Assembly (NCBI RefSeq): GCF_009834535.1
Contig: NC_045696.1
Coordinates: 22,384,001-22,448,000, forward strand
Length of the DNA: 64,000 bases
Origin: Camelus ferus
Lineage: Eukaryota
Direction of reading: 5' to 3'
Each line of letters opens with the position of its first letter. Position 1 is the first letter of the stretch. Under the pieces are notes generated by a model. It saw only the letters and a program-made list of their open reading frames with translations, did not search any database and had not been told where the DNA came from. A program made the translations under genes and the position numbers. Shown here in pieces: positions 1-64,000 of this stretch.

Positions 1-346
1 CAGCAGTGGTAAAGTTAGATCCTGCTGACTGGAGCAGCTCACTCCTGAGGACGGTGATCTTCTCATAAAACAGCTGGCATTGCCTGAAAGGGAGGTATTG
101 TTGGTAGGTAAGCCAGCTCCTAGGGGCTGGGACACGGCCAGCATCTCATATAGCAAACATGCTGCTGGTTCACTTCTGTTTGTTTTCCCAGATGAAAAGT
201 GATTGCAACACATTTCAGGGCCAACGCAAAAACTTTGCCTTTGTAATGTATTAACTTGCTCTCCATAGTGAGATGTTCTAAATCACTAAACTAGAAAACA
301 ATATCTAACTTAAGAAAACAAAAAGAAACCTAGTTAAAAGGTCAAT

Positions 347-500
347 GGGCGAGGGGGGTAGGGGGTAGGTATAGCTCAGAGGTAGAGTGCATACTTACTA
401 TGCATGAGGTCTTGGGTTCAAGCCCCAGTACGTCCATTAAAAAAAACGAATGAGTAAATAAACCTAATTACCGCCCCCCCAAACCCCAAAAAACAAAAAA
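347..500 (+). mobile_element. tRNA-derived SINE (camelid Vic-1-like)
   Basis: GGTATAGCTCAGAGGTAGAG (A box) ... GGGTTCAAGCCCC (B box), then A-rich middle, AAACCTAATTACC-CCCC and an A tail; imperfect TSD aaaaggtcaat (336-346) / aaaatgctcaat (497-508). Confidence 0.9.
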
Positions 501-689
501 TGCTCAATTGGCCAGGAAGTTACTTGTATATTACTTTTGTAAAATGATCATCAGTTTGGGTTTTTTTTTTTTTTTTTCCAGCAGGGGGAAAGACTTGGGG
601 TGTTGCCAAAGAAGCAAAAAATCCATACTTCAGTAAATGTTTTCTTTACTTCCTTTCACCAGGCAGTTCTGATTTAGCAGGACACATAC

Positions 690-885
690 TAGATTAAGCT
701 TCAAAATACTTGGATAGTAACTGTCCTACTTTGGGCAAATCATTTAATCTTCCTGAGCTCCAGTTCATTCACTTATAAAATGACAATAACCATACTTCCA
801 GTGACTACTGTACTATATGATTAAAATGATTACATGAGAAATTATTTGTGAAAGCATTTATCAACTTCAAGGCATGATACTGTGT
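690..885 (+). mobile_element. MIR SINE fragment
   Basis: MIR core-like TTTGGGCAAATCATTTAATCTTCCTGAGCTCCAGTT...TATAAAATG. Confidence 0.65.
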
Positions 886-1175
886 GTGTGTGAGGTCTGA
901 AGGGATCATCTTTGTTTTCCTTGGAGCAGATGTTGGTGCTAGGGCATTGGAGATGTAGGGAGGCCCCACACCAGTTCTTTCTCATCATCCCAGGCCTGAG
1001 AGGCTGGAAGAAAAGAGTGCATCCTGAGGTAGCAACTTCCATTTCTTTATTAATTTGCACAAATAAATCATTTTCAGCCTTTTCCCTCTCCATGAAGTCA
1101 GAGTCCTTTCCTCTAAATGTTAGAGAAACTTATTGACTATCTAGCCTTTTCTCCAGTTCTGCTACTTTGTCTAGA

Positions 1176-1458
1176 CCTGTGTCATCCCAACACAGGAGCC
1201 ACTAGTGACTTGAGGTTATTGAACTCTCAAAATGTGGCTGGTCACAACTGTCCAGAAAAAGGGAAAATATCTTGTTAATACCTTTTACATTGATTACATG
1301 TTGTAATGATAGTATTTTAGGTGTATTGGGTTAAGTAAAATATATTGTTTAAGGAAGTTTTATCTATTTCTTTTGACTTCCTAAAATGCAGCTACTATAA
1401 AATGTAGAATTCCATGTATGGGACGCTTCGTATTTCTCTTGGCTGAAACTGCTCCAGA
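1176..1458 (+). mobile_element. hAT-Charlie MITE (MER3/MER33-like)
   Basis: GCCACTAG...AAATGTGGCTGGT and ATTGATTACATGTTG...TATTGGGTTAAGTAAAATATATT; flanked by tctagac/tccagac. Confidence 0.75.
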
Positions 1459-1665
1459 CAGTCAGAGGAGGGAGGAAAGACCTGGGTCCTGATGGCCTTA
1501 TTCACATGCCTTTTGCACTTCCCAGTCCCTATGCGTGCTATGTGGGGCTCTCTTTCCTACTCGGTCCAGTTCTTGGGCAGCCAGTTCAATCGAGAAGAAA
1601 TCAAAGAAGGCTCAATGGGAAAGTCATTCCATCCCCTAGGGCACATGGCACAAAGTAGGCATCCA

Positions 1666-1692
1666 GTATTCATTCATTCATTCATTCATTCA
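1666..1692 (-). repeat. (ATTC)n microsatellite, probable L2 tail
   Basis: ttcattcattcattcattcattcaa. Confidence 0.7.
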
Positions 1693-2748
1693 ATCTTGCA
1701 TTCAATTAAAATAGAGAAATTTGACAAGCTCATATGTTGAAAATTCACTCACGAATTCTGTAAAGGGAGAGATACTGTGATTGGGCTTTATAGTGTCGTG
1801 TGTCTGAGTCACTTATTAAATCTTATTTTATAAAAGGGTATTTACCTGCATTTCATATCTCCCTTCTGAAGGTGTAGATCCCCTGAAGTCGGGGAATGTG
1901 TTTACATGTCTTGCTTTGTATCTAACAGGTGCAACAGCCAGTCTTGTTGAATATTATGGGTAAGATAAATAATATCACGAGTCTATTAGTGTATCTTTCT
2001 GACCAAAATGACAATTTGAACCTAACATGCTGTATAATTAATTTGATGTTGATGATATATGCATTTTAAAAAATAAGGCTTAAGATACATCGAATTGTCT
2101 TTTATCTGTCAAAAAAACAACTTATTTTAAAATCACCTCTGGAAGTACATCATTTGAGAGTGGATAAATTCTTTCCAGAATGAATCCTGGCTGATGAAGA
2201 AATATTTATTCCTAAAATACAACCCCCACCCACTTTTGTCATCTCAGCAACAAACTAAAAATTGTCTCAGGAACAAACTGACAAACCCTGTATGAAAGAG
2301 AAGGACAATAAAAGAAGAACAATAATCCCATTAACCTGGCAGAGCAGGAATGAAAGCTCAGCAGGGGAATGGAGCAGGTTGGAGGTGGGGCATGGCCAAA
2401 CAACACAGTGAGCACACAGCAGGCTCCCTGCCCAGCAAACCCCCAGAGTCTGAACAGCCTCCACCAGCACAGAAGGGAGGCCTGGGGGAAGGGCCGGGCT
2501 CGGCTGTCGGGATCAAAGAGTAGCAGGGGAAACAGCCAGAGCAGTGTCTGCAATTTGAGCAAAGATAATGGAATCCTCTCTGGGGTGAAGAGAATGAACA
2601 CACAGAGAGATTTAAAAACACAACAAACCCAGAGCTGATCGGATTCCTTTATTCCATACCTCCAACTCATCAGGCTTGTCCTCAATTCAAAATCTCTCTA
2701 TATTGAATTACAGGGTTAGAAAAAAATAAATAAAAGGGCGTCCTGTGG

Positions 2749-3005
2749 AGTGTTTTGCAAGCCGTAGGTTGTGTCTGCTTAGTGTGCGAAATCAATTCAG
2801 TGGGTGAAGATTTGCATTTAAAAACTGAAATAAAATTGAATGGCAAGTAGAAGGATTTACAGGTACTAAGGATAAACACTGTTTTATGAAATTATTGTTG
2901 TGTGCACGTGTCCTAGTGCGCATGTGAGCTTGTGTTTGGTATCAGTAAAATGTATTTCTTATTATGGGTCTCAGTGAAACTGCGAAACTCAGTGAAAACT
3001 GATCT
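2749..3005 (+). mobile_element. hAT-Charlie DNA transposon remnant (MER113-like)
   Basis: GAAATCAATTCAGTGGGT start and GTAAAATGTATTTCTTATTATGGGTC end resemble this family. Confidence 0.5.
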
Positions 3006-4389
3006 GGTCTGTCACTCTGCCTTCTTATTCAGGAATACTAAACTCAGTTCTAGACAATGAAGCCTTCAGGATTAGAGCTTTCATAATCTCCACGACTAAT
3101 CCTCGGTCGAGGTGTTCTTCCTGCCTTCCACAAAGGTAGAAGATGTCACAGACTCCATGCAGCCCCTCAACAAAGCAGTCAAGTCTTCAGGAAAGACCTC
3201 CGGGACCAGGCATTTCATTCTGATGAAGCTAATGCTGTTTGTCAGACACTGCGAGCAACTTCCATTTAAAGCCCCCAATTAAGGAGAAGGAATAAGAAAA
3301 AAAAAACAACAAAAAAAACCAACTTGGTAATAGCATGCCTCAAACGTGAGGCTGCCTCCCGGCCACTACTCATTAGAGAGCCCACAAACCAGGGACTCTG
3401 TTCTTAAGGAAAGGCTGGGGCGGTTTGAGGGAAAATGAACCAGAACCTTTTCTCCTTACTCCCAGCTTTACCTTCAGCTTACTTATCTCACCTTGATTTA
3501 TTTCTTGAAATTTTAGTCAGATTTAGTCTACAGTTTGCTTGATGATTTAAAAGCTGACAAGAGTGACTAGAGAAAGGACCAGACAGAGAAAAAGAGCAGA
3601 AAGTGTAGAAAGGATTCTGGCAAAACGTGAGGACATTTCCAGATCCTAGAAAACCACAGTGACAGAGCGACCTGATTGATTTCCATGTCTAAATCTCAAG
3701 GAATTAAAAATAAAACCCAATGTCAACCGAGGAAGCAAGGGCCATTAATGATAGACTTTGTTATTTCCACAAAGCATGAAAGTGGATGAACGGAGGGAGA
3801 ACTGTGGGGGGGAAATATTCTCTGGAAGAAGTCCTGAGTACAATTGTGTAACAATAAAAAGGCAGAGCTCTCCCCACCAGACACAGAAGAATGTACTAAG
3901 GGTTTACAATAGTGTGGCCACCCATAACACCATTTAAAGATGAGCAAACTGCCTTGTCGCCCCGAGAAATCAGAGTAAACCGTCTGAGCCCCCAGCTGTA
4001 GGAAATCCCACTGCTCAGGTAGGGGTATCCAGTGTGACACTGAGACGGCGCTATCACTTTCAGAGAACAGGAGGCTGCCTGGTTAACCTTCCTGGGCGCT
4101 CAGTTCGGTGAAACAGACATTCCCTCAGCTGTGTCAGAGACATGGATTTCAGCTGTAATTATAGTCTGTGAATCTGGTGTTGCCTTAGTCAAACAAACAG
4201 AATCAGCACATTATCATTAGGGTGGCAACACCATCTCTCTCCCTTGCTCAGGGGCACTGGTCTGGGAGAGAGAAGCTACTGAAAAGTTTGCCTGGCTGAT
4301 GCCAGCTTTGTCTCTATCTGATCTTTGAGGAGTTCAGTTTCTCCAAATGAAGTAATGTTTGCCACCCTCCCATCTCATAGAGTGGCTGA

Positions 4390-4414
4390 ACACACACACA
4401 CACACACACACACA
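4390..4414. repeat. (CA)n microsatellite
   Basis: About 12 CA units. Confidence 0.95.
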
Positions 4415-4856
4415 AGCAGTGTTAAAAGGCTAGTCATAAGTGGGCACTGAATTCTTGTGCATGAATTTGTGCCATTTCATCCCCTCCCTGGGAAACTGGC
4501 ATGGAATGGGGCTCATTCTCTGCTTTTCTCTGCTTTTTTTCCCAGGCCTTCTCTCCCTTCAGTTAAGCTAGTCTGAAGCTTTAAGGACATATTGTCGTAT
4601 TTTAGATGCAGAGAAACATTTAAGGTTAAGTGGTTGGTTACTTTGAGTCCTAAATTCTTAATTGAAAAATGAACTTATGATAGTGGGAATTTCCAGTTAG
4701 CTGAAAACAAGATACTAGAGAGAATTTTGAGGAAGGGCTTGCCAATATTTCCTTCAAATATACCATAACAGCAACACTTATTTATAAGCCCCTTACTATG
4801 CACTTGTCTTCTTCCTCTTCCCTCCTGTCCTCCCTCCCATCATGCTTCCTTCCTTC

Positions 4857-5022
4857 CTTTTTTTTTTTTTTTTAAGACAGTGTTATTTTAGAGCAGTTTT
4901 AGGTTTACAGCAAAATTGAGGGGAAAGTACAGAGGGTTCCCGTATACTCCCTGTCCCCACACATGCATAGCCTCTCCTGTTATCAACATCAGCCAACGGA
5001 ATGGTACTCTTTTTTTTTTTTT
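4857..5022 (-). mobile_element. Ancient L1 (L1MC-like) 3' end fragment
   Basis: poly-T then TTTTAGAGCAGTTTTAGGTTTACAGCAAAATTGAG; same family as 11438-11912. Confidence 0.8.
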
Positions 5023-6309
5023 AAACCATGAAGTGAAAGAGCAAGAACCTTGTGGCAGAAGGGGAGACGGATGAGAAATAGGATAGGTTTTCAGGGTTCT
5101 ACCTGTGACTGAATAGCAAGAGACGGGGCTAAAGAGGTGATGGGGTGGTGCTGTTGTCTCTTGTCAAGGACCTTGTTTTCTATTCTGCAGATCAATAATT
5201 TTTTTTCAAGTGATTTTAGCAGCAGAATGTTTTTCAAAACTAAATCTTGTATGGTACACCAATATAAAATTAGATTGAAAGGAAGTTTAATTAGTATGCA
5301 TTATTTTATAAATTAAAACCATGAAAATAGTGACATTTGTTTGAATACAACATTGATAAAGAGATTATGGATGACAGTTATGTCTTATATTAGCCCCAGC
5401 TTTGCAATTCTTTTATGTCTGCGTTTTGTTTATTGTACAGTGGCAAGATAATTTTAATTCATGGAGATAAGTAGTTGCAAATGGTGACAGTTTAAAAATA
5501 CTATCTGGGAATCTCAAAATACTGTTCTATAAAAAGAGATGGAAGAGAAGATTTGGTTCTTAGGTCTACAACAAAAGTGAAATTCTGGTTTGAGTGACTA
5601 TGGGGGTGATGGCACCAACACCTAAAATTGAGTATATACTGGAGGGTAATTTCCAGAAAAGAAGATGAGTTCAGTTTTTGATGTTTTGTGTTTAAGGTAT
5701 TTTATATCAAAAGATAGGAAGCTTCCTATAACCATGGAAATAATTGGTTCATTAAAAATCAAACATGAAATATATATGTTTTTAAAGTTGTATAACCTCA
5801 TTTTCCTCTGAAATCCTGTAGCCTGCTTTTGATAAAATTATAATGGTGCATTTAAGTAACTCTTCACTTTTGGAAATTTATGCAGCTGCTCAACTTGTGG
5901 CTCAGAATTCTGCTGCTTCATCATTTCAGATTTCTTGGCTTGCCTATGGATGCATCCAGACCAATGTCATCTTATATTTAGCAGAGTTGGAATGGTTCAC
6001 AGAGACTCGTGTGTGCTTTCTGAATGCTTACAAATATCTAAGATAGGTCTGCTACTAACCTTCTCCCTCAGTCAGGCTTAATGAAAATGTATTTATTTAA
6101 TGAATGGCTTAGTATAGAGAAAAATGTTACTGATGGTTCCTCCCAGGACTATGGCACCATCACCATTCACATTCATTTACTTAGTCTCAAACTCATGTAA
6201 AGAGGTGGCTAGGTTCTTCTTCGATTCTCAGATAACTGATGGTATTCTTATGCTAGGGCTGCCATAGCAAAGTCCCTGGTATTCATTTCAGTTCAGTCAC
6301 ATTCTAAAA

Positions 6310-9155
6310 GTAAACATTTTTTCTTCCTCCCTCCACATTTTGTGTTTTTGATCTTACATTTTACATCTACATGTCTTTAACTTATTATTATTGTTATAGT
6401 TTTATAATTTTTGTCTTTTAATCTTTGTACTAGATTATTTAAATGGTTGATCCACATTCTTTACTATATATTTGCCTTTGCAAGTGAGATTTTTCTTTTC
6501 CTATAAATTCTTAGTTCTTGTTGTAGCCTTTTCTTTTTTAGTTAGAGAAGCCCCTTTGACATTTCTTTTTAGAGTCAGTTTAGCATTGATAAACTCTTTC
6601 AGTTTCTGCTTGCCTGAGAAGTGCTTTATGTCTCCTTCAATTCTGAAAATCTTGTTGGGTAAAGTATCCTAGGTTGTAGGTTTTTCCCTTTCAGCACTTT
6701 ATTTGTTTATTTATTTTTTGGACAATGTAATTTTTATTTTTATTAATTTTTATTTTTTATTGTTTAAACATTTTTTAATTGAGTTATAGTCATTTTACAA
6801 TGTTGTGTCAAATTCCAGTGTACAGCACAATTTTTCAGTTATACATGAACATACATATATCCATTGTCACATTTATGTTCGCTGTGAGCTACCACAAGAT
6901 CTTGTATATATTTCCCTGTGCTATACAGTATAATCTTGTTTATCTGTTCTACATTTTGAAATCAGCAGTCTGTCCCTTCCCACCCCCTGCCCTTTTGGCA
7001 ACCACAAGTTTGTATTCTATGTCTATGAGTCTGTTTCTGTTTTGTATTTATGTTTTGTTTCGTTTTTGGTTTTTTTTTTAGATTCCTCATATGAGCGATC
7101 TCATACGGTATTTTTCTTTCTCTTTCTGGCTTACTTCACTTAGAATGACATTCTACAGGAACATCCATGTTGCTGCAAATGGGGTTATGTTGTCAGTTTT
7201 TATGGCTGAATAGTATTCCACTGTATAAATATACCACATCTTCTTTATCCAGTCATCTGTCGATGGACATTTAGGCTGTTCCCATGTCTTGGCTATTGTA
7301 AATAGTGCTGCTATGAACATTGGGTCAGCACTTTAAATATAACATGCCACTCTCTTCTTGCCTGCAAAGTTTCTGCAGAAGAATCAGCTAATAGTCTTAT
7401 GGAGGATCCCTTGTATATGACTTGTGTTTTTTCTTTGCTTCCTTTAGATTTCCCTCTTTAACTTTTGCCATTTTAATTATTCTCTCTTTAACTTTTGCCA
7501 TTTTAATTATGATACATTTTGGTGTAAGTCTCTTTGGGTTCATCTTGTTGGGACTGTCTTTGCTTCCTGTACCTGGGTATCTGTTTCCTTTTTCAGGTTT
7601 GGGATGTTTTCAGCCATGGATTTTATCAGATACATTTTTTGACCCTTTTCTCTCTCTCTTCTCATTCTGGGACACCTATAATGTAAATGTTATTATGCTT
7701 GATGTTGTTCCAGAGGTCCCTTAAGCTTTTCTCATTTTTAAAATTTGTTTTTCTTTTTGCTGTTTCGATTGGGTAATTTCCATTATTTTATCTTCCAGAG
7801 TGTTTATCTGTTCCTCTGTATCACCCAGTCTGCTGTTAATTCCTTCCATTGTGTTATTCATTTCAGTTACTGTATTCTTTGGCTCTAACTGGTTCTATCT
7901 ATTTTATATTTTCTAGTTCTTTGTTAAAATTCTCATTATGTTTATCTATTCTTTTTCAGAGTATTTTTTTTTTCTTGTTCTTTCATTTGAAACAAATTCC
8001 TCTGTCTTTTCATTTTGCTTAACTTTCTCTGTCTCTATGAAATTAAGTAAAACAGTTAACCTGCTCTGGCCTTAAAGGGGTGTCCTATGTGGAAGCATCC
8101 CTATACAGCCTACATGTGCCCAGTGTCTTTGGTTAGAGAGCTGGATCTGAAATGAGCACATCATGTCTTCCCTGCAGTGTGCTGGTAGCCATCACTTTTT
8201 TGTAGGCGGGTCTGGAGACAGAGGGGCTAGGGCCAGAACCAGGTATGAGCTGGGGCTTCTCCTTTGCTCAGTGGCTGACACCACCATATCTGGGGGTGGG
8301 GTTGGGTTCCAAAGTGCTGGAGTAGAAGCCCTTATGGTCAAATTTGAGTTGGTTCCATTCCCTCTAAGTGTGAGCTCTCCCTCCTGCCAGGATTGATACT
8401 TTTGCCTCAAAGGGGAGCAGCACTGGAGCAAGAGGGGCTGGAGTGGGCATTCAGCATGGGTGTGAGCTGGGATGGTCCTAGCGCACTAGAGCTCTAGGCT
8501 GCTCCTGATCTGCTGCCTCTTTGAGCAGTGGCCATCTCTGCCCTGTTTAGATGCCATGCTGGGTCTGAGCAGTTTCCTTATCCCTTAATTGCTCACTCTC
8601 CTTGGCAATGGCAGCCTTCAGCCTATTGGAGGGCTGTGCCAGAACAAGAGGGCTTGGCATGGGCTGGGGCATGTGCTGGGCTGGTCATAGGAAACTGGCC
8701 AGAGTCCCAGGCAGTTTCAGTCTGCTTCCTCTGATTTGTTCCTGGGGTGTAAGCAAGTGTGTATGTGCTCATCATGAACAAGGTCTAGGTTTCTTACAGC
8801 CCTTCTGTTTGTCCTACTAGTTTTCAAATCAGCTGAGGGGACTTGTCTTCCTGGTGTCAGACCCCAGGACTAGGGTGCCCAATATGTGGTTCAAACTGCT
8901 TGCTCCCCAGGGAGGATCTTTGAGACCATGTAATCCCCTCCTCTTCTGTGTTCTTTCCTAGGGATTCAGTTACCAACCTGATCTCTTTTCTTTCCTTCCT
9001 ACCTGAATCTGTGTGGATCTTTCTTTATAATCTTGGTTGTACAGGAGTCTTTCTGCTAGTCTCCAGTTTGTTTTCAGTGAAAATTGCTCCACATGTAGAT
9101 GTATACATGAGGGAAGGTGAGCTCTGTGTCTTCCTGCTCTGCCATCTCGATCTCC
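6310..9155 (-). mobile_element. Old L1 5' portion (5'UTR + degraded ORF1 + spacer; ORF2 absent)
   Basis: Minus strand starts GGAGATCGAGATGGCAGAGCAGGAAGAC (typical L1 5' end); GC-richer 5'UTR ~8000-9150; ORF1-like sequence 6500-7950 paralogous to 23500-24230. Confidence 0.8.
6702..7324 (-). mobile_element. Young 5'-truncated L1 3' end nested in the older L1
   Basis: Near-identical to 43846-44390; TSD tcagcacttta at 6691-6701 and 7325-7335. Confidence 0.95.
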
Positions 9156-9162
9156 AATAACC

Positions 9163-9708
9163 TACAAACATTTATTGCCTCACAGTTTTTGTTGGCCAGG
9201 AATCTAGCTGCAGCTTATCTGTGCACCTCTGCCTCACAGTCTTTCACAAAGCTGCAATCAAGATGTCTGGCAGAGCTATGATCTCATCTGAAAGCCTGAC
9301 TGGGGAAGGATCCACTTCTAAGTTTGCTCATGTGATTTTTGGCAACATCCAGTAGCTCATGGGTTGTTACACTGAAGTCCTCAGATTTTCACTGGCTGTT
9401 GGCTGGAGGTCTCTCTCTGTTCCTTGCCACATGGATCTGTCCAGAGAGTAGCTCATGTTATGGGCAGCTGACTCATGGCACCTGGCTTTCTTCAGAGCAA
9501 CTTAGAGAATAAGAGACTCATCAGGCAGAAGTAGTCTTTTTGCAACCTAATGTTAATAGTGGCATCCATCACTTTTGCTGTATTCTAGTCATTAGAATTG
9601 AGTTAGTAGATTCAGTCTGCACTCTAGGGGACAGGACTGTAAGAGAGTATAAATATTAAGAGATCATTTGGGATGGTCATTTGGGGTCATTTCAGAGGCT
9701 ATCTAATA
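9163..9708 (-). mobile_element. MaLR LTR (MLT1F/G-like)
   Basis: CAAACATTTATT..TCACAGTTT, GCTGCAATCAAGATGT, ACTGGGGAAGGATCCACTTC. Confidence 0.75.
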
Positions 9709-9732
9709 TTCTTTTAAAAAAATGAATGCTGT

Positions 9733-10531
9733 TCTTTTGATTGAAGTATAGTTGATTTACAATGTTGTGTTAGTTTCTGGTGTACAGCATAGTGATTCAC
9801 TTATCTGTATCTATACATTCTTTTTAAGATTCTTTTCCATTATAAGTTATTATAAGATATTGAAAACAGTTCCCTGTGTTATATAGTAGGATCTTGTTGT
9901 TAATCTATTTTATATAAAGTAGTATGTATCTGTTAATCCCAAATTTCTAATTTATCCCTTGCCCCCTTTCTCCTTTGGTAACCATAAGTGTATTATCTAT
10001 GGCTGTGAGTCTATTTCTGTTTTGTGAATAAGTTCACTTGTATCATTTTTTTTAGATTTCACGTATAAGTGACATTATATAATATTTGGCTTTCTCTGTC
10101 TGACTTACTTCACTTAGTATAATAATCTCTAGGTCCATCCATGTTGCTGCAAATGGTATTATTTCATTCTTTTTTATGGCTGAATAGTATTCCATTATAT
10201 ATAATACAATATATATGTATATGTATACCACATCTTCTTTGTCCATTCATCTGTTGATGGACATTTCGGTTGCTTCCATGTCTTGGCTATTGTAAATAGT
10301 GCAGCTATGAACATTAAGGTGCATGTATCTTTTTGAATTAGAGTTTTCTCCAGATATATGACCAAGAGTTGACCATTATCAAAAAGTCTACAAATAATAA
10401 ATGCTGGAGAAGGTGTGGAGTAAAGAGAACCAACCCTCTTGCACTGTTGGTGGGAATGTAGTTTGGTGCAGCCATTTTGAAAAACAGTATGGAGGTTCTT
10501 TAAAAAACTAAAAATAGACTTATCATATGAT
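9733..10531 (-). mobile_element. L1 3' end with inverted 5' segment
   Basis: Minus-strand 3'UTR/ORF2 end (MDKEDVV...[12 protein letters not shown]) to ~10369, then plus-strand ORF2 piece 10370-10531. Confidence 0.9.
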
Positions 10532-10573
10532 TGAGAATTTATTTATTTTTAACCAATAGACATCACAGGAGTT

Positions 10574-11092
10574 CAGAGTTTCCTAAACTGTTTTGGTTCA
10601 TGGTTCATTAGTGTCTCAATAATTATTTTCCCACAGCACCCCTGGGCCAGGAGAAATACTTAACAGTTCCATTTATTAACACCTAATAAGTATTTGTGTT
10701 TTGACAAACAAGTAGCTATTTATAAAGCAAATACATGTACACACAGAAAGTAATGTTTAGTTTCATTCTTGACACAGTTACTACCAGGATGTGTGTACCT
10801 CTTGGAGACTGCCCAACTTCACCAGCCTTGGAATGAGTGGACATTGCCACTCTCATTTCCTGTTGCCCAGTGATTTTCACGTGGTGCTTGCTTTTGATTG
10901 CGGCAACCACTGAAAGCCTGGTTTTGCAGAGAAAGAAATGTCTTTGAAAGGAATGTAGCATGATCTAATGAAAATGTGAATCACCTCGAGGTCGTAGTAG
11001 TGTCTGACAGATGCTGCTATGTTGTCCTTGAAAATTTAAAACACCCTGTTGGGTCTCCTGGGTGACCCTAAGGCATAGTTTGGGAACTGCAG
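10574..11092 (-). mobile_element. hAT DNA transposon (Charlie4a-like)
   Basis: TIR-like CAGAGTTTCCTAAACT / AGTTTGGGAACTG; minus-strand peptide SVVAAIKSKHHVKITGQQEMRVAMS resembles the hAT C-terminal dimerisation region; paralog at 39386-41010. Confidence 0.75.
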
Positions 11093-11437
11093 TGCTAGGT
11101 AAAGGAAGCTGAGAAAGGCATATTCCATGTGAGGAGCCTAACTATAGTACTGCATAGAGATAGGTGGTCAAATCATTATTTCATAAGGCAGACTACCACA
11201 ATCAAGATGGAGTGGAGCATTTTTTTTTTGTCTGTTTAGTGTCTGAGTCTCTGATACGTGGTTGCATTTTTGCTGGACTGGTACTGTGATATGATCTTAG
11301 GTGTGGTGTGGGTGGTATAGCCCCCCTTTTTTATCTGCCCATTCTGAACACAGTGCTCTCGTCTTCCTGAGGTTGTGGAAAACATGATATCCTTCCAATA
11401 AATTTATTTCTCTGTTTAGGTCAGCCCAGCTACTCTT

Positions 11438-11912
11438 CTTCTTCTTCTTTTTTTTTTTTTTTTAATAGACTTTATTCTTTTAGAGCAGTTTCAGGTTCAC
11501 AACAGAATTGAGCAGAAAATCAGAGAGTTCACATATAGCCCTCCCCACACACACATACATACTCCCCTACCCTCAACATCCCTCATCAGTGTGGCGTATT
11601 TGGTACAATTGATGAACCAACATGGGCACGCTATTATCAACCAAAGTCTGTAGTTTACATTTGGATTCACTCTTGATGTTGTACATTCTATGGGTTTTGA
11701 CAAATACATAATGACATGTAGCCATCACTATAGTATCATACAGAATAATTTCATTGCCCTAAAAATCCCTTGTGCTCCATCTACTCATTCCTCCCTCCCT
11801 CCCTCCCTCCCCCCAGATCCCTGGAAACCACGATCTTTTTATTGTTTCTGTAGCTGTGCCTTTTCCAGAATGTCATTTGGTTGGAATTGTATAGTTTGTA
11901 GCCTTTTCAGAC
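11438..11912 (-). mobile_element. Ancient L1 (L1MC-like) 3' end
   Basis: T-tail plus L1MC-type 3'UTR; perfect TSD tcagcccagctactctt at 11421-11437 and 11913-11929. Confidence 0.9.
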
Positions 11913-13999
11913 TCAGCCCAGCTACTCTTAAAGGTGGGACAAATAAGAAAGGATATGACCAAAGATTTCCAATATCAGGAGAGAAACAAGACGATAGAGA
12001 GCACATAGCACTGACCTCATAAGACAGAACAAGGGAGGAAGTGCTGAGCTCCGCCTCGTGGAAGCCCTGGATGCTACCTAATAACCAGCCTTCAGAGGTG
12101 GAAAAAGCTAGGTATGAGGAGGGTTTAGAGAATGTGGACAGATTTGAGAAAGTGGAAGACTTGGAAATTTGCACAGAATGCATGAGGCTCTTTTAGGTAG
12201 TTTCAAAATGACACATTGATGGTGAGTGGGTAAGTTTGTTAGGTCCATGCCATCAGAGATTATGCTCAGAAAATCCTCAGACCCCCAGGAAAGGTAGCTA
12301 GCCAGGACTAAAAGGGTGCTAGCTAGGACAATAATAAATAGAAGTTAGGTCTGTGATAGACATTAGACTGATGAGAAGATGAATTTTATGTAGAATTATA
12401 CAAGTAGGGGAAATAAGGATGAACAAGATTTGTTTGGATGTTGCATGCTTTCGGAAACTGAGAAGTCATTAAATTTATATTTCCCATAGCAGGCACTCCA
12501 TTAAAGCCAAATCCAGAGAACTGTATTAGGAAACTAAATATCTGGCTTAGAAAGCAAAGGGAAAGGAAAGCGGAATCTTCCTGCATCAACTTGTGAACTA
12601 GGTGAAATGAGTGAAACTCAAGTGAGCCTGACTGAAAGAGGAAATGGGCAGCATCAGGAACGAAATCCTAGAAGCATATCCTCAAATAAAGAAGAAGAAA
12701 TTATAGCAGAAAGAATTGTTGTGCTGTTTTGAAGTAACACAAGTTCCTCAAGATGAGAAAAAGCAGATTTGGAGGTACACCAATCAGAAGACAGTCGTTC
12801 CTTGCTTCAGCAGAGTAGAATAGGACGTGCATTTTTAGCCCATGAACTCTCAGGAAAATAAACTGGATCTCTAGCTTGGAAACTGACAGGTTGTTTGGCT
12901 TCCATGAGATGAAGCAGTTTCAGATGTGACTCATTTTATCCTTTGATAAGTGAAATCATGATGTCATGTGCACATGCCATTGTTAGGTACACACAGGCTC
13001 GTGGGAGTTGCATGCTCTTAGGAAAGCTATGTGGTAGGAGTATTTGGCACAAGAGCCTCTCAAATATTAGGCAACATTATAATTTATATTACTTATTCAA
13101 AAATAATTACTGATTATAGCAATGCTCTTAAAGGCACTTGAATATTTTAATGTGAAATCTCATATCATGTCTCAAACCTCGGTTGGATCAAGTTTCAATT
13201 ACCGGACCCATTTTCCTTCCAGAATAATCAAAGACAGAGAAGGAAACAGACAGGTTGAAAAGGAGCCCCTGTAAGTTAAAGGAAGTTACCTGACAGGAGA
13301 TATACACTGATGCCGTGGGTTAGCCAGCACTCATGAGTCTTCCTCTGGGTACTTGGTGTAGAACATTCAGAGAATCATCCTTATCCTTTTGGCAAATGGA
13401 TGTGGGCAGAGCCCTCCACATCTGATAACAGCCTGCATTTCCAATGTTATGTCCAACCCTTTCCTCCCGCATAGTCTGAGCAACCATCCGTGGAGTTCTT
13501 CACGATTCTCTTCCCACGTCAGGATCTTTTGTAACCGTTCTTTGCTCCTGCAATGTTTCTTTAACAATATCCTTAGTCGTCGTCTTCTTTCGTGTGGAGT
13601 TATTTGTTCTGTCATTGGTGCCCCACAGTGCTTGGTTCTTAACTCTAAAAGCACAGAGTCTGCTTAGAGTCTGTGACCCTATTTATGTTTCTGTCTTTTA
13701 CACCTGGGCAGAGTCTATTGCTCAGTTCCCTCCTTAGTCATCTTGTTCCTGTCACGTTGCAGGAGGACTCAAAATGTCAAATTGCATCCTATGCGTTAGC
13801 GTGTGTTAGTCAAACTCCTGTGTAGAATATTTTCAAGCTTGAACTCAAGTTTGTCTTGACTTTCCCACTTACAGCAATGTGTTGTTTGGTTTAATTTATG
13901 TGGTCTGTGGACAGAGACTTAAATTCAAGAACGTTTTTTTTTAACCTATTAAAAGTTACATTTTTCTAGATGACTTCTAGATTCCTTGTAGTCTTACAT

Positions 14000-14245
14000 C
14001 CTTAGTTAGCAATCAGGCCTTTCAGTGTGACCTGGGGCAAGTAACTTAATCTCTTTCTCAAATGAAGACAGTACTTCCAAATTCAGAGGGTGGTTGTGAG
14101 GATTAAATGAAACAACATCTGGGATGGATTTAGGTCATTTCAGTAAGTAAATGTTTACGGTGCCTGTGTGGGTGCCGGGAACTGTGCCAGGGATCAGGGC
14201 TACAGCGATGACTCACTCAGCTGTGGGGGAAGTTACAATCTAGAA
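14000..14245 (+). mobile_element. MIR fragment followed by an L2 fragment
   Basis: TGTGACCTGGGGCAAGTAACTTAATCTCT...GTGGTTGTGAGGATTAAATGA. Confidence 0.65.
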
Positions 14246-15348
14246 GCCTCACCTGGTACGTACGATGGACTTACGAGCTCTTCATTCCCTTCTTCCTTTT
14301 TCTCCCTGGCCTATCAGTTATTTATATGCTGGAATTTGGAATGGAATGGGGACACAGCTTTAGATTTTGCATCTATTTGTCACATGATGTTTAAATACAG
14401 CAATGAACCTTACTTCAAGGAGTAAAGCTGAAGCACATGTCATTTCCTAATAGTGAAAGAGAGTAGGCCGACAAGAACAGCCCCAGATCAGAGAGGAGTT
14501 GTATGCTCTCAGAGGAGGAATGTTGTGGGAGTAACTGGCCCAATGATCTCCCAGCCTGTGAACAGCATTCAAGATTTCCTCATCTTAAGGGAAAAAAATA
14601 AAAATCATTTGTTTCATTAGCAAAGTAAACATGGCGACTAATGTCCCTAAGGCAGCAGTTTTATAAATGTATCACACAGAATGAAACAATGGCTTAAGAA
14701 GGTTATGTTGTTATTTTTGAAAACAGTCACCCAGTGGGTTTGGCCTCCGGGAATACTGTCCACACATTTTAAAAATGTACACTGGCCAATCAGTTTTGAC
14801 ACCTCCATCCTGCCCTACTGGTTTGCCCTCACTTCACTTCATTTAGCATCCTGTCTCTGTGTCAGTCATTTACATTTATTTCTAAAGTTGTGGCTGCAAG
14901 ACATGAGACTTCTTACTGAAAATGAGCAATTCAGCAATTGACTCGTAAAGATGTACTTAACTGCTTACAATTTTTAAAATACTGAGATAAAGAAAGTCAG
15001 AAAATGCTGAACTTTTAAAGCATCAACCGATTGGCCATTGTTGTGGAGTTTGGCTAAGTGTGTTAATATAGTGAGTTATATCAATAACAAATGATGGACA
15101 GGGATAAATGATGGATGGGATAACTCTCAAAGTAGGGGAAGGAATTCTTGGTGGAAGAATCTTCAAAAGCATAGAGATAAAAAGGAGTGTTCAGCGATGT
15201 TAAGAATGTAGTTGGAATGCAAAGTGGGCAAAGAAGCTGGTACCATTGGTTGTGCCTGCATGTAAAATAGTCCTTTATGCGGTTCTAAGGAGTTGGGATA
15301 GTGTCCTATGTGTGGCAGCCACTGGATGTTTTTAAATAGGATTGTGTA

Positions 15349-15480
15349 GGTAGGATGGTAGAGCACATGCTTAGCATCCATGAGGTCCTGAGTTCAATCC
15401 CCAGTACCTCCATCAAAATAAGCAAACTTAACTACTTCCCCTGCAAAAAAAATAATAAAAAGTGAAATAAAATTAAAAAA
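15349..15480 (+). mobile_element. tRNA-derived SINE (Vic-1-like), A box damaged or truncated
   Basis: ATGCTTAGCATCCATGAGGTCCTGAGTTCAATCCCCAGTACC; TSD taaataggattgtgta at 15333-15348 and 15481-15496. Confidence 0.92.
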
Positions 15481-16149
15481 TAAATAGGATTGTGTAATCT
15501 TTATATTTGTATTGGCATTGGTCAGTCTTCCCACCTGCCTCTCCACCGACGTTGCCTCTGTGCCTGCTGTAAGTGTCAGTAAGGACGTCCAGACTTCCAG
15601 GCCCAAGGACCGTTCACGGACGCCAGCTTCAGTGTGGAGGGCGTAGAGCCCTGCCTCTGTAGCAACACGGCATTTAGGATGCGTAGCTGGAGGAGGACCT
15701 TTGTAGTCTGCATAGAAAGAGCATGAGGACCGTCCTGGAGCCTCAGCAATAGACCACAAGGTTGCTGCGGTTTTATAAGACAGAAGAGTAATGTGCTCAT
15801 AGCACTGATCCTCATTGGCAGTTGTGAGGATTCTGTTCCATGAGAATGTTATGAATTGAATACCGTGTCAAGTGGAACCAACACAAAGTTGGTTCTTTAA
15901 TAGAAAGCCAAAACTTTGTTAATTCAGAGAATTTAAAGTCATCATCTGTTACTCGTTACAGACCTATCACTGTAAGTGAAGACGCTGAGGACACGTCATG
16001 GATACATGTGAGTGATGGAGGTCATGGTAGACTCCCCAGCAGCAGCTCCCATTTTCTTGGGAACAGCAGTGTCGTAAGGGGAGTTGACCTCAGCCCGAAA
16101 ACTGGGCATATCTCATCTAAAGAAGTGCTGTTTTCCTTTCATGTGCCTG

Positions 16150-16285
16150 TGAAACACTTGGTGATCTGGTTAAAAAGTGCAGATTCTGATTCAGAAGATC
16201 TGGGGTCAGGCAGAGTTTCTGCCTTGGCACCAAGCTCCAGGTGATGCTGATGCTGTTGGTCCTAGGACCACACTTGGAAGTGTTA
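16150..16285. mobile_element. MER5A-like hAT MITE
   Basis: TTAAAAAGTGCAGATTCTGATTCAG...CAAGCTCCAGGTGATGCTGATGCTG. Confidence 0.75.
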
Positions 16286-17382
16286 GAGGAAGTGTTCCTC
16301 TGGGGACATAGATCTTCAACTTTCTAATGGGAAGCGAGAGAAAATAGAATCCATTTACCTGAATTCGCTTTACCGCCAGCTTAGTTGTGTAACAGAGCCC
16401 GGATGGATCATTGATTCAGGAGTGTCAATGTGTTTGTTTTAGGGAAGCAGGCAGGAGTTGGGGGGGGGGTGAGGGGGTGGAGAGGGCGCAGTGCATGCTT
16501 GCGTGCCCATCTTTGGCCCCAAGCCTGACCTGCCCACCCTCCTCCCTGCCACCTCCCCAGCTCCAGCCTCCCCTACGCCACCCCATCAAGTCTTCACTTA
16601 AGCCAACAGCTGCCAGCTACAAAGTTGAAAAGCAGCTAGCCAGTAAGTTGGTGGAAACTCCTCCATATCTGAGCCAGTTAGTCATTTCCACTTGGTTCTT
16701 TTTTCCTTTTTTTTTTTTTTTAATGAAAAATGTCCTTATAATCCAGCTCTCATTTGGTGGAGATTTGGGGGAAAACATTTCAAAAGAGCTGCTAGCCAGG
16801 GCCTGGACCCTGTTGGCTGTGGCTTGGAAATTTGTACATGAGCAAATGGAGATTTGGGAAGGAAGGTGGGTCATAGCCCTAATTGGGGACATGATTTGAG
16901 GGGAGCAGTGGGGGACCATCCCTGGGCAGGTCGTTTTCTCACACTCACATAGACCTGCCGGCTGGTTGTTCAGGCAACGCGATGAGCTAACTTCTCTATC
17001 TGTGCGCTAAGCCTCGGGCTGTAGAGGAAGATCCACAGGCCAGAGAAGAGAGCACTTCTGCCTTCAGAGTTCTCCTGATTCAATGGGGGGAGTTTGGTCC
17101 TTACATCTAGGGGATCCCGCCCACTAGGGGAAGTAGGAACTCCCATCACTTCCCTTTATCCTCCCCACTCCCCCAGGAAACTGACTACACATTCAGCCAT
17201 CTGCAAGTGCACATGGGGCCAGGTGCAGACTATACACATCAATCCTGAGGGGTTTCAGAGGAAATAGAGAGGGAGGTGGGCTCCATCAGAACACATCTTC
17301 CTAGAACGTAGAACCTGGGGTCAGGAATGAAGATAGATGATTCTTGAAGAATCTGATCATCTTTAGACTCAAGACCTCTCTC

Positions 17383-17560
17383 TAGACAAACTTATGGTTG
17401 TCAGTGGGTAAAGGGCGTGGGAAGGGATATATTGGGGATGCGGAATCTGCACCTCTGGGGGAGTGATGGAAATGTTAGCTATCTTGATCATGGTGGTGGT
17501 TTCATGGCTGTATACATCTATTAAAATTCATCAAGTTGTACATCTGAAAAAAGTGCTGTT
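17383..17560 (+). mobile_element. L1 3'UTR fragment(s)
   Basis: AGACAAACTTATGGTTG...GGGAAGGGATA and GATGGAAATGTT..TATCTTGAT..GGTGGTGGTTTCATG. Confidence 0.7.
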
Positions 17561-17569
17561 TTCTTGTTG

Positions 17570-17990
17570 ATGACTGGTTAGTTGACAAGTGATATGTGAC
17601 CCCATTCTAGTCAGTGAGATGCAGAAAGAGGTTTCCAGGAGGCACTTCTGGAAGTTCTCTCCTTTTCAAAGTGCTGGATGAGAAATCAGTTTCTCTATCT
17701 CCAGCTGAACGTGAGCAGGGAGCACATGGTGAGGATTGTACTGGAAGCCACCTTAAGACTTCAAGGTTAACTTAGGTTAAAGCTTTGGGCTGAAAATAAG
17801 GAGAGAACCAAGGTCTTGATATCATGGCTGAGCCCTTTGAAGCAACTACCCCTGAAACTCATTCCACCCCTGTCCTTCCAGTTATGATAATTAAAACATT
17901 TCTTTAAACTGCAATGCTTTCAATATTTTTTCGTACTCATTTTCTACGTTATTGTGTTATGCCACTTCTGTTTTTAGAGCCATACATCTC
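17570..17990 (+). mobile_element. MaLR LTR (MLT1J-like)
   Basis: GATTGG-like start, ATGTGACCC..TTCT.GCCAATGAG-like core, CTGAGCC...AACC CTGAA. Confidence 0.5.
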
Positions 17991-18039
17991 AGCTCTGCTG
18001 CTTTCTTCCCCAATCATCCCCTTGACTCTTAGGTCATTG

Positions 18040-19025
18040 TTCTACACTTATCTAGGAAATCAACTCCTGACTGATACATCTTCTCTACTGAAATCCTGCC
18101 ATCAGCCTGGGTAACTTCAATATCCTCGAATGCTGTGTCCAGCATCCTTAAATCAGGGACCGTGAATCCTGACTCTGATGACCTTTACCTCTATTCCTCC
18201 TGAGCACTCATTTCCGAAGTCACATCATCTTCTTTGCTGTTCAGTTTTCTGACCATGAAGCTGTATCCCTTTCACTGCTCCCATCCATCCCACTTCCTTC
18301 CTTTCAGCTGAACCTGTTTTCTACCTCTTCGCACCCTCCCAGCTCTGGCTTCCTTCCTGGTTTCCCATTTGTTCTGTTCCTTCTTAGTTTCACTTCCCTC
18401 CCAGAACCAGCCCAGAGCCAGCTCAGAACCTATGTTTCCACACCACTATTTATTACCCTGTTATCAGCACCTGACTTCTCTCTCCCCTTTGGCTGTCTAC
18501 GAATTTTCAATATCTCTTAGCTTTTGAGTGATCTGACATTACTTTTACAGCTAGTACTTCTGGGTGAGGCCCTGCTGGAGAAAAAATACTTAATAGACTG
18601 AATCCATATAAGTTGGTTATTTTCAACTCATCTGGACATATGTACCATTCAGTGGAGTTTTTTTTTTTTCATACTTTCCCTGATATTGACCATTCAAAAC
18701 TTTTACCTACTCTTCAAACCTATCTATTTTCTCACTTCCTCATTCTTAGCAGATGTCCTGGCTTCCCACTTCACATGGAATATAGAAAATAGAAGCCACC
18801 GATATAACTTACTTCACATCATCTTATCTCCAACTTTGCTGCCTCTCCCCATCTTTCCCAGTTCTGTTTCTGTCTCAGAGGAAGAAGTGCTGCCCACTTA
18901 GTGGAGAGAGACCCTTCCGTGGATATTCTTGACCTTTTTAAGTTTTGTCAACTCTAGAGTTTTAACCAACCATTAGTCAGATCCACACATGTTCCCTGTG
19001 TTTACAAGCTCTCGATCTCTGCTTT
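18040..19025 (+). mobile_element. L2 LINE remnant
   Basis: Pyrimidine-rich degenerate L2 body (CTGGGTAACTTCAATATCC; CTCATTCTTAGCAGATGTCCTGGCTTCCCACTTCAC). Confidence 0.55.
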
Positions 19026-19329
19026 CTCTGGTTCTGTTCTCTTAGAGACGGGCACATGCTGGTTTAGTCCTGGCAGATTCTGGAGCAGCCATTTTCTTAG
19101 AAATGGCTTTGCCAGAGCAGGGGGTCCACTAGGGCCCACAGCCTTACCAGGTGATGGCAAGGGAGTTACCTCAGCTGTCCCAGGAGAGCCCCAGGCAGCT
19201 TGTTGCCCACTGACCTTTGTTCTCCCTTAACTGTCGGTGACTAAACTCTTACCTCACGCTGCTGCTGAGCTCCCTGATCCCTGCTGAGATTAGAGTTTCT
19301 GGCTGTCGTCATCAGTTCGGTTGCCTTTT

Positions 19330-19760
19330 ACTGTAAAGTGGTTTTTGTAGTAACCTTAAGCAAATGGAAATCTTATCAGAGTGATGTTGAAAGCTCCAAG
19401 AAGCAGTGAAGAGGCTGAAGGGAAGGAAAGTTTGACAAAGGACAAGAAGCAGGGCAGCTCTAGAAAGTCAGATCGGAAGGCAGACAACAGACATCAGGCT
19501 GAGAAGCTGTGGCTTTGCTCTAGAGACGGTCACTATGCCTGTAACTGTGAGCAGATCCTTGCTGTCCTGTTTTCTTTGCAATACTTATTCAAAATTCAGA
19601 ATCTTGGGCAAGGGCATTAGATTGCCTGAACTTAAGTCACTTGCTTGTGTTATGACTGCCAGGCTAGGAGTGAAGATGAAGGCAGGGAGGGACCAGGTGC
19701 CTTCGTGTTCCATAGTGGGAGGTGAGGTGCTTCACCCAATCCACAGCTGCCCTTTTTGGA
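19330..19760 (-). mobile_element. MaLR LTR (MLT1K/L-like)
   Basis: AAAATTCAGAATCTTGGG...GATTGCCTGAACTTAAGTCAC. Confidence 0.45.
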
Positions 19761-21084
19761 TTTCCAACCGTCTTGCGTATCCTTCCTTCCATACTCACAG
19801 TTATGAAGATGTCCTGCTTAATGAAATACTTGAAAAGGAACGTGTTCTCTCCCTAATGGAACAAGAATCCTGATTTGTTTCACTTGGTTACAAATTCAGT
19901 GGTTCAGTTTTTCACTTCATTTACTTGAAAAGGGGAATATTGCCATGTTATTTATAACACCCATGACTACATTTAAAATGATGGTACCTCCATTGTCTCT
20001 GACAATGAGCTAAAGGAATTTAGAATCACTAAGTAAACAGCAGCATAGTTACTTTAAAATATGGTGAAGTGCCTCTGAACTGATTTCCAACAAATTTTCC
20101 TCTTTTTATTTCATCAGGCCTTGGGGGGTTCGATATGGAGGTAAGGACATTTCCTCTATTAAACCAGGGGATAACACAAGGATTAGTAAGTTTCAGTGAA
20201 TAGAAATAATGAGGCACCATGCCACCAACACACACACACGTTTTTCAATTTCCTCCACTACTGACGTCCTTTATGTTTTGACAGGTCCTAATCTACTCTT
20301 AAATGTGAATTCTCAATAGCATAATCATGGTATGAAAAACACAAGGAGAAGATAAAATATTTCAGAGAAACCTTCTGAATGGTAAACATGAGTGCCTGCC
20401 CTTCTCCCTACCCTCCTGCTTCTAGCAAAGGGGTTGGGGACCCCTGGAAACATTGTAGAACTAGTTATTTTGTTCACACTCCATCATCAACATTAAATCA
20501 CATGGGATTGAGTTGGTAGCTTATTTACTTTCTGTTACAGTCTGGCAAACTCAAGTGAAATGCCTTTAATTGAAAGTCACATTTCTCTAGATTATTCAGA
20601 CTCTAGGCTATGAGAGCCATAAAGATTTACATATCCCCACTTGCTGGAATGTTCTCTATCACCTTGGTTATGAGTGTTGAAAGATAAGGCCAGATGCTTT
20701 TAAGAGTCGGCTCAACAGGCTTCTTTGGGCTTTAGAAATTGAAATTGCCTAGTTTATTAGTTGTTACTCTCAGGTAGACTTCAGTGGATATGAAGTCTTG
20801 TTTCTGTAGTCTTCAGTGTAGAAAAATATTACTCCATACTATCTCATAAATTTTCAAGGATTTCCTGATTAGAATAATCATAAAACTTTAATAATGTTCA
20901 ATTATTTATATGAACATAAGTTAATAAATCTGCAATTCAAAGTATTTTATGTCTCATTTATTTACATTGCTGTGTTGGAATTTTCACAATTTGTATCTCT
21001 TCAGTAGATGCAGCAGCCGTGGAAATGTGCTGCTCAGATCTCCTGCTGTGTGTTGTGTATTGTGAGTTGTAATATGCAAATAGG

Positions 21085-21775
21085 GATGTGCAAAAAATAA
21101 AATTGTACAGTATAATGAGTTATCATTAAGTGAATGCTCATAAAGTCACCAGAAAGACCATGAAATAAGACATCTCTAGAACCTAGAAGGTCCCCAAATA
21201 CTTCTTCTTAAATATTACTTCCTCTCTCCCATGAAAGAAACTACTAATGATTATGCTAACATCCTCCTTATGTTTATTTATAGTTTTCCCAGCTAAGCAT
21301 GCATCCCCAGTGTACTTTCATTTTGTCTTTTTTAAAAAAAAACTTGGTTTAAATAGAATCATTCACTGTGCATTTCATGTCTGTCATCTTCCTCTCATTA
21401 TGTCCTTGAGATCATCCATGCTCTATCTATTTGTAGTTTCTTAAATTTTATTGCTATATAGTATTCCATCTTATGGCATATACATTTATTTATTCTTTCT
21501 CTATTAATTAAAATTTAAATCATTTCAAGTTTGAGATTATTAAAAATTATGCTGTGGACATTCTTAGATCTGTTTCTTGGTGTATGTGGTATAGATTTGT
21601 TTGGTATATCCTAGTACTTGAATTTCTACTTATAGGGTATGTGTATCTTTACTTTAGAGAGAACAGTGAACTGTTTTCCCAAATGGTTGTACAAATTTTC
21701 ACCTTCACCAGCAATGCATGAGTATTCTCATTGCTCCACATCTTCACCAACACTTGCTATTGTCAATCTGCTTTA
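21085..21775 (-). mobile_element. Ancient L1 (L1M) 3' region
   Basis: ACTGTTTTCCCAAATGGTTGTACAAATTT...CCAGCAATGCATGAG...CCACATCTTCACCAACACTTG. Confidence 0.8.
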
Positions 21776-22344
21776 AAGATAAATAAAACTGAGAGAAATC
21801 ATACTTGTTTGGGGAAACTGAGAAATAATACTTTAGAGAGTAGTTAATGCAAAGATTAAGGGCATTAATTTTGAGTCAGAGAGACCTGGATTTTCCTCTT
21901 TAATGATATTTAGGGTGATGTTGTAGGAATAAATGGGATACTTAAAACAGTGTCTGGCATATGCTTAGGAATCACACATAGTTTTACCATTATTATTAAT
22001 TTTCATGGAAGAAGAGATATTTGGAATAAATAGAATTTTGAAAGGAAATATTGAGCAGCTTGGTAGAAAGGGAAGGAGATAAATTCTAGGCAGAAGAAAT
22101 CTCAAAAGCAAAAGTATCCATGGGGGATGCGATGCTTTGGTTGAAACATGGAGGAACAGTAATAGAAGGTAATCCTGGAAACTGAGGCTTAGAATTAGGA
22201 AAAAACCTAATGATGGGTGAGGTGTTTGGATCCCTTGTCTTCTACTTTAACACTTAAGGAAAACTCTATTTTTCAAATTTGCTAGTTATTTCTGCATACT
22301 GAACCCTTATGTTTCTTCTTTATTTAAAACTTTTGTTTTTTTTA

Positions 22345-22725
22345 CACTACGGCACATTGCAAAAATGATCATAGATTCTTCCTCTTCCATCAAGAAATGG
22401 AGCCTATTTCTTCAACCCTTGAATCTGGGCCAGCTTTGTGACTTGCTCTGGATAACAGACTGTGGCAGAGGGCCATGGTGAATGAGGTTTTCGACAATTC
22501 TACCCACCTTCCTGGAACCCTTAAATTACCATGGGAATACTCACGAGCATGTTGTAGATTGGAGACTATATGGAAAGGGGATCCAGGAATCCTGTCCATC
22601 CCAGACAACACCACCAAAGTGGCCGGACTCAACCAATCCATAAGATGACCATGGATACTTGAGATCAGCCCGGCCCAGCGCAGCCAAGCCTAGAAGAACC
22701 ACTCTAATTGTTGACCATAAAACTG
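22345..22725 (+). mobile_element. MaLR LTR (MLT1G/H-like), 5' part; 3' part at ~28285-28357
   Basis: CCCTTGAATCTGGGCCAGCTTTGTGACTTGCT; resumes GTTGGTGTTTTAAGCCATTAAG...GTTATGCAG after the L1. Confidence 0.75.
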
Positions 22726-25700
22726 AGGCTGTGGCATTGGAGAGACGATTCTTGACAGGCTACCACCTTCAGGACTCAGCATAGATAGTGGTCAGAGACA
22801 TATAACCTTTCTGTTAAGAAGGCCTTTTTTCTTGTGATGGAGCTTTAGCCTGAGGGGCAGGCTTCAGGTTTGGCACACATTAATGGCTTATCAAGCTGCT
22901 CTCAAGGAATGTAGGCTCCCCTCTGCCTTGCTCCAGCTTGCCAGTATCACCCAGAAAAGAGCTTATACACTCATCTGGAGACCTGGTTTTTGTAACTGCT
23001 ACACAGGAGACACCTCCAGATTTCTTGGCTCTGGTGGCTAGTAGTGCTTATGCTTGTGGTCCAACAGGACAGTAAATATTTGCATACTTTTAAAAGCTGA
23101 TGCCTGAGGGTCTTGATTTTAGTCAGCTTAAATCTCGGTCTGGGTTCCTCCCCTTTGTGACATGACAGGTCTTGGCACATCTTCAATTATTGGGAGCTAT
23201 TAAAATATAATAAAAAAAGGTTTGAGAAACAACAAAGAGTAAGATGAGTTTAAATGACAAAGTTCATCTCCTACACAAGGCCACACCTTCAAGACTGAGA
23301 GAGGTAATATTCTCATCTACTGATTAGAAACCAACACAGAGTCAGTAAAATGAAGAAACAAGGGAATATGTTCCAAACAAAATATCAGGATAAATCCTGA
23401 GGAAAAAAAGTTAATAAAATGGAGATAAGTAAATTACCTGATTAAGAGTTCATAGTGATGGTCATAAAGATGCTCAGCTAAGCTAGGGAGAAGAGAAAAT
23501 GAACACAGTGAGAACTTCAAGAGATGGAAAAATATAAGAAAATACCAAATAAAAGTCACAGAGCTGAAGAATACAAAACTGAACTGGAAAAATACTCCAG
23601 AGGGGTTCAACAACAGACTAGATTAAGCAGAAGAAAATCTCAGTCAGCTCAAAGACAAGGCAGTGGAACTCATCCAGTCAAAGTAGCAAAAAGAAAAAAA
23701 AAAAGAAAAAGAAAAAAGTGAAGGTAGCTTAAGAGACTTAAGGGACAACATCAAATGGACTAGCATTTGCATTGTAGGGTTCCAAGAAGAGCATGAGAGA
23801 GAGAGAAAGGGGCAGAAATTTTATTTGAAGAAATAATGAATGAAAACTTTTCAAACATCCAGATTCAGGAAGCCCAGAGAGTTCCAAATAAGAGGAACTT
23901 AAAGAGACCCACAGTAAGATACTTTATAATTAAAATGTCAAAAGTTAAAGACAAAGAATTTTAGAAGCAACAAGAGAAAAAACAACTATTTACATACAAG
24001 GGAACCCTCATAAGACTCTCAGCAGATTTTTCAGGACAAACTTTGCAGGCCTGAAGGGAGTGGCACGATATAGTCAAAGTGCTAAAAGAAAAAAATCTTC
24101 CAACCAAAACCACTCTACCCAGCAAAATTATTCAGAAGTGAAGGAGAGATAAAGAATTTTCCAAAAAAGCAAAAACTAAAGGAGTTCACCTTGGTCTTAC
24201 AAGAAATGTTAAAGCTTCTTTAAGCTGAAAAGAAAGGGTGGTAATTAGTAATAGGGACACATGTAAAATAATTAACCTCACTGGAAAGGTAATATATACT
24301 AAAGGAAGTGGATCAATCACTTATAATGCTACTATGGAGGTTAAAGGACAAAAGTAGTAAAAATAACTATGATAACAGAAGTTAGCTAAGGGATACACAA
24401 GATAAAAGATGTAAAATATGACATCAGAAACAAAACATGGATTTGGGAGAGTAATGATGTTGAGCTTTACAGTGGGATCAAACTTGTTACCATGTAAAAT
24501 AGACTGCTATAGGTATACATTGTTATATGTATAATTTGTTACATGTAAGCCTCATGGTGACTGCAAAGCAAAAACCTAGCACAGACCTAGAGGGAGAAAT
24601 AGAAAGCAATTAAATAAATAGTAGGAGACTTAATACCTCATTTAAATCAATGAATAGATCATTCAGACAGAAAATCAGTAAGAAAACATTGGCATTAAAC
24701 AACACATTATGCCAGATGGACTTAACAGATATTTACAGAACATTTTACTCAAAAGCAACATATTATACATTATTCTCAAGTGCACATGGAACATTTTCCA
24801 AGATTGATTATATATTGGGCCACAAAACAAATCTTGACAAATTTAAGAGAACTGAAATCATATCAAGTATCTTTTCCAAACATGAGAGTATAAAATTAGA
24901 AACTAATTACTCAAAGAAAACTGAAAAATTCACAAATAGGTGGAGATTGAACAACATGTTACTGAACAAGCCAGTAGGTCAAGGGAGAAATAAAAAGAAA
25001 TAAAAAATACCTAGAAACAAATGAAACCAGAAATGTAACATACCAAAATTTGTGGGATGCAGCAAAAGCAGTTCTAAGAGGGAAATTCATAGAGATAAAT
25101 GCCTACATCAAGAAACAAGAGAAGTCTCAAATGAACCTGGCTTTATACTTCAAGGAACTAGAAAACGAAGAACAAATGAAGTCCCAGCCTAGCAGAAGGA
25201 AGAAAATAACAAAGGCTAGAGAAGCAATAAATAAAATAGAGACTAAAGAGACAATAGAAAAGATGAATGAAACTAAGAGCTGGTTCTTTGAAAAGAAATA
25301 AAACTGACAAACCTTTAGCTAGACTCACCAATAAGAAGAGAGGACTCAATTAAATAAAGTCGGAAATGAAAGATGTTATAAATGATATCACAGAACTACA
25401 AAAGGATCATGAGAGTCTACTATGAACAATTATACACCAACAAATTGGACAACCTAGAAGAAATATATAAATTCTTAGAAACATACAACCTACCAAAGCT
25501 GAATCATGATGAAATAGAAAATCTGAACAAACTGATTACTAGTAAGGAGATTAAATCAGTAATCAAAAAGCTCACAACAAACAAAAGTCCAGGACCACAT
25601 GGCTTCACTAGTGAATTCTACCAAACATTCAACGAAGAATTAATACCAATTCTTCTCAAACTGTTCCATAGATTAGAAGAGGAGGGAGCTCTTCCAAACT

Positions 25701-28285
25701 GATGAACCAGCATTACCCTGATACCAAAACCAAACAAGAATGCCACAAGGAAATAAAATTATTGGCCAATATCCTTGATGAACAAGATGCAAAAATTCTC
25801 AACAAAATATTAGCAAACTGAATTCAACAATATTTTAAAAGGGTCATACACCATGATCAAGTGGGATTTATTCCAGGGATACAGGGATGGTTCAACAATT
25901 GCAGATCACTCAGTGTGATACACTGCATTGACAAAATGGAGGATAAAAAGCACATAATCATCTTAAAAGATGTAGAAAAAGCATTTAACAAAATTTAACA
26001 TCCGTTTATAATAAAAACGCTCAACAAAGCACGTGTAGAGGGAATGTACCTCGACATGGTAAAGGCCATGTATGATGAGCCCACTGCTGACATCAGACTC
26101 AGTGGTGAAAGCTGAAAGCTTTTCCTCTACGTTCAGGAACAGGACAAGGATACCCACTCTCACCACTTTTATTCAACATAGTATTGGAAGTCCTACCAGA
26201 GCAATCTGGAAAAAAAAAAGGAAGTAAAAGCCACCCAAATTGGAAAAGAAGTAAAACTGTCAGTATTTGCAGATAACATAATATTATATTTAGAAAACCC
26301 TAACAATTCCAAGAAAAAATTGTTAGAACTAATATAAATGAATTTGGTAGAAGTGCAGCGTACAAACTCAGTATACTCAGTATACAGAAATCTGTTGCAT
26401 TTCTATACATTAATAATGAAATATCAGAAAGAGAAAGAAAACAATCCCATGTACAATTGCATCAAAAAGAATATAATAACTAGGAATAAATTTAACTAAG
26501 GAGGTGAAAGACCTGTGTATATTGAAAACTATAAGACATTAATGAAAGAAATTGAGGAAGACACAAATAAATGGTGAGGTATTCTGTGCTCATGGATTGG
26601 GAAATTAATAGTGTTAAAATGTCCATACTACTACAAGTAATCTGCAGGTTCAATGTAGTACCTGTCAAAATTCCAATGGCATTTTCTACAGAAATAGAAT
26701 AAACAATCCTAAAATTTGTTTGGAACCATAAAATATCCCAAAGAGCCAGAACAATCCTGAGAAAGAAGAACAAAGCTGGAGGCATCAAACTATATTATAA
26801 AGCTATATTTCAAACTATATTACAAAGCTACATTAATTAAAACAGTATAGTGTTGGCATAAACACACACACATAATCAGTGAAACAGAATAGAGAGCCTA
26901 GAAATAAGCCCACACATACATGGTCAATTAATATGACAGAGGGGCCACAACTATACAATGGGGAAAAGACAATCTCTTCAATAAATGATATTAGGAAAAC
27001 TGGACAGCTATATGCAAAAGAATAAGACTAGAGTACTGTCTTACACCGTACACAAAAACGAACTCAAATATGTTGAAGACTTGAATGTAAGACCTGGAAC
27101 TATAAAACTCCTGGGAAAAACAGTTGGTAAGCTCCTTGACATAGGTCTTGGTGATGATGTTTTTTGGATCTGACATCAGAAGAAGGAGCACAAAAGCAAG
27201 CAAGCAAACAAACAGAGCAAACAAAAAACCAAGAGGGACTACCTCAGCTAAAAACCTCTGCACAGCAAAGCAAACCATCGACAAATCGAGAAGGTAGTCT
27301 ACTGAATGGGACAGAATATTTGCAAATCATTTTTTCTGGTAAGAGGCTAATACACTAAATATGTGAAGAACTCATACATCTCAACAGTAAAACAAACAAA
27401 CAAACAAACAAAAAAAACCAAACCCCAAAACAAATAAAAAACACCCAAACAATAAAAAAAAAAAAACAAAACCCAAACAATCTGATTAAAAAATGGGCAG
27501 GATATGTGAATATCTGAATAGACATTTTTTCCAAAGAAGTTCTACAGTTGGCCAACAGGCACATGAAAAGATGTTTTACATCATTAATCACCAGAGAAAT
27601 GCAAATCAAAATCACAATGAGATATGACCTTACACCTGTTAGAATGGCTATTGTCAAAAAGACTAGAAAAAACTAGTGTTTTGCAAGGATGTGGAGAAAA
27701 GGGAACCCTCATGCACTGCTTTTGGGAATGGAAAACAGTATGGAGATTCTTCAAAAAATTAACAGTAAAACTACCAAATAATCCAGCAATTCCACTTTTG
27801 GCTGTTTATCTGAAGAAAATGAAATTGCCAGTTCAAAAAAAAAATATGAACACTCATGTTCATTTCAAAATTATCTACAGTAGCCAAGATATATAAACAA
27901 CCTACTTGTCCATTAATGGATGAGTGGATAACTAAGATGTAGTATGTACACATACACACACAAAATGAAATATCATTTAGTCATAAAAACAATAAAATCT
28001 TACCATTTGTGACAACATGGATGGACCTTGAGGGTGTTAACTGAAATAAGTCAGACAGAGAGTATCAAATATTATATAATCTCTCTTCTATGTGAAATCA
28101 AATAAATACATATATACATACAGACACACATATATATGTGCATATGTAAACTAAGCTCATAGATACAGAGAACAGATTGGTGGTTGACAGAGGTGGGAGG
28201 AGGTGGAGGGTGGGAGAAATTGTTAACTTTTTTTTTTTCTTTACTTTAAATAAATTGAATAAAAAAGATAATTTCTGTCAAAAAA
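22726..28285 (+). mobile_element. Near full-length inactive L1 (part of 5'UTR, ORF1, ORF2, 3'UTR, A tail) with an internal deletion
   Basis: ORF2 remnants YTLFSSAHGTFSKIDYILGHK (endonuclease C-terminus), [26 protein letters not shown] (~26266), C-terminal CGEKGTLMHC; many stops and frameshifts. Confidence 0.95.
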
Positions 28286-29529
28286 AATTAAAGTGGTTGG
28301 TGTTTTAAGCCATTAAGTGTTGAGAAGTTCTGTTATGCAGTAAAAGCTGAGAGATGCAAAGATCCTTATTTTAGAATCTGTTTCAAATTGCTTTAGCACT
28401 TACAGTTTTCAAAGTGACTGATTTTTCTGTTTGCTGCATCTGCTAATTCTCATCATGGTCGTTCATTTTTTTCATATATATTGTAATTTTTTATGGGGAC
28501 CTATTTGTGGGGAAGAATTTTGTTGAGGGCCTCTGTGGTTCCTAGGTCATGAATGTGAAAGAACAGTTTTGATCTGATAGGGTTCTTCTGGATAAGCCCA
28601 AGCTATTTCAATGCTCTGGACAAGTTGTAATTTTAATTTCTTGGCTGTAAATTTTGCACTGTACAAGTGTTTAAATTTGCATCTAGATGGAAAGATTTTT
28701 TTTTGTTGTTGCTTCACTCTTTGGATAATTTTTCTAGATCTACTTTTACATAAACTAGGAAGCTCTTTGTGGTTCTGAGTATTATTTGAGGGCTCAATTC
28801 CAGTTTCTCCTCCTCCAACTCCCCTGAAGCCACACCCTCTATTATCTCATGGGTATTAAAACCTTAGCCCTAGATTTCAAGGGCAGTTTTTATTTTTGGC
28901 TTCTGGAAGTAGCTCTTTTCTTCTATGGAGCAGAGCTATTGAGAATAAATTAATTCTATTTGTCCTTCATTTCTATGTGTCTGTATCCATATTTATTTCC
29001 TGCCATGTCAAATAAGTCTACTGTCTTTCTATATGTCTGGGTAGGATTCTATAACACTGATTACTATCTGCTGATTATTTGCCACAAATTCAGCATGTAT
29101 TCAGTATTGCTCCTATTTCCTCTATTAGCTTCTTTCAGCCTTTAAAATTATCTGTCTTATCCCGTGTCCAGTGAGTAATTTATAAATTCCTTAGGGGAAG
29201 ATACCACGTTTTGTTCTTGTTGTACTGCACCTGTCTGTATTGCGAGGGAAGTTTTAGGAATGTGTATTAATGGTTGAAAGAACTGTATGTCCCACCACAA
29301 CAGGATTCAAGCTTTGGAATGGAAGTGATGAGGTTTTGTTTAGTTTGTGAGAATTGGTAAAATATTGGAGGGTATCTTATTAATGTGAGCCATGCCACTG
29401 CAGTCACAAGAGCAACAAGGTCGCCTCAGTTCTCTGTTTTACATTATCTCAGAATAAATCTTTTTACTGCAGCCTTTGCCAGGGCTGCCAGCAGGAGCAG
29501 GTGAAAGCAGACTGTTCCTTGTCTTGGCT

Positions 29530-29926
29530 GTGCTGAGGCTATTGCTTTCTGTCCTGGCTTCTCTGCCACAGCCCTGGGGAGATGCCTTTGGGAACCTGTC
29601 CAGCCATTCTGCTGTGTGGACAAACCCAGAAGGGAAAGTATGTTAACATCTCAGTGGGGCAACCTTTGGCCAGTGGAGGATGGGAGACTGGACAAATCAT
29701 CTACTCATTGGTCCCTCAGGTGAACAACTCTGACTCACTCTACACAGCTTCTCAGTAGGATCAAGGTCCACTTGCCCACAGTGTTGACCAGTTCCTAATA
29801 CACTGTGGTTTATCTTTCTTTTCCCAGTTGCCCTCTGCCAAGCCTTTACTCTTGTGCCCCCAAACTGCTTTCAACTTGTCACAGGCTCTACTTTTTTTTG
29901 TGGGGGTGGGACCCAGGCTAAGACAG
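29530..29926 (+). mobile_element. ERVL LTR (LTR16-like)
   Basis: ACAAACCCAGAAG..., CCACTTGCCCACAGTG, ends GGGACCCAGGCTAAGACA. Confidence 0.7.
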
Positions 29927-31059
29927 CTAACCTGACATATAGAGCAGTTGGTGAAGAGGCCTCACTTCCCTGAAAGGGAGGTTCAATATTATCAATTAAT
30001 TCACAAATCTTACTTAAAAACGTATGTCTGACTGAGAAAAAATTGGCTAAGTTCAAGGGGAGGGATTTGAGGATCCCAGAGCCTTGGAGGGATCTCTAGA
30101 AGAACTTGAATTCTAGTGGAAGAATCTTTAAGCAGCAGATGCCAAGGAGGGTTGAACTGGCAGGGAGGGTGGTGGCGAGGGACTGGCATTACAGAGCCAG
30201 AGAAAGCAGTACTTAGGACTCCAAACACTCCCAAAATATGTTGTTTTCCATATTTTGAGTTCTGTATTCTCAAATATCCTCTACTTTTTTTTCTCAACTG
30301 AAAATAATGCATATTTCCCCCCCTGGGAAAAAATAATACATTTTGACATGGTTTAAAAGATATGTTGGGAAGAATGCCGCCATGTCCTGCCCTGCTGTCT
30401 GCCCCATATTTTGAGGAGTCACCCCAAGTCCTTGCTTCAGACATGTAAGATTCCCCATCCCTTATACCATTAATGTCTCTGTTGCTGAAGGAAACAAACA
30501 ACAAAAAAAAGCTGAGCTGTGTTGTAACCGTGTGGATCCAACTGATTATTGAATCAAGATTCTAGTGTCCAGGAGTGTGAGGCTAGATGGCTCACAGGTC
30601 TTGCTGAATGCTACTTCAATAAAGCCAGTTCTTCTTTGACTGATAAACCAATATGTGACAATAAGACACTCTAGAGGTTGAGGCCAAAGAGAATAAAATG
30701 TTCCCTAGACACTTTACTCCTGGTTGTGTTTTCTGCCTTGACCGTAGCTGACGGTCCGCTCCTTATGCCGGGGAAGTTTTCGTGTGTCCCTTTCACAGTG
30801 GCTCTGAGAAGTCCTACTCATGGCAGGGAACACTGGTTTGAATTTCAGCCACAGCCTTTTGTGGGTTATACCTACGGGAGCTTGAACAGCAACTTAGGAA
30901 ACAGAAATCTTGTCTGTCTCTTAAGTAAATAAATATTTATTAGGTGGACTGATATATAAATTTATGATATCAAGAAGAGCCAACCTTTATAAGAAACATG
31001 ACTTCTTTCATGTTTAAACAGCTTAAACAGACTATTACATAAATAATAGGTGGTAGTGA

Positions 31060-31520
31060 AAGCATTGAGAACAAATGATCGAGAATCTACCTGTGCTAGG
31101 CTAGATCCTATGGCTGGATGTTTTCCATACACCATTTCTGGTCTTCAGAACAGCCCTGCAAAATAAATATTAGTCTCCTTATTTTCCAGTGGAAGAAAAT
31201 GAAACTCAGAATTCCTCACCCAAGAACAGACAGCTGGCAAGTGGCAGTGCTTGGGTTAGAATGACTGTCAGCATCGTAATCATTAAGGTTGCTGACATTT
31301 ATTGTGTACACACTGATGAGCACATCTGGGAGGAGCACCTTATATGTGTTATTTTAACTCCCATAATGACTCCTTGAGCTACTCATATTATACTCATTTT
31401 ATATATGAAGAAAGTGAATTTTGAAGGTTAAGTCACTGCATGAAGATCATACAATGGGTACGCAGCAGCTCTGGAATTTTAATTGGAACTTACAGGGCTC
31501 TGATGCCTTCACCCATTTCA
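31060..31520 (-). mobile_element. Two MIR fragments
   Basis: CCTTATTTTCCAGTGGAAGAAAATGAAACTCAG; CTCATTTTATATATGAAGAAAGTG...GGTTAAGTCACT. Confidence 0.6.
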
Positions 31521-32720
31521 CTAGGGCTCTAAAAACAGATTTCTTCTGTCCTGCCCTATGCTTGTCTCAGCTGACATGCTTCTGTCAAGCATTTGACAGG
31601 CTAAGTTCCACTTCCCTCTGTTTCCCCCAAGGGTCTGACTACAGCTGCTCTCTTACAGGAACTGCTAACAGCTCTAGTTTAAGCAATGTGCAAAATAACC
31701 GATGCGCATAAAACCTCTTCCTCCAAGGCCTCTCTGTGGTTCATTTTCTGAAATAACAAGACCAAGAGGTGGCCCTGCAGGGTCAACAGATGAAACGTTG
31801 GTAACTTCAGTGCCTCAGTGAAGCAACGGGCAAGATTTAATGGAAAATAGGCACATTTTATGGTAAATCAGTTCCATTTGTGAGAATTCCTCAAATGGTG
31901 TCTAAGGAGCCATGACAAGCTGGAAAACTAGATGGACGATTGATTCAGATGTCTGCTGTTATATTTTCCTTCCTTTGGACACAGCATGTGTGTTTCTTAA
32001 GTAGCAGGGCTATATATAGATCCTCAGGCTTCAATGTAGGGAGAAAGAATTTCACATGTAGGTTGCATATCAACTTTCTGGGTTTTTTCAAAACATCTTT
32101 GACATTTCTGCATTCAGAGAAGAACCTGTGAACAATACAATGGAGGCAAGCAACAGTCTCGTTTCTGTTTCTAGAGTTAATAACAAGGTGCCAGATGGTT
32201 TTCTTATTTTCTCAAAACACCTAGCCTCCCTTTTACATTCAACCCTTGAACTGTCTCATCTAGATAGAAAGCATGACTTTTGTGAGAGTTCCTTAAAGTA
32301 ATTGTAAAATCTGTTAGTTAGCTCCTAAATAGCAAAACGATGCAGTGACATGAATCTACAGCACACAAAGGTACAGTTTTAATACACACTTATGTATGCA
32401 AACTAAAGAGGAAAGTGCAGTGATGGAAATGGAATCCATTTTTACAATAACTGTACTGTCGTGTAAAGCTCTTGACTTCTTTGAACAGTTGCTATGTCTG
32501 TGAATTGGGGTTATGTCTTTTAAGGATTGCAAACATTTTTCTAGGTCCTAAGATCTTTGTGTATTCTATTCTACACAAATACAAGATCCCACTACAGATG
32601 TTACCCAAAGAGAAAAGATGAAGAATTCCTGATTATCATCATCTGCTAATTTATGAAAAAAAATTTTAATCCCCAAGCCCCCACCCTGTTCCTTTGCAGG
32701 TCTCTTATGTAGTTTATGGC

Positions 32721-33800
32721 TTTTTTTTTTTTCTGTTTTGAATTGATGTATTGACATGTTTCTTTTACAGAATCATATGTTTCCAATTGAGGTAGAGTTT
32801 CATGTAAGACATGACATCCTACACTTGTACCATAGTGTGATTCCCAATGTTTAAAGGTGATATTCCATTGATTGATATTATCAACTGTTGGATCTATTGC
32901 CATTGGATCTATCATGGTATACAATATATATCCTTGGAGCTGACTGTATACCTCACAGTTTGTACCTCCCCATCCCCCACCTTCACCCTGCCCCTCCCCC
33001 TTCCCTCTCCCCACCGGTAACCATTAGTTCCTTCTCTACATCTGGGAGTCTGTTTCCTTTCCGGGATAGTCACGCAGTGGTTGCCTTTTTTAGATTCCAC
33101 ATGGAAGTGGTATCTTAGAGGACTTGTCTTTGTCTGCCTGACTTCTTTCACTTACCATAATGCCCTCTAAAAACATTCATGCTCTGCACCGGAAGGTGAC
33201 ACAACATTTTCAATCCAATGTCTTTCAATTCAAGAGCAAACCAACAAACTCCCCATTTTGAAAAGGGGGCAGAGGAAATGAACAGACCTCCCTCCAAAAG
33301 GGGAAATGCAGATGGCCCACAGGAACACGAAAAATCGCTCCACATCGCTCCCATCAGGGAAGTGCAAATCCAAATCACCATGAGATACCATCTCCCAGCT
33401 ATAAGAATGGCCATTCTCCCAAGGAACACACACACACACACACAAACATATGCTGCCAAGCATGTGGATAAAAGGGAACCGTTGTACAGTGTGGGTGGGA
33501 GAGCAAATTGATGCAGCCACTATGCAAAACGGTATGGAGGTTTCTCCAAAACCTCATCATTGAACCCCCCTCAGGCCCATGCGTTCCACTCCTCGGCATA
33601 GAGTCAAGACAAAGACATTGATTCCAAAAGCATTTGTGGAAGAAACCAAAGCTCAAGTCTTGCTTGCATTGTCTGGTTCCTGACGGGGAGGTGATTCGGT
33701 TTCTTCATTGATTTCTGCTTGAAGGAGGTACGGGGCGTTGAACCTGGGACCTCTTGGGTGCTAAGCATGTGCTTTACCACTTGAGCTATACCCTTCCCCC
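32721..33800 (-). mobile_element. Hyper-diverged composite of SINE + L1 fragments with a fresh poly(A)
   Basis: T12 (32721-32732); minus L1 3'UTR to ~33185; plus L1 3' tip ~33186-33240; plus ORF2 piece (IREVQIQITMRYHL) to ~33640; minus SINE ~33660-33800. Confidence 0.75.
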
Positions 33801-33811
33801 ACAACTGGCTT

Positions 33812-34290
33812 ACTTTTCTTCCTTTCTTCCTTTCTTCCTTCTCTCTTTCTTTCTTTGTTTTTTCTGAGTTATAGTCATTTTACAATGTTGTGTCAAATTC
33901 CAGTATAGAGCACAATTTTTCATTTATGAACATATGTATATTCATTGTCACATTTTTTTTTTGCTGTGAGCCACCACAAGATCTTGTATATATTTCCCTG
34001 TGCTATACAGTATAATCTTGTTTATCTATTCTATATATACCTGTCAGTATCTACAAATTTTGAACTCTCAGTCTGTCCCTTCCCACCTCCCGCCCCCTTG
34101 GCAACCACAAGTTTGTATTCTATGTCTATGAGTCTGTTTCTGTCTTGTATTTATGTTCTTCTTTTTTTCTTTTGTTAGATTCCGCATATGAGTGATCTCA
34201 TATGGTATTTTTCTTTCTTTTTCTGGCTTACTTCACTTAGAATGACATTCTCCAGGAACATCCATGTTGCTGCAAATGGTGTTATGTTCT
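33812..34290 (-). mobile_element. Young 5'-truncated L1 3' end
   Basis: (TTC/TTTC) tail then GAGTTATAGTCATTTTACAATGTTGTGTCAAATTCC; near-identical to the 6776 and 43846 copies. Confidence 0.93.
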
Positions 34291-34689
34291 TTCCTGCTTT
34301 CCTGAAAAGGGACACCAATGAGTTATCATTATCATGCAGTCTCTGTTAAGAGACCATTCCCCAACAGGGCAATCCAGCTGGCCCTGGCTAGCCTTTGATT
34401 TGACAATGTCACTAGAAAAATTCTCTGCCAATGATTTAATAAAGTCCAGATTCAAACTTGAAAAAGCAGAACACGAGGATTGGACTGATTTTTCAAATCC
34501 TCTAATGTGAATGGAAAGGTGGTCTTCAATAGGCTAATTTCTTCACTTGCTTCTTGTATCCCAAATAAGGATAGGAAGCATGGAACCTGGTTTCACGTAA
34601 AAGGAAAAGTAGGCAGGACCCCTGCACTCTCCTCCCTCATGCCCCTAGACATTAGAGGAAAGGTAGCTCCAGTATTTGTTGTGTCCTCC

Positions 34690-34800
34690 TTAGGTCATGT
34701 ACTTAACTGTGGTAGGGCATACGTAAAGAAGGCCTTACCTTTATTTTACAGATGAAGAGACTGAGGTTCAGAGTGGTTAAATATCTCAAAAATTACACTC
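34690..34800 (-). mobile_element. MIR fragment
   Basis: TTATTTTACAGATGAAGAGACTGAGGTTCAGAGTGGTTAAAT. Confidence 0.7.
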
Positions 34801-35485
34801 CAGCACTGGCTTAGTTTGCTCTAATTTCTCTATTCCTGTAAACATGAAGGAGTATTATTTCTTGTATAGACTTTGCCCACTCCTTTACCTGCAACCCACC
34901 AAAACAAAATAAATATGCCTTGGAAAATCCCGCCAAATGTAATTTGGACTTGACATTTCTATTAATATGTTTAGTTTTACCAGATGAAAAGTAAATACAT
35001 TACTCTCTTCTTTCCTTCCTCTCTTCCATCTCTCCTCTCCTCTTCTCTCTCTCTTTTTAACTTTTTATATCAAAAATATAAATGTGTAGAGCATAAAGAG
35101 TTGAATAGTTGTGAAAGCCAGCAATCTGCTGTTTCTTCTTTGCCCTTTGTCTTCCCCCAAGAAGAAACTATATTCACCCATTTTAACCGCTAAATTTTGT
35201 ATTTACATTTTTAGCTCTAAATGGCATGTAATGTGCTTTTCTGCCTACTTCTTGATTTATCCGTTGTATGCATCATCTGTCAGTTTCTTACGGTGGAAGA
35301 CGAGGATTTAGTTCTTCTTCCCCCAGTTCCCACCGTACCTGTGTGCCCTTTCCATGAACTCATCTTTCCACACAGCTATACTGGAATTTTGTCTGGATTA
35401 GTATTCAGTGTTCAGTGTTTAAATTACTATAAGGAATATTCACAGGTTTACCAGGTAGTAAATTATGATTACCTTTTCTTTCTTT

Positions 35486-35587
35486 CTTTCTTTTTTTTAA
35501 TTGAAGTATAGTCAGTTTCCAGTGTGTCAATTTCTGGTGTACAGCAAAATGTTTCAGTCATACATATACACACATACATATTCGTTT
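35486..35587 (-). mobile_element. L1 extreme 3' end (L1 half of U6/L1 chimera)
   Basis: TTTTAATTGAAGTATAGTCAG...AATTTCTGGTGTACAGC; same type as 50280-50370. Confidence 0.9.
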
Positions 35588-35690
35588 AAAAAATGTAGAT
35601 GGCTTCATGAATTTGCATGTCGTCTTGTGCAGGGACCATGCTAATCTTTGTATCGTTCCAGTTTAGTATATGTGCTGCCCAAGTGAGCAC
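35588..35690 (-). pseudogene. RNU6: U6 snRNA retropseudogene (full length, fused to L1)
   Basis: Reverse complement GTGCTCACTTGGGCAGCACATATACTAAACTGGAACGATACAAAGATTAGCATGGTCCCTGCACAAGACGACATGCAAATTCATGAAGCCATCTACATTTTTT matches U6 with CpG decay; the ACAGAGA box is damaged. Confidence 0.96.
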
Positions 35691-37029
35691 CAATTACCTT
35701 TTCTTTCTTTTGTCTATACCACTAGGTTGGTGTGTGTGGATGTGGTGTAATATACAATGTTCACTCTCACTGTCAGCATGCCCCAATTTGGAAACCGTTC
35801 AACACTGTATTTGCTAATTATCTGAGTATTCTAGACATTACATTGTACCTGAGGAAATTTCTTGTAGAGCCTTTGGATCAACAGGGGTTGGCGCTGATTG
35901 TCATCTGTGCCTGTGCACAGCTGTCATCCTGGGGTCTCTATTTATATCATCTAGTGGACTCCAGCCAGCCCTTTCCTTGCATTCTCTGTCATCTTCTTGA
36001 TTCATTCCTTCCTATTCATAGGCCTGGGAGCTTTCTACTTTATACACTTCCATAAGTTTTGAATTTTTTAGTACAATAATCTATATGTGGAAGAAACAAT
36101 TGAGCCAACAACACTGACTCTTTATAAAATTCCAACATATTAGCTTCTTTTCTGAACTACTACCTTCTCCCCACCCCCGCCTGCTCCTGTCCACTGGGGC
36201 TTGGCGCAGATGAAGAGACTCCTGAGAGTTAATTGCCTGGAGGGCTGCACAAAGTCAAGTTTTCTTTGTTGTGAATACAGCCCAGAGCAGCTAGGAGAGA
36301 TTATTGCAGACACCACACCAGCAATGAGGTCGTTTTCTCTCTCCCTATATCCTTTGAAGAGGGCACGTAGTCCACTGAGCCGAGAGAGTGCTGGAGTGGA
36401 AACCCAGTCATCCCTACCAGGGCTGGGCCGTGTCCTGTAGACCTGCAGTGAATATCTGGTTAAGATAAGGGGCCTGGCTTTGTACCCTTAGAAGCCACTT
36501 CTCAAAAAAAAATAAGGTGCCAGTATTCCTATTAGGTCCTTAGAGATATTTGGGGGCAGATTCAATTTCCTCAAGCCATAATCTAATGATTATAGTAAAA
36601 CTACTGTGGCCCAGAATCTATCTTTTTAAATTGTGTTTTAATTTTTATGAAAATAATCATGTGCATAGTTCAAATTGTCAAATAGCTTATTTTGATGGAA
36701 AAAACAGTCGTTACCTGCTCCAACTTTCCCATCTCATGAAAACTGCACCTTGGAGGCAATACCACATTCTACATTTTGGTTATTTCTCCTTTTAAAAAAA
36801 CACACTTTTACTTTTCTTTCTTGGTTTTCTATTTTAGATGTTATCTAATTATTATTATTTTTTTTTTACTGTAGAACATTAGAATTTCCTAGCTTTTATG
36901 TCATTCTACCTTCTTGAACACACTCTTCCATTCCTCCCCATTCCTGGAATATTTAAGCCACAGTTCTGGGTTAAGTCAACATCCAGCATTACCTCCATTA
37001 TGACTGTGTAGCTGTTTTCAGAGGCAGTT

Positions 37030-37512
37030 GGCTATGGGCTTTTTCTCCAGGGGTCTTGTGCATTTCTGTGCATCTTATGAGCAGAGGCACTGACAACTTG
37101 TGTTCCTGATCACCATTTCAAGGATGTACATGTAGTGAACAGCCTTGGAAGACAGCAGTAGTGTCTCCCTCCAGGGCAGAGGGCAAGCTTGATTACTGTC
37201 CAGTATGATAATGTCTTTCAACCGTGTTTGCTTTCAGTCCATTATAAAAGACTAGGGTCCCCCAAACTCAGCGTTTCTCAGCTGTGATACAAACCCTCTG
37301 TCTGTGCAGCATCCCCCCGGCCACTCTTTGTCACCACCGGGGAAACTGAAGGGCAAGGGGGCCAGAGTGACCAGGCAGCTATTCTGTGAGTAATCAGATC
37401 CTCTGCCTCTGATCCAAGAGTCTCGCATCTATTGCTGGCATCCGTGAAGCTGGCAGGCTCATATACTGGCTTGTGAGTAGGGTAAAGTCTCTGATTCTTC
37501 CCGGTTCTTTAC
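37030..37512 (+). mobile_element. ERV1-type solo LTR (MER89/MER90-like)
   Basis: GAGCAGAGGCACTGAC, AACAGCCTTGGAAGAC..TGTCTCCCTCC, TATAAAAG TATA-like box, GTGAGTAATCAGATCC poly(A) region. Confidence 0.6.
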
Positions 37513-37639
37513 TCTACCTTCATTGTCCTTCTCTTAACTTTTAGAAATTTCTCGGGCTTAATACTTGCTTTTGTTTTTGTCTTTTCTTTGCTGAGTTTGG
37601 AAACCCTGATGAGATTCACTGAGAAATCACATCCTGATT

Positions 37640-38175
37640 TTCACGATATTCCTGTCAATGATACATGACCTGGTCCTGAGACACACCGTGAGTGTCACCC
37701 TATGGAATGTGACACTTACATTCTTTAAAAACTGGTAAGGACAGCAGAGACTGAGAAGTAGTGTTTTGCGTTGAAAGGCTCCAAAGAGACATAAGAACTA
37801 AAGTCAATACATATTCCTTGGCGTAACCCTGAGCCAGAAAGAAGAAAGAGAGTTTTGGACAGTTGGTGAAATTTGGATGGGTGAGTGTCCTTGTTTTTGG
37901 GAAACATACACTAGATTATTTAGGGGTGATGAGACATCATGTCTGAAGCTTTCTTTTAAAAGGTGAATGATAATGGGTATATTACCTCCTCCTACATGCA
38001 CGCACGCGCACACACACACACGCACACACATTTGGAGAGAGACAGAGAGAGAGCTGGCAATCATGAATATTCAGTAAAATGTTAACATTTGGGAAGTCTG
38101 CATAAAAGAAACACAGGAGGTCTTTGATCTGATCTGGAAATTTTAATGTATGTTATTTCAAAGTAGATTAAAGAG
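37640..38175 (+). mobile_element. Ancient L1 (L1MC-like) 3'UTR
   Basis: TTGGGAAACATACACTAG..TATTTAGGGGTGATG...AGTAAAATGTTAACATTTGGGAA. Confidence 0.65.
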
Positions 38176-39694
38176 TGGGGACACAAATGTTGATTGGAAG
38201 CTCTACTTTCATGTCTAGTGTATCAAGAGTCAGGTCTCGTGGAGCATCGAGCTGGCTGTCTGTTGGGGGGCTCCTGGATGTCCATACTTATGGGGCTAAA
38301 CAGTTTCCCCTGAGGACTTCTGCACTCTCTTGCATGGTGTAGTGTCAGCCAGTCAGCTTTCTGAGTGCCTAGTGGGAAGGGGACCAGAGACCTCACTTCA
38401 GGATGTACACTCATTGAACGTCTCAGTAGTGATCTACTGTCTTCTGTGTTATGTAGCCACGTGCCTGCCTGGACAGAGGGAGGGAACGAAAATGCCTGTT
38501 CACGCTTTACTCAGACTTTTCACAAAAGCTACTGTTTTAAGCCCTACTTGCTAACCCAACACCTTCAGAAGCCCCTGGCTCCTCCAGTGTTGGAAATGTT
38601 CTGGATTTCTGTGGCAGGACTCAGCTTGCTTTGTGTTGGCTGTTTTCTTCTTCAGGTACTTAGCAGAGCAGAGAAAGCAGAAACCTAAGTCATTTACCAT
38701 GAGGTTATCAGCTTTCCAGCTTCCACTATTTAGTGGACAAGAATCATCTGCTATCACTACGTCTCCGGTTCTCTCTGTTTTTGTGGGATTATCCCTTTAA
38801 AAAAAGTAATTTTTGTTACTTTAGTGGAGTTTCAGGAAAGTATAAAAAGAAAAAAATTTGTTTTGTTTTTCTGTCTGCTGCAGTTAACAGGAAGACCTTT
38901 TATTACCTGAGCTTTTTTAAAAGTGAAGACTAACTTCCTATGAGTGAGGAAATAGATGTACTGTGTCATCATTTGGCAGAGATGCCAGGTCAGCACTGAA
39001 ATACCATTATATATTAGGAAAGGAGAATAGATTTTTTTTTTAAAATAAAAAGGAAGGGATCATTTCTTAGATACTGATTTTTTTTTTCAAACTGAACTTT
39101 AAAAAAAAATTTTTTTTTCATTTGTGGATCACTTTTCCTTCATATCCAGCTGATGTTTGGCTAAAATGGGCAGATGAAAAATATTCTGCCCTTAGAATAT
39201 TTTTACATTCCACAAACATTTACAAGATGAAACTTCCATTTTATTTCAATACCTTGAATGGCAACAGCCTCCTCATTTTTCTTTTATAATTTCCCTGGAG
39301 GATGAACAATAGGGAAACTGTTGACATTTCTAGAAAGCTTTTTATGTTTAACCTTGATTTCATCTCTGAGTAAGAGGTCATTAAGCTATGGTTCCCAAAT
39401 TGTGCACTGAGTCCACAGGGGCTACATTGAACTCACTGGGGCTAGATGAGATATTTAAACGTTTTGAGGGAAACACAGCAACATCTGTTGGTCGCTATCT
39501 GACCGACTAGCTCAAGGTAGCTTACTTTCAACTTTAGATTACGGTACACTGCTTTTGTAGAAGACATCTCTTTGTGAGGATGGGTTTTCAGTGGTTGCTT
39601 TGATAAAAAGAAGATAGCGTGTGGTAATGAAGTGGAACAAGAAATGACGGTGATGGGTTCTAATCTGATTCTGAAGTTTGAGTGTATAGTGCTC

Positions 39695-40197
39695 GTATTA
39701 GTCAAGGTTCCCCAGAGAAACAGAACTGAGGATATATGTCTATATGTACCTATTGATTTATTATGAGGGATTGGCTCACATGACTGTGAAGCTGAGAAGT
39801 CCCATGGTTTGCCTGTCTTTAAGGGGGAGGCCCAGGAAAGCCAGTGGTGCAGTTCCAGTCCAGCCTCCAAGGCTTGTGAACCAGAGAGTTAATGGTGTAA
39901 GTCCCAGTCTGAGTGCGAAGGTCCAAGAACTAGGAGCACTGACGTCTGAAGGCAGGAGAAGAGGGATGTCCTAGCTCAGGAAGAGGGCAAATTTGCCCTT
40001 TGGCCACCTTTTTGTTCCATTAAGTCCCTCAACAGATTGGATGCCACCTGCCTTGGAGAAGCTGATCTTCTTTACTCAGTCTACCTATTCAAATGCTTAT
40101 CTTTTCCAGAAACACTCTCACAGACACACCCAGAAAAAATTGTGCCAGCTCTCTGGGCATCCCTTAGCCCAGATGACACATAAAATTGACCATTACG
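39695..40197 (-). mobile_element. ERVL solo LTR (MLT2-like)
   Basis: GTATTAGTCAAGGTTCCCCAGAGAAACAGAAC...GGATTGGCTCACA...GACACATAAAATTGACCATTAC. Confidence 0.85.
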
Positions 40198-40230
40198 ATG
40201 TCCAACAGGTGCATGTACCTCACTGGTTAG

Positions 40231-40795
40231 CGTAGTGGTTTAAAAATGTGTCCAAAATTATTTGATATCCTTTCTTTTAAGAGATGGAGACTAACACCTC
40301 TCCTTTTGAGTATGGGCTGGACTGAGCAGCCAGCTTCTAAGAAGAATACAGCAGAAGTAACGGTATATGGTTTCCAAGTCTGTGTCATAAAAGGCATTGC
40401 AACCTCCTCCTTGCTTGTTCCCTCAGATGGCTCACTCTTGGGGAAGTCAGTTGCCATGTGTGAAGACACTCGAGCAGCCCTGTGGGGGTGCCCGTGTGGT
40501 GAGGAACTGAGCCTGTTTTCCAACAGCCGATCAGGAGCTGAGCCCTCCTGCCAATTGCCATGTGAATGAGCCATCTTGGAAATTAATCCTCCAGCCCCAG
40601 TCAAGCCTCCACGTGGCTGCAGCCCCAGCTGACATCCTGATTGAAAACTCAGGAGACATCTTGGGCCACCGCCATCTAGCCAAGCCTCTCCTGGATCCCT
40701 GACCCGTGGAAATGATTAGATAATAAATAACTGTTGTTTAAGCTACTAAACAACAGTTGGGGTAACTTGTTGGGCAGCAATAGATGACTAATAGA
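40231..40795 (+). mobile_element. MaLR solo LTR (MLT1F-like)
   Basis: GTGAGGAACTGAG, CAGCCCCAGTCAAGCC, ends GCAGCAATAGATGACTAATA. Confidence 0.85.
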
Positions 40796-41398
40796 GTATG
40801 TGTGAAATCATAAAATAAAATACTTTTTTTATATTTGTTTATGTGTGTACACTTTCAAACAGCCATTAAGTTGTTGGAAACTTAAGTATTTCCTAAGTTG
40901 TTAAACCTAACTACTCAATAAGTGAACTTTGGGTATTTTTTCTTTGGCCTATGATGAAAAAGTTACTGAGAGACTAAATGTGCCAGGCACTGTCAAAGTT
41001 TTAAAGCTCATCATTAAGTTACAGATAGTTGATAACGCTTTTTCCTTTTAATTTATTTTGGCAGATACATAATTTTAACCTATTTTTGGAGTGGAAAAGT
41101 TTATTACTTTAGATATTGAATTTTTTTTTCTTGTTATGTCACTGGAGCTATGAAAATGGAAAAAAATTACATGTATAATTAACTTTCATCTAGGGAAGTG
41201 ATCATTTGAGAGTAAATTGGCTAGTCTTCACATGAATTAAATTATTGGCATATAGAGATCAAGTATATAGGGGCTAATATAAAAATGGGGAATAAATTAA
41301 CTCGTACATGCAATGAAGAGTGGAGATACCAGCTTATGGGTATAGCCACATGAACCTTCAATACAGCAGTCTGTTCACTGGAAATAAGAAGAGATGAA

Positions 41399-41412
41399 GC
41401 ACCCTCTAGTGG
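41399..41412 (-). promoter_or_regulatory. Putative CTCF motif
   Basis: Minus strand CCACTAGAGGGTGC, close to the CTCF core CCACTAG(A/G)GGGCGC; motif match only. Confidence 0.45.
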
Positions 41413-42954
41413 TAACTGTTGATATAATTTGGTGGCAGAAAAGATTGTAACAAATTCCTTCCTATACCATCGGACAGTGTTTGAATAATACTTAACATGA
41501 TTTTTAACCTCACTGATACTATTAAATATTAAATCCTTGATTATGACTTTGGATTTGAATTTTTTTGAATGTAAGCAGGACACCTGTAATTTTTTTAGCC
41601 AGATTTAGCAGCATTGGTAGTTTTATTTTATACAGGACGAACAAAATCTTTTCCTGTTATTACATTAAAAAAAAAAAGAACAAGCTCGATAAAGTATAAA
41701 ATTTTCTCAAATCAGATTGCATCATTACTATGCAAGCAACTCACAAGCATGAGGTGCCCCTTACATTATGAATTAAATTGCTTGTAACGTAGCATCTTCC
41801 AACTTTCTTGTCCATGAAGTAAACGAATACTAAAAACAGTAACTTTGTGCTAAACACTTAACTGTGTAGAAGGGATTGGGGAGAGGCGAGGAGGGATTCA
41901 GAAAAGTGAACAAGTGTGAGGTGGTTCTGTGGATGATGGAAAGTAGGAGGTGCTATGAGAATCCATGTGAGAAACCTCATTTGGGTCCAAGGGAACAGAG
42001 ACGGTCTCCCGGAAAAAGAAGCATAAACAGATTGTGACCAGAGCTGACCTGGTAGGGCTGTTTTGCTACCTTGATTTACCCTAGCCTCACAAAATGCAGG
42101 TTTTCATAAACTTGTTTTGAACTGAGAATACACTGCTTTAACAAAAGCAACCATGCTTTGTGAATATGTTGATTATTTTAACGTTTGTACTTAACATGGG
42201 AATATCTATTGTGTTTGTCTCTGAGAACTGTGACTTTAACACCTCTCAGAACAATGAGTCATTTCACACTAGGAAGAATTCCAGGTATTCATTTAATCTT
42301 GTCTTCATAATTGCCACCCATCTATTCTTTAAGGATGATTAATAATTTATGCCATGTGGACAGAGGAGGACTGATTTAATCCACAATGCAGTTAACAAAA
42401 AGCCCAGTTTTAAAAATGCAAAGTGATCTCAACTGATCTTTAATGTGAATTAAAAACAATTAGTTTGCACTTTTGTGGATAAGTGTAGCTGGTAGACATA
42501 CATGAACTTGGTGAAATTTTAGGAGTCAACAGCTTGTCATTTAGAATACTGATTTAGCTCTGCAGTAAATGTCTGTATCCCACAACAAACTGGAGCTGTA
42601 TTGTACCCCTTTTCCTGATTCGAGAGGTATATTCACTTATCGAAAACACGGGATGCTGCTAGAGTGAGAATGAACAACTCTAATGAGTATTATTTTTTTA
42701 CCCAATTGATCAAAGAAAGCCTTAAAAGATACGATATTAGCTTCACTTAAACAATGACTACTCCAATAGAAAACTAAGTGAATTAAAAACATGCAACAAC
42801 TAATTTGGCGATTATCTACTTGTTCCTAGTTATTTCTTATAATCATGAGTCAGAATTCAAAATTCTTTAAAGTAAGTTGGTTGCAAACGTAGCAAATGAG
42901 GAATAGCTTTGTTCAGGACGACCTGGACACTGTTAGATTATATCTAAAGGAAGT

Positions 42955-43562
42955 TTATATTCTGTGTATACTTTTGGTTGCAAGTGAAGAAATCCAACTC
43001 AGTCTCATGTAAACAAAAAGTGGATTTATAGGCCTGTGTGATTGGAGTGAAGAGGACCTGGCACCAGGCACAACTGGCTTGAAGTGGAAGCAAAATGGAC
43101 ATTCCCTTTCTTCCCACCTCTGCTCGCTCCTGCCTTAGCTTCCTCTGTTGATGGACTGGCCTGGTTTGGTTGCAGTGTACGACCCTAGACCCCTGGGGAG
43201 ACAGACCGAGGTCATTGCTACTCCCTGCACTGCCCATAGATCAACAGGAGAGGCACCATCCGAGAACTTATCTGAAATGCAAACTCTCAGGTGCTCCCAC
43301 ATCGACTGAATCAGAATCCTCGTATTAAAAGATCCCTAGCTGATGTGCACATTAAAGTTTGAGAGTGTCTGTATCGGACCCCCTTGGCTTGGAAAAGGGG
43401 GTTTTATAATTGGCTGGGCCTGGGTCTCACTGGCATTAAAAGGAATATAGGGGAACAGAGGGTGATGGGCAGTCTTACCAGAATCACATGATTGGGGAGG
43501 AGAGAACGGAACCCAGATGTGCAGGAATGAACTGCAAAAAGCAGTGGACTATCGCCACAACA
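42955..43562 (-). mobile_element. MaLR LTR (MLT1K-like) interrupted by a MER5-like MITE (~43250-43372)
   Basis: CTTTTGGTTGCAAGTGAAGAAATCCAACTC; MER5 GAAATGCAAACTCTCAGG...CACATTAAAGTTTGAGA. Confidence 0.6.
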
Positions 43563-43820
43563 CCTGAGTGATGACTTTGGTCCGAAGAAAGGATTGGCTT
43601 AAGATCAGTCTAATTTTTGAGAAGATATTGAGAACAAACTGGGGACTTCCAAGGTCATTTCTAATGGAAAGAAGTGGGAAAGAAGAGAGAAACTGTGTAT
43701 ATATTTTCTACACATCTGGTACTATCAGGGCCTTCTTTACAAGATACACTTGTGTATTTGAGTGAAATCAGAACCAGTGTACCAAACTTTATAACTTTAT
43801 CTGCTTGAGAAAATTATTTT

Positions 43821-44773
43821 CTCTTTTTTCATATATAAACTTTTTTTATTGAGTTATAGTCATTTTACAATGTTGTGTCAAATTCCAGTGTAGAGCACAG
43901 CTTTTCAGTTATACATGAACATACCTACATTCATTGTCACATTCTCTTTTGCTGTGAGCCACCACAAGATCCTGTATATATTTCCCTGTGCTACACAGTA
44001 CAATCTTGTTTATCTATTCTACATTTTGAAATCCCAGTCCCTTCCCACCCCCTGTCTCCCTGGCAACCACAAGTTTGTATGCTATGTCTATGAGTCTGTT
44101 TCTGTTTTGTATTTTTGTTTTTGTTTTTGTTTTTTTTTTTTTTAGATTCCGCATATGAGCGATCTCATACGGTATTTTTCTTTCTCTTTCTGGCTTACTT
44201 CACTTAGAATGACATTCTCCAGTAACATCCATGTTGCTGCAAATGGCGTTATGTTGTCAGTTTTTATGGCTGAATAGTATTCCACTGTATAAATATACCA
44301 CTTCCTCTTTATCCAGTCATCTGTCGATGGACATTTAGGCTGTTTCCACGTCTTGGCTATTGTAAATAGTGCTGCTATGAACATTGGGGTGCAGGTGTCC
44401 TTTTGAAGTAGGGTTCCTTCTGGATATATGCCCAGGAGCGGGATTACTGGGTCATAGGGTAAGTCTATTCCTAGTCTTTTGAGGATTCTCCATACTGTTT
44501 TCCACAGTGGCTGCACCAAACTGCATTCCCACCAGCAGTGTAGGAGGGTTCCCTTTTCTCCACAGCCTCTCCAGCATTTGTCATTTGTGGATTTTTGAAT
44601 GATGGCCATTCTGACTGGTGTGAGGTGATACCTCATCGTAGTTTTGATTTGTATTTCTCTGATAATTAGTGATATTGAGCATTTTTTCATGTGCCTATTG
44701 ATCATTTGTATTTCTTCCTTGGAGAATTGCTTGTTTAGGTCTTCTGCCCATTTTTGGATTGGGTTGTTTGTTT
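43821..44773 (-). mobile_element. Young 5'-truncated L1 with an open ORF2 C-terminus
   Basis: ORF 44142-44705 contains [21 protein letters not shown] ttgagaaaattatttt at 43805-43820 and 44774-44789. Confidence 0.97.
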
Positions 44774-45249
44774 TTGAGAAAATTATTTTATTTCTCTAAT
44801 GGACTTTTGTCATCTTTGTTGGCTGCCTAGACCATGTCCTCTCTTTCTTATGTTTGGAGAATTTCCTATTTTTATGGGCCTTGCTGGGAGGCACAGTCTA
44901 CCTGCTGCTATCTGAGGGAAAAGCCACTCTCCTGCTTTCCCGTATTCCCTGTAGCTAGAACAATCAGATATTTCTACCCCAGACACTGAATCAAGAGCTA
45001 CTGACCCATAGAAACATGGAGGTTATAGAGAATTGTCTCTTTAGCCTTGATAGTGGTTGGAATAAAATTAAGTTCCCCAGGCTATGGTTCCCCAGTCACG
45101 GAAGCGCCAGCGATGTCTTTAACATGTAAATACAGGGCTGTAATTTCGCATGATGGTTCTTTCTGTCCAACTTTGAGCCTTGTATGCAACCTTCTTGGAA
45201 ATTCAACAATTGCTGCTGAAATTGCCAGGATCACTGTCTCGCTGGTCCC

Positions 45250-45426
45250 CAGGACTGGCTCCGTGGGCTTGTGATCTGTGTGGTCGCACAGAGCTTTGCC
45301 CTTAGAGTCGCCTCTGCGCTTGGCATAATGCTCAGCTGTCACAGTTTTGAAATCCCTAAGAATTTTAACAAGGAGACCTGCATTTTCATTTTGTACAGGG
45401 CCCCACAGATGGTGTAGCTGGTCCTG
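45250..45426 (+). mobile_element. MER91A-like hAT-Tip100 MITE
   Basis: CAGGACTGGCTCC ... CATTTTCATTTTGTACAGGGCCCCACAGATGGTGTAGCTGGTCCTG. Confidence 0.7.
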
Positions 45427-47127
45427 CTGCCCCTAACACTGCTGAATGCTGGGTACTACTTTTTCAAAAATGCAAGTTAGTGAGACCAGGATGCCTGAAT
45501 GGGCTGAGAAGAAATCAGGAACAAAGGTGGCGCCACCTGTGTTTTTGGCAGCGTGCTTTTCCATGTGCTACAGTTATTTGTGAATCCTTATTGTTTCTCC
45601 TACCACGCTGGGAATTTCTGAGAGTACAAACTGTGATCCTGCAGCATCTTAATCCTCTCAACCTTTATCTTTCTCTCTCTCTATCGGTCTACTTACAGTT
45701 GAGCAACACTTCTAAAATGATGTAATCTCATTTGGTCCTCATTGGAGCCCTGTGGGTGTTGATGTTGCTGTTTTATTATATATTTACCATCGCTGACGCA
45801 TTGTGGCTCAGGGAGGTCATCTATCCAAGTTCACTGCCTCCATTATAATGAAGTTAGGGTCAGAACACAGGGTGATGTGCATAATTCCTCTTCCTGTATG
45901 CTTTTTTCTTCCTAAGTGTGCTTCTGTAATCATCTCAGAATTGAGAACTTCCATTGCACAGATGAAGGTATTTTAGAGATTTTGACAGACTGCTCGAAGT
46001 ATAGACGTAATAATGAACAGACTCAAAGTCTGATGTAAGCCTAACTCCATGGGATTTTCTATAGTGGTAGGAAAAAGAAAAAAAGAGAGAGAGAGAGAAT
46101 TGAGGCACACGTACAACCAAACCATTGTAGTTTACATTCCCAGAGATTTTTGAAAATGGTATATTTATACTAGCAAATTTTCTTAAGACAGGAGGGCGCT
46201 CTGGAAGATACCACCTGCTTCGTTTTATCTCTGCAGTTTTATTTATTTTGAAAATGTTTCTTCATGTGCATTCTGGCTGCCACAAAATCTCTACAAACAT
46301 AGTTAAAATAGTTTCAGCTAGTCTGATAATACAAATGTTTTTGAAAACATAACCAGCAGGTACACTCAGTATCTTGAGAGTTCATGGCAACAAAAATAAT
46401 TAAGAGTAATATACACAAGTCAGGTTGCTGAAGGATTTACACAAATATTTGGTTATCTCATTAGCTCTAAGACAAATATTTCCAGCTAATGACCGAGAAA
46501 AATTTCTACTTGGAAAAACACTGATTTTTTTGGGATAAGAAAGTGAAATTTATGTTGGAAGGAAACACACTGATAAAATGTCAATTTTCTGAAATTAAAT
46601 ATAATTTGAAACTTGCTATGTAATGTTTATATAATATGACTCATAACTCATTTAACCTCTACAAGGATACAGAAAATTGAATAGTTTCAAAGTTCCTTCA
46701 CAGAAGTGTTTTTTTCCCCCGTTGTCCAGTGGTGACCAGTGGTGACCTTCTCTAATCTCTTGAGATGAAATAATTTTGTATTGTTAAAAAATATGATCTC
46801 TTTTTAAAGAAATATGGTCACTTTATAAGTGGATAATTTATCTGTTATTAGTTTGGAGCAACCTAGCAAAGACTTTGGGATAATAAGCAAGACTTGCTCA
46901 CAAATAAAAATCAACACCCTGTTTTATAGGAGGAGAGGAGTAATTGTTCTGCTTAGCTACAAAATCAGGAGGTGAAAAACTGCCTCTGATCAGAGGGAAT
47001 TTACTCCTCACTGGTTTCCCTTCTTCCTCATGGAGAGAGATTTTGGTTAGATGTGGAGTGAGTCAGAAGTCTGATCTGTGTAAATTCAGGCTGAGGCCAG
47101 CATAGATTTAGAGAATCAGCTCTCTCT

Positions 47128-47320
47128 GTGGCCTTCAGTTAAGGTCTGTGACCTCTGCAGTCCCACAGGGCCTCACACTCAGAAGGGCCTGGTGCCTGAG
47201 CTTGATTCAATGCTGTGCTTTTGCTGTTTTGAAATTTTTAATCATTTTGGGACAAGGAATCCAGCTTTTCATTTTGCACTGGGCCCTCTCCCATGTAACC
47301 ACAAGCTGAGGCTGGTCCTT
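47128..47320 (+). mobile_element. MER91A-like hAT-Tip100 MITE
   Basis: CACAGGGCCTCACACTCAGAAGGGCC...TTTTCATTTTGCACTGGGCCC. Confidence 0.7.
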
Positions 47321-48264
47321 CCTCTGGTGCTGCTAAACCTGTTTAACAACCTCTAAGTGGAAACTGCAGACTGTCAACACCTCAAACCACTCCCCACTTT
47401 CTACCCTCAGTACAGGTTTTACTTCCTGCTTCATCAGATGGGAACCAGTGTCCGACATTTGTCTAAAAAGTTATCTGCATCCATCCCTCTTGTCCTTTTC
47501 CTGGTAAAAGGCAATCCTTCCATCTGAGCTGTGGAAGCCTCACCTTCTCCAGACCCTGCTCCATCAATTACTGCCCTCTTCTGACCCTTTAACCTTTCTC
47601 TCTTCATTGGTTCCTTCTCCTAGACGTATGAACGCATGCTCTATATGCAGCCTGCCGGCTGAGCACAGGTGAAGTGGTTTAACCCCAGGCCACTTCCACA
47701 GCGTCCACCTGCCCGATGGAAGGCAGGTGGACACTGCCTTTTTTTTTCTCCTGGCTCATAAAAATCCCATACTGTTAATCATTTTATTATTAAATGACAA
47801 GACAGACCACAGTTTTTCACATCACTATTACATTCATGCTAGGGATAACAGTGCTTCCTCTATCATAAAGGCTACTTGATCTTTTAAAAACATGTTATTT
47901 TGGAATATCTATTACTCTTAGAATATCTGGGCATGCTTAATGAAATGAAAAATTATATAACATTCCAATTTTTTTTACTTAAGCAGTGTCTAATTTATAC
48001 AATTTATACATAACTTTTAATTTTAGTAATAGGAACAATGAAATTATTTCACTTCTTGACTTTTAACAAGACTTTTAACTCCCTAAGATATGCATTGCAA
48101 CTATACAATAGATTCTGTCATCAATATGATGGTCTTGGCATCTTATATATTATGGCCCCACTTTAAGTCCTATTAACTAAAATAAAAACTGGCAAAGAAA
48201 TAAATCCTTTTGGGATCAGAAAATGTAGATGAGGCTACCCCTCTGGTACTGGTTCCGAATGTTG

Positions 48265-48590
48265 ACTCTCTGGAGCCCAGCTGTGTTTCTCTATTCCAGC
48301 TCTGCTGTTTGCCAGCTGTATGGTCTTGAGCTAGTGACTTAACCTCTCTGTGCATCTGTTTTCTTAGGAAAAACGAGGATAAAAATAGTATCTACTGACA
48401 CAACATTGTAAAATGATTATAAATCAATAAAAAATATTAAAAAAAAAAGAAGCCAGTAAAGTTTTCAAGGCTCTGAAATAAAACCTCTTTTAATCTGAAA
48501 AAAAAAATAGTATCTACTTCAAAGAGTTGTTAGGAGAATAAAATTAAGTGTATTTAGAGTAGCCCACATAGTAAGTGCTAAGTGTCTCTG
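48265..48590 (+). mobile_element. MIR interrupted by a tiny L1 insertion
   Basis: GTGACTTAACCTCTCTGTGCATCTGTTTTC ... resumes AGAGTTGTTAGGAGAATAAAATTA. Confidence 0.8.
48397..48502 (+). mobile_element. L1 3' tip with a 49-bp 3' transduction
   Basis: GACACAACATTGTAAAATGATTATAAATCAATAAAA + poly(A) + unique 48449-48497 + poly(A); TSD aaaaatagtatctact at 48381-48396 and 48503-48518. Confidence 0.88.
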
Positions 48591-49340
48591 GTGATTACTC
48601 TCCTTCTACTCAGCTCCACACCTTTCTCCTGCTCCTTTCTTCACAGCAGAGAATGGTGTGCTGGGGTAAACAGAATACTGTTCTGCTTGTCAGGGAAATG
48701 TATATATTAGGCATTTAGAAATAAATGGAAAAGGCAGGCATTGTGTCCTTTCAGTATCAGACTTGTGCTCAGCTGTGGTTTTTTGTTGTCAAATCTGGAA
48801 AACAGGAAACATATCATTCAGTACCCTGCACCGTCCTCTTACAACTCATTACTAAACAGAACAAATGTTTAACTTATTGGTCTGTAGCATCTTCTCCAGA
48901 GGGCTGTTTGGGAATTGCTTTATGCGTATATCATCAAAGGGATGGCACTCTTCACCCCCATCTCCAAACAAGGAGACTCTGAAGGTAATCAGTTCTTAGA
49001 CTCAAAAACTGAAAGTGTCAGCAACTTCCCAATTCCTGTTCTACCACCATATAAAGTTCAGATTCATTGGGTATCTTGTTAAAGTAGTACTTATTTAACT
49101 TTGTTTTGTTTTTGTTTTTGAGAAACATCTTGTTCCTTATGTAAAGGCTTCTGAAACATTATCTGGTACAGCTTAATGTCATCAAAATGCAAACAGTAGC
49201 CCAAGCCAGAAAACTAGGATCTATCCAAATTCTACATGCATCTCTGGACTTCACCCCTTCACCATCCATTCCATCACCCACATTACAATTGCTCACACCT
49301 ACCCCCTCCTCCTAATTCTGGTTTAAGAACCTTCCTATCT

Positions 49341-49515
49341 CAGTAGCTCTCAACCTTAGAATCTCTTTGAAACTAGAAAACATATATATAAGATTTCCAT
49401 GCCCACCCCAGGATAACTGAACCAGAACCTCTGGGAATGAAGCCCAACATCTGTTTTTTTAAAAAAAAAATTTCCCAGGTGGTGCTGCTGCTCACCTAGG
49501 ATTGAGGACTGCTGA
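49341..49515. mobile_element. MER5A-like MITE
   Basis: CAGTAGCTCTCAACCTT ... CCCAGGTG... AGGATTGAGGACTGCTG. Confidence 0.7.
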
Positions 49516-49773
49516 CTTTCTTGGACAGTGTAGTGACTGCCTGGCGGTTCTCACGGGGTCTGTTCACCCTCCTTTAATAGATTTCAGTACTGACCCACAG
49601 TGATCCTCTGGTAAATAAATCACACCATGCCCTGCTCTGCCTGAACGCCTTGGCTCCCTTTCTAGGTAGGTTAAAGTCTAAACTACCTGGTTTGGCAAAT
49701 AAAATCTTTCCTGATTCTACCAAAGACTTCCTGTACATTTTCTGCCTATCTCATTGGTAGACTGAATACTCTT

Positions 49774-50878
49774 TTTTAATTTATTTCTTATTAAAAAAAT
49801 TTTTTTTAGTTTTTTAAAATTGAAGTATAGTTGATATACAATGTTTTGTTAGTTTCTGGTGTACAGCATAGTGTACAAGATATTGAATATAGTTCCCTGT
49901 GCTATACAGGAGGACCTTGTTTATCTATTTTATATTAGTAGTTTATATCTGCTAATCCCAAACTCCTCATTTATCCCTTCCCCTCTTCCCCACTGATAAC
50001 CATTAGTTTGTTTTCTTTATCTGTGAGTCTTTCTGGTTTGTGAATAAGTTCATTTGTGTCTTTTTTTAGATTCCACATGTAAATGATATCACAGAATATT
50101 TGTCTTTCCCTGTCTGACTTACTTCACTTAGCATGATGATGTCTAGGCCCATCCATGGTGCTGCAAATGGTATTACTTCATTCTTTTTTTTGGCTGAGTA
50201 GTATTCCATTGTGTGTATATGTGTGTGTGTGTGTATAAAAACAAACAGCTTTTTTACTTTTTGTTTTTTTTAAATATATTTTAATTGAAGTGTAGTCAGT
50301 TTACAATCTTGTGTCAATTTCTGGTGTACAGCACAATACTTCAGTCATATAGGAACATACATATATTCATTTTTATATTCTTTTTCACCATAACTTACTA
50401 CAAGATACTGAATATAGTTCCCTGTGCTATACAGTCTAAACTTGTTAATCTATTTTATGTATATACAACTTCTTTATCCAGTCGTTGGTCTGTGGACACT
50501 TAAGTTGCTTCCATGTCTTGGCTATTGTATATAGTGTTGCTATGAACATGGAGGGTGCATGTATCTTTTTGAATTAGAGTTTTCTCTGGATATGTGCCCA
50601 AGAGTGGGATTGCTGGATCATATAGTAAGTCTATTTAGTTTTTTAAGGATTCTCCATACTATTTTCCATAGTGGCTGCACCAAATTACATTCTCACCAGT
50701 AGTGTAGGAGGGTTCCCTTCTCTCTACACCCTTTCCAACATTTATTATTTGTGGACTTTTAAACAATGACCATCCTGACTAGTGTGAGGTGATACCTCAT
50801 TGTAGTTTTAATTTGCATTTCTCTAATAATTAGTGATGTTGAGCATCTTTTCATGTCCCTATTGGCAATGTGTATTAT
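49774..50878 (-). mobile_element. 5'-truncated L1 with a nested second L1 3' end (~50240-50462)
   Basis: TSD tagactg(a/g)atactctt at 49758-49773 and 50879-50894; a second AATTGAAGTGTAGTCAG start sits inside a (TG)n tract. Confidence 0.9.
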
Positions 50879-51534
50879 TAGACTGGATACTCTTACATCA
50901 GATGCTCAGTTTTCCTCAGTTTCCTCAGATCAAGTTTTCAAGTCTCTGGCCCTTTTTATTTTGTTTCCTCTGCCAGGAATGTCTAAAGGGTTGGTTCTTA
51001 TTTTAAGGGTTATACCCTCTATAAATGCTTCTCTCATTCCATTTGGTTTTTTAAGGCCCTCTGTCACACATGCTATCACCCTACCTGTGCACACATTTCT
51101 AAACGCCCGCTTGTGTATCATGAATGCTTGTGTTTGACAGTCTCTTCTATGTGACTTGTTGCTCTTTAAGAATTCTTATTCATCCCTAAATTACCTAGCA
51201 CGTGATAGATGGTAAAGCAAAGTTTGTTGAATAATAAATGTGCTTGAAATTATGTCAGAAACAGAGCATGAAAGACGATAATCATGGGGGTGGGAAGAAT
51301 GATAATGAGTATCTAAAAGCTTCTGGTTCCTTCTTCTTCTAGTTCTTACTCTAAGTTAGCCTGAAACCCAAAGAGCCAAGCAACCCTTTAAAGGGCACTT
51401 TGACACCCGCTAAGGGGAGTGGTAGGTATAGAGGTGGAGTCGGCTTTAAGATGGAGAGTAGCTAGTACCTTCTCTCCTCCCCCTCCAACTTCCCCACCCA
51501 GGTGATGCCATGTCTGTTCAACTAACGATGACCA

Positions 51535-51650
51535 CGTTGACCACATGTTCAAGCTGTTCAGGACAGTCCCAGTTTACATCTATTTCTTGATATAATTACT
51601 AAAGTGCCCCCTTTTATTCTTAAAAATGTCCTCATTTGTAATATATATAT
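51535..51650. mobile_element. MER94-like hAT-Blackjack fragment
   Basis: GGACAGTCCCAGTTTAC...TATAATTA..AGTGCCCCCTTT..TCT.AAAA.TGTCC. Confidence 0.6.
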
Positions 51651-52884
51651 ACTCATTCAAATTTAGTTCATTGAAAAGTACATTTCCTGTGCTGGCAAAC
51701 TCATGTGATATAAATAAATACAAATGTAGATACTGTGGATACACACACATTAAACTTCCATCTAAAATAGAAAATGAATTGTTTCCATGAAAGTTGAATG
51801 TTCTTTTTCTTCGTGACAGTGATGGTAATGAACGTATTAGCAGAAGAAAACTTAATGAAAATCAGAAATTCCCTTTAGTTTTTCAATTTCTCATTTTAAA
51901 ACTAGTGTTTTAAAGCTAGTCATAAGTCATGGCTATGCATGTTGAACATTTTGATTTGTATTTCTTATTATGTTTTATCTTTAATTTATAACTAAAAGTT
52001 ATGAGTATAGTAGGGCTACTGTAACAGGGGCTTTTAAAGGCACTATTCATGATTTATCAAAATGAGAGCAAGAGAATATATATTTCAAATTATGTAAAGG
52101 CCAGGAAGAAATGCTTGTGTAAAGCCCAGCTGAGAATAAGCTGGTAAAGGGATGCTTAGGACAAGAAAGAAAAATGTATTGTATCTTAAGGGTTTGGTTT
52201 GCTAAAGCTAAAAACATTATTGGTTTTAGTATTTGTTAATATTTACTGAAGCCTAGTTTGGTTTTTTAATAAAGCGACTTTTTTCTTTTTGGAATGGAAT
52301 GGGAGGAATTAATGGTTAAGGTTAAATCTGGGTGAGCTCAGGATAGAGCTACCATTTTAAGCCCCCAGGCCAACTTTGCTCTTTGAAGTTCAGAGTGAGT
52401 GACCATGGCAAGATATAGTCATATGGTGGCAGGAAATTACAGGACATCTTTCTAAATTACACAGATAGTTTTGAATGTATGAGTGGTGAAATTGTGAAAA
52501 CAAACAGTAGGAGAAGCAGTAGTAGTTGGAGCCAACATTTATGATGTGCTCGCCTCATGTCAGGCATGGGGCTCAGTATTTCATATGAAATATTTGAGTT
52601 AATCCTTGCAACAGTGTTATGATAACAGCCTATGAGGAAACCTAGAATCAGTCAGTGGTAGAGCCTGGAAAGGAACACCTGTCAGTCTGAGTCCTGAGCC
52701 CAGGCTTCTAATCAACGCTAGGCTGCACCTCCCACAATACGGTGAGTGTCATAATAGCTGTCACTTACTGAAGACATAATAAGTGCCCAGGGCTTTAAAA
52801 TTATGTTTAATCCTTCCAGCACAAATATATTACTTCAATTTTTCTCTGAAAGGAACCAAGGTTCAGAGTGCCTGAATGACTTTT

Positions 52885-53228
52885 CAGTTATGCAAATTAC
52901 CACAATTTTAATTGTTTAAGACAACACACATTTATTCTTTTATGGTTCTGGAGTCCTAAAATCAAGGTTTCAGGAAGGCTGTATTCCTCAAATCTCTGCC
53001 TCCATCATTACAGCTCTGTATTTGACTCTCACCTTCCTACATTCCTCCTATAAGGACCCTGTAATTACAATGGGCCCACCCGGGTAGTCCAAGATAATCT
53101 CTCCATCTCAAAATCCTTAATTTAATCACATCTACAAAGTCCCTTTTGTCATTTAAAGTGACATATTCACAGGTCCCAGCGACCAGGAGGTGGATATCTT
53201 TGGAGGCATCATTATTCAGTCCAGCTAA
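52885..53228 (-). mobile_element. MaLR LTR (MLT1A/B-like), internally deleted
   Basis: TATAAGGACCCTGTAATTACAATGGGCCCACC...GATAATCTCTCCATCTCAAAATCCTTAATTTAATCACATCT. Confidence 0.8.
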
Positions 53229-53479
53229 TTCCCCCTGGGTCTCAGAGCTGATAAGTATTAGAGATGAGATTTAGTTCTAGATGTTTTTAGGCTCCAATGT
53301 TCACACTATTGCTGCTCTACCACATTAGTGAGGATCCTATCAGGCATTCAGAGAAACATTTGTTGCGATTATAAAAAGAGCCAGAAACTGTGGTAGGTAC
53401 CGGAAAAATATGAAATGCTTTATGAGTCATTGTGTAAGTGCCTTATTAATCCCTATATTCTTCTTTTAACAAATTTTTA

Positions 53480-53900
53480 GTAATATATTTTATTTACCCC
53501 CAAATATCTAAAATATATTTCAACATGTAATCAACATAAAAAATACTCTATGGTGGGGGGGAGGGTATAGATGCACAAGGTGCTGAGTTCAATCCCCAGG
53601 ACCTCCATAAAAAAACCCAAAAAATTAATAATAAAAATATTTTACATCTTTAATACTCTGTCTTTAAAATCTAGTGTTTTATACTTAGAATTCGTCTATT
53701 TGGACACCAAATTTTCATAGGAGATGCTTGATCTGTATTTAGATATAAAATTTGCAGTCAAAGAAGTAGACGCACATGCCTCATTGTTCTAAATACACTT
53801 AAAACAAACATTCCAAACACACTCATAAGTTTTTGAATAACTGGGTTGATGTGTTTTTAAATTAAAACTAAAATGAAAAAATTTAAAACTTTTAATCTCT
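53480..53900. mobile_element. MER33/Charlie1-like hAT remnant hosting a SINE
   Basis: TATATTTTATTTA.CCC.AAATATCTAAAATA..TTTCAACATGTAATCAA. Confidence 0.6.
53552..53635 (+). mobile_element. tRNA-derived SINE with the A box deleted
   Basis: GGGGGGAGGGTATAG^ATGCACAAGGTGCTGAGTTCAATCCCCAGGACCTCC + A tail. Confidence 0.85.
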
Positions 53901-54379
53901 GTATTTTTCAGTAGTCAAGGAGATTAAAGATTAATAAACTTAAATAATTAAGAAGATAAAATAACTCCCAGGATAAGCATTATTAAGCTCTACTTCATTG
54001 TATTAAAATTTTTTTAAACTTATTTCTCCCTTCTAGAGATTAACACTAGATCAAAGTAGACATTGTATTTTTAAAAATTTAATTTTTTTCTCAGATTTGT
54101 GAAATGGAAATCTTTGCTGTACAGAAGATAGATAGAAGTATATAAGATCTGGTTCTGTTTGTTTTTCAAAACTTGTGAAATTTGCTTCCCCTACTGCTAA
54201 AAAACGATCACCATGCTTGGTGGTCTTCTTTAGATTTTAGAAGGAACATAACTCAAACATTTAACCAAGTAGCCCAGAAGGCTGCTTGCCAGCTCGGAGT
54301 GGGTTCCAGGGCAAGAGAGTATACTTTAGCTGGGCCAGAGGGTCTGTTGGGTCTTTTAAGATCTGGAGTATCCAAATAT

Positions 54380-55520
54380 CCGTGGCTGATCTGTATGAAT
54401 GAAGTCTGTGGCAGGCCTTTGAGTGGAATTGTAATGCTCTCTTTGACAGATAACTAGTCTTTTTGAGAAGAAGCTCTTGGTCTTCTCCTTATTCCTAATG
54501 GAGATTTAATTCCTGGCCATGGCATCCTAAGTTCTCCTGGGACCTACATTGCCCATCGAGGACTGGGTGATATCTGAACCCAAGCCTGGGTGGTTCAGCA
54601 GCCCTTTAACGTCAAGTTACAGTGATGTATTTCAGTTCCAAAGGGCCAAATTAAATTGAATAAACAGATGGCTCACAACTTCTAATATGCTTACTCTGGC
54701 TACACAGCCACATCTCCCCTCAACTCTTATAGAGAAAGTTTCTTTAGATGAGTTGATTGGGAAGAAAAAGAATGAGCCTGTTTACTGATGGCTATGCACC
54801 AACCAGAACTGGATTCTGGCCCAATTATAGACTTAGAGGTGCCCCTAAAGGAGAGTGAAGAAGAGAAATCCTCCCAATGTGCAAAACTTGGACCAGGATG
54901 TTTCATTGTCCAATTTACGTGGTAGGAGAAATGCCTTGAGGAAATGGATCTATATCCAGAATATTTCCAGAGAACTGTGTGGAAAAACACTGGAGGATTG
55001 GTGACTAGAACACTTGAGGAAGTAGTAGGTGGATTCATCCTTTGGAACATGGGAAGATTTATGCCCCATGTGTATATTTATGAGAGGTATCCTACTGCAG
55101 AAGAGGATCTCAGTGATCAAGTAGACAGGAGGACTTGTTACTCTGTTTTTCCCTAGTTACCCAAGTTTTGGTCCTTGCTTAATGGGTTCGTATACAAGGT
55201 AGATTGTGACTATAACCAAGAGTCATAGATTACACATGGCTTCAACAAGATAGACTTCCTCATGCCAGAGCTAACAGGGCAGCTGTCGCGGTTGATTGTC
55301 CAATTTGTTACCAGCATCGACCTGCTCTGAATTGCTGTATGCTACCATATGCCTAGGACTCCAGCCAGCCACTTAGTTGATTACATTGGACACAGAGCAT
55401 CATATAGGAGAAGTAATTTATTCTTGGTAGACTAGATGATTTATTCTGTATTTCCACTTGCCTTGTCTGATGATCGTGCTTTTGTGTGAATGCTATCTGG
55501 AGACTTACCAAATGCCTTAT
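54380..55520 (+). mobile_element. ERVL internal pol remnant (RNase H/integrase region)
   Basis: Degenerate match to ERVL pol segments (FEK.LL.., LPI..WV.S.P, GE.KSSQ.A.L, A..C..CQQ); no intact ORF. Confidence 0.7.
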
Positions 55521-56068
55521 TGTGTTAGCTTTCTGTTGCTGCCGAAATTACCCTAAATCTAGCGGTTTATAAAAGTGGCCTGTTTATTATCCCAGGATTT
55601 CTTTGGGTCAGAAGTCCAGGCACGGCATAGCTCAGCTGGTTCTCTGTTTAGAGTCTTCCAAGGCTGAAATCAAGATGTCAGCAGGGACATGTTCCTTTCT
55701 GGAAGCTTTAGTAGAGAATTCATTTCCAGGCCCATTCAGGTTGTTGGCAGAATTTAGTTCCATCCTAGTTTGGATTGAAGTTCCCCACTTCCTTGCTGAT
55801 TGTGAACTGGAATCATTCTAGAGGCTGCCCGCATTTCCTGGATTATGACCTCCTTTGAAGCCAACAATGGCCCTTCGAGTCCCTCTCATGCTTCAGATCT
55901 CTCTGCTTCATCTCTCCAGTGTGTGTCTCTGTCACACCTCTTCTAGTGACCCTTCTGTCTTCCTCTTCTGCTTGTAAGGCCTCGTGTAATTACATTGGGC
56001 CTGAATAACCCAGGAAAATCTCTATATTTTAAGGTCAGCTAGCTGATTAGTTATCTTAATTACATCCC
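55521..56068 (-). mobile_element. MaLR LTR (MLT1D/E-like)
   Basis: TGTGTTAGCTTTCTGTTGCTG, TGGGTCAGAAGTCCAGGCACGG, CAAGGCTGAAATCAAGATGTCAGCAGGG. Confidence 0.8.
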
Positions 56069-56140
56069 TGTCTCTATCTCTGTCTCCTCTATCTCTTTCT
56101 CCAAATATATATAATACATAGTATATTATATATTATATAT

Positions 56141-56555
56141 GCAGGATGCAGTTGCTAAAGCAAATCAAACAAAAGACGGCTTGCCTGTCACTTTAGGCAA
56201 GCATATTCTTGGTCTTGACATAGGAGATGCAGTTCTTAAGGAAGCTGCTCAGATTCTGTGAACACTGCGTACAGAAGAGCTCAGAGAGCTACAGACAGAA
56301 ATTAACGAGGCCATAGCAGCTGTTCAGGTGATTACTGCCGATCCAAAGCAGAGCACAGACTGGGGAAAGTTGGAAGATGAACATTTTAGGATTTCAGCAT
56401 CTCACCTACTTAGTACAGTTAGAAACCATGTACACTCTGGCCATGTGTTTGGAAATGTCATGTTTTTAAGGGAAGAATCCCATAAAACTGACTATGTTCT
56501 AGAGATTTGCCATCATTGCTTTTTCTTTAATAAAGTGGGGAAAGTGAAAAATATA
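56141..56555 (+). pseudogene. RTRAF: 5'-truncated processed pseudogene of RTRAF (C14orf166/CGI-99/hCLE)
   Basis: Frame from 56142: QDAVAKANQTKDGLPVTLGKHILGLDIGDAVLKEAAQIL*TLRTEELRELQTEINEAIAAVQVITADPK, matching the RTRAF C-terminus; in-frame TGA at 56259, 1-bp deletion ~56349, native stop ..GKVGR* at 56378-56380, 3'UTR with AATAAA at 56529-56534. Confidence 0.93.
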
Positions 56556-56864
56556 TATATATTTGTCCTAAAGTCAGAATACATAGACATGGATCTGAGA
56601 ATCAAGAGTGCAAATAAAATTGGTATCTCTGACCAATTTACCAATTTTTTGGTAGTAACAGTTTGTTGCCACTCCCACAATTTGTTTGAAAGTTTAAGTA
56701 ACCAAAATAAGAAAGACTTCCTAGAGACACCTAGAGAGACAAACATGTTTCTACAGAATCTGAGATTGAGGTTTTTCCAACTGAATAAGAATATTTCACC
56801 AGAGAACGTAACAATAGTACTACTATATTGAAAGTTGAAACACTTGCTCATTTTTGACTCCTCA

Positions 56865-57380
56865 TGTCACTGAATAAACAGGCAGGTATTCAGGGTTGCA
56901 GTGTTGTCTGGGAGTGAAAAAACCTGTTACTAAAAGAGACCAGGGCTGCTGCTGTGTTGAGAGAGGCTGAGAAGAGTGTTGAACCCAGGAGGCCACTTGG
57001 CTTCCTGTCACATCAGGCGGTAAAGATGAATGTTAGGTGGCAGCGTAATCCCTCTCCCCAGGCGTCAAGGACTCCGGCCCCTTAGGAATAAATGTTTGGG
57101 TTAGTTCACAAGCTGCTGGCTTAGAACAAAGGAACATGGAAGATGCTGTGGAGGAGGTAAGTCTTAACTTGTCAACTATGTAGCTTTATGACCACCTGTA
57201 GGATTAGTGTTATCTACTTCTGTTTCTGTCCTTGCTCTCTCAGTTATTCATTTCTTTATTCCAGCAAATATTCTACTATTTTACATAGGCTGTGCTGGTA
57301 GTGTGTGACTTTACAACTTAGTCCACAGATTACAGAATGTCATGTTGGGGACATTATCAAGATGTAGGTCTAAGGATATT
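56865..57380 (+). mobile_element. ERVL internal 3' remnant (continuation of 54380-55520)
   Basis: CTCCTCATGTCACTGAATAAACAGGCAG, GGGCTGCTGCT, CCCCTTAGGAATAAATGTTTGGGT. Confidence 0.55.
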
Positions 57381-58074
57381 ATCCATAGACCATGGGTACG
57401 TGTATGTGTATGTGTGTGTGTGTGTGTATGATATATATCTATATTATGAAATTTTAAAACTGATTCACCGTTAAGGAGGTACATCCATTTTCAATTATAC
57501 GAAAGATAGTGGCGTTATGTTAAGAATTTGTTTGTTGTTGCTGTTTGCAAGTTTGCTGATTTTGGGAAACTCAGTGGAGTGGACCTTTTAGGCTTTGTTA
57601 TTGTCCAGCATCTTTCGGATACCTTATTTTAGTTTGGGAATTTTCCATGTTATATTGGGGAGTAAAATCCCCCAAGACAGAAAACAGAAGTTAATTTTCC
57701 CAGTTTCCTTTTGCACTTGGGGAGTAGGCACTGGCTCTACCAGTGAGGTGCTTCAGAGTTTAATATGGCAGAGAGGACCTTGAGGATGGTGTGCCTTACA
57801 GAATCCACTGTTTCCCAGTACGGGAAATGGTGGTATCTGGCTTTTAGCGGAATTAGCAGTGGAGGTTCTGTTTTTTAGTGTTTAGTATCAGTTGTTTAAA
57901 CTGCAGTGTCTGTACCCAACGATGCCATCTGAGATATTGCCAATGGGGCGGTCCTCCTGGTTGGGGTGCTGTTTTTTCTGTGGAAATGCCAAGACTGAGG
58001 CTCTGGCCTTCCTGGAGATTGTGAAAGCCACATAATACATTTTACTTTTTTTTTCCTTTTGGTGGTTGCTCTCT

Positions 58075-58367
58075 CTCTCAGCTCACTTACTCTATGGAGA
58101 GGATCATATGGCAAAGAATTGAGGCTTCTGGCCAATAGCCGTATGAGTGATGAGTGAGCTTGGCAGGGAACGCACCAGGTCCAGTCAAGCCTTCAGACAA
58201 CTCTAGTTCTGGCTGACATCCTGATTGCAGCCTCCTGACAGACTCTGTGCCAGACTCACATAACTAAGCTCCTGACCCACAGAAACTGGGATAATAAATG
58301 CTTGTTGTTTTAAGGCATTAAATTTGAGGGTAATTTATTACGTAGCAATAGATAAAGACAAGCAGAT
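58075..58367 (+). mobile_element. MaLR LTR (MLT1F-like)
   Basis: CCAGTCAAGCCTTCAGA, CCTGACCCACAGAAACTG, AATAAATGCTTGTTGTTTTAAG, GCAATAGATAA. Confidence 0.85.
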
Positions 58368-58526
58368 ATGGTGGAATGAGAAATTCCAGGCTGATTGAAG
58401 GGGCAGTGTGAAATGAACTGCTGGGATAGTTGAGTCCCTTGCTTTTCTGAACTTTAAGATCTCTGCATGTGGTACCTAATTTACGACTTATCCATAGCTC
58501 CTGTCTCCTGCCTGGATCTGAAGCCA

Positions 58527-58542
58527 GCACCAGGGGGAGCAG
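58527..58542 (+). promoter_or_regulatory. Putative CTCF motif
   Basis: GCACCAGGGGGAGCAG; motif match only. Confidence 0.4.
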
Positions 58543-60149
58543 AGATTATGAAGCCACCTGTGTCTGCTCCTGCAGGGAGCTCACAGGCAGAGCAGCTACG
58601 TGTGCTGCATCTGGTAAGGCAGTCTTGGGTCCTTGGGAGAGTGCCTGGGCCCTCTGGCATTGCCTCAACTGCTGCAGGCCAGAGAGCTTGCAGGGATACA
58701 AGGAACTCATCAGTCATTATCAAGAACAAAGGCATTGCTCCATGTTTCTGTAAGGCTGAGAATATTTGTCCGGGACATGGAAGACTCAATGGTGGTAGAC
58801 TGCATTGTGAACTGAGCCCTGTCTCGGGAGATGGAGAGTGGAGGTGTGATCAGATCTATATCTTGAAAACATCAGTCGATCACTCTGGCCACATTCCTGG
58901 TTCTTCACACCCCATTCATTCTTTCCATCTTTCCCCAAATGGTCTTCATGTGTTATTTCAGGAGGATGAATTGTCACTACCTTTAGAAGAGCCATTTGCT
59001 AATTTACCAGTGACCTCACCTCAGTTCTCTTCAGTTGTGTGTAGAAGTCAGCACTGCTCTAGGGAACGGCTTCACTGTCCGTTGTTACATGAACAGATTC
59101 CTCATGTTGTTAATTTCTGAGACATTCAACCCCAAAGTTCTTATCTAACCTTCTTTGTTCTCTCCCTCTTCAACTCTCTGAGTACAACAATTATAATGGT
59201 AGTAAAATTGATGACTAACGTTTTTGATGTTTGGAGTTTGAGTTCATAAGGAATGTTCGAACGCAGCTTTCAGAAATGAGAGAATAGGCCATTTGTCTGG
59301 CAACGTGGACTTGAGAGTTACCTGCGTCAACATGATATTTGAAGCTGGTTATACATAAGATCGGGGGAAAGGTAGTTGAAGACAAAACAAGAAAAGAAAC
59401 AGATAAGTTTCATTTTACCCACATATTAGAATTGTAACATAATGTTCATGCTTTGCCAGAGCTACTGAAGAAAAATTACAGTTAATACCAACTGATTTTT
59501 CAATCGCATCCTTTATTTCTTCTGACCGTTCTAATATAGGAGATAACTTGCTTAGTATTGACAAAGAAAAGGGGAAGCAAAGATTTGTTAATGCATTTTC
59601 TGGGTAACTGGTCCCTGGAAAGGTCAGTTTATTGTTAATTAAGCAGTATTTTAAATGTTTTATTAGGGTTGAGTAGGAGTGAGATGTCATTACTGGAAAC
59701 TAGTCATTGTTGAAAGACGGGATAACTTCTGGTAAAACTGAAAATTTTAATTTCTTCATATAGAAAAAGGCACGAGTGATTCTTACTCTTCAGGAAGTCT
59801 GCTGCTCTCAAAGCGTAATTTCAATGTTCAAGAAGAGAGAAAGCAGTCGTAAATTTCTCTGAAATCAAGTTAAGTCAGTGGGGGGTTGTACAAGGAAGTG
59901 AAAGGAAGGCAAACAGAACTTATCAAATATATTGTTCATGAAAATGGTTTAGAAAATTTAATATGAATGAATTTATACATTCACTTCCTAAATTTTATGG
60001 ACAGAGCATACATTTTTTGGGGGAGGGGGAATTAAGAAAAACTTTGGAATGAAGAAAAAAGTTTAAAACAGTTTTACTTATTCGAATGCAGCAAATAAAT
60101 GTGAGAGGTTTAAAAGTCTGTGTGGTTGAAGGTAACAGTGCTTGTGCAG

Positions 60150-60724
60150 CTGTGATGGGTGGAACCATGGCCCCAGACATGCCCGGGTCTTAATGCCTGG
60201 CACCTGGGAATATGTTACCTGATCTGGCAAAAGTGTCTTTGCAGGTATGATGAAAAGAACAGACTTTGAAATGGGGAGGTTGGATCCTGGATCATCTGTG
60301 TGGACTCAATCTAATCATGTGAGAAATGGAGAACCTTTCCAAGCTGGGTCAGAGAGACAAGACAGAAAGGAGAGATCTGAAGCTTGGGAAGGACTCCATC
60401 CACGACTGCTGGTTTTGAAGATGGAAGAAGGAGGCTGAGAGCAAAGGCAGGCAGCGGCCTCTAGAAGCTGGAGAGGGTACTCAGCCAGCAAGGAAGTGAG
60501 GACCTCAGTCCTACAACTGCAGGGAACTGAATTCTGCTAAAAACCTGAATGAGCTTGCAAGTGGATCGTCCCCTAGAGACTCCAGAGAGGAACATAGCAT
60601 TCGATTTTAGGCTGTTGAGCCCCAGACTCCTGATCTCCAGAACTGTAATATAAGTATATTTGTGTTGTTTCAAGCCACTAAATTTGTGATAATTTGTTAG
60701 AATAACAATGGAAAGCTAATTCAG
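60150..60724 (+). mobile_element. MaLR solo LTR (MLT1D/E-like)
   Basis: ATGGCCCCAG, GAATATGTTACC, GCGGCCTCTAGAAGCTGGA, TGTGTTGTTTCAAGCCACTAAATTTGTGATAATTTGTTA. Confidence 0.85.
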
Positions 60725-61184
60725 CGACTTTATTTGAAATGTGTGTAACTACATTACACCTTCAGTAAACCTCCCAGTCTAGACAAGTTTGTATTGAAGC
60801 CCTTGATATGCCTTTTAGATGGAGGTGGCTTTTAATTTCCAATTAGAAACAAAATCCAATCTAATTCCTAAAATACCTATCAGTGTTTTGAATTATAGTT
60901 TAACTAAAGAAGATAAGGCTGGAATCATGTTTTCTGTTATTATATTACTAACAATAATAAACCATATTGATCATTTAACTTTCTCATACCTACTACAATA
61001 TATTTGTGAAAGGAAGAAATTGTTCTTAACACTTATGTAAAATGAAGGTGGACACTATGTTGGTTATACACACAGATCTGATGGTTTTCTTGGCTATGCT
61101 AAGAAGGCTATCACTTAAGGTAGCTATATACTCTCTTCAGCCAATGAATAAGATCCCAGCTTAACTGAGTAATTTATTAATGCA

Positions 61185-61385
61185 TGCAGTATAGTATGGT
61201 GGAATGAGCGCTGTTCTTGGAATCAGAAGACCTTAGTTGAATGCCACCTTCACCTACATTGTGTCAGATAAGACAACAAATCTCTCTGAGTGACTGTTTC
61301 CTAATTTGTGATATAGGAATGATGTCTATCGTAAAACTTGTTCTTGAGATAGAATGAAATTTCTTCTCACGTCTTATATTGGCAT
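61185..61385 (+). mobile_element. MIR fragment
   Basis: GCAGTATAGTATGGTGGAATGAGCGCT...GGAATCAGAAGACCT. Confidence 0.6.
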
Positions 61386-62364
61386 CATAATGTAGAGTAT
61401 AATATGCAAACACCGAGTGCTGATATGCTATCTTGGGGCTTTCCACAAAGATTGAAGAAAGTAGGAACAATTATGTTATAGGAAAGAAAAAGCTGGCTGG
61501 AGTAGGGGAGATAAAGTGGAGATAGTAGGACTATTGCCAGTACAACTGACTAGAGCAGCAGAAGAGGCGTTGGCAGGCCAGGAGGTGGAGACCAAAGTGG
61601 AGATCAGTCCCAGATGGCATCAGCCCAGCTCCATCAGTGTCACTGTTCCTGAGATATCTGGAAGAGAGGGACCCATGCTGAGTCCTCTGGGCAGTGCTGG
61701 TTTTCACTGTCGGCTTGGAAGCTTCTGGCAAGGGCTTATTTAGACTCCAAGGGACCTAAATTCAACTTAGAAGCAAAGGACTCTGGATGTACCACCTGGT
61801 CTGGAGCCTGTGGCTTCTAAGGGTGGGCAGAGCTAAATGTGTTGGTAGCAGTCATTCTCAGAGCCTCTGGGACAGGACTGTGGATGGCAGGATGGGGTCG
61901 GGATGGAGGGAAATGCAGCTGAACTCTGGGTTTCTAGGTGTCAGTGGACTCACAGTAAAAGCTGTTTCTTGAAATTTCTTCACCTGTGTCCTCACCTGAA
62001 TAATGCAGTGCTTCTGTTTTAACTTTTTAGGTTAAGGAAATAGATCTAATTTAAACAAAAAGAGAATTTTGTTTGTGGAAACTGAAGGGGCACACAAAAT
62101 CTCAGGCTGGGAAAACAAGGTCTCAGGATGTGAGTCTAACCAAAGAAGTAGGGGCAGAGGGGTATCTGCTTTGGGCTCTTTTCTGGTTTTTTTTTTTTTT
62201 TAGACTACATTTACTTAATTCTTCCCTTTCTCTCTGCACACTTTTCTACTCTGACGGAAAAAAATTTGGCTTCAAACAACTTTTGAGTTTTACATAAAAT
62301 ACACTCAGCTAGCCAGAAAGTCTCTTATTATCAGGTCAAAAATCCCTGGGGCAGGAGCCGCCAA

Positions 62365-63066
62365 TGGCCAAAATGAGCAAAATTCGAGCAATCAATAAAG
62401 TAATATTGAATTCAAACTCAAAGTATAAAATAAGTATCAATGAATGCAGGCTACTATAAAGAAATGATTAAATAAATAAATAAATAAACAAGGAAAAAGA
62501 CAAATCTCCTATGCAGAAAAATTCCAAATGATTTACCTAGATACTGTGTCCTTAAGTAGGTGGAACATAACTTTCTGCGCTTTAGGTATGGGTTTCACAT
62601 AGTGACTTCCTCCCAAACTCTACAATATGGAAGGAGAGGAAGAGTGACTTTACAGCAGAGAGAACTGACAAATGCTATCTCGGCCAGGTGATGAAGATTA
62701 ACAACAGTGATGAGTCCTGCTGGTGGTAAGCACCCTTGATATGTTGTAATGAGAATGACAATTTATCTCTGAAGTCTTTCTCCTCAAAACCAAGACCTCC
62801 AGTCTAATCGTTAGAAAAATATCAGATGAATTTCCATTGACGGACATTTTACAAAATATCTGACCAGTTCTCTTTAAAACTATCAAGGTCATAAAATAGA
62901 AGCAACGTTCTAACAGAATATATCAACATCGGTTCATTAATTGCAAAATATGTTCTATGCTAATGTAAAACATTAACAATAAGGGGAAGAGGGTGTGAGG
63001 TATACTATCTTCACAACTTTTCTGTAAATCTTAAATGATTTTAAAATAAAAAGTTTGTTTTAAAAA
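62365..63066 (+). mobile_element. Ancient L1 (L1MC/L1MD-like) 3'UTR
   Basis: AAATCTCC.ATGCAGAAAAATTCCAAA, CATAGTGACTTCC, CAACTTTTCTGTAAATCT..AATAAAAAG. Confidence 0.8.
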
Positions 63067-63479
63067 ATCCTTGAGGAAGATGCTGATGAACTAATCTTTG
63101 CTCAGATATCCACCTTGAACCAATGAAGTGGGGACAACAGTGATGAGGCCAGGCTCCAGGACATGATAGCTTCCTGTAGCCATAGTCATGTTGGGGTGCA
63201 CGCGCACGCATGTGTGTATGTGTATACGGGAGCAGGAATGTTCATGAAGAAATCCAAGATAACAGTGCTGGACGGATCATTTAATAGATGCCCATTAAAT
63301 TTTATTTCCTTCCTTATCCACCTACTATGCTTTGCTATTTTGGATTCTTTCATTCTTTTAACTCCAGCTCTTCCTACTTTCTCACACTGGGTTGGTGTCT
63401 GTTGCCCTCACCATACCAGTGTCTCTGGTATCCTCCATGACACCACTTGGACCAGTGTCCAAGGCACTGACCCTGAGGG

Positions 63480-64000
63480 TACCAAAATATTGTGAGAAAA
63501 AATTTAATAGAAACTTTGGGAGACTTAATAGAAAATTTAATACAAACATTGGGAGATAAAGATGAGAAATTAAACAGAAAATAGAACAAAGCTAAAAGGA
63601 TGCATAATTTGAAAGGCAAACAAACAAACAAAGAAACCCCCCAAAACCCCAACAAATCAGAAACCTGGAATTCCAGAAAGAAAGGTCAAAGAGAATGGAA
63701 TGGAGAACATTGTTAGAAAAAAAATACAAGGTGATTTCTCAGAGCTGAAACTTGCAGTTAAAGACTGCACTGAGTTCTCTTAACACAATGAATGAAGACA
63801 CATCCCTAGACACATCATTGTGAAAATGCAAATTACTAAGGGTAAAGAGAAGACTCTAAATTCTTTCTTGAGAAAAAAGCATGACCTACAGACAGATGAC
63901 AAGTCTGGGATCACATCTTCCATCAACAATGTTGAATGTTAGAAGACAGTGAAGAAATAGCTTCAAAGTTCTAATGAATAATGTCATAAAAATCATAAAA
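63480..64000 (+). mobile_element. Ancient L1M ORF1 remnant
   Basis: GGAATTCCAGAAAG.AA...GAGAATGG, CCCTAGACACATCATTGTGAAAAT, AGAAGACAGTG. Confidence 0.65.

What the first reader, a model, noticed from the sequence alone, without database searches (positions are those of the whole stretch)
32721..33800. SINE-headed, AT-to-GC hyper-mutated L1 mosaic with a fresh poly(A): candidate composite retroposon
Seen: on the minus strand the block starts at a SINE 5' end (GGGGAAGGGTATAGCTCAAGTGG; A box and B box GGTTCAACGCC intact). It continues through an antisense L1 ORF2 piece, an antisense L1 3' tip and a sense L1 3'UTR. It ends in a scrambled old tail followed by a pure A12. All parts are far more diverged than same-family copies in this window, mostly A/T to G/C. 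For example AAAAGGGGGCAGAGGAAATGAACAGACCTCCCTCC here corresponds to AAAAATGGGCAGAAGACCTAAACAAGCAATTCTCC at 44.7 kb (minus). The SINE's A tail has become AGGAACCAGACAATGCAAGC, and several CpGs are present. A lineage-specific SINE should not look older than its neighbours. Inference: the mosaic evolved elsewhere, in a hypermutable or GC-biased gene-conversion compartment (subtelomere, satellite, amplicon), and was inserted here as one unit, possibly as a member of an undescribed non-autonomous composite family. Caveats: the TSD is weak (tggctt at 32717 and 33806), and internal T4-T5 runs argue against simple Pol III read-through.
Basis: partly seen in the sequence, partly recalled or inferred. 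Interest (0 to 1): 0.72.

Follow-up and report, generated by a model that had tools for sequence, protein, structure and literature searches.

The report
GC-shifted SINE-L1 mosaic in camel DNA
A 1.1-kb patch of old jumping-gene pieces has had about a quarter of its A and T letters turned into G or C while the repeat next door has not; it probably evolved elsewhere and was copied in, but no second copy was found, so a new mobile family is not shown.

Summary
The block is a tRNA-type SINE followed by three L1 pieces and A12. At positions where sibling copies agree, 90 of 341 A/T sites became G/C (26%) against 58 of 1,280 in other copies (4.5%); G/C-to-A/T change is normal. The direction survives non-camel L1 outgroups. 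The rate stays high across 900 bp and drops to 2 of 90 in the L1 50 bp away. Seven runs from three studies, not marked as possible sources, hold 98-99% of the sampled words, so it is no assembly error. This is the signature of long, strong GC-biased gene conversion. Where it happened is open. Best reading (0.5): evolved elsewhere and inserted as an L1-made retrocopy. But the 6-bp duplication is weak, a rival eroded duplication around the SINE alone fits as well, old elements here also carry pure T16, and eight T runs argue against Pol III read-through. In-situ conversion stays at 0.3. No second copy was found, but no camelid genome could be searched, so the family claim (0.25) is untested.

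The parts
32717..32722 (-). 3' copy of the candidate 6-bp target-site duplication AAGCCA (two A shared with the poly(A))
   Evidence: chance 0.006-0.02
32721..32732 (-). pure A12 tail; a variant signal AATACA starts 20 bases upstream (32752)
32733..32940 (-). AT-rich 3' segment, probably the decayed end of the L1 3'UTR with one or two L1-like termini; assignment weak
   Evidence: 33% GC, 0 CpG
32940..33190 (-). L1 ORF2 end and 3'UTR, sense to the SINE (piece C); W>S 31, S>W 6 in 147 columns
33171..33250 (+). short L1 3' tip with eroded A tail, antisense to the SINE (piece A); W>S 7, S>W 3 in 39 columns
33240..33635 (+). L1 ORF2 C-terminal piece, antisense to the SINE (piece B), with an added (CA)n at about 33426-33445; W>S 42, S>W 9 in 227 columns
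33636..33660 (.). unassigned spacer between SINE tail and piece B
   Evidence: no match elsewhere in the window
33654..33674 (-). possible eroded 3' copy of a SINE-only target-site duplication (rival reading); 5' copy at 33802-33819
   Evidence: chance 0.06-0.09
33660..33800 (-). tRNA-derived SINE with intact A and B boxes and a GC-shifted tail (family name vic-1 is recalled, not tested against a consensus); W>S 10, S>W 2 in 79 columns
   Evidence: sibling at 365-436 called tRNA-like by ARAGORN and Rfam
33801..33805 (-). five extra bases (GTTGT) between the 6-bp duplication and the SINE start; an ordinary SINE at 53.5 kb also has five extra bases
33806..33811 (-). 5' copy of the candidate 6-bp target-site duplication
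33812..34290 (-). neighbouring 5'-truncated L1 with a (GAAA)-like tail; unshifted control, not part of the block
   Evidence: W>S:S>W 2:3, 3:2, 3:3 per 150 bp

Best explanation
The block is a retrocopy of a sequence that spent a long time under strong GC-biased gene conversion somewhere else. Step 1 (shown in outline): a source locus was built from nested insertions: an older L1 (pieces B and C, arranged as a 5'-inverted, twin-primed insertion with a gap of roughly 150-180 bases), a short L1 tip at the inversion joint, and a SINE in front. Step 2 (shown): after the SINE had arrived, all four pieces gained G/C at 20-30% of their A/T sites while G/C-to-A/T change stayed normal, the signature of biased conversion. 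Step 3 (inferred): this happened in a compartment of lasting recombination or concerted evolution (multi-kb satellite, amplicon, pseudoautosomal or ribosomal spacer). Step 4 (inferred): a polyadenylated transcript, most likely Pol II and cut near a variant AATACA signal, was reverse transcribed by L1 proteins into an A-rich site just behind an existing L1, leaving A12 and a short duplication. Why the copy starts at the SINE's first base is unexplained: a Pol II start at the SINE, a switch to the short Pol III transcript of the same source, or a stop at the G run are all possible. The copy here is probably inert.
For: W>S 90/341 against 58/1,280; S>W 20/151 against 74/593. Direction holds against three non-camel L1 contigs: 31:12 in 236 columns, controls 4:16 and 8:20. 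All four pieces are shifted, including the lineage-specific SINE. The rate is 0.16-0.42 in six 150-bp bins with no fall toward either end, highest in the leftmost bin, then 2/90 in the L1 next door (SINE 10/50 against 2/90, p 0.0006). A 15-base A/T run lies in the 400 bases left of the block, and long A/T runs cover 8-10% of the left flank against 2% of the block. AAGCCA brackets the unit (chance 0.006-0.02). Twelve intact A would survive the block's own rate with probability 0.03. The window is 39% GC and none of the other L1 or SINE copies tallied shows a comparable shift. Camelids have multi-kb satellite monomers, several GC-rich, and duplicated pseudogene-rich blocks (PMC13751797, section 14 and Table S3).
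Against: The duplication is only 6 bp and the cut site GT/AAGCCA fits the L1 motif TT/AAAA poorly (motif as in PMC13174262). A rival SINE-only duplication scores 7.5, about ten times likelier if real than by chance. Pure T16 tails occur on old elements in this window. Eight runs of 4-5 T, the first 170 bases from the start, mostly flanked by G or C, argue against Pol III making the whole RNA, which removes the simplest reason for the exact SINE start. The neighbouring L1 may have arrived after the shift; the 410 bases beyond it are 43% GC with few long A/T runs. No source or sibling was found. The best RNA holders after two whole-stretch runs hold shares equal to their overall genome coverage, so no near-identical, abundantly transcribed source is visible.
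Confidence: 0.5

Rival explanations
1. Assembled and shifted in place. The L1 pieces and the SINE inserted here one after another; a long-lived local recombination hotspot, or ectopic conversion from a GC-shifted duplicate, then rewrote about 1-1.5 kb; the unshifted L1 at 33812-34290 arrived afterwards.
For: Eroded SINE-only duplication abutting the SINE start; it explains the exact SINE start and the T runs without any transcript. Pure long T runs exist on old elements. The last 200 bases look less shifted and the DNA beyond the neighbouring L1 is somewhat GC-rich. Localised conversion episodes are common in mammals (PMC12290510, passages; PMC2631073, passages).
Against: A quarter of A/T sites changed needs a very long or very strong episode in a 39% GC interstitial region; episodes are described as short-lived. 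No hotspot-shaped peak. The 6-bp bracket and the A12 at the very edge become coincidences. A 15-base A/T run survives in the left flank.
Confidence: 0.3
2. Imported as DNA, not through RNA: a piece of a GC-shifted satellite or amplicon was copied into a break or was templated during an L1 insertion.
For: Explains the sharp edges, the T runs and the weak duplication.
Against: Both ends fall on transcript-like landmarks (SINE start, A12), which a DNA fragment has no reason to respect.
Confidence: 0.12
3. The changes arose in RNA or during repeated reverse transcription (A-to-I editing or an error-prone lineage), not by meiotic conversion.
For: W>S transversions are frequent (37 of 90 against 14 of 58, p 0.04) and the minus strand gains G more than C (58:32, p 0.008) in the unmasked count.
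Against: Both effects lose significance when columns near gaps are masked (p 0.19 and 0.17). A>G and T>C are about equal on the two strands, unlike editing; A>C and T>G are not editing products (established knowledge).
Confidence: 0.05
4. Artefact: assembly error, or an old L1 subfamily compared with A-rich younger copies.
For: Piece B shares some bases with the older copy at 27.5 kb, so part of its distance is subfamily age.
Against: 14 of 24 listed runs hold 0.98-0.99 of the words, 7 of them (3 studies, two organism labels) not marked as possible sources. The bias holds where old, young and non-camel L1 agree and in the SINE. The block is further from the camel L1 at 44 kb (0.66) than a foreign L1 is (0.79).
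Confidence: 0.03

Closest known systems
GC-biased gene conversion in the mouse pseudoautosomal Fxy gene and in human accelerated regions (PMC2631073, passages read)
   Same: Large excess of W>S change in a bounded stretch with little rise in other classes.
   Different: There the sequence sits in the recombining region; here it sits in an AT-rich interstitial site beside an unshifted repeat, and it is repeat debris, not a gene.
LAVA and SVA composite non-autonomous retrotransposons of hominoids (PMC5174737, PMC4432496; search listing and start of abstract only)
   Same: A mosaic of older SINE and L1 pieces, some antisense, ending in poly(A), that would need L1 proteins to move.
   Different: No VNTR, no hexamer head; a sense tRNA-type SINE at the front; strong GC shift; and no evidence yet of more than one copy.
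Alu/LINE-1 and U6/LINE-1 chimeric insertions by template switch or RNA ligation (PMC13174262, passages read)
   Same: Full-length, sense small-RNA element at the 5' end of an L1 3' part under one duplication.
   Different: In chimeras both partners are fresh and of the same age; here all parts are equally and heavily GC-shifted, so they were joined in DNA long before any such insertion.
vic-1, the simple tRNA-derived SINE of camels (SINEBase, PMC3531059, passages read; Lin et al. 2001 seen only as a reference entry)
   Same: tRNA-like head with A and B boxes; three siblings in the window.
   Different: vic-1 is head and tail only; this unit is 1.07 kb. The family name was not checked against a consensus.
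Camelid multi-kb satellites and pseudogene-rich duplicated blocks (PMC13751797; passages, section 14, Table S3)
   Same: Candidate kind of source: long monomers, several GC-rich; one begins with sequence that looks L1-derived by eye.
   Different: No match shown: only the first 400 letters of each monomer were readable, four short motifs were absent from them, and the monomers are from alpaca.

Membership tests
GC-biased gene conversion tract | W>S excess polarised by outgroups | tested here: met
   90/341 against 58/1,280; 31:12 with foreign L1
GC-biased gene conversion tract | GC-neutral changes raised much less than W>S | tested here: met
   1.7-2.5-fold against about 6-fold
GC-biased gene conversion tract | lies in, or comes from, a region of high recombination or concerted evolution | not testable with these tools
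   no camelid genome or map held
L1-mobilised retrocopy | 3' poly(A) | tested here: met
   A12 at 32721-32732; not proof of youth
L1-mobilised retrocopy | target-site duplication around the whole unit | tested here: inconclusive
   6 bp, chance 0.006-0.02; rival SINE-only duplication, chance 0.06-0.09
L1-mobilised retrocopy | L1 endonuclease motif TT/AAAA at the cut | tested here: inconclusive
   GT/AAGCCA; partial fit, in an A-rich tail
L1-mobilised retrocopy | empty orthologous site or identified parent locus | not testable with these tools
   no orthologous mammalian DNA on hand
Composite non-autonomous retroposon family (SVA/LAVA kind) | mosaic of pre-existing repeats without an intact coding frame | tested here: met
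   longest frames 101-123 codons, no Pfam match for the three tested
Composite non-autonomous retroposon family (SVA/LAVA kind) | many dispersed copies sharing the joints, each with its own duplication | not testable with these tools
   0 further copies in the 64-kb window, earlier notes, metagenome, viral and prokaryote contigs, protein sets; these do not hold camelid genomes, and even the block's own frames were not found in the protein sets
Composite non-autonomous retroposon family (SVA/LAVA kind) | central VNTR (SVA, LAVA, PVA, FVA proper) | tested here: not met
   only a 20-base (CA)n; every other part but two short stretches maps to SINE or L1
SINE family (SINEBase definition) | Pol III promoter head | tested here: met
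   A and B boxes intact
SINE family (SINEBase definition) | whole unit under 1 kb and made by Pol III | tested here: not met
   1.07 kb; eight T4-T5 runs, the first at 33629
SINE family (SINEBase definition) | [quoted passage not shown] | not testable with these tools
   no genome held
SINE/L1 chimeric insertion (template switch) | both partners young and unshifted at the time of insertion | tested here: not met
   SINE and all L1 pieces share the shift

The most novel reading that the evidence does not exclude
The block is one member of an undescribed camelid family of SINE-headed, L1-mobilised composite retroposons whose master gene lives in a compartment under extreme GC-biased conversion, so that its dispersed copies are dated snapshots of that compartment. 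It would be an SVA/LAVA-like composite outside primates, with a different head and a different origin.
Probability: 0.25. Interest if true: 0.7.

Novelty: new variant of a known kind. Interest (0 to 1): 0.45.

Why it matters
Whichever reading is right, a neutral kilobase with a quarter of its A/T sites converted is an extreme case of GC-biased conversion, and it shows that repeat age read from divergence can be badly wrong. If imported, copies like this would point to a fast-converting compartment in camels that assemblies may still lack, and would let its rate be dated. If it is a family, it would be a composite retroposon outside primates. If in situ, it would be an unusually strong, sharply bounded conversion tract in AT-rich DNA. 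One BLAST against camelid assemblies decides between these.

Tried and rejected
No whole genome was held, and read depth, loose ends and empty alleles were not obtained, so copy number and polymorphism stay open. Searches for other copies, all negative and all weak because the collections hold little or no camelid DNA: earlier notes by sequence, words and place; a 20-base pattern in metagenome contigs, 2 hits, both bacterial-looking chance matches of 22-24 bases; a 17-base SINE pattern in viral contigs, 20 hits of at most 24 bases, 4 of the 8 scanned lying in phage tRNA genes; a 22-base joint pattern, 1 hit inside a bacterial reading frame with no further likeness and 0 viral hits; protein searches with two frames of the block gave only generic L1 fragments (110 hits, at most 71% over short parts; 1 hit; 150 of 189 listed, at most 58%; top hits inspected). 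L1 relatives in viral contigs: none; in prokaryote assemblies six contaminant contigs, three used as outgroups. Small word shares of runs X17-X20 equal their overall genome coverage and are no evidence of expression. Strand asymmetry of the changes: not robust. Folding of the SINE head: no better than shuffles (z 0.35). A host gene: none found among 24 long frames and 3 crude exon guesses. Polarising the unique flanks with MIR-like copies failed for lack of copies. A duplication around the block plus the neighbouring L1 (3' transduction) was sought and not found. Ten literature searches found no report of such an element; Repbase and Dfam could not be consulted, most subscription papers are missing, and the satellite paper's slide supplement and the rest of each monomer were unreadable, so the element or its source may be on record.

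Full report
Setting. The window is mammalian DNA of 39% GC rich in L1 and tRNA-type SINE pieces. The same notes place the window about 22 Mb from a chromosome-end satellite, so the site is interstitial. No whole genome was held.

Anatomy. On the minus strand: five extra bases, a SINE (33800-33660) with intact A and B boxes, a spacer of about 25 bases, an antisense L1 ORF2 piece B (33635-33240), an antisense L1 3' tip A (33250-33171), a sense L1 ORF2 end and 3'UTR C (33190-32940), 200 AT-rich bases, and A12. Against the L1 at 44 kb, B covers 44772-44419 and C starts at 44241: the order and orientation of a 5'-inverted, twin-primed L1 with a gap of roughly 150-180 bases (inference from established L1 biology). 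The last 200 bases gave no significant alignment to 5 of 6 L1 ends in the window and a borderline one to the sixth; the last 60 resemble an L1 terminus weakly.

The shift is real. Counting only columns where at least two other copies agree, the block has 91 W>S and 28 S>W changes in 474 columns; the other copies have 74 and 88 in 2,156. As rates: 90 of 341 A/T sites against 58 of 1,280; 20 of 151 G/C sites against 74 of 593; GC-neutral changes 1.7 to 2.5 times higher. Masking columns near gaps leaves 77 of 311 against 52 of 1,160. The direction is not an effect of subfamily age: it holds where an old and a young camel L1 agree (40:13) and where non-camel L1 contigs agree as well (31:12; controls 4:16 and 8:20). 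All four pieces are shifted, including the SINE. This pattern is that of GC-biased gene conversion as described for Fxy (PMC2631073, passages). Editing or RT error fits poorly: strand asymmetry and the excess of transversions vanish on masking.

Not an assembly error. Of 24 runs listed, 14 hold 0.98-0.99 of the 192 sampled words of 32000-33850; 7 are marked as possible sources, the other 7 come from 3 studies and two organism labels. Two RNA runs hold 0.95-0.97 of the whole stretch, flanks included, which says nothing specific about the block; four further runs hold shares equal to their genome coverage.

The edges. W>S rates in six 150-bp bins are 0.42, 0.22, 0.33, 0.16, 0.30 and 0.20: uneven (p 0.03) but without a peak or a fall toward the ends. 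The L1 that begins 50 bases to the right has 2 of 90 (p 0.0006 against the SINE). On the left nothing could be polarised; long A/T runs cover 8-10% of the flank and 2% of the block. Against a sharp edge: the last 200 bases of the block look less shifted (7.7% run cover, no CpG), and the DNA beyond the right-hand L1 is 43% GC; that L1 could have arrived later.

The duplication is ambiguous. AAGCCA brackets the whole unit (chance 0.006-0.02 under the strict test; 0.2-0.4 under a plain local-alignment test). Five extra bases before the SINE also occur at an ordinary copy. But the 18 bases that abut the SINE start also align with 33654-33674, just behind the SINE tail (score 7.5; chance 0.06-0.09); a true, eroded SINE duplication would reach that score in 36-81% of trials. 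The two signals cancel. A12 would survive the block's rate with probability 0.03, yet two old elements in the window carry pure T16.

Which polymerase. Eight runs of 4-5 T lie on the SINE strand, the first 170 bases in, most flanked by G or C. By established knowledge these stop Pol III; my search for a paper on read-through gave one general review (listing only). A full-length RNA would be Pol II, and a variant AATACA lies 20 bases before the A12. The exact SINE start then needs its own explanation, which counts for the in-situ reading.

Other copies. None in the window, in earlier notes, or in metagenome, viral, prokaryote and protein collections. These hold little camelid DNA and did not even return the block's own frames, so the blank is weak. 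Read depth and an empty site were not obtained. One argument for a family is inference only: an element met in a small sample of the genome (20 windows noted so far) is more likely to belong to a numerous kind. One against a young, active family: no RNA run holds the block-sized share (0.58) that a near-identical transcribed source would give.

Verdict on mechanism. Import as an L1-made retrocopy from a GC-converting compartment 0.5; in-situ or ectopic conversion 0.3; DNA-level import 0.12; RNA-level hypermutation 0.05; artefact 0.03. Shown: anatomy, bias, polarity, reality of the sequence, unshifted neighbour. Inferred: the compartment, the transcript, the single insertion.

Comparison with what is known. 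It would work like LAVA or SVA (mosaic of old repeats moved by L1; PMC5174737, PMC4432496, listing and abstract starts) but has no VNTR and no shown copies, so it is not filed there. It is not a SINE by the SINEBase definition (PMC3531059, passages), nor a fresh SINE/L1 chimera (PMC13174262, passages). Three camelid repeat papers (PMC8605555, PMC6675863, PMC6726744; passages) show nothing like it in the passages seen. The alpaca satellite paper (PMC13751797; passages, section 14, Table S3 cut to 400 letters per monomer) shows that suitable source compartments exist but gave no match. Localised conversion episodes are common in rodents (PMC12290510, passages). Ten searches found no report of this element; Repbase and Dfam were not available.

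Scores. Interest 0.45: a solid and unusual observation whose most interesting reading (family, 0.25, interest 0.7) is untested but decidable with one genome search. Novelty: new variant of a known kind.

Noticed in passing
window 35589-35690 (-): Full-length U6 snRNA copy (Rfam 73.6 bits) directly followed, on the same strand, by an L1 3' tip at about 35580-35470: looks like a U6/L1 chimeric insertion.
   Followed up: no
window 56262-56370 (+): Fragment matching the C-terminal part of Pfam RLL (RTRAF/C14orf166), E 2e-9; probably the 3' end of a processed pseudogene.
   Followed up: no
window 32705-32722 and 33806-33819: Both flanks of the block resemble short L1 words: AGCCATAAA occurs in L1 just upstream of where the neighbouring L1 is truncated, and AAGTAAGCCAG occurs inside it. 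Probably chance; unexplained.
   Followed up: no
window 4858-4970 and 11448-11560: Two old elements, 79% alike, each with a pure T16 tail next to a CT-rich microsatellite.
   Followed up: partly
window 15335-15495 (+): 5'-truncated SINE with a clean 15-base duplication, a control for what a young insertion looks like here.
   Followed up: partly
L023-L028: Six short contigs in bacterial reference assemblies are mammalian L1 fragments, that is, contamination.
   Followed up: partly
window 34725-34800, 31170-31240, 31390-31460: Short repeats that look like MIR cores by recall; too few and too decayed to polarise.
   Followed up: partly
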